Assembly (NCBI GenBank): GCA_965113315.1
Contig: OZ220366.1
Source of the DNA: Podarcis vaucheri
Taxonomy: Eukaryota
Reading direction: 5' to 3' (one strand)
DNA: 64,000 nt
A program made the translations under genes and the position numbers. The notes under the pieces were generated by a model. That model made no database searches and was not told the DNA's origin. It was given only the letters and a program-made list of their open reading frames with translations. Numbering within the stretch: the stretch's first letter is position 1; each line of letters opens with the position of its first letter. Shown piece after piece: positions 1 through 64,000 of the stretch.

Positions 1-449
1 TAGAGAATTTCTGAATGTGCAAGCCTGCCCTGTTTTGGGGAAAGAGTGATGCGGGTGTACACTTTATGTTACCCAACATCCTCTTACAAAATAGATACAA
101 GGACAGCACAGTTGAAACTTTGAGTCACAACTGACCGACAGTGCCAAATCAGGACCAGATCTGCAAGAAATTCAAGGTTCAGATAAGAGGACTTGTATTG
201 TGCTACATATGTTGGGATCAAGAAACAGGTGTGTGTATTTGAAATGAGGGGATCTACTCAGCCAAAGTTAAGGCCTGCCTAAGTCTCATCAGTTTCAATA
301 GGCGACCTAAACATGGGCTGGAACGTGCTTTCGGAATTTTAAGAATGCTTAGGCTTGCCTGGGTTGTGGTGATGTTCTTTCGTTAGCCAAAGGCAACAGT
401 CTATACTGAAAGAGACCAGGATAGCCACACGCAGCCATGACAACGCTAT

Positions 450-2864
450 TCCAATATTTTCCCCCGTATTGTTTTATTTGACAGGCATTTACAACGTTCC
501 ATTCATATACCTAAAAACATAAAAATAGACCTTCTTTCAGCTTATAAAAGAAATATATAAGAACCTTTGACATTGACAGTTCATGACGTTATGTACAAGA
601 ACAATGGCACCCTCCAAGTACAGGACGTTCAGCATTTGACAAGCTTATTGTATTCTACTGGGGACAGCTAAAACATTGTCATGTCTAATAAATTGGTACA
701 CAACCGACTTGAATTTAAATATAGTGAGATAACACAGGGTGTAAAAACCTTGCTAAAGCTTTTTAAGAAAACAATGAAGAGATTGCAAAAGTTAAAGACA
801 ATAAAACTTTCAAAACACTGAATATAGTGCGGGTGAGACTCCAATATTGGCTGGGACACAAGGCAGCTGGTGCTGCCGCCCGGTAACATTTTCCATTCAT
901 GTCTCAAAATATAGCCACAGCTGATTGTATAAAATAGAATCCCTAAAGCTATTATAAAATTTTAGGCTTTCAGCGTACCTACTAATGTGTCAAACATCAA
1001 TAGATACAAAAATGATCCCTTCAAAAAACCCGAAACCAAACAACAAAACTCTCTCCCCCCTTTTTTTTCGCAGATCAAAACTAAAATGGGAAAGCTATAT
1101 AAATATTTAAACAGAAAAAAGTGCTCTTTAAAAATTATTTGGAAATCTTTAAATTTCGGTCACAACTTTACCCTGTTACAGATGTTTAAATAAGAATTTT
1201 TTAATTGAAAAAAAGAAGAAGTTTTATTGTTCAGAACATTGCTCATATTCCACAGTGGGTTGGGGCAGGGGAGCAATCAATAAGTACACTGATATCACAG
1301 AGGATAATAATAGGAGGAGGTCAGGTTTTTTGGCCACAAAATGTTCAATTTTTCCTGAGCCCTAACTTCATCAACCACAGAGGATCAAACTCATCCTAGA
1401 TGCAGACTGTCTATTCCAACAGAATTTACAGCAGGGATTAATTTAACCCTCTTGGTTTCTCAGCTATTTAATGACATTGCTAACTTAATTCCAGTCTCAA
1501 ATATGTACAGCTGTCCAGTTTTATATTTATTTTACAAAAAGGAAAAAAAAGATTATCCCTAAGAGTTTCCAGTTTAGAATTATACTATAAAACCAACATC
1601 CTCAACCCTTTCTAAAAGGGTTGCTTTACATCCTAGAGTTGGAACGAAAACACAATCTCATGTACCTTTACTCGGAAACAAGTCCTGCTGTGTCAAATGA
1701 GACTTAGTCCCTAGCAAGTGTGCATAAGATTGCAGGCTAACACTGTAAAATTCCCATCCCTTTGTGCCCTTGCATTTCAGGTAAAATACAAAAAATATCT
1801 TTTTCAAGTGTTAAATTTGGATCTCTTTTTCAAATAAAAAAAGAGTTTGGCATTGTTATAATTTTTTTCTTTAATGTAAAACTAGAACTTCCAACGTTGA
1901 CATTAAATCAGACTAGCCACAGACCAAAGAGAACTCGGCACAACATAAATTCCAGATTTTCCCTCACACATTCCTAAAATATACATAGTGTTGCTGGATC
2001 CAGAGATCCTCCCTAGGCGACAGTAAGCTTTGTGAATGCTACTGTGTACAAGTACCTCCCATGCCAAACAAACGCTTGGTGTTGTCAGTACTGATCACTT
2101 GTGAAGGGATGGGGGAAAGGGGAGGCTGGTTCTGGTTCCTCCCCAAGCAAGTGACTGGACCATTCCGAGCTGACAGCCCCAAATATCTGTTCAGCAGTGC
2201 ATGCGCAGTGCAGCTCCACCCCATGCATACCCCTGGGTACTGAATGAAAGATTTTTTTCCCCTCCACTCAAACGCAAACCATGGCATCCCATAAATTAGG
2301 GAAGTCCATGCACTGATGTCTGCTTCTTGGCATGGAACTCCCTTGCTGGAGGAGAGTGAGAAATGTTGACGTTTAAGGGGGATATAAGAATACTGCAGCC
2401 TGAAAGAGTTATTCCTTGCAGCTTCCTTGCTTAAGATGAACCCATGATTGACATGTCACATATAAAATTTGTTTGCTGCTTGTGCTATCAACTTAAGCAA
2501 ATTTGATGCATTATTATTATTATTTTTAAAAACCACATACACACAACCACAGCAATGTGTATTCTAGTAAGATCTATGCATCACATTTCAATATGCAGCG
2601 CCTGATTAGTTTCGAATAAATAAAGCCCTTGGTAATGTACAGAGAAGGACTCAAGCTCATTCCAGTTTGTTTTGCTTCCCCCTCCCCTGTTACGCATTAC
2701 CTTAAAGGAAAAGAGAAAGTGGGGGAGGCTGTGTGGTTTCAACCAGTTTAGCTGCCATAACTGTATGTGCAAGTGTGCATTCCATAGGGTCATTCTCCAC
2801 AATGTGTAAGGGGTGGGGGTTGGGGGCACATCTATGCCTACCATCTAATGAGAAAGTGGCAGCT
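450..2864 (-). other. TIAM1: TIAM1 3' UTR (about 2.4 kb; distal end approximate)
   Basis: Follows the stop codon; AU-rich; AATAAA on the minus strand at 473-478 followed by a GT-rich tract; several miRNA seed matches. Confidence 0.7.
473..478 (-). terminator. Distal polyadenylation signal AATAAA
   Basis: Plus-strand tttatt; minus-strand context TGTAAATGCCTGTCAAATAAAAC has an upstream UGUA and a downstream GT-rich element. Confidence 0.65.
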
Positions 2865-3349
2865 CTAAAGCTCAGTGTTCAGTTTCCTTGGTGGTACGAA
2901 ATCTTCACGGCGGACCCAGATGACCTCTTCACTGTTGCCTTCCATGCTGCCATTAATTCCAGAGAGAGCAGCTTGCTTCTTTAGCTGAGTCATTCTGGAC
3001 GCATGCGTCCCCAAAGCAAACCGCACTTTGTCGCCTCGGCACGACTGGCTGCTTGTAATGGAAGCCGCCTGTAGCTGCTCCTGAAGTTCTTTTTCCACCA
3101 TGGTGCTCCGCAGAGGCTCGCAGTATTCTTCGTCGTCACTGAGAATGTCGGTTTCTTTAATGTCCTCTTGCTCTTCGTACTGGCCGAGGTCAAACTGTTC
3201 TTCTACCCAGCGGTCAGTGTCCTTGTTGTTGGAGGCCTGCTGGGGCTCTTTCTCAGGACTGCTGGCGAACACGGCATCTGAATCAATGGTAAATCTGTTT
3301 CGAGCCAGCCTCCGCCGCCGCCTCCCAAGAGACTTGCTTGGGGCAGACA
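2865..3349 (-). CDS. TIAM1: TIAM1 last coding exon ([14 protein letters not shown]...RKLNTEL*)
   Basis: acag|TG acceptor, TAG stop at 2865-2867; within ORF 2865..3461. Confidence 0.96.
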
Positions 3350-6300
3350 CTGTGTGCACACACAAAAATAAAACCCCAGATGCTTTTACAAACAATTGGT
3401 TACAAAACACTTCCCCCCAGAATTTGGCTTCCAAATCCTTTTTCACAATTATATTAGTCAAGGGTCAGCTGCCAAGAAGAAGGTTGGGCAACACCAACGT
3501 TTTCTGTGCAGGCAACTCGAATTTTAGACAGTTTCTGGGAATTATAAATTTTGCCAGTGACCTTTGAGAAATCTGGCCTCCAGCAGCTCCTCACTCTAGG
3601 ATAATGGACCCCATTTTGTTGCCTGTTTGCTTTTCGTGCCAGGGCCATAGTGACAAACAGCCAATCCTGCTTTGTGGAAAGGGTGGTTGGTATTTAATGG
3701 TCCTCCATCTTTGCAGCTCTATTATTCTATGGCACAGGTTGGGAACCTTTTGTCAGCCTGAGGTGCCATATGCCCTCATGGGAAGACTTCCAGGGTCTGC
3801 CTGCCAGAGATGGCAAGAGGCAAAAATGGCTGCAGTAGCAGAAGTGACTCTTACTTTGGTACATACAGTGGGTTGCATTCTAGCCATGCAAAAGGCAGAG
3901 GTGCGGAGCTACGCTGGTGAAGGGTGTGGCCTGATGGAAGGACTGCAGCTTGCGGAGAGTTCCAAAGGCTGGATTCAGAGGCTTGGCGTTTGGCCCGCAG
4001 GCTTGAACTTTCCTGTTCTAAGATCTCCTTAGAGGGAAAACATGCTTTCCCAAGAATTCTGCATGTCTTGCAGTGAATGCCATAGCTTTTGATGGGGGGA
4101 TGCATTTCTGCACCCAGAAGAAACAAGCAATGGGAGATGCATGAAGAAATGCTGTTCAATAAGATTCTCTGACACATGCACCTCCCCTTCAAACTTCAGG
4201 CCATTCACTACATGACAAATGGTGTCCATGCTCAATAGGTCTCTGATGAACTGAAGCAACCAAAAATGCCCCGTGTGTAAATGCAGACCACCCTACTTTC
4301 TTATGAAATGGACCAAAAAAATGTATTTAAGGAAGGAACCAATTTCCTATTCCTTCTTGCTTAATTGTGAGCTTAAGAGGGGAAAGTGAGTTAAGGTTAT
4401 ACTCTCCTCCCCAGAAGTCCGCATAGCACAGGCTAAGTATGGATCAGATCCAGAGATTGTAGGGAACTGATAATGAATAGATGCTAAAGAAGACTGTACA
4501 AGTCCATGGATGTGTGTCTATTCCAAAGGAGAAGCAAACCCCTTTGGTCATTCTCAAGGTCTTCCCAGCAACTGTGTAGCTATTCCAGTACAAGTTGCTT
4601 GCTTGTGAATTAGGCTCAAACCTAATTCTAAGCTGTTTGATACTTAACCACCAATCAGAAACACCCCTAAACCTGACATCATAAAGTTAACAGTCAGGCT
4701 GTAGAATTTTAAAGTGGAGAAAAAGGTAGAGCATTACACAGTTCCTGCTCTCTTGAGACAAATGTTCTGCTATTTAGGAACAAAAGGAGTCAGCAGGAAA
4801 TTAAGGGAGCTCTACAGCAGAAAGGAAAACGCCAGTTTGTTTTTCCTCAGCACTCATAACCAGGCCTCTGAGGTGCAGAGTATTGCACAAAAAGTCCTGC
4901 TGTGAATATTATTGGTCTGTTACAAAAGAGGTAAAAATACCCAGGATACATGGTTAATTTTTCACTTAGATCCAGGATAAAAATCCCGTAAAGCTCCATA
5001 TTTTGCTTTTTTCTTGAAGACAGCACAACTTTTCCTCTCTACTCTGTCCCACAATTATACGCTTTCCAGTTTGTTAGTTTGCTGAAGGTCAACTGATAAT
5101 GTGATAATGCAACCACCTGCCCTAAGTCATGGGAAATACAGGTAGTCCCCACCCCCAAAAGGCAGCCTATGAAATAAATAAAAGATGGAGACAGAAGCTG
5201 AAAAGTCAGCAATTTCCCTCTTGCTTCAAGGTCTACTACTAAATTGTGTAGGCATGGATCCACCTTACAAGGGGTCTTCTAAGGACAGAGACACTTGCCT
5301 TCCTAAACGTAAATGTCTGCCTATTGGTAACACATCTGATGGACTAGTAAATAACCCCACCTGGATAACTTTCAAGCTTGAAAGGTTCTTGCCAAAGTAC
5401 AATCCCCCACACCCTGAGCAATGTGCTTTTAAAGGAAGAGTGAGATTTGAACTCATGAGGAACATGAAAGCACCACCACCATTTTGCACAAATAAAGAAC
5501 TCAGGCGTGTCTTACAGCGGTGGTTGGGTTACCGGGATCTTGAAAAGCTGTAACCCTACAGTACCTGCCCTGTTCATAGCTGGCCTTGCACCTTTTAAAG
5601 CACTGAGTCTTTTTCCTCCAAAAGGAACATACTGCTGGGATGAAGGCAAACTTTCAGTTTTAAGAAGCTGCCTTCTGTGCTTGTCGCGTAATATTGAGTG
5701 AATAGACTTCAGAAAGTCCTTCCGATGATCTGGGGAACTAGATGAAAGAAAGGAAAAAAGGAACACAAGTAAGGCACCAAGCTAGCAAAACTGTTTGCAT
5801 TTGCATTCTATTTATTTAACTTAATTTGCTGTATAATGTTGCAAGCTGCTGTACAATCTTAAGTGAGTTCACCCTCACAAGAATCCTGTTAGATCAGCCA
5901 CTGTTCTAACACTACAGACCGGGAGCTAAGGAGCAGAACAATGTCAAGGCCACAGAAAGACCCTGGCAATGATCAGAATCAAACCCAGGTCTTCCAGTTC
6001 TATGCCCAGCTTTCCTCAACATTATCTAGTCCTCTGTGTAACTATTGATCTGTTCATTCATCTTTTGTTGGCTGCTCTTGGCTGTGGCTTTCAGAGTGGC
6101 TTACAATAAACAGTAACAATAAGCTTCATTACAAGAGTCAAATATATTTGTATATTTAAAAACAGCACTCTCTTACCTACAACAAAGGTGGAATGACCTC
6201 TCTGGCCTGCCTTCAGACTCAGATTTCACATGAACAATCTCACAGACAGAATTGGCCTCTGCGTCTAGAAGGAAGATAAAAACACTTTAAAAAAACCCAG

Positions 6301-9300
6301 TGTTTTGAATTTTCATGGCTACTACGGCCATCCCCCGTGACTGACAAAAGGGAGAGCTATGCAAGATTCACCAGAACTGTGTGAGCATCAGCTTCTAAAG
6401 ACTGCACCAAATGAGAGTTTGGGTACTTCCAGAGGAGCCACAGGCTGCACAATCCACATTTTAAAGCAAAGAGAATGAAATAAGAGAACAGCCTTTGGGA
6501 TGATCTCTTATTGCTTATTCTGGGGCTTCAAGGGCAACATTGCCAGTCGTAAGTTGTACTCTTGAGCCTGCATGTTACAGCACAACAGAGAAAAGAATTG
6601 TAGGCTCACTTGCCACAAAACTATTCCGCTATCTGTTTTTAGGGCTTCATGCAGCTTCTCTGCTTGCTAGTGGGCTTCCAGCTGTTCAACAAGATTCAGC
6701 TTTCACCAGAGTGAACCTAACAACTCATACAGCCAGGCCACATGCAGTGTACACCAGCAGCGCATATTAGGAATACTTGTTTCATGCACTTCAAAAAAGT
6801 GTCTCTCTATTTATTCTCCATGACAGCAGTTTCTGGAGATCAGATCAGACAATAGAATTTTTGTAGACCGATATGCAGTACTACAAGACAAGTGAGTTGC
6901 AATCAAGGAAGGACCAGATGAACATCAATGCTGACCTAAACCACCTTCCAAGTTGGAAACACAATCTGGCAGCTTGAGGTTTAAACCTTTCTTTATATAT
7001 GTAGGAAATGAACGGTGGTTTGCTTGTTTTAATGGTTGGTCAGCAACATGAAGCCACTGGTTAAAAGGGATTGGGAATGCTCTGAAATAAGAAAAACTAA
7101 CATTGCTATAGCATAGGACCCAGTCGTTCCCAGAAAGTCTTTTGAGTGACTCAAGCTCAGCAGTGATCAACCTCAAATAAGGCTGCCTTGCATGCCTAAA
7201 CAAGCATTTCACTGAACATGGCAAATGAGGCCTGGGATCATGGCAGGATGATTCATTCAGTGCTCAGAAGAATGGCTTTGAGTGGCTTACAGAATATTAA
7301 AGGAATCAGTCACAATACTCCATCAAAATAAAAAATTTAACAGGCAAAGATTTAAGCCATTTCCTCTTTTAAAATCAGTCAAAATTTAGGCAAAGGTTTG
7401 CTGACATCTCTCACTTATGTGGCGGCAGCAGGGAGGCCATCCCTGAGCAAGATGTCTCAGCACCACCAAGGTGTTACCACCACCAAAGAGGCTCTAGAGT
7501 TAATGGTGAACCACTGCAATTAAATGGCAGGGTACCTGCTTCCTCAAAGGATCTGGAAGCACAAAAACTGGGGAGGCTTCCTTCAGTACATAGGTCATGT
7601 GGGACATTTAAGGTTAAAACCAGAATAATGAACTGCAGTCAGAAAGAAGTAATTAATCCATGTTTTTGGAGTGAAATTATATGGGTTCTACACTCGTGCC
7701 AGTGTTAATAATGAATTTTGGAACCATGGTATTTTACAAACTTTTTTCAAGGGCAAGCCCACACAGAGTTCACTACAGCAGAGATAGTGTGTTTTAATTT
7801 CAGGAGAAGCTGAACAGCCACATTTGCCACACCAAAAGGCATAGTATGCTAGACAGTTGCTGTATTTTTTCAGTCTTTCATTTGGTTTTACATCGAAGAG
7901 TCTGTTGAGGTTATTTTCTATTTTTCTGTTGTTGGAACTTGCTTTTATTTGCTCCATTTTTTGTACGTATGTTTTGGTACCTGCCTTGAATGTCTGGGAA
8001 AGCACAAAGGTTTTTAAGTAAGATAAACACATCATGGATGTTGGCTCATATTATGGCTCTTATGATCTGTATTGTTTTCTTGGTACTGTTGCTGTGGGTT
8101 GGTTTGTCATGATCTTTGGCTAGAACAACAAACTTACATTGTAGTAAAAAAATAAATTAAAAGCAGATCCAAACACAAAGAAAAATGTTTGCTTGCTACC
8201 TGCGCTTGCCGGTGCCCGAACTTGCAGAGCTTCTAAAGGAATCATGTGACGGAAACGGAATGGGTCTGAGTCTTCGTATATTGAAGCCCTGTGTGATCCT
8301 CCCTATATAAGAGCAGGGAGAGAACCATGCCTATTATTATTTTTATAGCACTGACTTCACACCTGTGGTCTGAAGTATCCACAGAAATAAAGCTAATGAA
8401 ACTCTTTCCTACGAATGTGTTTTCCCTTTCCTTTAGCAATCTATCTCTGCCCATTTCTTAAGAATAATGTTGCTAGCCAGCACTGCATTCAGGTTTCTTT
8501 CATTCCACTTGCCTGGGAATGAAAGGCAATCACTCCTCTGTTGACCACCTCCCCATCCCACAGACCTGAGAAAACTTTAGGTTCAAATATCTCACAAATA
8601 CTATTTGTCGGTTTTATTTTGCAATGTGGTGTACTGTCCATAGTATACTGTTTGCAGCTTCTTCCAGATCTGGGAACTGGTAATGACTTATCAAAGTCCG
8701 CTCAGCTTCTCTCAGCTAGTAAAGTACTAAGGCAGTGTTTCTCAATCTTTTTCAACCCATGCCCTCTTTTAACTAACATTTAAATCCCATACCCCCTTCA
8801 AACCTGGCTCCCCTAATTATTTTATTTGAATTTTCAAAAGGATTAAAACACTCCTGGCCCTCCGATCTACAATAGTCCCCCCCAACGCCCCTCCACATTT
8901 GAGAAACACTGCACTGTACAATGCAAGGTGTGCAATGCATTGTGTAGTTGCTGACTATGTCCAAAATAGCAACTGCAAGTGCCTGCAATGATTCTGAAAA
9001 TGCCATATGAAATTGAGGAGAGCTGCTTAATATAAGCAACAGTTGTGCTCAGTTCCTTCAAAAGAATTGGGGTGAGGTGCACTGTCCACCTCAAGTTGCC
9101 CATCTGACTTTACTGGAAGTCACCTGCGATGTTGCCTATCCATTGGGAGGCTACCTTTGAAGGATAGCATTGTGCCCCTCAAAGGCATCCTTTGAGGGGC
9201 ACAGCTTCCCAGCTGAGATGCAACCTGTGAGCACAATGCTATCTGTACACTTGGAGGTGGCATGCTTCTGAATACGAGCTGCTGAAACAAACAGGAGGAA

Positions 9301-12300
9301 AGAGCGCTGTTCCACTCAGATCCTGCTTTCTGGGTTTCTCGCAAGCATTTGGTTGGCCACTGTGAGAACAGGATGCTGTCCTAGACGGGCCATTGATCTG
9401 ATACAACAGGGCTCTTCCTGTGTTCTTAAAGCTAACAGAAAGATGGAGTCCTTCAAAGGCAGCCCGGCTTCTGCCTCCACATCCCTTCCTGAGAGGTGAC
9501 TTCACATGTGTAAGTCTATCTACTGGGAACTGCAAGGAAGCTTCAGCATGTGTTGGTTTTAAAGGAGTTACTGATAGTGTTATTTACTGTAATAGAATAA
9601 CTTACCAATTTTTTCTTCTGTTTGGAGCCATCTTTATAGACAAGAACCACAGCAGTTTTGAATACTAGAGAGGGACCAAAATATAGAGAAAACCAGTAAT
9701 TTGTAGCATGGAATAGATGGTTAAGTCAAAGGAGTGGGAAAAGGGGAGGTGGATACATCCCCAAGTACATATCCCATGCACCCAAACAACTAAGTTTATG
9801 CTTGGAAATTTCAAATGATTATCACATCATCATCATTTTCGTATTTATACCCCACCCATCTAACTGGGTTGTCCCAGCCTCTCTGGGCGGCTCCCAAAAT
9901 ATATAAAAACATAATAACATTATCATTGAAATATTTTACAATAAAAAACATGGTTGGGAAATATTATCATATGTAATGCTGATACATTAGCTTTCAAAAC
10001 AATATAGTGATGGTGGGGGGTTATGAATGCAAAACATTAAAAAGACATAGCTTATTAAAAATATGAAATAATTTATACTACCTAGAATAGATGCTGACAA
10101 AATCAAGTGTCAGTACACTGTTTCCCCCCCACCCCAACTGCTACAGATATATTATTATACCTTTGCATGCAAGTATTCTAAATCATGCATGCAAGTATTC
10201 TAAATATATCTCAATCTACTGGTATATCTCTGATTGGTTTGCAGTAAATAGGCATGGATTTCTGACTTCCCCTCATCCTAACATTATATTCCTGAAATGA
10301 AGAAAGATTAAGGTAAACAGGAATGGGTTTGAGCATGGAAGGAGTGTGAGCACCATTCAGCTCTGATACCGAAAGCAAATTTATGGAATTTAATACTAAA
10401 TTCATGTCTTTTGCATTAGGCTCTGGTTGGTGGATCTAAGTAAGGGCTCTAATAAAAAACGAAGCACATCTCACAAACCTGAAGTCTGCCCACCATACTT
10501 CTAGATAATAGCTTTATATTAAAACATTACAGACACTTAAACTGGTTATCATCAAACTACATATTGTGGGAATTATTTTATGCATTATAATGGGATTACT
10601 CCAGAGCAAGCAGTTTAATGATTACCAGTTAATTTTCTTGATTGAATAAGGTTCCTATAAGCAATCAACATAATAGTAGCTCATATATTTAAAAAGGACA
10701 AAATTCAGTGAATAAAGTCCCAGATATCCATAAGTTACAAAGCCAATGTATTACTTCAAAAGAGTTTTTTTTAAAATCCATGCTGCTAATCTTATTAAAT
10801 TGTCATGCATTCCTAGTTCATCTGCAGGCAATTAATTCTGCCACACTGCTGTGCTAAGGAAAGGAACCAGCATCAACATTTACATGGGAGTAAAATGTAG
10901 GCCAATAGCCCTGATGGATCTAAATTGAGGATGGAAGGAGAAACTGGTTGATCATGGTTAGACACCATTTTCAACCAGAGCAGACTGGGCTCCTAAATTT
11001 ACATGACTGACACGTGAAGAGTAATTTTCAGGATGTGCTGATTCAGTTCAGCCAAAACCTATAAGCTCATGGTACCCATGCCTAAGGGACGCGGGTGGCG
11101 CTGTGGGTTAAACCACAGAGCCTAGGATTTGCTGATCAGAAGGTCGGCGATTCAAATCCCCGCTACGGGGTGAGCTCCCGTTGCTCGGTCCCTGCTCCTG
11201 CCAACCTAGCAGTTTGAAAGCACGTCGTCAAAGTGCAAGTAGATAAATAGGTACCGCTCCGGCGGGAAGGTAAACGGTGTTTCCGTGCACTGCTCTGGTT
11301 CGCCAGAAGCGGCTTAGTCATGCTGACCCGGAAGCTGTACACCGGCTCCCTTGGCCAATAAAGCAAGATGAGCGCCGCAACCCCAGAGTCGGTCACGACT
11401 GGACCTAAAGGTCAGGGGTCCCTTTACCTTTACCCATGCCTAACCTACTCACAATACAGAGGCGATTTCATGAACTATACATTCCACATGGCAAGAGGAG
11501 CAATTTTGGTGCATGGAAGTCCTGTGGCACAACAGACACTACTTTTTTTTTAGGGGAAGGTACTTTTTCTTGCACTTACTGTTTATTGCTAAAGTAGTTT
11601 ACATTTAAGCACTGGCCTGGTAGTCCACCTCTAGCAGCAAGGACTCCTATGCAGGCCAAACAGCAGGGATAGAACACTCTGCACCTCCCCTTTGCTTAGC
11701 ATAAAAGCCAAGCTACCAGAAGAAGAAAGCCCCCTCTTCTGTGCCCAGCACAAAAATTTAGCAGGCTGCTGCAAGCGGAACACAGCTCCTCATTTCTCTT
11801 CTGCCAGGCCCCAGCACTGTTGCAAGCTAGCAACTTTTGTGGGCTTATTTGCAAGGCTGTGTTAAAGCACTAACCTGGAATGGTAGGAGACGCCCCTGGA
11901 GCTGTGACCCCAGAAACAATCACTGGCAAATTCTGCCTAAGTTCTAAATGAAAACTATCATTTGCTTTGTTTTGGGGGGGGGAAAGCACATACCAAATGC
12001 TGCCAATTCAGGTTCCTTTTTCCACTTCCCAAGCGATGTGGGAGGATTAAGCCAGATGACTGTGGTGTGCAAAAGTAAGTCTCCCATAGAAAGATCTGCA
12101 ACCTGCCAACCAGAGAAACGCAGATAGAAAAGAAACGTCAGTGTGCATTTTAAAAACTGGTTTCATAAAATTATTGACACTGAAGCATGCAGGTGAATTC
12201 TTGTAATGGGATTTTAAAATGATGGCTTTGCAAGTCTAAACAAAAGAAATGCTTCAAAAACTGCAACGTGTGTCAAACGAAGGCCTGGAGGAGCAGATCT

Positions 12301-15300
12301 GGCCCCTGGGCCTGAGGTTCTCCATTCCTGGCCTACTGCAGGCTGTACTCCCTACCCCAAATGGAAGAGAGAAGATGCACTGGCTGGTGCTGAAAAGCAA
12401 GGCATGTGAATTTCATGTCCTCAGCATCAGCTGATGCTAGGAACAAGACAAGCAGTTCCAATTTTAGGCATTCCTAGTATATTTAAGATAATGTTTTTTC
12501 TTTGAATGATGCATGGGTAAATGTAATCTAACATAAACCAATGAAACCCATACAATTTATTGGCTAAGATTTCCTTGAATGACAGCCCTAGTCCTAACAA
12601 TTTCCATTTTCAGCTTCCAGATAGGCTTTCTTTACAGGTATTAAACATTACTTTCTAATGCACCATTGGCCACATCATTGTTTCGAGGAATATAGGCTGA
12701 AAGCGAAGGAAAAGGAAACAAACCGAAGCAGCCTGGATATATAGATAGGACAGTCATATAGTGCATGGGTTGGATAGTTATGCATTATTTATTTAATTTA
12801 ATAATTTATAAATCAGTTCCACTGGGGCATCCCAAAGTGATTTAAAATATAACAAAAATATAAAACAGGCTTATATAAAAGAGTTGCATATGTAAAAACA
12901 ATTACAACTTATATGTAACAGTTTCAGACAAGAGACATAAAATCAGTTTAAACCCAGCACAGATATCATCTGGGATAAAGATCTCCTTTCAGAAGGCTAT
13001 ATATACCATACCAACACAGTACCTGAACCAGAATTTATACAGTTGCCACCAAGGCGTGTCTTCTGGAGTGTATGTGTTGTTTATGCTTTGTGAGACAGTG
13101 CAAGAAAATAGAACTAACAATTAGAAATAAGAGATTAAATTCTTAAGTCACAAAAGATATATCATCCTTTAAAAAAAATAATCAAAATATCTTCCAAACT
13201 ATCAAGAACATGCCCTTACCTCTTTTTTGTCTCCTGTTTGCTCTGCAATGAGCTGGTCAAACACAGCACCATATTCCTCATGGATTTTCTGCATTTCATT
13301 AATATGGCTGGCAACTTTGTTCATTGTTTTTATGGCCACTAGAAGAAGAAAGGCAAAGAAACAGAAAGCAATGAGAGCAGAGATATCAGACTGCATTACT
13401 ATCCTTTGGGAGATTTTGTCTGCATTACATTTCTACTGCATTTTTAGAATATATAGACAATTGTCCTTGTGCTCTTGGTTTGCAACACAACACCTTCCAT
13501 CACAATGTATTTGACCTGCTGGCCGGGAATAGGTTATTCTTTTTCCTGCGTTATCTTTTCATTATGTCCCTCAGTCTGCAGCAATGCTGTGATTTATCAG
13601 CCAAACAGGAGAGTTAGTGCAGGCTGGGCAGAGTGTGTGAAGAAGCAGTGATTAAATTTGGACTCACTGAACTACAGTCTTGATAGTACTGAGGGACAGT
13701 AGCTGTGCAATTTTATTTTTAATGAATCACAACCAGTTAGGCAGCCATGCAATGCATACTACAGTATTGCACATACACCGTTTTTAACTACTCAGCAACA
13801 CATGCAAAACTGAATGCTCTGCATGTGTTAATGCAACAGCATGACCACCCACTGGTGTGATCAATTACAGAACAGAATGTGCAGGTGTTGCCCTGTGTAT
13901 GCACTCCTAGAGACTATCTTCAAGCACATAGCTTCTCAGTTAAGATCCCTAAAGTTTCCAGGGTGGGTTGACCTTATCTTTTCTGTACTGCTTGAAGGGC
14001 TTTGGCACATCTGAGAACATGCAACAAAACATCCCTTTATCCCTACCCCACATCTTCATAAGCAAGGACCAATTAAACCTCTAGGTGCAGGTTCCCCACA
14101 TACCTTTAGCTACATGAACTCCTTTCAAGAGTTACAAATGTGGGTCACCTTGTAACATGTTAAGTGGCTTTACAGAACACAAGAAGGGCCCTCCTGGATT
14201 AGACCAAAGGCTTACCTGGTCCAGCATTCTGGTCTCCTGCAGCTGTCTGTGGGACACTTGCAAGTAGGATGCAGGAACATTTGACAAAAACAAATGCGTA
14301 ATAAAACTTGGCACACGTTAAGCTTTAAAATCGCACTCAATATCAGCTTACCATCCAGGTGATAATGCTCTTCACTGTCTGCATCAGTGAGGGCAAAGAG
14401 TTCTTTCAGCAAAAGAGGGTACTTCAATATCCTCTGGATGGGTTTGATGAGGTACGACTCTAGCGTGGACGAGTGTTGTCGTCTGGGATTCTGAGCATCC
14501 AAAAAAGCCTTAAACGCAGTGTCTGTCTTAGCTAAAGGATTGGAAATAAAAAGCAACTCTCAGGACATGACAAAAATGTTTCGCTTCATTTTTTAAAAAT
14601 ATATATTATTACATATTATTTATCTACCACTCTCTCTGCCTGAAGGTACTCAAGGTGGCAAACAAAATACAGATTTACAATAAGATGAATATTATTAAAT
14701 TTTAAGGTGTAGCCACCACCCATATGGTTTGTGGGGTGACAGATTTCTCAAGCACCATTCCAACAAGAAAACAGGAAGGCAGGTGATGAGGGTGGTGGGG
14801 AAAGCGGTGAGAAAAATACCCAAAACTCAAGCATGGAAATGTGACTTCATGAAAATGGATACGGAAACAGTCAGTTGAATGAGGTGCCTATAATGGAATC
14901 AGCTGACATGCACAGGGTTTGTACAGGGAGGTAAGGGAGTGTAAGTTTGCACATGGACTGCATTTTTTTTTAATCCACTTGGAAGGCACAAGAGAAAAGT
15001 ATTGTTGGCTGGCAGTATTTGAAGATTGTGGTATGCAGCTTCATGGGCAGGTCATTAACAGAAGGCCTCTTCCCCTCCTAGGGCTTGCTCCCTGGAGGAG
15101 AGGGGGACTGTGGCACAGTGCTAAAGCAAACGCTTTACCTGCAGAGAGGTCTTAGGTTCAATCTCAGGCGTTTCAAGACACAACTAGGAAAGACTCCTGC
15201 CTGAAATCCTGGACAGCCCCTGCTAGATGGATCAATATTGATCTAGATGGACCAGTGGCCCAGCTTCCTCCCTGTGGTTTCCCATCAGATATTAAATACT

Positions 15301-18300
15301 GTATGGTGATTACATCCTCCCAACGCCATTTGAACTTCCTTGGTTGCCAGAAAGCTGATTAACGTTATATGACAATACAAGAAGCAACTCTCCATCTCCT
15401 CTCCTACCTAGAGCTACCTGCCTCATCCCACCCATAGCACCAGCCAACACATCCTCTATGTACACCATCCATGATAAATATTTGTATGGACTAGCAGAAA
15501 GGAGGCTTCATGAAATGGCTCCCTCTTTGGCCTCCCCCACTTGATATGTGCACAGACCTGAATGCAGTCCAGGGATCAATGGATCCCTGTGCAAAAATAA
15601 ATCAACCTTATGTTACACTACAGAACTTGCAACTTCCTTTTCCACCATCTCGTTTGTTTGGGGAAGAGTTTGCTGATACAAGCACCCCAGTTTCCAGAAG
15701 ATGAATTACTTAAGCAAAGAGAACTCTGAATAGGTTTGTTACCATCCAATATACAAGAGAAAAAAAGAGAGAAAAAGTGACACACATATTGTATCACTCA
15801 TCATCCTGGTATTAAACCTGTATTAACAGTTTTGAAAGACCTCAAAAGATCGCACAGCAAAATAATCCATGTCTGTATTCACAGGGCTACAAGCACATAT
15901 AGCTCTAGTATTGCCGAAACCCTGCACGTAGTGATGCAATGTTACGGCTTGAGAGAGGCTACCACACAATTTGAGAATAAGGGAGGTATGTTGCGTTCAT
16001 ATAGCTCTTACCTTTCACAAGAACTTTTGGAACTTTTGTATGGCTGGCACAAAAGGCACTGTAGAGCTTGAAACGATCAGCATAATAAAGGAATGACCCA
16101 CCCAAGGAAAATAACACTTTCTAGGATCAAGAGAATGGAAAGCAGAGAATTTTAGCTGGTTTGTTTGTTTTTTAATAGTGCATTCAGACTTTCTATAAAG
16201 TATACAATACTTTTTCTCATCCCTCCGCCCATATCATACGACTAGAGCTTTTGAGACCAGAAGGGGAAGGAAGTTGGTAATTCGGAATACAAGGAATGTC
16301 TTAACTATCAACCGATTTCATTGGCAAGCCTCAGTTTCAAGCACAATAAGAATGTAAAAAAAAAAATGCACAAGATTCTACTTAGAACATTTCTATTGAC
16401 AAAAAGCCTTGACGTGGGGGCAGGGGGAAAGGGCTACTGGAGTTTCCCTCTCTTCCTAATAAAATCTTAAAATGTGAATTCACAGGAATTTATTTATTTA
16501 TTTATTTAATTCATAAACTTCCCTTTATCCAAGGATCACAGGGCAGTTTATAGTATTTACCCCCTCCCTACATTTTGCCATCTGGACATTTATGATGGAT
16601 GCTTTTGGGGACCAATAAGAAAACACTGGCCCCTTTGGAGGAAGGTGGACATTTTCATTTCTGAAGGAGGTAGTTCAGAAATCTAGAATTCCCTCCTACC
16701 TTCAGAGGGAATGAGGAAAGTTTCTGGGTAGCATCCATAGCAACAGACCATCAAAAGCTGCTTCATGAAGGGAGAGATCACTACCAAGAGACTGACCTTA
16801 TTATTTATTTAATGCACAGCCCTACAAGAAACCCACACCTAGGGATCATTTACCACACAATCCTGCTCTCTTACTGAGGTCAGATGAAAGTAAAAAACTG
16901 AAACAATCTGCACTTAAATGAAAAAGATTTATAGAACATGCACATATTCCCGTTTAGTAATGTTATAACCTAATAATACAATATTTAAAACAGTTTTCAG
17001 TTCTTCTGATACTGCTTCTTTGCAATTATTTTTTACTTTTTTTCTTTACATTTCTTTTATGTATTATGTAATTCCTGGTAACAGGAAAGAGAAGGGTAAT
17101 AAAGAAGTGGCTTTCTTTTCTGCTTTTTTGTCAAGAGCAAACAGAATGCAGTTTATAGTTCAGATTTCCACAGTTATTTTCTAGAAAATGGCACACTAGC
17201 CTTGCCTGAAATGAGGTCTTAAGACAAGACAATGAAATTTCTGTTGTTTACTCTTCAACAAAAATACAAGTGAGAAACTGGATATGAAAACATCCTTATG
17301 GCATACTATGAATTGAATTGAATTGAATTAAATTAAATTAATGGAGAGTTAGGAGTAATGCTAATGAATAATTAAAATAAATGCTTACTTTAAACTGGTC
17401 AACTTTTTCAAGCTTTTCCAGATCTGGAACCAACCTCACCCCATCTTCAAGCGTTTTCAGGAATTCAACCTGAAATGCCACCATTTCAGTCAAATTTCCA
17501 AAGAGAACGTCAAGCTGGTGAGAAAGAAATAGGGAAACATGGGTTGAAATTTATTCCTCTCACATGAAATATGTAACAACACATTATCTCTACATTTTTA
17601 GACTCCTAAATGCCAGCAATCTGATTTTAGTATAAAAGTCTAATCCTGCTAACCAGCCTTTATTTGAACATGTTTGCCCTTACAAATCCTTGGCAATATC
17701 AGTCATCAGCTTCATTATGCTAAAAAATCCATTTCAGAATTTCACGGTTCGAATCTACACTGCATCTTGTTTAATTTCAGCCAACAAACCTTCCTGAACA
17801 ATATGCTGGGAAAAGCTCCATACCTCTTCTTGAGTGAGGAATGTTTCCTTTTGCAGAGGCATCAGGTATCTCTCCATTAGACAATTTAAATCCTGGAAGT
17901 AAAAGAATATTACTTTAGATGCATTTTCTCCTAATCCTAGAAAGTATAGGTTTAAAGCATCTTCCTAGAGCTAGTTTGCACATAATGTAAACAGAATTTA
18001 GCAAAACGTAAAAGAAGACTCAGCACGTCTGATCTAAGCATTGGGCTCATACTCTCCCCCAACCCTCTCTTCATTCAGTGTGGTAAAGAAGGGTTTCTGC
18101 CTTGTTAACTTTCAGTTGCAAAGAACCCCTACATAGTGAACCATAAATTGTGGTAAAACACAATGATTGGTTAAACAAGCCATCTTAATAAACTATTGGC
18201 TAGGTCACATGACACAGTAAACAAAGCCAAGGCTTACAGGGACCATGCAAACATGTGGGCTCCCAGAGAGAGCCATTTGCAGCCACTTAGCTCCTGCCAG

Positions 18301-21300
18301 AACTTTGACATCAGCGGGGAATAGAAAAATGCCCTGCTCTACCAGGTTTGTGACTAAGAGACAGAAGTTTAAGACTAGGGATTTCACAAACAATCTAATG
18401 GGAGTGCTTGCAAAGGCGAACATGCTTTCTCTGGTGAGCAGGATACAGAGGAGCAGCTACTACTCCCACCTGACTCTAAGTTTCCACCACCACCACCCTT
18501 TCTTGTTCACCTCACTAAGCTTATCCAGGACTGGAGAAGATGGGAGATGGCGGTGGCGATGCTCAGAGCACCCATGCCCTTGTGAGGATTACACATTCCA
18601 GCATCACTTGTGGGAAACTGAGGGTTGTACCAATTTCCCCGCAGGGATGCTAGGGTGCGCAGTCCCAAGTGCTTTTCTGTGTCTGCTTCTTCCCTTTCTC
18701 CTGCATCAGCCAAGGTTTTCAGGCCATGGGGTGGGCAGGTGAAGACAATGGACAGTCCAGTTGCCCATGCGTTTTATGTGCAGGCTTCAGGGGAGCACAC
18801 ACAAAGGATCAAGCCCCTTTCAGGGTGAGCCCATCCCTCCACACTGCCTTTTATACATGACTATTAAGCATTTCCCAAAAGCAGCAGTTCACCTTGACAT
18901 ATGTGCGTTCTGTTTCAAGGAGTTCACAAATAACCTTGCGCAGTTTGTCAGCATCGGTTAGCTGTCTTGTAGTGGCTTGCTGAGGCCCAGTAAATTCCTG
19001 AGGGGTCACACAAGAGTCAGACGAATTCATCTCATGAAGACTGCGACAAAAAGCAGCAACCTGTTCTGTGCTCTTGAAAATTAAAAACACACATATAGCC
19101 GATGTTATTTGCCAGAAACAATGGTGCCATCGTTACCAGTCCCATTGAAATGTCCAGATTAAGCTATCATCATTGTTTCTCCGATTTAAAAAACGTCAAA
19201 TTACCGGGCTCTTCTAAAGCAAAATGTGGCATATTACATCGACACCAGAAGAATGCAAATTACACATGATTACTTTTCTAAAGGAACTATGCGATGCTGT
19301 ACACAAGGTAATTAAAGCATGCTACAAGCCCAGTCCTGAAGCCTGCTGCACTAGGAAATAGCTGCTTAGGACAGGGTTTACCAACTGCTGCATCAGCACA
19401 ACTTCACAAGAGGTTATATCAACAGTGCAGAAATGTTATTCAGATGTCGCAGTAAGAGAGCTGGCTCAAATGTCCAGGTCTGAGATGCCAATTACTGAGA
19501 TATTCACACCCTTAGGAGTTTGCTAGAATTGCTTGACACAAGATTGTTCCCAGGAGGCCAAGCAGAGAAGACACTGAATATGCCTTTTATTTTAAACTGA
19601 CAGGTTTTACTACCACCCGCTTGTTTACCTCATTTGCCATTTTGTTGTTGCTGAGGGAAAGGGGCACGATGGCACTCCACAATACAGAAATTGCCCAGCT
19701 GCGCTACTATCTGGACAGGGATAGCCTAATTTCTGTTCTCTATGCTCTGATAATCTCTAGGTTTGATTACTGCAACATGTTATATGTAGGGCTGCCTCTG
19801 AAGACAGTTCAGAAACTTCCACTGGTGTAGAATTGCCATGTTGCTCACTGGGAGAAGACAATTTCAGCATATTACACCATTTCTGGTCCAGCTGAACTGG
19901 TTGCCAATTAAGTTTCTGGGCCCAATTCAAAGTGCTGGCTTTGACCTATAAAGCCTTAAATGGATTAGGACCTCACTGAGGTGGCTATCCATTTGTGCAA
20001 TGCTCTCCCCAGGAAGGCTCATCTGGCACCATCATTACTTATCTTTACATGCCAGGTGTTTGTTTGATTAACCTTCTATGGCTTTTTAAATGTGTTGGTG
20101 GGAGAAGGGTTACTGATTTATGTTATGAAATGTCCTGTGACCTTCAAATGAAGGGCAGTATACAAATTTAATTAATATGACAACAACAGCAGAAAGGTCC
20201 AGAAGAACTGACAATAATCTAGACTGTTGCTGACCAGAAATGTCAATTAGAGGGTTGGAAGCTTGTAGCCACTATCTGACATCAAGCAAAAGTTTCTACA
20301 AAGCCTATTATTAGTTGATTAGCTCAAGAGCAGGAAAGCACAACACATACAGGACACAGTAGAGCATGAGACTCTTAATCTCAGAGTTGAGGGTTCAAGC
20401 CCCATGTTGGGCAAAAGATTCCTGCATTGCAGGGGGTTGGAGTAGATGACCCTTGGGGTCCCTTCCAACACTCCATTTCTACAATATACCAGGAGAGTAA
20501 ACAGGAGCATTTTTGTTGGGGTCAAGGAATATGGAGATCTGAACTGGAAGGGGTGTTTCTGGTTCCAGTTCTTAGAAGAGGGAAATGTACCCTAATCATC
20601 CACAGATCATGAGGACCAAATGAACCTCTCCAGCTACCATATGCCCCTTGGAGAGCATATCAAAGGTATGTAGGAAACCAGAAAGCAATTGAGTTTCTTT
20701 ATTGGTGTGTGGGATAGGTAAGGTTGAGTAATTGAAACAGAGACTTCAGCACAAGGTTATTTTTAGAGACTCTCTCCTACTGAATCTTTGCAGGATTTAG
20801 CTTGTGCTAACAGAAAGCTAAAAACACACACACAGCACTGACCCAATAAAAGTTATATAGCTTATGAAAATGTTATTTCATATTGCAATATGTGTTTGTA
20901 TGTGAATATCATACAATGTGTATGTAATATACACACATATTCCACCAAGTCTTGCAAGTTTGCATTTGATTGTGAAGTTTATGGTTTGCTGAACCAGAAA
21001 CAGAGCTCTAGTGCCTTATTGAACATTGTGTTTTGTTTTTTTGTGTGATTTCCATGAAGACCAATGAATTTAAATACATGACAAAAGGCATATGAGGCCA
21101 GCAGGTTTATAAGCCAGCAGGGGTTATATGGACATGCCTAACACAATTTTGATTGCTTAGAAAAAGGACCACCATAGTTGTGCAAATTGCAGTGGTCACA
21201 TATAAAGCCAAGCCCCACACAGAGGAACAGTTTGACGCACAAGACATCAAAGCACAAATAAAAGTTTTAAAGAGAACTACAATCATGGACTTATTGACAG

Positions 21301-23765
21301 GACATGTCAATATCCTGACAAATACCGGTTCATAACAATTTTCAGAAGTTTTTACACAAACTTTTCTATCTTTAGACAAATTGCCTGCTATTATATCCAG
21401 AAGGAACAACACGTGATTCTTTAACATGCCAAAGATACAAAATACAGCCGAAAAACTGTACATGGAATTCTTAGCTGCTATAAGCATGAGCTTTCATAGG
21501 CAAGAATCTACTTCATCTGAGACCTGCTTAATCACATATCTTTAAAGTTAACTGATAGTAAAAGCAATAATTATCTCATCCACTAATATGGATCTTTTCT
21601 TGAAAAATATGTGTATTAAAGATCAGCATTTATTACATATTTTAAAGAGAAGTAGTAATTGCTGGAGATCCAAATTGTCATTCACTTCGGTTGGAAATAA
21701 TCTGCATTTTTAGGCTTGCAGAATTAGATGCACCCAAGGACCAATAAAAGCCACATTAAAAATGCTCCCCCCCTTTCCACAATACAATAACATTTTGCTC
21801 CCCAAGATTTCTACCTCATCCAACTATAAAACAGCTGAATCTCAAATTTCACTGCTTATTTAATGTTCTTTCAGCTGGATAACAAATTTCACCCCCATCT
21901 CACCTTGTGTGATATTCTGGTGACCCAGATTATTGCATGTTCAAGGCAAGACTTGGAAAAAACCCCAATTTGCTTTGATAGCATCAGCCAATTATTCCTT
22001 TAAAATGCAGCATAACAACATAACATTCTCTCATTATTTCCGCTATATGGTAGATCTCACCATATGAAGCATATGCCGAAGAGAATCAGAAGCTCTCCCA
22101 GTGCCTTCATTTCTGGGCTTACGTTTAACTCTCCAATAAACTGACATCACCAAAACGATGTTACTCTGACAATACCATTATTCGCCATTTTCAGCAATAA
22201 AAAATGGACGGAGGGTAGACACACCCCACATCGAGATTTCTTGACCTACTTTATGGGTAAAAAAAAAAATACATATGCTCATTCCAGTTCATAGTATTCC
22301 TGACTGCTGGATACCTTCTTGCATGTTAATGAGAATGGGCAGCTACCAGATTCCTCTTGTATTCCTCTTCAGACTTTACACGCTCAATAGAGTCAACTAG
22401 AATGAAATTCTCTGATTTAAGCTGCAGAGTCAGTCCTTAATTCTCCCTTTCAAGGAGCTTTCGAAAAAGTACTCAAGCAAGGACAGCTTAAACTTGAAAG
22501 GAAGAAGCAAAATCCCCGGTGGAAAATAAATGTCTATTGCCTGAGGCTCCGGAGAGCTGATTGGCTACAACCTGTGCTGCACAAGAATATTAACATTTCC
22601 AGAAATAAAGCAGGTTGCCAATTAGAAATCTTTGAAAGCCAATAGCTGGTAAGATATTTTACAAATCATACCAGTAGACGGTGAGAGAACGTAATTAATG
22701 TGCTTTGAATGCAAGAAGCAAAACGACTGTCCTTCATTGCTAAAATTTAAGGGGGAAACATGTTCAAAATACTTTAATAATTTGAACAAAAATCATGACT
22801 CTTTGCTACCATCGCTAGCTAATTAGCTGCAGTGCTAAGATATAGCTGCCTTAATTTAGATGAAAGGCAACAAACAGCCAGCAGTTTTTTCTCCCCAAAA
22901 GGGGATTTGAAATAAAAATATCAAGTCAAAACAGGGCAGAGGGTGCATTTTACACCCACACAACCAAATCAGCACAGCTCATTTCGGGAATGAGTAGTAC
23001 AAAATATATTTGCCCATTCAGAGTGGGTACAATCCACACTCTAATTTAGCTTTGTGATATCATTATGTAGGAAAATTAGACTGAACAGGTTTCATGCAGA
23101 AAACCAGATTTGGCTATATCACGAATGAAGAAAGACAGAAAACCAAATCAGAGTATAGACAATGCTTTTTGCTCTTGCTCTGAATTAGCACCATGGTGTT
23201 GTCACTTAGCCAATCTGATGGGCTGTAATGACAGGTTGTTATCGTGATGGCCATGTGATCCTTGACTGGCTCAGATTCTCTAAAGAAGAAGCCCTTTGAG
23301 CTTTTCGTTTGCTTGCTTTAAATTATACTGAGCCTGCGGATTGGGGAGAGAAGCAGCCCAAAAAAGAGGGGGGGCTATACCAGAAAAGCAAGGGGGGCTA
23401 TATAAAACCTTTCAGCCTGTTGAAATCTCCTTTCCACCCCCCAAAAAACATTTTCATGGGTACCAATTCAACCCATCTGTGTGTACATATATGTACATCG
23501 TGTGTATTACAGGATAATACAATGGCTCTCCTCCCGCAGGGAGCATCTCAGTGACAGCCAGACCACCCCCAGTCAGATGTGAATTGAACAGCACAATGCT
23601 GTTAAAGTGTGATTGGTTTTTTTGGCAGAAAGCAAAGAGATGCAGTTGGAAACATCACTGGGATGAGAGGTCAACCAAATCCTTCCTTCTAGAGGTTTGC
23701 TTTTCCCAGCTTCATCCTATATTGCAGTACATCAATTTTGTCCAAAAGAAATAAATGGATACCAT

Positions 23766-23808
<43 letters not shown>

Positions 23809-26800
23809 ATACTTCCAAGCCTGGATCAAGCCTAAGAAGGTTTGTTCTTTTCTATACTACTGACCTAAGTATGTGTGGTACAAAGCGGCTAATAAACATT
23901 TGGGGGTAGGCATTTAAGACTTATTAGAAACACTGTCCTACGAAGACTAATGATGCAACTGATATAACATAGTCTGCAGAAGAAATCTAACTGTAGATGT
24001 ACAGTGGTGCCCCGCAAGACGAATGCCTCGCAATACAAAAAACTCGCTAGACGAAAGGTTTTTCCGTTCGCGATTTGCCTCGCAAGATGAATTTCCCCTA
24101 TGGGCTTGCTTCGCAAGACGAAAACGTCTCGCGACTTTTTTTCTTTGACTAAAAACAAAGACATGTTTTGTTTATAAAGTTAATTTATTTTCCCTTACAT
24201 TTTTGAACTGCTCTTTACAGTATGTGTGACTTTAAAGAGCAGTTAATAAACTGTTGTTGTACCAAATTTGGCTTTGTTTGGACTTTTTTTGACCATAGGA
24301 ACGCATTAATTGATTTTCAATGCATTCCTATGGGATTTCATGCTTCGCAAGACGAAAAATTCGCTAGACGACAAAAATTGCGGAACGAATTAATTTCGTC
24401 TTGCGGGGCACCACTGTACAAAAGCACATTTAGTGTTGTACAAGGAAGGTGCTATTGCTGGAAAGCTTTGATTTAATTCAGCATAAATATAATGCTATGA
24501 TAGAATTAGGAATGAAGTACGTAAAAGAACCACTTTTCAAGCATACACCCACATAAGGTTAATCAAGTGAGCTCCTATAATCTTTTGTTATTAAAGAGTC
24601 ATAAATCACATAAGAATATAGGAAGAATGTGCTGTGCTAATGTGCTATGCATTATATATGAACGATTCAACTCAAAATACGAATTCATTTGCAATGCTTT
24701 CTCCAGTGTAAACACACACCTTTAACACAGGTTAAACAAGCAGCGTAAACACACACCTTTAAAACCTTTAATAAAAATCCAGAATTAATTCAAAAGTATG
24801 TCTCTCTTTAAAAACAAAACATGCATTTCAGCACATTAAGAGCACATTAAATAAATGGCATTTCGTTTATACAAAGCAAGTTTCCATTCCTTATTGTATT
24901 CTTCTGCTACAGAAGAGATTACACAAGTTAGAAAGGTATTACACTCGTCTACTGAGTATTAATGACTCAGCTAGTTTAAGAAAGTTGGTCATAAACGATG
25001 TATGTTTTGCTACATAGAGCTGACAAGCTACTGCATTTTCCCCTAATATACATATTTATTAACCTTAAAAACATATCTTTATCTAAGAGGCGGGTTCCTA
25101 AACTGTGGTCCGTGGACCAGCTGTAGTCTGAGCTTCATTTAAATGGTCCATGGCATGTCCACATTAAATATTCATATTGATCCCTAATTGTATGTTTATT
25201 GATTCTTTTATTTCTTATTTTATTGCACAACAATCTGAATTCTATAGAATTCAAATTGTGATGCAATGAAATATGTTATATACAAAACAAAAGAAGCATA
25301 AACATACAATTAAAAATAATACTTCATCCAGCAAAGTGCACTGCAATTGCTACAACAAGCAGAATAATAATTAAGTGATTCCACCAAGACCATCAGCAAT
25401 ATTCAAGTGGTCTATGGGGGAGAAAGTTTGGGACCACTGATCTAAGACATCTGCAGCTGAAAAGAAGAAAATCTCAGGACATGACCACTGCAGTTTGCAA
25501 AATGTAAAAATCTAGATAATAGCACAAACACCAGCATAAGAATATTTTAAAACTATGAACCAGTTCCCACACTACTCACTTTTAAAAATGAGACATACCC
25601 TTTCTAAACACCTTATTAATCCAGCAAAGACCATACTTAACATTTTAAGATCTACATACCTCTAGAGGTCAGAACTTCCCTTCTTTTCTAAGCCAGAAAA
25701 CCCACCCAGCATCACTTACTATAATAGGTCCTGCAGGAAACCAGAGTGCAAACTTCAACAGCCTCCTGCTTGTCATATGAGCTCTGCATCTGAGCTCTAG
25801 TAGCTGATGCAATTTTGCAGCTGCTTCAAGCTTGGGAATACCTCCTGCTAGCAGACTTCCACTGTCTAGCTATCAAAGGAAGGGCTATAGGCTAGTTAGA
25901 CAAAGGGGCAGGAAATCTGAGGCCATGAGGTTTTTCCTTCCTTTCCACTATGATATCCTAACAACACCATTTGTGGATTAATTCGTAACCAAGAGCCACC
26001 TCCCACAAGATTACTTTCTTACCTGGATACAATTTTGAGATTGGATATTTCATGTAACCCACATAAATATAGTCACGTATGATAATTACACACACATTTA
26101 TTTTTTTACGTGTACACCCCACCAAATATATGATATACCACCAAATTCAGCTTCCTGCCTTGTGTTAATAAACATTAAAGTGCTTGTCACATGTGACAAC
26201 CTGCATGTATTACAAACGTGGAATTTCATTCACAAAAAGTGGCATTCATTTAATAAATTTGTAATATGTGAAGCTGTCTTCAGGCAGAAGTTGTAATTAG
26301 TAAACTATTATGGGGAAACCATTGCAATACAGGAACACAAAAGGAAGCTCAGACCTACTTACCTTATCTGTTACTAACCATCAGAAAAATTCTGAAGGGG
26401 TTACACGCTTTCAGTGGAGTGTAAAATGAAAGCACTCATCAAACAACTTTTGAAATGCTTGTCCTCTTAATGCTGAATTGTATTTTTGCACACACAGTTA
26501 CAAAAAAAAACCAACCTCGTCTTCACAGGGCACCCATAAAAATAAACTCATATGTTAATAAGCTCCCAATTGGGATGGGTATCCCAATTAATAATCCAGT
26601 TGTTTAGTCAGTTTAATTTAATTGTTGAGTTCCACTACAATTAAAAGGTAGAACACCTAACATTTCTTTCCATTTAGGATGCCTCCATGCAAACTCTGCA
26701 ACAAGCAAAAATATATTTGAGCATATCATATATTAAGAATTATACGCAGAGGCAGGGCTGCATGTGAAAATGTCGCAAATGGCATTCAGGGAGACTCACA

Positions 26801-29800
26801 ACCAAAGCAAAGGGGCTGTAGTGTTTTATATTCAAGATCATTATTACCACACCCACCCATGATGGGCAAAGGGGGAGCATTTGGGTACAGCAGGTGGTGT
26901 CGAGCTATAATCAAGGCTCTAATTGGGTTCATTCCATATCATGTAAACACTTAAAAAAAAAAAAACACCCCAAGGTAAACATTATCCTGGAAGAGACGCT
27001 CTAATCGCACACAGCTGTGAAGTCAGCATGCCAGCTTTTAGCCTGCAGTGATTCTGCTATTTACAATGTGAAAATGAAAGTTTCACACCTTGCCAGTTTT
27101 ATCACCCTCACTGGACGACTCCAAGACATGCACTTCTGCCTCTTCTGGAGTTGTCTCAGCACAGCTGTCCTGATCATTGCAGAACAAGTGTCCTGTTAGG
27201 ATGAGACAGAAGTGTGAAATAATGGGTTGAACAACAATTCAGAAGTGCAACACAGCAAATACTGTTATGTCATGAGCAAACACAAACACTTTTTAGCTCT
27301 CCAGTGCCATTATTAGAGCACACTTCACTTAGATCACTTGAAACTGCCATTAATGGAGCCTATTACTATTTGCAAAAAGTATACATCAGAGTGGGGTGGG
27401 GTCAGAGTAAAACTGAGTATTTTTCATAGCTTTGTGTGTAGTGTTGCTTGCATGAAACAACAAACATTTATGACACTAGATCTGCGGGAATGGGAGCAGT
27501 AATAATGAGATGACTTGATATATATTTAAAATTACCTACATTCTGCTCTAATAAGTAATACATTATGTTCATATATTGCTTCCAGAAATACCTTGAAGAG
27601 CTCAAAATAAAATACTGTATCTCAGATGGGCACAACAGTACTGCTTTTATTGGTCATTAAATGGTTGTTTTAATTTAATTGTCGTTGGCCACTTGAGTTC
27701 TGCTGAGGTAAGGCAGGCTACTAATGTTTTAAATAAATACATAATGAACAAGTAGTTTGTCAAATGCACCATGCAAATTGCCATGTGATCTACTGGTAAA
27801 TGCCATAGGCTTTTAAAATTCTGCTGGCAAAATTGTTTCTTAACAACCTGAAAATTTGATATAATATTGATATTATTTCATATAATCTGATATAATAGGC
27901 AAACTCACAATTGCTACGTGAGTTTTAAGTCTGTTGATGAAACATGCTGAAGAGAGCAAAACTCAGAAAGAGCAATGGTGTATTTGTTTCATATATGACT
28001 CAAATCAAGAAGATACCTCAAATAATTGATATCAAAGCTGAAGTAAAATCCCTAATTGTTCAACTGGCTTGATTACTTGAGAATAGTTTTTAAATAATTA
28101 TAAAAAAATCTAACACCATGGCACTGAAAATATATTACTTGAATAATAGATTTCATATTTAATCAAAATACTACCTATTCTTTAAAATGCCACCGACATA
28201 TCCAATCTTGTTTGAGCAGCTTCATTTTGTCTACTATGATCAACAGTCCCTTTAAAGCCTTGTGGAATCTCACCCTATTCTGATGAGCCTAACACTTTTT
28301 ATAGTTATCTGGGCCCTCTTTCCTGTTATAGGAAAAATGTGCCTTAATCTACTTCCTGCAGTATAGACTCCAGTCCCAGATAGAGAGCAAATGTTCATTT
28401 GGGCCTTAAGTGAACAGCTGAACACATGGAATGCTTTTTACTGTCTGCATCTATTTATTGGAAAACATGTTTGTGTGTACAAATAATTTCTACTGCTTGA
28501 TATCATCAAATCCTTAAGTGGTTTACAAAAAAAGTAATGCAAAAACATTCAATAAAATTTCCTAAAACCAAAACTGTGTGTCACAAATAAAAATGAGTCA
28601 TGTGTTATTGTGCATGTACACACATGCACAAACAAACAAACACACACAGAGCTGTCCCTATCAATTTAATGAAACCATATATTTTTACAATTGCTATTTA
28701 AACACAGTGCAGTAGTGTATGTTTACAGTTCACCTTTTAAAAACTTTTTATGGCACTCTGTAGTACTACGAAACTCTGGAAAAGACACATTCAACAGCGT
28801 GCAACTGCATGCTTCTTGTTCACATGAAACTGCAGCTTCATTTATTGTTCAGTGTGATGTGTGAACCAGACCACTGTGCCCAACCAAAATTGCACCAGGG
28901 ATTTACGCACATGAATTATTCAAGTTACTATCTGGCTTGGATAATATACTGCCCTCAGTGAGGAGCATCTGACAGTGCAGTAAGTCATGTAAGAAGCTTC
29001 CTGGACATGGCCAGAACAATGTTACTTCACAGAAAGTAACAATGTTACTTCACAGAAAGTATGGGGCAGAAAATAAATTCAATAAATGAAATAATAAAAA
29101 AGAAAAAAGTGTAGCTTTAAACTCTGCTGGCTACAAAACGTTCACTCTGGAATCCTTAAAAAGTGAGATTTGAAAACAAGAATGAATGTTATTAAAAATT
29201 CATTTCCTGCTTCTTGAAGCTTTCCCTCCCTATGCTATGCAGTGCAAAGGGGCTCAGGAACAAGGCTGGCTGATGGTCCTGCACCTTGGTGCTTTGCTGA
29301 TATACAGCATGGGGATAGGGGTCAACCATGGAAGCACATTCCTTCTTCCAACCTAATGCACACTTCCAGGAGATTATATCCTGTTCAGGGCTCAAGCAGG
29401 TCAGTTCCCTCTCCCCCTTTTCCGTTTTCCTCAGTTTTTACCTTACACTTCAAACATGTTGTTCCTCAACTGACCTCAACCATAGACTAAATTGTGCTTC
29501 TGCTGCTGCTCTTTTTCTTCTTCTTCTTCTTTTTTGCAGAAGTTGCAAACATCAGTGATATCCCAGAGTTCGTGACTATCTTTCCTACCATGCAAAAAGC
29601 CTTATCTTTTGTGCTGGAAAGCAGAAAAAGGAAAGATCTGGGGAGCTTCCTGTCTAGCTGCTTATTGCGCTTGTGTTTTCACACATAGGTGATATGGCAC
29701 AGCTAGTTATCCCATACTTTCCACTACAATTTCCCATCACTTTTCTCTCAAGACTTTTTGCGGCTTGAAAAGTAACAAGGAAATTGTGCTTAGAAAGTGT

Positions 29801-32800
29801 AGGATAGCAACCAAATTTCATACAAATAGCCTGCCTGTTGGGAAGAACCTGGGCTTTTCTGGTAAAATATTCACACAAACAAGGTGAATCCATTGCTTCC
29901 CTTCCTTTCTTACCTGAACTCTTATTTCACTATGAACATTTAGGACCACAATGACTTAAAAAGCGTATTTCTTAGGATTTGTTTGTGCTTGTTTTGCCAC
30001 TAGGATACTGCAAGTTTCCTGGTGAACACAGTAGTGTATGAAAGATGTTATAGTCTGTGGGCATACAAGGACATGCTTTGAACACCTGCTGTCGGAGTCT
30101 AATACCTCAGTCAGTATGAACTGCATGTTCAAAAGGTCCATTCCTCACTGCATCATTAAGAACATTTTCATCTTTGTTCTGTTATTAACCAAGCATGTTC
30201 AGTGGACAAATGAATCCTACACAGAACCGCTTTCACCTAGGACACTGCTGACATCTTGTGGCAAAACAGAGAGACACTTTCGAAAGCTGCCATAGCCCAA
30301 AAACTAAGCAACGTTTGGAACTTTTTAAATGTATCAATGTTTGCATCAGGTTTGCCTGGCAGTAGTATACATGAAGAAGTGTTTTTTTTTTAAAAAATAA
30401 AAATAAAAAGATGTTTGGAAGAGAGGTGAAGGAAGACACCGCAAGAGAAACATAAGATTAAAAAAAGTATCCTTTAAAATTGCAGCAGCTTCTGTTTTTG
30501 AAAGCAGCAAGTCTCTTTTATAGAACTGAAGAGTTGGAAGATTCAAAAATGTAAGCCCACAATGCTAGTAAACATGGGTACCTTGGCTATTGCCAACAGA
30601 GCGCAATGGACTGTCGGTCAGGTCGAGTGAACCATCTGTGCGGCGTTGTGGCAGCTGCATTAGTTTCTGCCCTGCCTGTCTCTCAGGATAAGTCCGTACT
30701 GTAAGGCACAGAGAAGGCTGAACAAGAACATCTCTTAGCATGGCTGAATTCAAGTCTTCAGCAGCTTTCTTATTGATTTCAACGATCTCATCACCAGCTT
30801 TCAGGCCTGCAAAGAGAAAGCAGAAAATCAAGAGTCGTACTCAAAGTTATCCATCAGATTTGGATTTCTATTCAGAATTTAAGATTTCATGTCTGCCTAA
30901 GGTGGGATTGGCTAACCTGTGGTCCTCCAGATGTTGGGGGACTCCAGCTCCCATCAGCCCCAGTCAGGAATGATGGGAGTTGGAGTCAAGAAGCATCTGG
31001 AGGGCCACTTCTGGCCTATATGCTATTTCTTTCAAACAAGAAACTTTTCGTTACTGAAAACCCCTTTTAGGGCACAAACCACAAAGATGTGCTGTAATGA
31101 TACAACAGCCCAGTCCAGCCAAGCCAAGTGTGTCTGGCAACATGAGGCTCAGTCCAGAATGGAAGCGTTCTGGGTACTGTGCTCCATGTTTTACAATCTT
31201 GATTTTATTTGTCCATTCAATCATTTTATTAGAAAATAAGAATTATGTACATTTTACAAGTGGAAAAACTAAAACCAAGAAAGGTAAGTAACTCACCCAA
31301 GAGCATTATGTCAGTTCATGACTGAACAGGGAGCTGAGCCCCTTATAATTTATTTAGTTTTGCAAGAATACTAAAATTATGTTGTAATGATTGTGTGAAG
31401 GTTTCCAATGGTAGGATAAATGTCATAATTTAAAAAAAAAAATTTCAAAAGAAATGTATATTGCTGTCCAGTTTTCAAAGTTCTCACGTTAAGATATTCA
31501 TGTTCTCAAAACATGCATGTAGATAGATATTTGAAAAAGAAATAACCATAATGTGATTTATCCCTGCCCCAACCCTCTTCGGAGGTTACTTCTTGTGATC
31601 ATTTGAGTTATTTCTCCTATATCAACATGAAACAAAAGCATCACAAGATATAAAGATGCAGCAAAGGGAAGAATATCAACCTTCAGTGTCCAGAAAGATG
31701 TACAGTGGTACCTCGTTTTACATACTGTCCCCCTTATGAATGCTTTGGGTTACACACTCTGCTAATCCGGAAGTAGATGCCCATTGTTGCAAACTTTGCC
31801 CCAGGATGTGAGTGGAAATCACACACCAGCAGTGTGGCAGCAGCAGGAGGAGCCATTAGTGAAAGCCCAGCTCATGTTATGAGCTGTTTCCGGTTATGAA
31901 CGGACCTCAGGAACGGATTAAGTACATAATACGAGGTACCACTGTATAGTCAACCTTCAACATAACTGTGTTACCAGCTTTACAATAAATTCATCTTTTA
32001 AAATTAAGAGACAGACTGAACAGTATCATAATTTGGAAGGTACCGGAGTTACACTTTTTGTCACCATTCCTAAATGATTTTTGTCATAGGTGCAATGGAG
32101 ATCTGGTATAATCTTGAATAGCAGAAATAGGAAAGGGCTCATTTTGTTGAACACTGGAAAAGTTTTAAAGGGAAATACAACACCCCCTGGCACCCTACCT
32201 TTTTTGAAAGCCAGGCCTGTCTCTTTGACACTGTTTACATGGAGCCGCCGAATCCCCTCTTCTTCCACAGAGGACAGAGAAAAGCCTGTTGAAATACCCA
32301 GTGGCAAAACTGAGAACCATTTGATTTAATTTCACAAAAAGATCCATTCCATTAACTTTGCTTTAATCAAGTAAAACCATTTCTTTACCCTGTCAAATCT
32401 GACCAAACTCCCACCATTATTCATATAGTCTGTATGGAAATAATCTATGCAAGTTGCTCTCTAAAACAGAATACCACACTCCATGATGACGACAATAATA
32501 CATGGTTTTTTTTATTTGTTTTGGGCAAAACATTATGGTTCTGTTTTCCGGATTCTGCACGTGCATGATACACAGAGAAAAAAGTGAATATATTAAGCAA
32601 AACATAGATCTCACTTACACTGAATTGTGTAATACACAGGCCTGACCAAGATTAAAGCCATGTTACCACTCCACATATTATACTTCTTCTAAATGTGGTA
32701 AGGCACAAGTGGCTCACATATATTTAAAACTGTGGGGGTGGGAGAAAGGGAAACAGACGCAGAGATACAGAGTGTTTCAGGGAAATGTTTTTTCAGGAAA

Positions 32801-35800
32801 ATAACTGCCAACACCTGGATTAGATGTGTGCATCATACTTGATATCTGCATTTGACTTTGTCCTGCCTCGAGGTACATTCCGTTTGTATCATCTGCTCCA
32901 AAGTATGCAGGATGTAAATACATGTTAACTATCATGCATTATTTATTGCTTTCTCTAAAACGAGGCATTTGCTGCTCTGAAATTCGATGGCTTCCTAGGG
33001 AGATGTAGGCAGCAGCTTGCCTTTTTGTTTATTAAGCAAAATATTTATGACCCTCCTGGGGGAAATATATTTAACATAGTATTGGCCATTAGCTATAAGG
33101 AAGCAGATGTGATAGGATCCAATTCTCAATCAAACTGCCTTCAAAGTAATTTTTGTAGAGGGAAAGATACTTTCATTCATCACTTTCGAAAGAGAAAGGA
33201 CAAAGAAAAGACAGTAGAATATCATTGTGTACTACGAAATACAGAAATCTCATTGTGTTTAGAGATTCAAAGCCAGCAAGAAAGGGTAATCTTAGATAAT
33301 ATATTCACTATGAACAGGACTGCCTAATGGAAGCCCAGCAGGAAAAAATGAGACCGTTGAATTATCACAGCTTCAGAGATGGATATTTGTGGTATAAAGG
33401 CAAAAATTGGTTGGGTTCAGGTGACTAGCACTAGGCAGTGTCTACATAACAAAGAAGTCAGTAGTTGTACATACTTTTAAAAAGGAGGGGGGTTTAATAA
33501 ATTGCAATGCAAGCTAAACCATAACTACTCAGAAGTACGTCCTATTGAATACAATGGGGCTTAATCCCAGGTAAATTGGGTTAAGATGGCAACCTTATTT
33601 GCTAATGACCAACACATAATTTCTGTTAGAAGTATGTAAGCTACTTTAATGTGGGCAAGTAATTAAAAGTTTAAGTAATTTAACCCTGATGGTTTTATGT
33701 TATTTTTAATTTTCTATTGCTCTGTTCACTTTTACATTTAACAATTATGTATTGCTGTAGAGTTAATAATGTTGTTTGATTGTTCTTGTTTGTGATCGCT
33801 TTATTCTAAGCTGCTTTGGGGTAATCTTTGATCCTGAAAAGTGGCACAAGAGTCATTTACAATAAATGAATATCTTCTGCCGAAAGAAAAGGCAGACCTT
33901 GAAAAAAGTCTTTCTTGGGGATGATGCTGTGACTTGCTTAGTGTGAAAAGTCTTTATTTATTTAGCAAAGAGAGGCTTGATTCCTGGAAGGACTCATCTC
34001 TTGAAATGGCCAGCCTTTGCACTTAAAATCAACCCTCATGAAAATCTAGCACACCACTTCAGGCAAGACAAAAATGGCAGATTTGCCATGTTTCATTAGA
34101 AGGCTTAATACTGAGGCACACACTGTGACAGCTACGTGAATGACAGTCCTGAGATTTGACCACAGATGGTTTATTCAATAAATCTTCTGAAGATGTATTT
34201 AAAAGCATGCTTAGATATGTAAAGGCAAATATATATATATATATATAAATGTCAAACTCACCATAGTTATCAGACGACGTGTCAGATTTTTCAATCCGAA
34301 TTTGCAGTGTAATTTTCTCACAGATTTCAATTTCTTTATACAACTGAAAATGCAAAAAGAGAGAGTAAGAGTCTGTTGTGAGGACATATATTGTCAGTTG
34401 TTATTTTTTCACACAGTCTCCTTTTAAAATTAAGAGTGAAGACAAAGATGTCTAAAGAAGAACCACAGCAATGTGAAGAGAATCTTGCGTTTCTCATTTT
34501 GTATTGTTATGTTGTGTTCTTCAGATGAAGGGCAGTATACAAATTTAATAAAAATAAGAACTTGGCAGATCATACTGCTAAATTAAATACTGGTTCACAA
34601 CGTCATTGTTGACAGAAGGTGGTGGGAAAGGGATGGGTCTGCACTGAGGAGCAAGCTGAACTGCATGAATCAGAGTATATGCATATCTATACTCTGGTAT
34701 ACGCATAGCATTTCTAAAGAACAACAGTGAATTACTGCAGAAGTGTTGAGCTTCACTTTCAGCTGTTTAGATTTTCAGCCACAACCCTAGATTTCTCCTC
34801 AGAAGCAAGCTCCACTGAGCTCAATGGGACTTACTCCAAGGCAAGCACATACAGTCGTACCTTGGTTCTCAAACGGAATCTGTTCTGGAAGTCTGTTCAA
34901 CTTCTGAAAATGTTTGAAAACCAAGGCGCAGCTTCCTGCACTCAATCGGAAGCCATTGAAGCTGCGTCAGACGTTCAGCTTCCAAAAAAAAGTTTGAAAA
35001 CCAGAACATTCACTTCCCAGTTTGCGACGTTTGGGAGCCAAAACGTTCGAGTCACAGGGCGTTTGAGAACCAAGGTACAACTGTGTAAGATTGCTGCCTT
35101 GACCTCAGAAATAAAAGCACATAATTTCCCCTTTATCCAGTCGTCCTACTATTCATCTCCACTGGGGGTCAGTATCTACCATCTTTTTCATTGCATCAGA
35201 AATCCACATTTCTTTTCTCCATCTTGCTTGGCAAAGACCACCCCTCAATATCCATGGAAGCTTTCACAATGATGCTCCCTCTGTCTGAGAAAACGTAGAC
35301 CCACCTCCCTTCTTTCCATATACACCAATCACAAGCCATGAATTTTATCACCCTGTTTAAAAGTGAATTACTAAAGTTAGTGTCTCATATAGCAATTAAG
35401 AGTGTTGGACTAGGATTAGAAGGCCTTGGTTCAAATCCTCACCCAGACTTAAAGCCTTCGGCCAGTCTCAAAACTACCCCACAGGGTTGTTGTGAAGAGG
35501 GGAGGACCATTTATACTTCTGTGTGCTCCTTGAAGGGTAGAATTCAAGTGTAATAATAACAACAATAATATCAGAATCAATATCTTTTGTTCCGCCACAC
35601 AAGTAAATTATCTTGTGCTACTAGTTTAAAGTTACTGATCTTTATGAGTATCAATAGCTTGCAATTAATTACCAAAAAAGACCAAGCACTACAACAAGAG
35701 TCTTTTTCTCACAAGAAACGTTGCACAGAATTATTATTGAAGGGTGAGCATTACCAGTTCATAAATATCCTCTTCTGGCTTTGGTATGTAGGATTGCATT

Positions 35801-38800
35801 TGGTTTCCTGTCAGGAACTTAAGACGTAGATAGTGAGCTGAGTAATCCAGCTGATGTGCCTGAAAGGGGGGGGAGGGGGGAGAGAAGGTTACTGCAAGAT
35901 ATAGATAAGAGCACAAGTAACCATTTTCTTTTCATGAAAGATGTTCCTGTAAAATGAAGGGAAGGTCTTTTTGCTTAAAAGGATGTTTTATAAAGATACT
36001 GTCTAAACAACCCCGGAATAATTCTTTATTTGCCACTCAGAAAAGAAATGCTCGCTTATCCCCGTCTTGATATTGCAAAGATAACAGCATTCCTCTGAGT
36101 GGGAAGCCCTGCTGAAGTCCAGCTCTGCTCACCTACAGTGTGGATGAAAATACTGCTGGCGTAGATAAGAAGTTAATTGTATCATAGGAAAAGGGAACGG
36201 CTTGCTCCTAAAATCTGGCACATACAGTAGGAGACCAGGGGTGCTGCTTTCTGAATCTCACCAAAGTTTGCCATCACGTTATCAAATACTTGCTAATTTT
36301 GAATGATAAAGGGCTCCTAAAATTCCAGGCATTACATAATATTATCCCAAAACAGATAACCATGAATGTGTTTACCAGATTCTCTCATTATTTTTTTTTT
36401 AAAAAAGAGTTAGTTATCGTTAGCTGGATGTTATGGCATTTGCACTTCCACCTTCTTATTCCCTATTCCCTACAAGTGGAATTTATATATGCCATTTTAG
36501 AATTACTTCAGAAATCTGAAGCAGTTGAGGAATCCTAAAGCAAAGTCAAACAAGTGCAGCTTCAGCATTGCAGGGCTTGGACTAGATGACCCTTGGGCTC
36601 CTTCCAATTCTATGATTCTTTGATTCTCCTCACAATTAACAGAAGATCCGTTAACAAACAAAAAACGGCCCGCAGAATGGGCCCACATCTGCCTGAAAGG
36701 TAATGAATGTCTGGCTGTCCCACTACTACCATACTATCCCTACCTTTGAACAAACAGCTGCCGCTTCTGGCCCACTGACACAACCACAACTCTTTTCCAC
36801 AGTAGGTAAAAGGACAGTAGTGCAAGGAAAAGTTCAGTGCGGAACAGAAAGCCAACCCAGCTTCCCCTCCTGTATTGAAAGGCTGACAGAAGGATTGGAA
36901 TGTTTCTTCCCAAGGCCGGTGGCAGAAGTAGCAAGGCTGCATCTCTTTCGAAATTAAAACCCCACTAGTTCTCCAATACTCTGGCCTTTGGGGAAATAAC
37001 ATAACAGCATCTGGGTGGGAAGGGAGTGCAAATGAGCGCTGCCATTCATCTACACACCCGAGGGCAATCATTACTTGCCTCAGGCCTGTAGCAAATTCTA
37101 ATCGGAGCCACATCAGCTATTGCATATGACACTGAGTTAACATCAGTCCCAATGTGGCCTACTGCCTCCAAATCTGTTGTGAAGACAGCATCTCTCCTTG
37201 CCTATTAGCACAGTTTTTGACCTAGTCAAAAAGCTCTAGGTTGTTTTTCATTTTCAGGCATCCCCTTCCTTCCCGCCCTCCCCCAATAAACCCAACTGAA
37301 TTTGAACCGTTTTCAGCGTTGATGGAATTGGAAGGCAAGTCAGCTGCGTATCAGCGAACAAAAAGACTTGGTAAAGCCTGCCGCTTGAGAAACGTTCAGA
37401 AATGAAACTTGACAAGGCAGCGCAAGAACAGGCAAACAAAACCACGTGAATGGAACCAATGACCCACTAGCCTCCTTCCGACAGCCTCTTTCTGTCAGTC
37501 AGCAATCAGCAAAAACCTCATGTACATTCCACAGCTCATTCAGCTTTAGAGCTGTCAGGAGAAGCAGTGACTGAAAGGCATGTCAGCGAGATTTACTCCG
37601 ACATGTTAAGAGAACCTACAGGGACTAGTGTCCCAGGCAGCACCAAGCTAACCACACATACCGAGGGCTATATGCTGATGCACAGCAATTTCTAAACTAT
37701 TTACTTTCTTGTGGGGAAAGCCATAGCTCTCTCAGAATAAGGGAGACCTCCAAGAAAAGGTTGGTTGCTATGCCTATCATCATCATCAACTAAAAGGTCT
37801 GGCGGGGCAAGATTTGACCCTCTGGTTCTGAAGTTCAACTTACATACACCTTGTCTCGCAGATGTTCCAAGTTGCATCCACAGCAAACCCGGAAGTAAAC
37901 ACCAGGTTTGCCGTGATTCGTGCATGCGCGGAAGCAGCTTCTGGCGTCTGCACAGAAGCGCACTACTGCCAAATGTGCAAGCGCACAAGACGCCTCTTCT
38001 AGTGTCCCGTTTCGACCAGCAGACGGACCTCCAGAACAGATTATGTCCGCAGAGGTTCCACTGTAAAGCATGGGTTCTACCACTGAGCTACCTTTGTCCC
38101 ACCACCCCAATGCTCAATACACAGCACACTACCCAGACAATCAACACAGTTATAGTAGGACAATAATCCTGGGCATCTATTCATTCTAGCATTTGAAACC
38201 CTTGGGTTCCCACCGTCAAGGGAAGATTTACAACATGGGGAATCTTAACAACACAATCTAGGGCATGAAGGAGTTCACATGAAATGTTTACTATACCAGA
38301 ACTCGACTGGTTCTCAGGTGGCAGGTGGCAAACTGATGTGAAATGATGTGGATCAGAGAATTAAAGGAAAAAGAATGAGCTGAATACAAGAGACAGAAGA
38401 GAGAGATTTATTATTAGATGTTACAGAAAAGAATGCAACCCTAAGTATTTCCCTAAGCTGATAATTTGGTACGGAAAGAAGCAGATTCACAGGTTGAACT
38501 ACAGATCAGTTTAGTCCAGTGGACTTGAAATTAATACAATTCCAACTGTGGCCCAATAGGTTTGTGGCTCAAAGCCTAAAAAGAAGTAGAACATGGGCTT
38601 AGGAATTTATCTTCACAAAATGTAAAGTATAGGGAAAAGAGCAGTCAATATCTGTTGGCTGAGAATCTGGCTTACTGCTTATGTAAAAGTTCTAAAAATA
38701 AAATGATTGCTAAGAACATTTTATAATTGTTGCCTATTGTGTCTTTTTTGAAAGTGTCATCTGCCTTTGGTTACAATGAGACATTTCTCACTGAGAGCGT

Positions 38801-40544
38801 CAGTACTCTCCAGAAATTCATTTGCCAGTGAATACAATATATAATTACCCATAATAAATGCTTTTCTTCATACCTTCTGTGCAACACTGGGCTTTTCTTT
38901 AAAAGTCATAAAGTTATGTTTCTGAAGGCATCATTTGAATATGAAAGATTCAAAGTGTTAAACAAATTGCTTTAAGGGTTTCAATTTAGTTGGTTAGTGG
39001 ATGTTACAAGGGATGGACTTATATTTACCTTCCCGCCATAGTAGTACCTATTTATCTGTTTGCACTGGTATGCTTTCAAACTGCTAGGTTGGCAGGAGCT
39101 GGGACAGAGCAATGGAAGCTCACCCTGTCATGGGGATTTGAACTGCCGACCTTCTGATTGGCAAGCCGAAGAGGCTCAGTGGTTTAGACCAGAGCACCAA
39201 CCGCATCCCTTTGTCCCATACTTAAAAGAATCCAACACTACAACTCAGAAAACAGATTAGTTAAATTTGTTGCAACCCAGCTAACAGTTATCTTTATCTG
39301 AAAATTCCTTCTCCTTTTTTTCCCAAACTAACAATTCACAAATTGTGACAGTCAGCAGACAAACAATCCCACTAATGTTTACTATGATACAACCTTTCAT
39401 GGCTAATCTAAGTGTGAAAAGAGAGAATGTGTCACAGTACTAGAGGAAATTTCAAATGCTACTTGTATGCAGATTCAAGACCCATTTCCATGTTTGTATA
39501 GATCAGGGGTAGGCAACCTAAGGGCCGCGGGCCGGATGTGGCCCACAGGCCTTCTCAATCCGGCCCGCGGACGGTCTGGGAATCAGCATGTTTTTACATG
39601 AGTAGAATGTGTCCTTTTATTTAAAATGCATCTCTGGGTTATTTGTGGGGCCTGCCTGGTGTTTTTACATGAGTTGAATGTGTGCTTTTATTTAAAATTC
39701 ATCTCTGAGTTATTTGTGGGGCATAGTAATTTATTCGTTTCCCCCCCCAAAAAAATATAGTCTGGCCCACCACATGGTCTGAGGGATGGTGGACCAGCCA
39801 GCGGCTGAAAAAGGTTGCTGACCCCTGGTATAGATGGATGTCATTAATCCTAAAAAATACACCTGAGAATCTAAAAGTATATGAATTCTTGTGCTGATTA
39901 TAATGCAATGAGGTGCATATATCACACTCACAGCACACCTGAGTTCTGTCAACATCTTTCTTAGTTTAACCAAATACCAAACTTTAATTAAAAAAGAGTG
40001 AAGTTGAAAAGTTTTATTGCTTAGCGTGGAAACTGATAGAGAAGATACAGATGAAAAATAGGTGAATCACATGAAAAAGTAATAGAACATACTTAACTGA
40101 ATGACAGAAAAATGTTTTGCTGAATATACAAATATAATCAATGGAAGCACACTGGAAGGGAACTGGTGCAAAGTTCATTATTCAAATGTGAATAAAAATA
40201 AATTTAGACCAAAAAGCTCAGGAGAAAATTCATTTCAACAGAGCTCACTCACTTTTCCAGTGGATAACAGCATTAAGTTCAGGTACCACAGGTGACAGGA
40301 ATACTCAGCAAGAAGGTGTATAAAACCTCAAAGTTATACATTAATACAAAATAAAAATGATTCAGCATAAAAGAGCTCTAGTGCAGACAATAAGCTCCCG
40401 TTCGCGTAAAGCTTCCACCATTACTTAAATGGAAGGAACAGCTCAGCACGCGTGGAAAAGAGTGTGACTGAAACATTTACAGACCTCTGCACTGGAACAT
40501 CACTATCTTGGATTTTGAACATCTTAATTTTAACCAAACTCACA

Positions 40545-40589
<45 letters not shown>

Positions 40590-43500
40590 CATATATAATT
40601 CTATTAAAACTTGTGCTGAAATGATAATAGCATAGGAGAATATAGGCACAAGCTACAAATAAATGCTAAGAAGCCAAAATAAAATAAAAAGGTAAACCTT
40701 AAAATTTAAATCTTCCATAAGGAGTGAGAATGTCAGAATGGTTTTTGGGATGTGAAATGACAAACATTTCCATACACATATGGTTGTCACAGATTGCAGA
40801 TCATTCAAATGTGGGAAATCCATCTAGTTTTTGGTAAAATTAAACTACAGGACAGCTCATTATAGTTGGAACACTCTGAAACTGGGAGGGGGGAGGGGAG
40901 TAAAATGACTATAATCACAATTTCAAATAATCATAGAAAATTCAAAAATCTGTTTCCTATATTTCTTTTTTTACCTTACAAATCATTTCCAGGACATCCC
41001 GTGTTGTGTCCCCCGGGTGGACTACCGTCAGAGCAGACTGGTTATTTGGCAGGCAGTACCAGGATGGCGTAAAATACTCATGAACCCAGATGTCAGAATC
41101 AGGATTATGTGGGTGGACTGTGGTGAGCGCCACTTCTTTTTCTCTCTGAATAGAAATTCACACAGTTATTAACATGATTCTGCTCAAATACAACTGATTC
41201 ATTTGCCAGTTAAACATAAATATAGGGCCATAAAGTATGCCTTTGTTTTCTATCAAATTAAATAACAAAATTAAAGCACTATATTACGGGTAGAGAGCTG
41301 GCTTCCCTGAAGGCAACCAATTAAAATTCAACCCCCAGAGGATTGTCAGCTGGCCTCCAAGTTGCCAACTCCCCTTCTTCTTCTTTGACGCCTATCCACT
41401 CTGGTAAAGGACAATTATTTGATGCCTGCATCCTTATTGCACATGCAATAGCAGAGTCAAGGGGGAAGCGTGCTTGCAAAAAACGCCTGGAATACATTGG
41501 ACTTGGGACCAGGGGGGAATGTACGCACACACAAAAACCAAGAGGATAAATAAATCTAAGAAGAGACACCACTATTCTCACTATTCACAACAGAAAGAGT
41601 TGCAGGTGAGAAAGTCATTGTGGGTTTGGTTGAACTGTCCAGTGGCAACCTGCTGCATGCATTTAATTTTTTTATCATTATTATTATTTTGTAGGTTTAA
41701 GACGGACCCCTGAGGAATATAATTCCAAGCAAGTGACAGATGTATGGAATTCTCATTAGTTTTTAAATGCAATCACATCCCCATTTGCTCGATTAAAAAT
41801 ATGCCCCCTGGCCCAGACTTAATGGTGCTTCATCGCAGTATTCTTTAGGGAGTTACAGGGTAGGGCTGTAATTGGCAGAGCAGAAGTCTCTCTACAGTGT
41901 AGACATTGATCAAACACAGAGAACGGTGTGTTTATATGTCCTCATCAACCCAGATTAGCAGTGGTCTCTGTGAAGTCATTTTCCACATAAAAGTGAAATG
42001 TTCAATCCCTGTCTTTACATATCACGTTGCCTGTGCATTGTTATTGTTTGTGATATGGAAGCAATGTGAGGTTTCGCCATGCACAAAATAGTTTTGTGAC
42101 AGTGGTGAAATGCATAATGTTGCCAAAGTATTTTTGACCTCATGAAAATCTAACACCTCTTCAGAGGAAAAGGACAGACTATGCTTCGCAGAATTAAGAG
42201 CAAAGCCACGTTTGGGGGCCTGGGGAATTGCTGAATGCAGGAAGGGGCCTTACCCTGAAGAAAGGGCTGCTCAAACCTTGAGAGGGCAAATATGGAGAAC
42301 AGTTGTGGCAAGGTGTCAAGGAATATCAGGAACCACTGCATGCCTGGTTCTCCAGGCAAATAAGCAATTACAATTATAATCTTAGTGACCATAAGGTGGG
42401 ATCCATATAAGAGGTAAGTATTATCCCAGTATATTCAGCTAAAGCCATTTTCCCCCAATGGCTACTTCAGCTCTACAGAGCTTTGAACACAGTAAACACA
42501 GCCCTGTAATTCCTCCTCAGTTTTTTCTTGAACCCGTGAAAAAAGAACTTTAATTTCAGAAACCAAATGAAACTCTCTGAAAATCCCTTCTGGAATCTGG
42601 GAGGCTGAGTATTTGTTTTGTTTTTGTTTTTTAGGGTGGGGAACCTGTGATCCTCCAGATGTTGCTGGACTCCAACTCCCATTGGCCCCAGCTGGCATAG
42701 CCAATGATCAGGGATGAGAGTTATAGTCCAACAACATCTGGAGGGCCACCGGCCCTCTGCAGCACACTTTGGAGCTGAGCAGTGCCAAGCTCCCTCTACC
42801 TCATTGCTTGGCCATGTTTCAAACAGGCTGACATCTGGCAGAGCCGAGCTGCTGCATGACTCGCTCTTCCCTTCAGTACTTTTACTTTGTCCTAAAGGAG
42901 TGGGCTTCATTCTAAAAACAGATTCACGAGCTAATTGGACTCCTTTGTGTAAATTAATAAAATCTTCTTCTTCTTCTTCTTTTTACCTTGCTTTCTTGAA
43001 CAGTGTCATCAAATATTCCTTCTAAAGATTTCTTTACAGAATCAGCTCCTTCACCAAACACCTGCAGAGGCACAGAACGTGCTATTTTAAATTACAATAG
43101 GATGATGCAAATGCTTTCTAAATTTGGAAAGATCTCATGTTACTGGGACAAATGAATAAGTGTTTCAAGGGAGGAAATTATCATCTCAAATTAAAATTGG
43201 ATAAAATTCCTTCCTGGCTAGGAAAACAGCCAAATGCAAATGGCTGTCTGGTCTAATCCAACAAGGGTGGTTGCCCCATCTAAACCGCGACCTACTGAGA
43301 CCCATTCAGGGATGTGTGGGGAATCAGATCAAATGGAAAGTGGAGAAATGCAAGGCCAGAAAAGTGCACTTAAGAAACAGCTCATAAGCTGTGGTGAAAT
43401 TCTAGCAATACTTCCAACAATTTATGAAGTGGTAACTCCAACTAGTGCCGATCTCATCACCACCCCAAACACCCTGTGTGGGAAACCAAAGGAAGATGCT

Positions 43501-45992
43501 TACCAAGATCTGCCACACTTCATTCCTGTATTTGTGGAAATGCAAAGTTCAGAGATTGTAGGAAAATTATATCAGATCCCCCAAAACAGGTTGGAGCTCA
43601 GGATCCAACCAAGAAGTTTGCAATTTTTTTCTCTCAAGAGGTAGGCTACCTGATTAATGCTTGGTCTCCCTTGCTTTTTCTTTGAAGTGGTGTCCAAACC
43701 CCAAAGGGAAGAGAAACGGCTTCTCCGTTTGCTTGCTGATCTCGACATCACCTGTGTTCTTCTCCTGACACCAGATTCGCCTGTGCGAGCGGCCACCTGC
43801 AAGGTGCATTAAAAGCCATTCAACCAAAGACACCACAATCAGAGCAAAGCTAGAGGGCCAGACCTCATAATGTTAACGAGGACCCATAGATGTTAAGGTG
43901 TGCCAAGATTTTAAAGAGGTTTGTATAAATTATGATGAATCAAAAATTACCTTGTATGTGCTGAGGACTGGGGCAGACATAGGGTGGTAATCAATAAAGT
44001 TTTCCTCAGAGGATACCCATTGAAATCAATATACCTAACTTAGTATGTTCATTATTTTAAACGGGTCTGCACTGAGTCAAACATCATACTTCTTTTCAGA
44101 AATCTATCAGTTTAAACCCATTTTTGGTTTGACTTTTAGAGCCAGATGCTAACACAGTGCTTCATTAGGACAAACTGCTGAACATTAACTATGTTTTACA
44201 ATCAGCATTCATACACTAGATACATTTCATAGGTGGCAATTCTGTTACCATCCTACAAATTATATAATGCTTATAAATATCAATTGCTACTCTCAACAAC
44301 AACGGGCTATTGTTTTCTCATCAAGGACTACGGCTAGCAGAAATTCCAAGTTATATTTTATTCTGAAAGCAAATTAAGGTAACATCACTTGGGCAGAGGA
44401 CAACATTTTATACACCTGGGATTTTTCTCCCAACTGGTGAGTCCAAGTGGAATCACCAACTCTTGAGTCAGGTCGCCTATGTGGTCATTTTGTGAAAGAC
44501 TGAGCAGCGAAAGGTATGACAAGGATGACTTATTATAGGAGCGCAGTTGGGAAATGAAACCAGTATGGCTATACTGTATTACGGAGAGAGCCCAGGGCAA
44601 GAGCTATGTAACATGCGTAAGAGCAATTTAATACGAAAACATCCTTTAGCTATAAGAGTTTATGAGTTAACAAGCACTTCTGTCAGTAACCCCTAGAGGG
44701 CAAACTGAGACAAAAAAACAACAACAAAGCACACCCTCTTTAAAGGGGGGGGGGCAGAGAAAAGGAGTTACTTCACTCCTAGGTTACCTCCACTTTTGCC
44801 TCCCCCAGCAGCTTATCCTCTTGGTCTCTCTCTCCATGGGGCTCAGTCTCCATGCCTTCCTACTCTCTAGCTTTCTGGGGCTCTCAGCTGCCTTTCTTGC
44901 TTAGGTGGCTTAGAAAGACTATCTCTGGTGCCCAACACTCTCCATCTGCTTCTCCCCTCTGAGAAGCAAAACAGAATATATTCAAATTGCCTTTCAGACA
45001 CATTTTGGCTGCCCCTTCCACTCTGTTCTGGCTGCAGCTGTGGTGAGGGTGGGATCAGGGATAGGTCACTCTCTTACACAGCTCTAAAGTAGCTAACTAC
45101 AAACATTGCTGGATAACTTCTCACTTTGTTATACATTATCCTCCTTCAGCATGATGAGCTGAGACCAGACAGCTATCCTTTTCTGGATAAAGTATTATTA
45201 AATCTATTAACTTGTTATCCAAAAGATTTACACGATCTAATCACAACACTAGCAGAAATAATGTAAAAGGTACCATAGATGATTGTTTCCACTTTTCAAC
45301 TAAAATAGTTACCAAACTGGTTTTCCAACAATTGCTTATGCAATAATTGACTCAGTGATAGTTACGTCTATAATATATCTGTATATGCTCATGGGATATG
45401 AATTGATGGTGGTTGAGTGACTCCCCTATGAAGAAAGGTTGCAGCATTTGGGGCTTTTAAGTTGGGGGGAAAGGCAAATAAGAGGTGACATGAAATTATG
45501 CATTGCCTGGAGAAAATGGATAGCTAAAAGCCCCCCCCCCCAAATTCATGGACATCCAATGAAGCTGAACACTGTAATATTCAGGACAGATAAAGGAAAG
45601 TACGGAGATAAAATATGGAACTCGCTTCCACAGGAGGCAGGGATGGCTACCAACCTAGATGGCCTTAAAAGAGGGTTAGACAAGTTCATGGAGGAGGAGA
45701 GGGCTATTGAAGGCCATGACAGCTATGCTCTGCCTCCAGAGTTGGAGAAGTAATGCTTCTGAATAGCCATTGCTGGAAACCACAGGAGGGGGAATTGCTC
45801 CTATGCTCGAATCCTGCTTGCAGGTTTCCCACAGGCATCTGGTTGGCCAGTGAGAGGAAAGGAATAGATGGGCTATTGGCCTGATCCAGCAGGCTCTTCT
45901 CATCTTCTCACCATTAAGAATGAATGAGAATGATAGCCTTTACAATAAGGAATGGCAATAAAAAGGATTCTAGCATCCAAAATATATGAAAC

Positions 45993-46036
<44 letters not shown>

Positions 46037-49000
46037 TTTATCTCTGAGATGTTAAGACTGATTCAAATTTTTCACCCCCAAAATGCTAAAAATATTTGGA
46101 GGCAGACATATTTTTTGCTGACAGCAAAAGAGACCAAGCACAAACTTATATCACCAAGATGTACAGAGGCTGCACAGCAACAACACTCAGTTAACCTTCT
46201 TACAAAAGCACCAAGTGATTTCTATTTTAGCAACAATAACCTCTGGCATCAGTTTAAACTCACCAGTGCATGAAAAGAAGACACTGAAAAGATTCCAAGA
46301 CGGCCCATTGCATCTTTAGTTGGGCGACTTGCAAATGCGAGCAGCGTTTTTGGATTTGGCAGTTCCCCGCCCTGGAGGCTAGCTAAGTAGCAACGATACC
46401 GAAAGAGATCCATTTGGAATTGTTCCAGGTTTTGTTCCCAAACGAAGATCTAGAAGAAGAAGATCACAGAGGTAAGTAAACATTAAAGTCCATATGATAC
46501 AATATAATAACACACAAGTATAGATACCAGATTTTATAAAATTGTCTTTCACTGTCCAAATTTATTATATGTATAAGGGGGATTTAGATCTAAGTTGGAG
46601 CAAAGTAAATATCTTTATTTTCAAAGGGGGAGACATCCAAATACAACTATTACTTTGATACAATGCTAATAACATTAAAATTCTGGTTTTAATTTCCTTT
46701 TTATTGCAGCTGGATTCTCCTCTCACCGAGAGAGTGTTTTCCTGAAACACAATAGAGGTATGAAGACACCAGAACTACAGCAAAAAAAAAAAAAAAATCC
46801 CTAGGCTGTCAGCAGCAGCAGCAGCTTAAAAAGCAATGAAGTTTGTCATTGTACTAAAGAAAATGAATAAAGCACACTGGGGAATACATTAACATCTGTC
46901 AGATGCAGAGCAGAATGCCACCATCAGCCTGTGCCGTGCAGATTGCTAGTAGGGAACACTTTGAAAAGGATAGAAATCTCCATAATACTGCATAGTTTTT
47001 CTTTGGTTAACATTCTAGTAACATTTAGAGGCCTGGTTAAAGAGCTGCTGCAGCTCAGCAAAGGGGGCTCCATATGTTCCTTTCCATGATTAACACTGCA
47101 ATCGTAAGTACACTTACTCAGAGGTAAGGCTTGGTGAACTCAGTGGGGCCTGCTCCTTAGTAAGTATCACACCATGAGAAGCCCACAAGCAGGACATGAA
47201 TGCAATAGCATTTTTCCACTTGTGTTCCTTAGCGACTAAGTTTCAGAGACATAGGGCCTCTGAAGCAGGAGGAGATACATAGCCATTGTGATTAGCAGTC
47301 ATTGATATCCTCAAAGAATTTGTTTAATCTGCTTTTAGACAAGGATGTAGCTCAGTGGCAGAGCATCTGCAGTGCATGCAGAAGGTGCCAGTTTCAATTG
47401 CTGGCATCCCCAGGTAGGGTGGGGAGATCTCCCTGCTGCCAGTCAGTGTAGACATCACTTGGGAAGACAGGCAAACTAATGCCAGTGTACTGGAAGAAGC
47501 AAAGATCACCAGTGTCAAAAGCAATGATTCTTCAACATCAACTTCGTTGTATCATCATGTGTTGCTTTTCTGCCCCACAGTCATATGTGGTATCCCTGCC
47601 TGATTTAGGGCAGGTTTACACTGGAGCTCACTTCACTGTACAATGGCTGCATTTGCCCTAATCTCAGTAAAATAAAGGAATTATGTGCAATAAAAAAACC
47701 CCCACATCAACTCTGTTGGACTGGTCATGTTGTGTGGATGGCTGATTATCGTCTTCCAAAGCAACTACTCTATTTGGAACTTAAAAATGGAAAGCGTAAT
47801 GCTGGTGGTCAACACAAGAGATTTAAAGACTCTCTCTCAAGGCAAATCTAAAAAAATGCAGAATAAACACAGACACCTGGGAAACACTGGCCTGCAAGTG
47901 CTCCAACTGGAGAACAGCCTATACCAAAGGTGCCATGGGCTTTGAAGACGCTTGAACTCAGGACGAAAGGGAGAAATGTGCTAAGAGGAAGGCACGCTTG
48001 GCAAACCCTCGCCATGATCAACTCCTGCCTGAAAACCTATGTCCCCACTGTGGAAGGGCATATGGATCCAGAATTGGCCTCCACAGTCACTTATGGACTC
48101 ACTGTTAAGACCATGTTCATGAAAGACAATCTTACTCAGCTACGAGCAATTGCCGAAGAAGAAGAAGAAGAAGACCAACCATGGGTTTGACTCAGTAAAT
48201 GCAGGTTCCTATGTTCCCTTGCTTACAGCTACAAATGGCCACTGCAAGAGTAAGACAGATATTTGCCACCAGAGTAAATTTTCTTTTGGTCAAGTCAGCT
48301 GAACGTTGCCAAATTCAAACTGGAAGTATAAGGTACAGAAGACGACCAGATGCAATGCTCCACGGGGGAAGAAATATATGAAGCTTCTGAAGCTTCATTC
48401 TGAAGCCATATTAGCAATGACCACGCAAGCAACACAATTGAAAAAGAAAGCAGAAAGTCCAATGGATCCTCAGTTTTACACCAGCTACTTAAGATCATCA
48501 CAATCGCTCTGTTACTACTGTGTTGTTTATTTAAAGTAGGACAATAACTGGAGCAGACACTTGTGGACACCTGAATTTTATTTTATAGTCATATATTTAA
48601 TGCATGCAAGTGAGGTTACCTGATCAAGAATTGTCTTCTTCTTCTTGGAGTCTCTGACAGAAGACAAACTGAGGAAATGCATTTCCCCCATTTTCTTCAT
48701 CTTCTCGTCCATATCAATCTTCTGCTCCAGTTTTTTAATCTCTGTTTTCAACAGCTTGACAGTGTCTTCTTTGTGGTGCTGTCGGGCCACTGCAGTCGCG
48801 CAAGCAGAATGAACTGCTGTAATCCAGTTCTCCAGTTCCGTTTGACTAGAAGTCTAAAAAACAGAGAAGTAGAATCCTGTTGGTTAAAACATGCTGGGTT
48901 TGAAATGATTCCACTTCTATTCATCTCACTTATGAGACATGTGATGAAGAGTCATTCTACTCTTAATTTGCCCTTTTGAAATCAGCATTAGAATCAAAAT

Positions 49001-52000
49001 CTTCCACCAGTGCTTTTTGGCTGCAGAAGGTTCCCTAGCAATGGCTCAGGAATTAGCTTTTTAACCCATCGCAAATGCTACAATAATATTCGGCTCATCC
49101 TTGAGCACAATGATTTAGACCTTGAGGTAACCAGAAAGCATGCCTGTATATTTTATAGCATAATAATTACTCAGCTAGTCCGCTACAATTCATAAAATAA
49201 TTAATGTACATGGTGCCCACTGATATCGTAAACGTAATGAAAACTATAGTGCTTTGTTGCTGAGAAAGCTTATAATCATTAATTATTATAGCCCCACAAT
49301 ACCTCTGTGAGACTACCAATGCTTTACAGCTGAGGAGGGAAACTAGCAATGAACAGAGCAGCCCACATCAAAGAGAAAGCAACTAGATTTTGAGCCACAA
49401 GGCAAAATACTCTTGCTCACCAAGCAATGCTACCAAGCTGGATAGTAACAACAGCTCTTTTAGCTGTGGAAATCAGACAGAACAATCCTGATTCTAAATG
49501 TACAGAAATCTGGGAGTGAAGTTAAAATTATAATGGATTTCCACCTCAAAAAAAAAACAGTCTTTGGTTACGGCAATGTTTTGACTGGGTGGTCACACAA
49601 AGGGGACATTATTATTATTATTATTATTATGTTAAGTTGCACTGGGGAGCGGGGAGATGTAGGAGGCCAGACTTACACAGCAAGTCTGGAAATAAGAAGG
49701 CCACTCTCCTTCCAAAGAAAAGGTGAAAGCCTACAAAGAAACTGCACACACCTGAAATACGAGCATGCAATTTTAAGATGCGGTAAGCATCTGGCAACAC
49801 CAAGGGACTTTCAAATTTAATGGCTCTGTGTAGGCCTCATCACAGCTGCCTGGCTGAGGAGGAAATTAGTAGCAGGCGTGTGGCATGTTTGGATGCAAAA
49901 ATGCAAGAATAGGATTACAATGAAAAATATCTTTTGGCAGGACTGAAAGACCATTATTAATGTTGTTGCCGTTGTCGTCATCGTTTTGAATTCAGTTACA
50001 TCAGCAGTTTCTACTGAACCTAGAGAGTGGTAAATGAGATAAAAAAACCGTCGAGAACTTGTACACAGAAAATTCTAAACAGCAATTCCCGGTAAAGAAA
50101 CTTATTTATTCTGTTTGCATGTTACTCTAAATGTACATGAATTATGTGGGCTAGGCTATATTATTGCTAGCTCAAATGATGTACATGCTCTAGCAGTTCT
50201 CTGAACAACACATCAAGCTTGTAGGCTACAGTAACTTGCCAATTATTTCCATAATTATGTCCAATTGTTCTTCCTCCCCTCTCATCCATCTCGTGTTTCA
50301 GCCTCAAAATCCTTTAGATTCAGAAGGGCTCCAACACACTGCAAACAAATAGCTTTACAATTCAAAAGAAAAGAACCCACTAATTCATTCTTTTTCCAAA
50401 AAAAAAGAAGTTCATTTTGTGCTCTTTCCCATGCGAGGTTACTGGAAAACCTAAGCTGATGTCTCAGCATGGAACTTGCAATAAATAAAGGTCTATGTTG
50501 CCATAAAAGCCATGCACTCCATGCGACCTTTCTGCCCCTTCCACATTTATTTTCTGAGAATCGAGGTTTCCTAAACAAAATGCATCTGTACAATTTTGCA
50601 GCAGTCTAAGTATGTAGATACGATTGGGGAGGGTCTTCATGGTCTATTACACTAATGCTGTTTCCATATGTTCTTGTACTACCCCCCCAGCCCAACCAAG
50701 TGAGCCACTCCAGTTTGGAAAAAGCACTTCATGCATGAAGGAAGGAAACCCCCCCCCCTTTAATGTAAATTATGGTACTCTCATTCGCTGCATATAGGAA
50801 AATAAACATAAGGCAGACAGATTAATTTAAAAAAAGATAGACAGAAGGCAAAAGCATAACTCTGAGGCTTTGTAGCCCCTGTGCATTTAGAGATTAGGAC
50901 TTGTTTGCCAATATCCAGTATCTAAGTGTCAATAAAGAACAATGGTGGAGAAAGTATAGATGTACCGGTGGTCTGGCTCTGTATAAGGCTGCTTCCTATG
51001 TTCCTAGTTTGCGCTAAGCAACACAGTGTTCTATACCCTGATCTGCAACATAAAGAATTATTGGTCTGTGAAGTATATTTTCCCCAGATCTACTCAACCC
51101 TAAATATATTAACTGCACGTTTTACACATCTCCCTTTAGATCCTAGATATTATTTCCTTGTGGCAGAAGACGGTGCCCCAAATATGTCACAACATAGTGA
51201 CTGCTCTACATAACAGAGTCTGGCCTCCCTAAGAAACTGGAAGCAGCTCTTTATCAACTCCAAGCTGAAGAAAGTCACAAAGCCATTTGGTTGCATCTTG
51301 ACACTGAAGTGTATTGGAACCTGCCACAAAAGCAAAGACTACCCGCTGATAAAATAATTAGGCCGCTAAATAATCAGGTGTGAAGGTGCCATCTTTCAGC
51401 TGCTGGGGCACCATTTGGGTCTTTGCCTGAAGGAAGTGCAAAGAAAGAAAACAATTATGTAATGAACCAAGGACAGAACAAACCTGAAACAGAAAAGCAT
51501 CACCAAGGGAATTGCTGAGGCAGAAAACATAGTCTTTCTTTGGGTGCTCAGGCACTGCTTGCACTATGCTGTTTTCCACCCAGACAGCATGTTTTGGGAT
51601 GCTGTTGTGGTCTATTCCAGATCTGCCATCACTTTCGTAGAAGAATAATGTGCATCCTTAAGAAAAACAGCAAAGTATTAGGAAACTGCACACCTGAACA
51701 AGATAACACTGCAATTCTGTATCAAGCTTAGCATTGAGTTTCATGTTTACAAGCTATACAATGTCAATATTTCCAAAAATCAAAAATCTTAACACATATG
51801 GAAGTGCAACAGTGTGGAGTGCTGCTTTCAACCATTCATGCCTTCCTTCATAATACCTCATTCCATTTCACCTGGGTTCCTATCCCCATCTCCAAGAGTT
51901 AATCAGCATGCTGTGGCTGATGAGCTCTCTCTAAAGGTTTCCCCTTGCTTTTTTTGTATTTATGCAAACCTTGAGACTCTTGCTACAACCCATCTTGTGT

Positions 52001-55000
52001 GTTGGCCCAATTAGCAAACAGCACTCTCAGCCAGAACAACAGAAACAGGGAAAATGATAATGATTCCAGAAAAAGAATGCTTTAGCGTGATACAACATTG
52101 CATAGGCAATTTATAATCTGTGACCCTTTGTGACTGTTTTTCACACATATCATGGGTTTCTCTACGTGTCTCTTTCTCAAGAGAGCTCAGACAGTTGAAA
52201 TTCCTTAATCACAGTACTCATTTGTACAGCATGCTCCAGAAAGTAATATGTTTTATATACATTTATATATGTTTTATAAATGCTGAATATATTTGTGTCA
52301 GCTAATTGCTAAAAGGTTGTGGTCCTTCAAACCTGATATTGTTCTTCAGGTATGCATTTTTTCCTTAGCACTGGTTTGAAATTTAAAATAAACGAATTTT
52401 AAAAATCTCTCTGGCCAAGAGACTCCGGATCTCTAACAAAAGTAACGTTACAACTAGCCTAGACAATAATAAAACTACAACATATATTATCCTCAAACAC
52501 ACCCCTGCCAGTACTTCCTGAGGTCTAGACTGGTTCATGTGCAACCCTTCAACCTTCAAAGTACTTTTGTGTGACTCAAAAGCAATTCTGAGACTCGAGG
52601 AACCAAAGGTTTTATTTTCAACGTGACATTTCTGGTCTTGATCTACAAGCAGCTCCACGACACAGAAGCAAACATGCTACTGCTGTAATGTATGAAGCCG
52701 TTGTAAGGAGATGGAAATAAGAAAAGGAACTTTCCATTTGTCCGAGCATGGTTTCAAAATTTCATATGGTTGAATTTATATTGCCCCTACAATGCCTTTG
52801 GCAATATGAGTATAGCGTCAATCAATCTATATAATGGTTGATGCAGGTTAATTCTTCTGTGGGTCCATGGTGGACTGGCATTATAAACTTAAAGGCAGGT
52901 CAAATTGCAAATAAATTTGTGAAAGTAACAGGCCAATATTAAGTGAAAGTAAAACCAGTTGTTAAGGAGAAACAGACCTGAAAATGATTGGCTTTAATGA
53001 TTTAAAAAGCTAAAATACAACTGATGCCAGTTACAGTGTTTTATGGAGGTGAATAAACAGTCAGCATGTAAATAATTTTTAAGGAGTCCTTAAAGGCTAA
53101 CAAATTTACTTTGGATTTTCTGGACTACAACCCACTTTTTCACATGCAGGAAATGATACACTGAGTTGCACTTTTACATATGAACCCAAATTCATGTCAG
53201 CCTTTACCCATAGGCACAATTTAACATATTGGTTTTTATGCATCAACCTATGAAAAGGGGGAAGTTAGCATGCAAATACATTGATGCTTAAAAACTATGG
53301 TCTGGTCTGAAAAACATTTCTTGCATTAATTGTACATTAGATGTGTAAAAGTAAATATATTCTATTTGAGTGGTGGGGATGCTACTAACTGATAAAGTCC
53401 TAACTTTGAGAAATGAACTTTGAGAAATTTTCTGAAAAAATAAATATGAGCTCATTTTATTAAAAGGCAGCAGAAAACAAACCCATAAGGTTTCCATTCT
53501 ATTAGAATATTTAATCAGGTGATCAATGTGTTGTTATCAACACAGAAACTAATAGTTACTTAGAGTTAAGGTAGAACTTGGAAGGACAGAATTGAGGTTG
53601 CAATCCTGCACCTACTAATCTGTACCACTGAGAATGATGATGATGATGATGATGATTTATACCCTGCCCATCTGGTTGGGTTTCCCCAGCCTCTCTGGGC
53701 AGTTTACAGCATGTTTAAAAACATAATAAAAACATCAAGCATTAAAAACCTCCCGAAACACTGCACTGAGTGGAATTTGTTTTGAATAGATATGTATAGG
53801 ATTGCACTGAAAGCATTCATGCTTTATCATGTAAATATAATAAACATCACTCTGGTTGCCTAACAGAAAATTCTCATTTTGTTTGGTTTAAAATTCTACA
53901 TAGATTTTCTGCTGTCAAGTAATCTGCGGTTACCATGTTAACCCAAGACTGGCAGATACAATATTTTCAGCAAAAAGTACTTTTCAGCAAGACACAGCAG
54001 ATGTTAACTTCAAAGCCTAAATACAAACATTATTAGACCGCTATTAAGCCTTGGTAATCCAAGAAACAAACAATCAGTGTAAGTCACACTTTAAAGTAAC
54101 ACCTCTTTTATGTTCCTCCTTCCCCCTTTCTTTCCTTCCAGATGGCTCTTTGTTTATTTGCACCACACCATCACACTCTCCCATCATGCTGCCTGGACTG
54201 GGATGATTGTGGCCTCTTCCTTTGCTCAGTCAGCCATGGTAAGTCTCTGATCTATTTCCCTGACCTCAGTTGCAATGTTACATGCATTCACCTCCTACAA
54301 ACTGCTGCTCCAGGCAATGCTCATTACCAAAAGGAATAATAGTGAAATCACAAGGCCCACCTTTTATTCCTTGGACTCAGCATGTAACCTTGCGGTCTTT
54401 TGTGACCTTTCTGAACAATATAAAACAGAACTTGGTTGTAATGTGACTTCCCCCTTTTGATCTGCTTTGCTCAGAGTTCGTTTTTTGTTTTACTTTGGTC
54501 TCAATTCTTAAATAGATAGAATTAGAAAATGTATTTTAATTTGGAAGGAATCGTCCCAAACAGATCAAGGAAACCTATTTAGGTAACAGCTTGTCCTCAG
54601 TTTTCTCAGCCTGTTTAAGGGAATAGATAAGACTTTTCAGAACTGTGGTTCTCACACTCCTATTTCCAAGCCCTAACATTTTCAAATACATGTTCCATCT
54701 TAAGCGGAGAAGCAGAGGCAAAACCGCAAGAAGAATACCTACATTTCATATGAGCAGATTCAGAACCATCTCACCTAGGCTACACTTACCAGGCACACTG
54801 GCCCTATATGAAGAGCCAAATAGCCATAGATGAAGAGCCAAAGCATTGACTTTAAAGGACTGCCGTCACAGATTGGTTTCTAACATTCACTTTCATCCGC
54901 AGATCAAAGTGGATGAAGAATTCTGGTGGGTTTGAAATTATGCTTATAGCAAAAGCAGGGAAAATAAATAGCCAGTGGAAATAAAGACATGCTTAGAGAA

Positions 55001-55944
55001 GCTTCATGTTATATCTTGCCAGTTCCCATTATCTTTTACTGTCTGTCCACCTGTACTATCCCCTGTACAAATAGCTCTTCACAAGAAGGAGCACTGGCAT
55101 GTGTGACAGGCATATTTTGGGTCTTGGTTTTTTGCATGTCATATCTGTATCTTCTCTTTACTCCAGGGAACTCCAAGTAACATTTTAGCCCCAGAACTAC
55201 TCTTTTGTACATGTTTCTATAAGAGGCAGACCTAAGACCACTTCCTGAGCTTCCTGCCTAAAACTGGGGTGCGAAACTGGACTTGTTTTAAAAAACTGTG
55301 TTACATAAAAAAGTAACGCCTAGTTGTGCAACAAGCCTTTTGCAGAGTTATTTTAATAGATTTCATCTTATACTGCACTTTCAGAATATCGTGACCCACC
55401 CAATAAGTAAGCTGCTTAAGTAACACAAGATCTTCACTGCCACAAAATAGTTGCTGTACTCTCTGATCTCTTAAGAAAATAAGGGTGTATTCACAGTACC
55501 TTTTAAAGAAACCCAGTACTGCTTCCATTTCCTCCGTGCGGCTAACTCCACCTTCTTGTTCTTTTTGTGTACAAGAAAGTTCTTCACTGCAAGCGCTCCT
55601 GCTTTCCGTACCGTCCCCTGGCCTGCTGTAAGAAGTATGTCCGACTGTCCTGGGGAACTCAAAGTCCCACTGCTCTGCTCATCGCTCAGGGCAGATCCAG
55701 CTTCATCCAGGTTATCATTGGTGCTACTCATCTCCAACTCCCTCCGGAAGTTCTCATAGACTCCCTGACGAGCCCCATCTCCAGTGGAAGAGCTGCCACT
55801 GTCGCTGCCAGCAAAGGCCCGGCTGGTCGTTGGAGAGTAGCTGGAGTTTGTGGCATTGGAACGTCTGGAAAGAAGGTCGGTGTCAGTCGTTGCCCCCTCT
55901 ATCCCACTGTCTGCAAATTCACTCCCTTCGCCTGCATTCACATC
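2865..55944 (-). CDS. TIAM1: TIAM1 (T-lymphoma invasion and metastasis-inducing protein 1, Rac1 GEF), 5'-partial spliced CDS, 24 exons
   Basis: Exon translations match recalled TIAM1 motifs ([71 protein letters not shown]). All introns are GT-AG, phases are compatible, and exon lengths sum to 3834 nt (divisible by 3). Confidence 0.98.
5565..5737 (-). CDS. TIAM1: TIAM1 exon: end of PHc (SSPDHRKDF...AMNRA)
   Basis: ctag|T acceptor, G|gtactg donor, 173 nt. Confidence 0.95.
6177..6264 (-). CDS. TIAM1: TIAM1 exon: PHc ([29 protein letters not shown])
   Basis: ctag|AC acceptor, AG|gtaaga donor, 88 nt. Confidence 0.94.
8200..8302 (-). CDS. TIAM1: TIAM1 exon: PHc ([22 protein letters not shown]...ASA)
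   Basis: atag|GGA acceptor, G|gtagca donor, 103 nt. Confidence 0.93.
8733..8911. mobile_element. Old hAT/Charlie-type MITE
   Basis: 13-bp TIR CAGTGTTTCTCAA / TTGAGAAACACTG; TSD decayed. Confidence 0.65.
9606..9664 (-). CDS. TIAM1: TIAM1 exon: PHc ([20 protein letters not shown])
   Basis: ctag|TA acceptor, TTG|gtaagt donor, 59 nt. Confidence 0.93.
10164..10205. repeat. Tandem duplication with 22-bp period
   Basis: TGCATGCAAGTATTCTAAAT twice, separated by CA. Confidence 0.85.
11086..11430 (+). mobile_element. Full-length Sauria SINE
   Basis: tRNA-like head GGGACGCGGGTGGCGCTGTGGGTTAAACC, ACCTTT-type tail, CpG-rich, 13-bp target-site duplication TACCCATGCCTAA (11073-11085 and 11431-11443). 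Confidence 0.9.
11994..12102 (-). CDS. TIAM1: TIAM1 exon: PHc ([12 protein letters not shown]...ELAAFV)
   Basis: gcag|GTT acceptor, G|gtatgt donor, 109 nt. Confidence 0.94.
13220..13338 (-). CDS. TIAM1: TIAM1 exon: end of DH ([17 protein letters not shown]...DKKE)
   Basis: ctag|TG acceptor, GAG|gtaagg donor, 119 nt. Confidence 0.95.
14352..14531 (-). CDS. TIAM1: TIAM1 exon: DH (AKTDTAF...[19 protein letters not shown]...HYHLD)
   Basis: tttag|CT acceptor, G|gtaagc donor, 180 nt. Confidence 0.96.
16012..16120 (-). CDS. TIAM1: TIAM1 exon: DH ([10 protein letters not shown]...KVLVKA)
   Basis: ctag|AAA acceptor, G|gtaaga donor, 109 nt. Confidence 0.94.
17389..17514 (-). CDS. TIAM1: TIAM1 exon: DH (LDVLFGNL...VDQFK)
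   Basis: ccag|CTT acceptor, AAA|gtaagc donor, 126 nt. Confidence 0.94.
17824..17892 (-). CDS. TIAM1: TIAM1 exon: DH ([23 protein letters not shown])
   Basis: ccag|GAT acceptor, GAG|gtatgg donor, 69 nt. Confidence 0.94.
18893..19072 (-). CDS. TIAM1: TIAM1 exon: start of DH (STEQVAAFC...ERTYVK)
   Basis: ttttcaag|AGC acceptor, AAG|gtgaac donor, 180 nt. Confidence 0.95.
19690..20175 (+). mobile_element. L2-like LINE 3' fragment
   Basis: Degenerate ORF2 C-terminus ([25 protein letters not shown]) followed by 3'-tail-like sequence. Confidence 0.75.
20359..20479 (+). mobile_element. tRNA-Lys(CTT)-derived SINE with CR1-like tail, 5'-truncated
   Basis: GTAGAGCATGAGACTCTTAATCTCAG...GGTTCAAGCCCCATGTTGGGC followed by GGGGTTGGAxTAGATGACCCT...CCCTTCCAAC; similar tail at ~36565-36620. 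Confidence 0.75.
22061..22147 (-). CDS. TIAM1: Candidate alternative first coding exon of a short TIAM1 isoform ([29 protein letters not shown])
   Basis: ATG at 22147-22145, 29 open codons, consensus donor ATG|gtgaga in phase 0 matching the phase-0 exon at 19072; in-frame stop upstream; CpG retention and CCAAT boxes upstream. Confidence 0.6.
22500..22650 (-). promoter_or_regulatory. Candidate internal promoter with three CCAAT boxes
   Basis: Minus-strand TAGCCAATCAGC (ATTGG at 22560-22564), CCAAT at 22618-22622 and 22639-22643, upstream of the candidate first exon. Confidence 0.45.
23768..23807. repeat. (CA)n microsatellite
   Basis: About 20 CA units seen directly. Confidence 0.95.
24002..24416. 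mobile_element. Tc1/mariner (pogo/Tigger-like) MITE
   Basis: Perfect 22-bp TIR CAGTGGTGCCCCGCAAGACGAA, TA on both flanks. Confidence 0.9.
25089..25439. mobile_element. Non-autonomous hAT element
   Basis: 8-bp TSD ATCTAAGA (25081-25088 and 25440-25447); degenerate TIRs GGTTCCTAAACT / AGTTTGGGACC. Confidence 0.75.
27089..27192 (-). CDS. TIAM1: TIAM1 exon: PDZ-DH linker ([18 protein letters not shown]...DKTGK)
   Basis: Hand-translated; taacag|GA acceptor, AAG|gtgtga donor, 104 nt; supplies the required phase 1 to phase 0 change. Confidence 0.9.
29015..29060. repeat. Perfect 23-bp tandem duplication
   Basis: AACAATGTTACTTCACAGAAAGT twice. Confidence 0.9.
30582..30806 (-). CDS. TIAM1: TIAM1 exon: end of PDZ ([12 protein letters not shown]...GNSQG)
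   Basis: gcag|GC acceptor, G|gtaccc donor, 225 nt. Confidence 0.94.
31703..31944. mobile_element. Tc1/mariner MITE (CAGTGGTACCTCG family)
   Basis: TIR CAGTGGTACCTCGT / ACGAGGTACCACTG with TA flanks; similar to 58467-58707. Confidence 0.85.
32199..32285 (-). CDS. TIAM1: TIAM1 exon: PDZ ([11 protein letters not shown]...FKKG)
   Basis: aacag|GC acceptor, G|gtaggg donor, 87 nt. Confidence 0.94.
34262..34343 (-). CDS. TIAM1: TIAM1 exon (LYKEIEIC...SDNYG)
   Basis: ttcag|TTG acceptor, G|gtgagt donor, 82 nt. Confidence 0.93.
34852..35083. mobile_element. Tc1/mariner MITE nested in an older palindromic repeat
   Basis: TIR CAGTCGTACCTTGGTTCTCAAAC / GTTTGAGAACCAAGGTACAACTG (1 mismatch); TA / TG flanks. 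Confidence 0.85.
35755..35859 (-). CDS. TIAM1: TIAM1 exon: RBD part 2 ([13 protein letters not shown]...EEDIYEL)
   Basis: ttcag|GCA acceptor, CTG|gtaatg donor, 105 nt. Confidence 0.94.
37815..38063. mobile_element. Truncated Tc1/mariner MITE
   Basis: Right end GAGGTTCCACTG followed by TA resembles the other MITE ends; CpG-rich body; left TIR not clear. Confidence 0.55.
39024..39209 (-). mobile_element. Sauria SINE, diverged 5' half
   Basis: Reverse-complement similarity to the first ~190 bp of the 11086 element (CTGCTAGGTTGGCAGGAGC, GTACCTATTTATCT). Confidence 0.8.
39504..39827. mobile_element. Non-autonomous hAT (Charlie-type) element
   Basis: TIR CAGGGGTAGGCAACCT / AGGTTGCTGACCCCTG; perfect 8-bp TSD GTATAGAT; internal ~70-bp duplication. 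Confidence 0.9.
40547..40585. repeat. (TG)n microsatellite
   Basis: About 19 TG units seen directly. Confidence 0.95.
40975..41145 (-). CDS. TIAM1: TIAM1 exon: RBD part 1 (REKEVAL...VLEMICK)
   Basis: Hand-translated; ttcag|AGA acceptor, AAG|gtaaaa donor, 171 nt. Confidence 0.94.
42634..42750. mobile_element. Short hAT-derived palindromic repeat (related copies at ~30900-31010 and ~60083-60210)
   Basis: Shared GAACCTGTGxTCCTCCAGATGTTG...ACTCCCAT...CAACATCTGGAGGGCCA structure at three loci. Confidence 0.7.
42987..43061 (-). CDS. TIAM1: TIAM1 75-nt exon ([25 protein letters not shown])
   Basis: Hand-translated; ctgcag|GTG acceptor, AAG|gtaaaa donor; resembles recalled human [19 protein letters not shown]. 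Confidence 0.92.
43650..43796 (-). CDS. TIAM1: TIAM1 exon (VAARTGESG...RPSINQ)
   Basis: gcag|GTG acceptor, CAG|gtagcc donor, 147 nt. Confidence 0.95.
45415..45905 (+). mobile_element. CR1 LINE 3' fragment
   Basis: Degenerate ORF2 end (WNSLPQEA...[11 protein letters not shown]) and CR1-type 3' UTR. Confidence 0.8.
45994..46036. repeat. (AAT)n microsatellite
   Basis: About 14 units seen directly. Confidence 0.95.
46264..46449 (-). CDS. TIAM1: TIAM1 exon: CC-Ex ([10 protein letters not shown]...SSFHAL)
   Basis: Hand-translated (not in ORF track); ctag|ATC acceptor, CTG|gtgagt donor, 186 nt. Confidence 0.95.
47343..47470 (+). mobile_element. tRNA-derived SINE, degenerate (related copy at ~15105-15260)
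   Basis: A-box-like TAGCTCAGTGG and decayed B-box GTTTCAATTGC, followed by non-tRNA body. Confidence 0.6.
47740..48174 (+). mobile_element. RTE-clade LINE 3' fragment with (GAA)n tail
   Basis: GGQxKRFKDSL-like segment, CPHC...IGLHSHL zinc-knuckle-like end, (GAA)n tail. Confidence 0.75.
48620..48853 (-). CDS. TIAM1: TIAM1 exon: end of PHn and coiled-coil ([10 protein letters not shown]...TILDQ)
   Basis: tttttag|ACT acceptor, CAG|gtaacc donor, 234 nt. Confidence 0.95.
51484..51656 (-). CDS. TIAM1: TIAM1 exon: PHn (GCTLFFYE...DAFLFQ)
   Basis: taag|GA acceptor, CAG|gtttgt donor, 173 nt. Confidence 0.95.
53633..53763 (-). mobile_element. Short 5'-truncated retroelement 3' end with (TCA)n tail (related copy at ~9825-9920)
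   Basis: (TGA)n followed by TTTATACCCxGCCCATCTGGxTGGGTTTCCCCAGCC; flanked by CACTGAG direct repeats. Confidence 0.6.
55500..55944 (-). CDS. TIAM1: TIAM1 exon: N-terminal regulatory region and start of PHn (DVNAGEG...WVSLKG)
   Basis: cag|GAT acceptor, G|gtactg donor, 445 nt; within ORF 55471..55971. Confidence 0.96.
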
Positions 55945-58466
55945 CTGTATTAACACAGTAAAGAAAAGCAAACATTATGGAGAAATGATGTCTCAATATA
56001 GTTATTGCATACTTTTTGAATAATTCTAGTACCATTCTTTTGCCTAAATATAAAAGAAGCTCCATTTCAAAATCAATTAAGTTATTCACTGCCCCATGTA
56101 AAAAATCCCTATTTAACTTATCTGACCGACCCGGTGATTACTCTTTTAAAACTTAATTGTTACGTTATTTATTTAACATAATTTATATACTGCTTAACTG
56201 CAAAAACCTCTAAGCAGTTACACAGAGCAGAAAATGTACATTTAATCCTCGGTAAAAGTTTATAAAGAACCAATTTGACATTTAAAAAAATTCAAAATAT
56301 TAATTAAATCAGCAGTTTAAAAACATATGTTACAAAATAAAATTACATACATGTAAGTTTTATATATAAAGTGATTAAATATATTTATTGGAAACAATGC
56401 AGCATTTCTAACCCTTAATTATGGTCAGTGTGAGAGACTGAAACATGTGCTTAAGTTTTTTAATCTATTTTAATAAATTAAATATTTTTAGTTGAAAAGA
56501 TAATATATACTCACTGAGAATGAAAATGCAAAAAGCCAACTTTTTTTTAAGATGGCCTTTGCTGATAATAGGTTTTGCTGTTGCTTAAAATGGCATGATC
56601 CCCTGACCCTCAGGCATATCTTTGGCAGGTACAGAGGTACAGGGGGTGCAATAAAGAAGAAGTGATAGGAAGACTCTATTGCATGAGCTGAGTTCTGTTA
56701 ATGTTTCTTTGGATCCAAGCCCAATACTGGATGATGCCCATCAGTTTCTAATTGCTATGTTAAATCGGAACAACCTAATTTGTGTGCCTATGGTATATCA
56801 GAACTGAGGCATAAAGTACCTAAACATTGCTTAGAAATAGTCACCATTCGACTGCATGGGACTTTTTTCTATCATATGCAAAGGTCTGGAATAACAAACA
56901 GATAAAATAAAGCATTTTGGTTGCCATTTCAAAATATTTTCTGCATCTTATCAATGTTCAACAGCTGCAGAATATGATGTTCTCTTTTAAATGAACAAAA
57001 GATTCCCCACCCCCACCCCAAAAAAGTGAGGGGAGAAAAACAACCTCCAATGGAACGATGATTGCCCCTGAAAATTCAGAGGGGAAGTGCTAAATATAGA
57101 TGTATTGAAATACGACAATTCGTTTTTGATATCTCTTCAGATTATCACTTTACTATTATTCCCCAAAGTAGATGCCTGTTAAAAGCTGTCAAATTTCCAT
57201 CTCTTTCTGGCTAGAGGGTAGTTTCAGAACGTCGAATTACATATTCTTAAAATATATGCAAAGTAGTTCATAGAGCACTTCCATGGGATAGGAAGTGGGG
57301 AGAGAAAACAAGCACCCCAGCTAGCGGATCAAGGAGAATGTCTTACAAATCTGATTGGGTGCTCTGAGCAAAGCTAAGTGGTACAGCTGCTCCCTAGGCA
57401 GAGCTCCCTTTGAAATGGGACTGAACAATCACACCACTTGGAGCAAAGAGCTTTCTGAATGCTGGAAAATTGTGAATGGTTGCTGGCTGATGGGAGAGTC
57501 TGCTCAGCATACTGGCTTATGAATAATAATTCACATATATTGGAATATGCTTTTCACTTCTGCCCACCCACAAAAATCAAACTTATGCTTATACATATGC
57601 TATAGTGTGACATGAAAAGTACAGGACATAACTCTTTCTCACAGAGAAGATGGAGTGGTGTCATCAGCGCAGGCCTTTGGGACAGAACCCGTGAGTCCCT
57701 CTCAGAAGAATGAGGAGGGCCCATAACTGAGCTTCTCCATTTTCCCAATAAGTCCACCCAGTCCACTACACCACTGCAAAGAGGTACACAAGGAAGCAGT
57801 CTGGTCTTGTGTGACTTCCTGAAAGCCTATTAGATACCAAGTCTGAAATGCTAAGTCTTGCATCATCCTAATTTCTCTACTCCCAGTATTCAGCCTATCT
57901 TCAGCCATCTGAAGACTGAGGGTTTTGTTCTGCTCTTTATCATTCACTGAACTGGGGCAATTCCCAACATCATAAAATAATTTCCTAGTTCACTGGAACA
58001 CACTTAGAGAGGAGATTTTAGAGAGACCCATTGGAACATGGTCTACATACCTGCCTATCTATCTATATAATTTAGCCACAGCAAAGGAGCGTGGGAGTTA
58101 AATAGGGTAGGTGGGTGGGAAGAGAGATTCCAAGAGGTTGCTTTTGGGATGACTGGCTACCAATACATAGCAAGCCTCATTTCACTACTGTGCAAATGTC
58201 AGTATTAGACTGACACAGCCCCTGTGGTTAATCTAGACCAAGCTGTCAAAAAGGATAAAAATAAGAGTCTCTCTGAGGAGGATTAAATGCTTCTTGTGCT
58301 TGGTTATTAGAAAAAGTGGGTCATCCTTATATGTAATTAATTTCTAATTCCATCGTTATGAAATGGTTACTCGGTATTTTAAACACCGTTTCTAAGTAAA
58401 GGTTACTGAAATATCCATATTTTTGTTTATTGTCTCTATTTTTTTTAGATGTCTACTTTAATAATA

Positions 58467-58707
58467 CAGTGGTACCTCGGGTTACAAAAGCTTCGGGTTA
58501 CAAACGCTTCAGGTTACAGACTCCGTTAAGCCAGAAGTAGTATCTCGGGTTAAGAACTTTACTTCAGGATGAGAACAGAAATCGTGCGGCAGCAGTGCGG
58601 TGGCAGTGGGAGGCCCCCATTAGCTAAAGTGGTACCTCAGGTTAAGAAGTTTCAGGTTAAGAACGGACCTCCGGAATGAATTAAGTTCTCAACCAGAGGT
58701 ACCACTG
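58467..58707. mobile_element. Tc1/mariner MITE (CAGTGGTACCTCG family)
   Basis: TIR CAGTGGTACCTC / GAGGTACCACTG with TA flanks; internal GGTTA repeats. Confidence 0.87.
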
Positions 58708-61700
58708 TAATTGTTTTATTGAACTACGTTTAGTACAGCTCAATAATATCTAAGTGTGTTTTAAATAAGAGCTATTGAAGCAGAATATTAACCAGAGATA
58801 TTAAGAGAAATTTTAAACTGTTACATACAAATAGAATGGATTTGATAGTTCAGAATTATTCCCTATCTCTCCAGGACTTGAGAATTACAGCCCTGCAATA
58901 CTGCTTCTAGCCACCAGCCACACAATCCAAAAAGTGCAGAGCACCCTACAATATTATCTAGGACAGGACCACATGAAGGCACCAATAAATAACACCACAT
59001 TGTGCTCATACCAGACAATAAAATAGGTATATAATGTAAGATGATGGTGATTATTTGCTGCAGTAAATGGGATAACCTCTCTTTTAACTGTGGAATTTTA
59101 TTTTGAAATAAACTTTAAAAGATACATGAAACAATGAGGAACAACACCACATAACAACTTCAGAAGTCACTAATTGTGTGTGGTGAGGGGACTCGTTGAA
59201 TACTGTTCCTTAGTAATACATGGTTACATATTTGGGGCAATTAGAAGCTTAAGGAGAAGTTCCTAAACTATGGAGTAAATTAGCAGAAGCTTGAAGGCCT
59301 TCTACACAGGAAAAAAATGGAAATAAATTTATTTATTTATACGCCATCTTTCATCTGAGGATCACAGCACAGGGTGGTTCTGCAATAAGCTTGCAAAAAG
59401 TTTTATGTCCCAGAAGTCAATTCTGGAGACAAAACAGTATTTTTGGATTGAACACAATGAGGCTGCTTCCAAATTGAGCTCAACGCTCTAAAAAGTTATA
59501 TCTGTGTTCACCTTATGCCACTCTGTAACGTATTAAACTGTTTATATTTTACATAAACACAAAGAAACCAATGACATTTCCTACAGGCACTTTAAAATGT
59601 TGTGATTAACACATTTCTCGCTTTCAGTTAAAAGCAGATCATCTGAAAGTCACATAAAATTATCCCTTGACAAAAATATTTCACAACTAATCAGTTTCAC
59701 AGTGAGCGAGTGAGTCAGGCATTAAACAGGTGGGCTTTGTTTAAGTCATCATTTTGGGCACATAAGACACTTGGCTCCATGTTCAGATTTGCAAAATGCT
59801 CGCTCATTCACACATCAGAAAATACACATCAGGTGGTTTGAATTCTCATGGTTCCATAGTGACTACTAGCCCAAAACCTTTGGCTGAAATTCTAAGTAAA
59901 TTTAGTTATGCTTCACATACTACATTACTGAAATGCACATGGACCGCAAAGTTGCTGCAGTCAGCTTTTCAGAAGCAGTAAGCCTAATCTGGAAACCCCC
60001 TCAAAGTGATTCTGGAACTCGTGGATAAGTTGTAGCAAAGGAGAGCCCTATAGAGACATCCTCTTTTTATGGTGTAGACTAAGGATAGGGAACCTGTGGT
60101 TCTCCAGGTGTTATTGGCCTCCCAACTCCCATCAGCCTCAGCCAGCATGGCCAAAGGACAAGGATGACAGAAGGTGCTGTCCAACAACATCTGAAGGGCC
60201 ATAGGTTCCCAATTGAGGTATGGGAAGCATGCGGCCTACTATTCTTAACTTGTGAGCATCCCACCTGAAAACTCACATGGGGAGGAAACAAGTAGATACT
60301 GAATGGCTCTGACACAAAGTGACTTGAATGAATCAGAAGCACATGAAGGATACATCAGAAATGCCAGTATGCTATCAATATGGAGTAATGGTGGTAGGAA
60401 TTAAAGGAGGTAAATTGAGGATAAAAGGGTGTTTTTTGTTTCATTTGGTACTTCTACAAAACTGCTGATACCTTCCCGCTCTTGCGCACAAGGATGGTGA
60501 TGTTCTAGGACAGCTCAAGTTAAAAACTGATGAGTACGTGATTACAGATTTTCTGCATTTCCTTTACAGCTCTGCGAATTCTACAGAATTGAATGTACTA
60601 CAGAGGAAGGAGAGCTGATACTCTAGAAGGCAGACAAGAAAGGTCAAAAAAGCACAGGATGAGTGAGTCAGCCTTTTAAGCATGCAACACTAAAAAAAAT
60701 AACAACACCAATAAGCATTTATAGAGCTTCAAGTGTTCAAAATACCTCACCTACCTCTCAGCAGTTCTTAAAAGAGGCCCATAAGACAAATTTTTACTAT
60801 CCCCCATCCTATGCATTCTTATTTGCACATATTGCGGAAACTGGGTGTTTGGAGGAGAGTAGGGCGCTGAGCCTAAGAGAATATTCACTTGCTAAGGCCA
60901 TCTAGTAAGTTTAATGCATGTGGTGAGATTTGAATTTAAACTTGTTGGCTCATAACACACACTCTGAGCCACTCCATTAGACCATGAAGAAGAAAAAAAG
61001 ATTTAGGACTGGCAGGATGTGTGCTATATATTGCTATGAAAACAGAAACTCTCTTTGCTGGAAACAAACGCCAAAGCTGATCCAGGGAGAATAGTACTTT
61101 TAACTTTTAAGAGCTATTTTGTGTGCAAAGCCTTCCAAAATATGAAATGTTACCAGGTATTTTACAACTTTCCTGGAAGTGAAGTTCAAAAATAAATCAC
61201 CTCCACTCTACAAAAAATACATCATCTCCACCTGCACCTGGGTGAAACTCCACAGGATCCATATGCTCATTGCATAACAGCTTCTCTTGCTTAGGTTGCC
61301 TGAGGGTAATCTCCAGCTTTTTCTCAAGCTGTTTCTCTAGAAGCAACAATTAAAAGGAGTGAAAGAGGGTTTAACCCTTTCCTCTCACAAATCGAGTATG
61401 GATTGCAATGCCTAGGTAATATAAAGAGGAGAACAGGTACAGGCAGTCTTCTTCCCCCCTCTAAATTATTGTTCTTACAAATCCAGGGAGAGCTGGTTAG
61501 GTTGAATGGATCTGTACTGAGTTTGTTACATGGAGGCATGATTAGGTGATTGCTTCAGGATAAGCCTCGCCTTCAACCTACAAGTACCACAAAGGTACCC
61601 TTATCACAATCTTTGTAGCACAGGAGGGAGCTTCTGCAGTGTGAAGAGAATACGGGAAGCACCTAATCACCTAATCACATGGGAATCCATACTGAGAGTC

Positions 61701-61836
61701 CTCCCTGCATGAGCAATGCTCTTGTCACTTCACTGCTAGAAAGAAATGGAGGTTCTCTTTCACTAGACATAATACTGAGGTGTGTCCTGTCTGGTTTCAG
61801 GTACTGGGTACCAGTAGATTAAAAAAATGGCAAATA

Positions 61837-62080
61837 CTGTATTGGCCTGAATATAAGCCACACCTTTAAAATTCGGGGGGGGGGGAGGGAGAGAGAAAAA
61901 AGACAATATCCAAATATAATACATTCCCTTAAATTTCAGCAAGCACTCACACCCATTCCATTTGTCTGTTTCAGTGGCGACGTTGTAAAAGCCCATTTTT
62001 GTAAGGTCGCAAATTTAAGCCGCACTTTAATTTTTGTAAGGTCGCAAATTTAAGCCGCACTTATATTCAGGCCAATACAG
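61837..62080. mobile_element. Tc1/mariner-type MITE with internal tandem duplication
   Basis: Perfect 21-bp TIR CTGTATTGGCCTGAATATAAG; TA / TG flanks; ATTTTTGTAAGGTCGCAAATTTAAGCCGCACTT duplicated at about 61995-62062. Confidence 0.85.
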
Positions 62081-63499
62081 TGACATTATTCCAACACTTT
62101 CACCCTTGTTTGATAGACTCTTAGCTATCTTCTTCTCAACTAGGGAAACAATTCCAACACTGAAGCACATAAACCTCTTCATGTTCTCTGAGAACAAGGC
62201 CACAAATTTATATTATCATCTATCATATAAAATGGACGAATTTCGAAAGCTACAGCTGAGTTAATTTTTTTTAAGCTGGTATATCATCGAAGGAAGCAAA
62301 ATACCTCATACTTATAATGTTACATGCAAAAATCCTCCAGGCTTTAAAATTATTTTTTATTAAGTGCATTCATTACCTACCCTTCACCAGGAGGTGCCAG
62401 AGGAGGCCACGCGATAATAAAACAAAACAGTGTAACACAAGAATCATAGCAAAAATCACATCATTACAACACTTATAAAAATCACTATCAGTGGGATAAA
62501 ACAACCAAAACATTTCCAAAAGATATGCCTTAGCATGCGAGAACTGCACTATGTTAAAAAGATAAAGACCAACTCTACTGATAAGCTTTTTGTGGGGGGG
62601 GAGGAAAGAAGAGAAATCTGTTAGCAAAGAAACAAGAGTAGGCCTCTTCCATCAGAGAGTCCACAGATCTAGTCAACCAGGGAAGACACAAGGAACAAAA
62701 AACTCCTTGCCCAAGTTCACAAACTGCAGTGATCCCAAAACACAGAAAAGTCTGTGATATGTGGCCTGCAGTTCTGTTGAACTCAAAACCAGCCCCAAAG
62801 TATTAAGCTACGGTGTATCTTCAACAAGACTGTGTGCATATTTACTAAAAGAACTTGATAATATTAGCCCAGTGGAATATAAACCATCCACATTACTGCC
62901 AGTATCCAATTTCCCCACAGTGTCTGTCATAGACTCTCCCTGCAATGCTAAGCCTTAATATGGCTTAGTTGCTTATTCTGCCTAGCATTTTCTTCTGCAG
63001 AAGGAAGCAGAACCTCACCCATTTCCTAAACTACATAATTCAGTAGCAGAATCCAAAGATACAGAGGGAGGCTTCTTTCCTGACAACCTACTGGGCCCCT
63101 CCCTACTATCCACTTCCCAGACCACTGGGTCCCTCCCCAAGGATCCAATTTCACACTCTCCTCTTAATGCTCCTTCCCCTCTGACCAGCGCTGCCAGAAG
63201 TCTCCATGGGGGTCACAACAGGAGGAAGGGTTGGAGCTGCCCATCTCAGGCAGTGCGCTGTCTTTTGCGGGCCCTGGACCAGCACCTCCTCTCCTCCACC
63301 AATTCAAGCTCTTCCCATAGGTCCAGTAACCTAGAAAAAGCACCACTGAATATCCAGGTTTGTATTTCCCCTGCAATGGGAGGCAAAGCACAGGGACCAT
63401 TTCCTTTCGTCATCTTTTTGTGAACTCTGATCCCAAAAGTTCATTATCTCCTCATTCCAAATCTGAACAGCACTGCTTTATGGTAAACACAGGACAGCA

Positions 63500-64000
63500 C
63501 TTGGTTGGCTTTTGATACCATCGGCCATGGTATCTTTCTAGAGCGACTGTCTGAACTAGGTTTGGGTGGCACCTCTTTGCGGTGGTACCAGTCCTACTTG
63601 GATGGTCGTTCCCAGAAGGTGTTGCTTGGGGAATGCTTTTCAGCCCCGTGGAACCTTCAATGTGGGGTTCTGCAGGGCTGAGTCCTATGCCCACAATGTT
63701 TAACATCTACATGAAACAACTGGGTGCGGTTATCCGGAGATTTGGAGTACATAGTCAGCTGTATGCTGATGACACTCAGCTCTAAATCTCCTTTACATCT
63801 GCAGGTTAGGCAGCAGAAGTGCTGGACCACTGCCTTGCCTCGATAATGAGAGCCAACAAACTGAAACTCAATCCAAATGAGGCACTGTTAGTGGGTGGTT
63901 ACCTAGAAAGGATGGGTGGGAGATCGCCTGCTCTTGATGGGGTTACACTTCCTCTGAAGGAGCAGATTCATAGCTTGGGGGTACTCCTGGATCTTCTGCT
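63500..64000 (+). mobile_element. L2/CR1-clade LINE reverse-transcriptase fragment, degenerate, runs off the window
   Basis: AFDTI..H, LSPMPTMFNIYM and YADDTQL motifs with frameshifts and stops. Confidence 0.85.

Follow-up and report, generated by a model that had tools for sequence, protein, structure and literature searches.

A probable lizard orthologue of an ancient alternative first exon in TIAM1

N-terminal truncations of TIAM1 made in the laboratory, such as C1199, lose the regulatory part of the protein and are stabilised and activated exchange factors. Two N-terminally truncated isoforms of human TIAM1 have also been detected (NP_001340613.1 and NP_001340614.1; 71 and 68 kDa), and one of them is the main TIAM1 species in a glioblastoma culture, as shown by RT-PCR, Sanger sequencing, western blot and re-expression (PMC8551657). 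According to the same report and the older work cited there, loss of the N-terminus makes TIAM1 stable and constitutively active. Thus, a TIAM1 consisting of the DH-PH part already exists in mammals. The paralogue TIAM2 likewise has a short isoform, TIAM2S, which is produced from its own internal promoter (PMC7408714).

Here we analysed a 64,000-nucleotide stretch of the lizard Podarcis vaucheri (contig OZ220366.1), referred to below as the window, in which a hidden internal first exon of TIAM1 had been proposed from the letters of the DNA. The short isoforms of human TIAM1 are N-terminally truncated, contain only the DH and second PH (PH2) domains and occur as two forms about 25 aa apart, and the form predicted for the lizard resembles them in these respects.

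The TIAM1 locus and the candidate first exon

TIAM1 lies on the minus strand across the window, from an exon at about 55.9 kb, which reaches into the first PH domain, to the stop codon at 2868. The features discussed here are collected in Table 1. Since the canonical upstream exon of the full-length mRNA ends at 27089, the host intron of the candidate spans 27088-19073 (8 kb). The first shared exon follows an acceptor AG at 19074-19073, preceded by ttcaag, and opens in phase 0 with AGC ACA GAA, encoding STE. The internal acceptor within it has 18997 as its first exon base, and orthologues use the matching junction for a form that is 25 aa shorter and continues with EFTGPQ or DSTGPQ (the 599-aa form of mammals, the 603/615-aa forms of birds and Podarcis raffonei X7). 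This acceptor probably corresponds to the "exon 20" difference described in PMC8551657.

The shared exons are co-linear by tblastn and match Podarcis raffonei TIAM1 at 94-100%, the last exon at 161/161. Pfam searches with single downstream exons recovered the RhoGEF domain (PF00621, 53 bits) and the second PH domain of Tiam1 (PF23014, 46.7 and 32.6 bits). The exons were analysed singly, and the predicted length of 628 aa is the sum of the 29 aa of the candidate and the 599 aa that the Podarcis orthologue maps between STEQ and the stop codon; it agrees with the 628-aa forms of turtles and birds.

Table 1 Features of the TIAM1 locus in the window
Feature	Position	Strand	Description	Evidence
Canonical upstream exon	27089..27192	minus	upstream exon of full-length mRNA	RNA contig end matches 27093-27122 at 29/30
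Second alternative first exon	25720..25776	minus	ATG ACA AGC...ATT ATA/gtaagt, 19 codons	Podarcis raffonei X7, 18/19
In-frame stop	22178..22180	minus	TAA, 11 codons 5' of ATG	sequence
Candidate alternative first exon, coding part	22061..22147	minus	ATG and 28 codons	sequence and homology
5' splice site of candidate	22055..22060	minus	gtgaga, phase 0, abuts last codon	sequence, donor score
First shared exon	18893..19072	minus	STEQVAAF...ETERTYVK, 60 codons, DH start	sequence and mRNA contigs
Internal acceptor	18997..18999	minus	cccctcag/GAATTT, 75 nt into first DH exon; AG at 18999-18998	orthologue junctions
Remaining shared exons	2865..17892	minus	DH, second PH, C-terminal tail, stop after RKLNTEL	tblastn, Pfam
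Shared-exon pieces	17901-17821, 17517-17389, 16120-16004, 14532-14353, 13351-13217, 12105-11995, 9665-9606, 8302-8192, 6265-6179, 5733-5566, 3350-2868	minus		tblastn

The candidate exon is situated inside the intron directly 5' of the STEQVAAF exon. Its minus-strand frame of 29 codons runs from the ATG at 22147-22145 to a final ATG codon, with 22061 as the last base, and abuts a phase-0 GT donor (ATG/gtgaga). The frame thus opens with an initiator ATG and is shut 5' of it by the TAA at 22180-22178, so the candidate cannot be read as an in-frame cassette. These features agree with the original prediction, which had described 29 minus-strand codons ending at a phase-0 donor that fits the STEQVAAF exon, an in-frame stop upstream and seven CpGs in about 22040-22235. 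The seven CpGs correspond to an observed/expected ratio of 0.79, compared with 0.28 for the whole intron, placing this segment in the top 5% of windows. The start codon lies in a weak context (gtgATGt), and up to eight upstream ATGs would precede it if transcription started near 22450-22600.

A CpG island around the exon was considered and rejected: CpGs are retained relative to the intron, GC is only 0.39-0.43 around the exon, and a richer patch lies elsewhere. This patch, at 23700-24500, has the highest CpG ratio of the entire window (up to 1.29 at GC 0.38), contains 16-nt tandem units (TGCCTCGCAAGACGAA-like) and adjoins an (AC)20 microsatellite at 23768-23807. A perfect NF-Y-type CCAAT box, AGCCAATCAG, is found at 22566-22557 on the minus strand, and the low-depth RNA contig coverage around the exon ends at 22560 in contig set X1 and at 22550 in X3, restarting only beyond 23200. 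The coverage end and the box near 22550-22566 could hint at a start region, though contigs cannot show starts. Local CpG retention and the CCAAT box are weak hints that the exon may have a promoter of its own.

Conservation of the N-terminal peptide

Searching all representatives with the DH1 exon mostly returned genomic ORFs that run across the exon and are uninformative for N-termini, together with a 602-aa bichir isoform (P0038), which was used to seed a word search. This search found short TIAM1 isoforms of about 600-650 aa across vertebrates, and the matches listed for the word searches with the bichir and a gecko protein were TIAM1 throughout. The residues before STEQ in the short isoforms are MMSALWKIKRKPRIENNDKSGDSIYRTLHL in primates, MSSLWKIKRKPRVENDRAGDSIYRTLHL in rodents, MSALWRGSRKLRSESAGRDGDSLFRMLYL or MSAPWRVNRKVKNEGAVRSGDSLYRMLYL in birds, MSILRKGKQRASSQNVKRSSESFYEMLHL in paddlefish and MSVLKWSKHSKRSSDSIYDMLHL in teleosts, while turtles have 30 residues at this place.

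The window peptide aligns with these N-termini by BLASTP, free of gaps, with 20/29 identities to turtle (69%, pairwise E 1e-13) and 13/29 to primates (45%, E 1e-8). With the turtle short isoform as the query, tblastn against the whole window gave 13 co-linear exons, the N-terminal one at 22150-22061 (E 1.6e-8), and the host intron held no other match. The window peptide matched 35 of the 185 fetched TIAM1 proteins, at the N-terminus every time, and by motif count the exon is present in 69 of the 185. In the orthologues, the first residue is the same Met or a Met directly before it, and the sequence passes into STEQ, or into the residues that follow the internal acceptor, precisely at the position of the window donor. 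Two proteins predicted from transcript assemblies (P0158 and P0166) open with the exon, and the great-ape isoforms of 624 and 599 aa have computed masses of 71.0 and 68.2 kDa.

The alignment displays an invariant M-S start followed by a run of basic residues, and the C-terminal half is well kept as (K/R)-(S/A)-x-(D/E)-S-hydrophobic-(Y/F)-x-M-L-(H/Y/Q)-L; the sole length difference is a frame-keeping gap of 6 codons in Albula and teleosts. The lizard peptide carries M-S-x-hydrophobic-(W/K/R), the basic run and the C-terminal motif, and departs at two otherwise well-kept positions, with R for Y/F at residue 24 and M for L at residue 29. The original prediction proposed that RVKRKPR may act as an alternative NLS or membrane-targeting patch; its basic character is conserved, but conservation is better in the C-terminal motif than in the basic run. 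No Pfam domain was found in the peptide, and its look-alikes in the ESM Atlas scored 0.81 or less, at chance level. We estimate that the exon is at least as old as the bony vertebrates.

These comparisons bear on several parts of the original prediction. A first exon rather than a cassette was correctly proposed, given the frame closed upstream and the orthologues that start at the same Met, and the DH-PH form of about 628 aa has its counterpart in orthologous annotated isoforms that share Met, length and junction. The suggestion that such an isoform may already be annotated in mammals was right as well, as BLASTP against annotated isoforms gave matches that include mammals. However, the exon is not "hidden" and its basic N-terminus is not "new": the peptide is the usual N-terminus of short TIAM1 isoforms that annotations list from fishes to humans, and in human cells the protein itself has been detected (PMC8551657). 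For squamates, the exon appears to be unlisted so far.

The peptide is homologous to the N-termini of these isoforms, its start codon, length, frame and exon end are conserved, and DH and PH2 are encoded downstream. We therefore consider it probable that, in this lizard, 22147-22061 on the minus strand represents an old first coding exon of TIAM1, the alternative one that begins the short form. As in other vertebrates, transcription would start inside the intron before the first DH exon. The first exon would supply an N-terminus of 23-30 residues and end in a phase-0 donor, which would be spliced either to the STEQVAAF exon at 19072 or to the acceptor 75 nt inside it at 18997. The product would be about 600-630 aa long and limited to DH, PH2 and the C-terminal tail; PHn-CC-Ex, RBD and PDZ would be missing from it, as would the myristoylation site and the PEST region. 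We infer that transcription and splicing of the exon persist in this lizard and yield a protein of about 628 aa, which, by analogy with the known truncated forms, may be stable and constitutively active owing to the loss of the N-terminus.

It is also conceivable, and we put it forward tentatively as a reading with nearly even prospects, that the 23-30-residue peptide is a functional module of its own, kept since the ancestor of ray-finned fishes and tetrapods. The peptide carries the basic run and (K/R)-S-x-(D/E)-S-hydrophobic-Y-x-M-L-H-L. As a module, it could determine where the short TIAM1, which is unmyristoylated, localises, how stable it is or which partner it binds. A possible side case is that a lineage-specific first exon is taking the place of the conserved one in lacertid lizards.

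RNA evidence and alternative explanations

The region 18800-23700 (4,901 letters) was compared with two RNA contig sets (X1 and X3) and two stranded raw-read runs (X19 and X20). The RNA data come from a close relative that shares about 0.8 of the words sampled from the window, all of which occur in the window's own source. The 4.7-kb mRNA contigs, at depths of 105 and 73, cover exactly 18892-19076 and overhang into the canonical upstream exon at 27093-27122 (29/30) and the next exon at 17862-17891 (30/30), joining the canonical exon to DH1. A joint from 22061 to 19072, or to the internal acceptor, was absent from the two assemblies and the two raw-read runs, which are of unspecified tissues and in which contigs drop rare forms. 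The candidate exon is covered only by contigs of depth 4-6 that remain co-linear with the genome through the donor (21794-22365 and 21858-22242), and other pieces of the intron are covered at a similar depth of 3.5-6.3. On the DH1 exon, the raw-read depth is 2-13, entirely from the strand that a minus-strand gene should give, and it is essentially zero over 20604-23700 (one bin at 0.39). The original prediction was to fall if both junction reads and conservation were lacking. Junction reads are indeed absent from the four RNA data sets, whereas vertebrates strongly conserve the ATG, its frame and the position of the donor.

Three further observations were made in the RNA data. The X1 contig (depth 4) is without 6 bases at 22082-22087, two codons near D21-S22, and keeps the frame, while X3 has these bases. 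Among the rows listed, the related species shows 0 substitutions in the 87-nt exon versus 8 in the roughly 480 nt of flanks covered, a difference that is not significant. The segments 19784-20111 and 20276-20603 reach summed RNA depths of hundreds to more than 10,000 on both strands, with most reads fitting only partly, and presumably represent interspersed repeats whose transcripts come from other parts of the genome.

The host intron holds a second alternative first exon at 25776-25720, with a strong gtaagt donor. Podarcis raffonei X7 joins an exon of this type to the internal acceptor (18997), and its peptide was not seen outside Podarcis raffonei. We regard it as a putative alternative first exon of the lizard lineage. 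In skink, gecko and Phrynosoma, the short forms listed have an internal Met, MNPSD, as their start. No squamate protein with the conserved N-terminus was among the matches listed for the turtle (residues 1-70) and gecko queries or among the 15 members listed, out of 67, for the cluster with the squamate isoforms; this is weak evidence of absence, since clusters at 90% hide squamate members inside bird and turtle clusters.

One alternative explanation takes the exon for a conserved relic: it would be the orthologue of the vertebrate first exon but have fallen out of use in lacertid lizards, whose short form would be made from 25776-25720 or from non-coding first exons instead. The four RNA data sets without spliced reads or contigs, the different first exon of the short isoform in the closest annotated species, the MNPSD starts of the other squamate short forms and the substitutions at two conserved positions are all consistent with disuse. 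However, the RNA amounts to four runs only, of unspecified tissue and from a related species, with assembled contigs that lose rare forms, and the squamate absence draws on 15 members, out of 67, of the cluster to which the squamate isoforms belong. Moreover, neither the ATG nor any of the 29 codons nor the GT donor is disrupted, and the peptide has kept a gap-free identity of 69% to turtle since the lepidosaur-archelosaur split, which requires long-lasting constraint. We therefore consider disuse in lacertids unlikely, while granting it some weight on account of the silent RNA, the changes at residues 24 and 29 and the listed squamate isoforms, which do not contain the exon.

Other N-termini unrelated to the peptide are also found on STEQ. 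These include MTHEFKK in bichir, MEK in paddlefish, MLAK and MILQK in frogs, a single M in sea turtles and an unrelated stretch of 26 aa in alligator (the proteins with tiny or unrelated N-termini are P0038, P0127, P0129, P0135, P0270 and P0274). In view of this variety, internal starts seem to have arisen repeatedly in the intron that precedes the DH region.

A second alternative is that a chance ORF stands before a chance GT in an 8-kb intron and is biologically meaningless. By sequence statistics alone, the candidate ORF and donor are unexceptional. With a simple matrix of approximate frequencies, the candidate donor scores 4.8 bits and the real DH1 donor 3.2 bits; seven GT sites in the intron score at least as high as the candidate, and two of these seven carry a phase-0 ATG-ORF. 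A look-alike ORF of 27 codons with a stronger donor (AAG/GTGAGA) lies at 21984-21904 on the minus strand, 80 nt from the candidate. Coincidence was at first rated likely, given the two pairs of ORF and donor and splicing that the RNA data do not support, and was dropped on the homology evidence. The peptide specifically resembles the N-termini of orthologous isoforms across bony vertebrates, and the exon sits in the correct place and phase, while the look-alike ORF, serving as a negative control, had no match among the 185 fetched TIAM1 proteins. The candidate rises above chance because of this homology to annotated N-termini, which the control does not share, and for practical purposes the homology refutes coincidence, which we regard as most improbable.

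It is just as hard to credit that the conserved element is mainly a non-coding regulatory one, an intronic enhancer or promoter with an incidental reading frame: local CpG retention and the NF-Y-like box would suit such a role, but the amino-acid sequence shows the conservation over a divergence that we estimate at more than 400 million years, neither the start codon nor the end of the exon has shifted, the lone indel keeps the frame, and gene models, two transcript assemblies and human protein data treat the exon as coding.

Significance and comparison with known short isoforms

The likeliest identity of the candidate thus remains the old first coding exon of short TIAM1, and the case illustrates that the bare letters of the DNA can be enough to recognise an alternative first exon that is genuine and deeply conserved, one that weak statistics and silent RNA data would have led us to dismiss wrongly. 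The biological gain is modest, as a short, probably deregulated DH-PH2 form of TIAM1 is already widely annotated and has been detected in human tumour cells. What deserves attention is the age and preservation of a small N-terminal peptide whose role nobody seems to have asked about, and the squamate annotations listed without the conserved exon, while a lizard-specific first exon shares its intron.

Compared with the human short isoforms, the link runs through the great apes, whose 624/599-aa orthologues match the human pair in size and start with MMSALWKIKRKPRIENNDKSGDSIYRTLHL, homologous to the window peptide (45% identical; the extra leading Met is absent from the window peptide). We infer the connection to the human accession from size and from these ape orthologues, since the accession was not among the cluster members listed (15 of 67). 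The acceptor for the shorter form of the human-type pair is present in the window at 18997. Expression is known in human cells, whereas the lizard exon is known from its sequence.

The isoforms of turtles and birds (Chelonia mydas X5, 628 aa; Pelodiscus X4, 629 aa; Taeniopygia X4, 621 aa; Anser X6, 628 aa) share with the lizard a first exon of 29-30 codons, the STEQVAAF junction and a total length that matches the predicted 628 aa. The segment RVKRKPRN is identical between turtles and the window peptide, and turtles and birds differ from the lizard in having Y/F at residue 24 and L at residue 29. Podarcis raffonei, the nearest relative with entries in the protein database, also has a short DH-PH2 form begun in the same intron, X7 (593 aa); unlike the candidate, X7 takes its first exon from the position corresponding to 25776-25720 and uses the acceptor at 18997.

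TIAM2S resembles the predicted short TIAM1 in that it contains only DH and PH and is without the myristoylation site, PH-CC-Ex, RBD and PDZ (PMC7408714). It is the product of a paralogous gene, and the likeness considered here is one of domain content and internal start. Constructs of the C1199 type are artificial and keep PHn-CC-Ex, RBD and PDZ, whereas the short isoform found in nature begins immediately in front of the DH domain and carries a conserved N-terminal peptide of its own.
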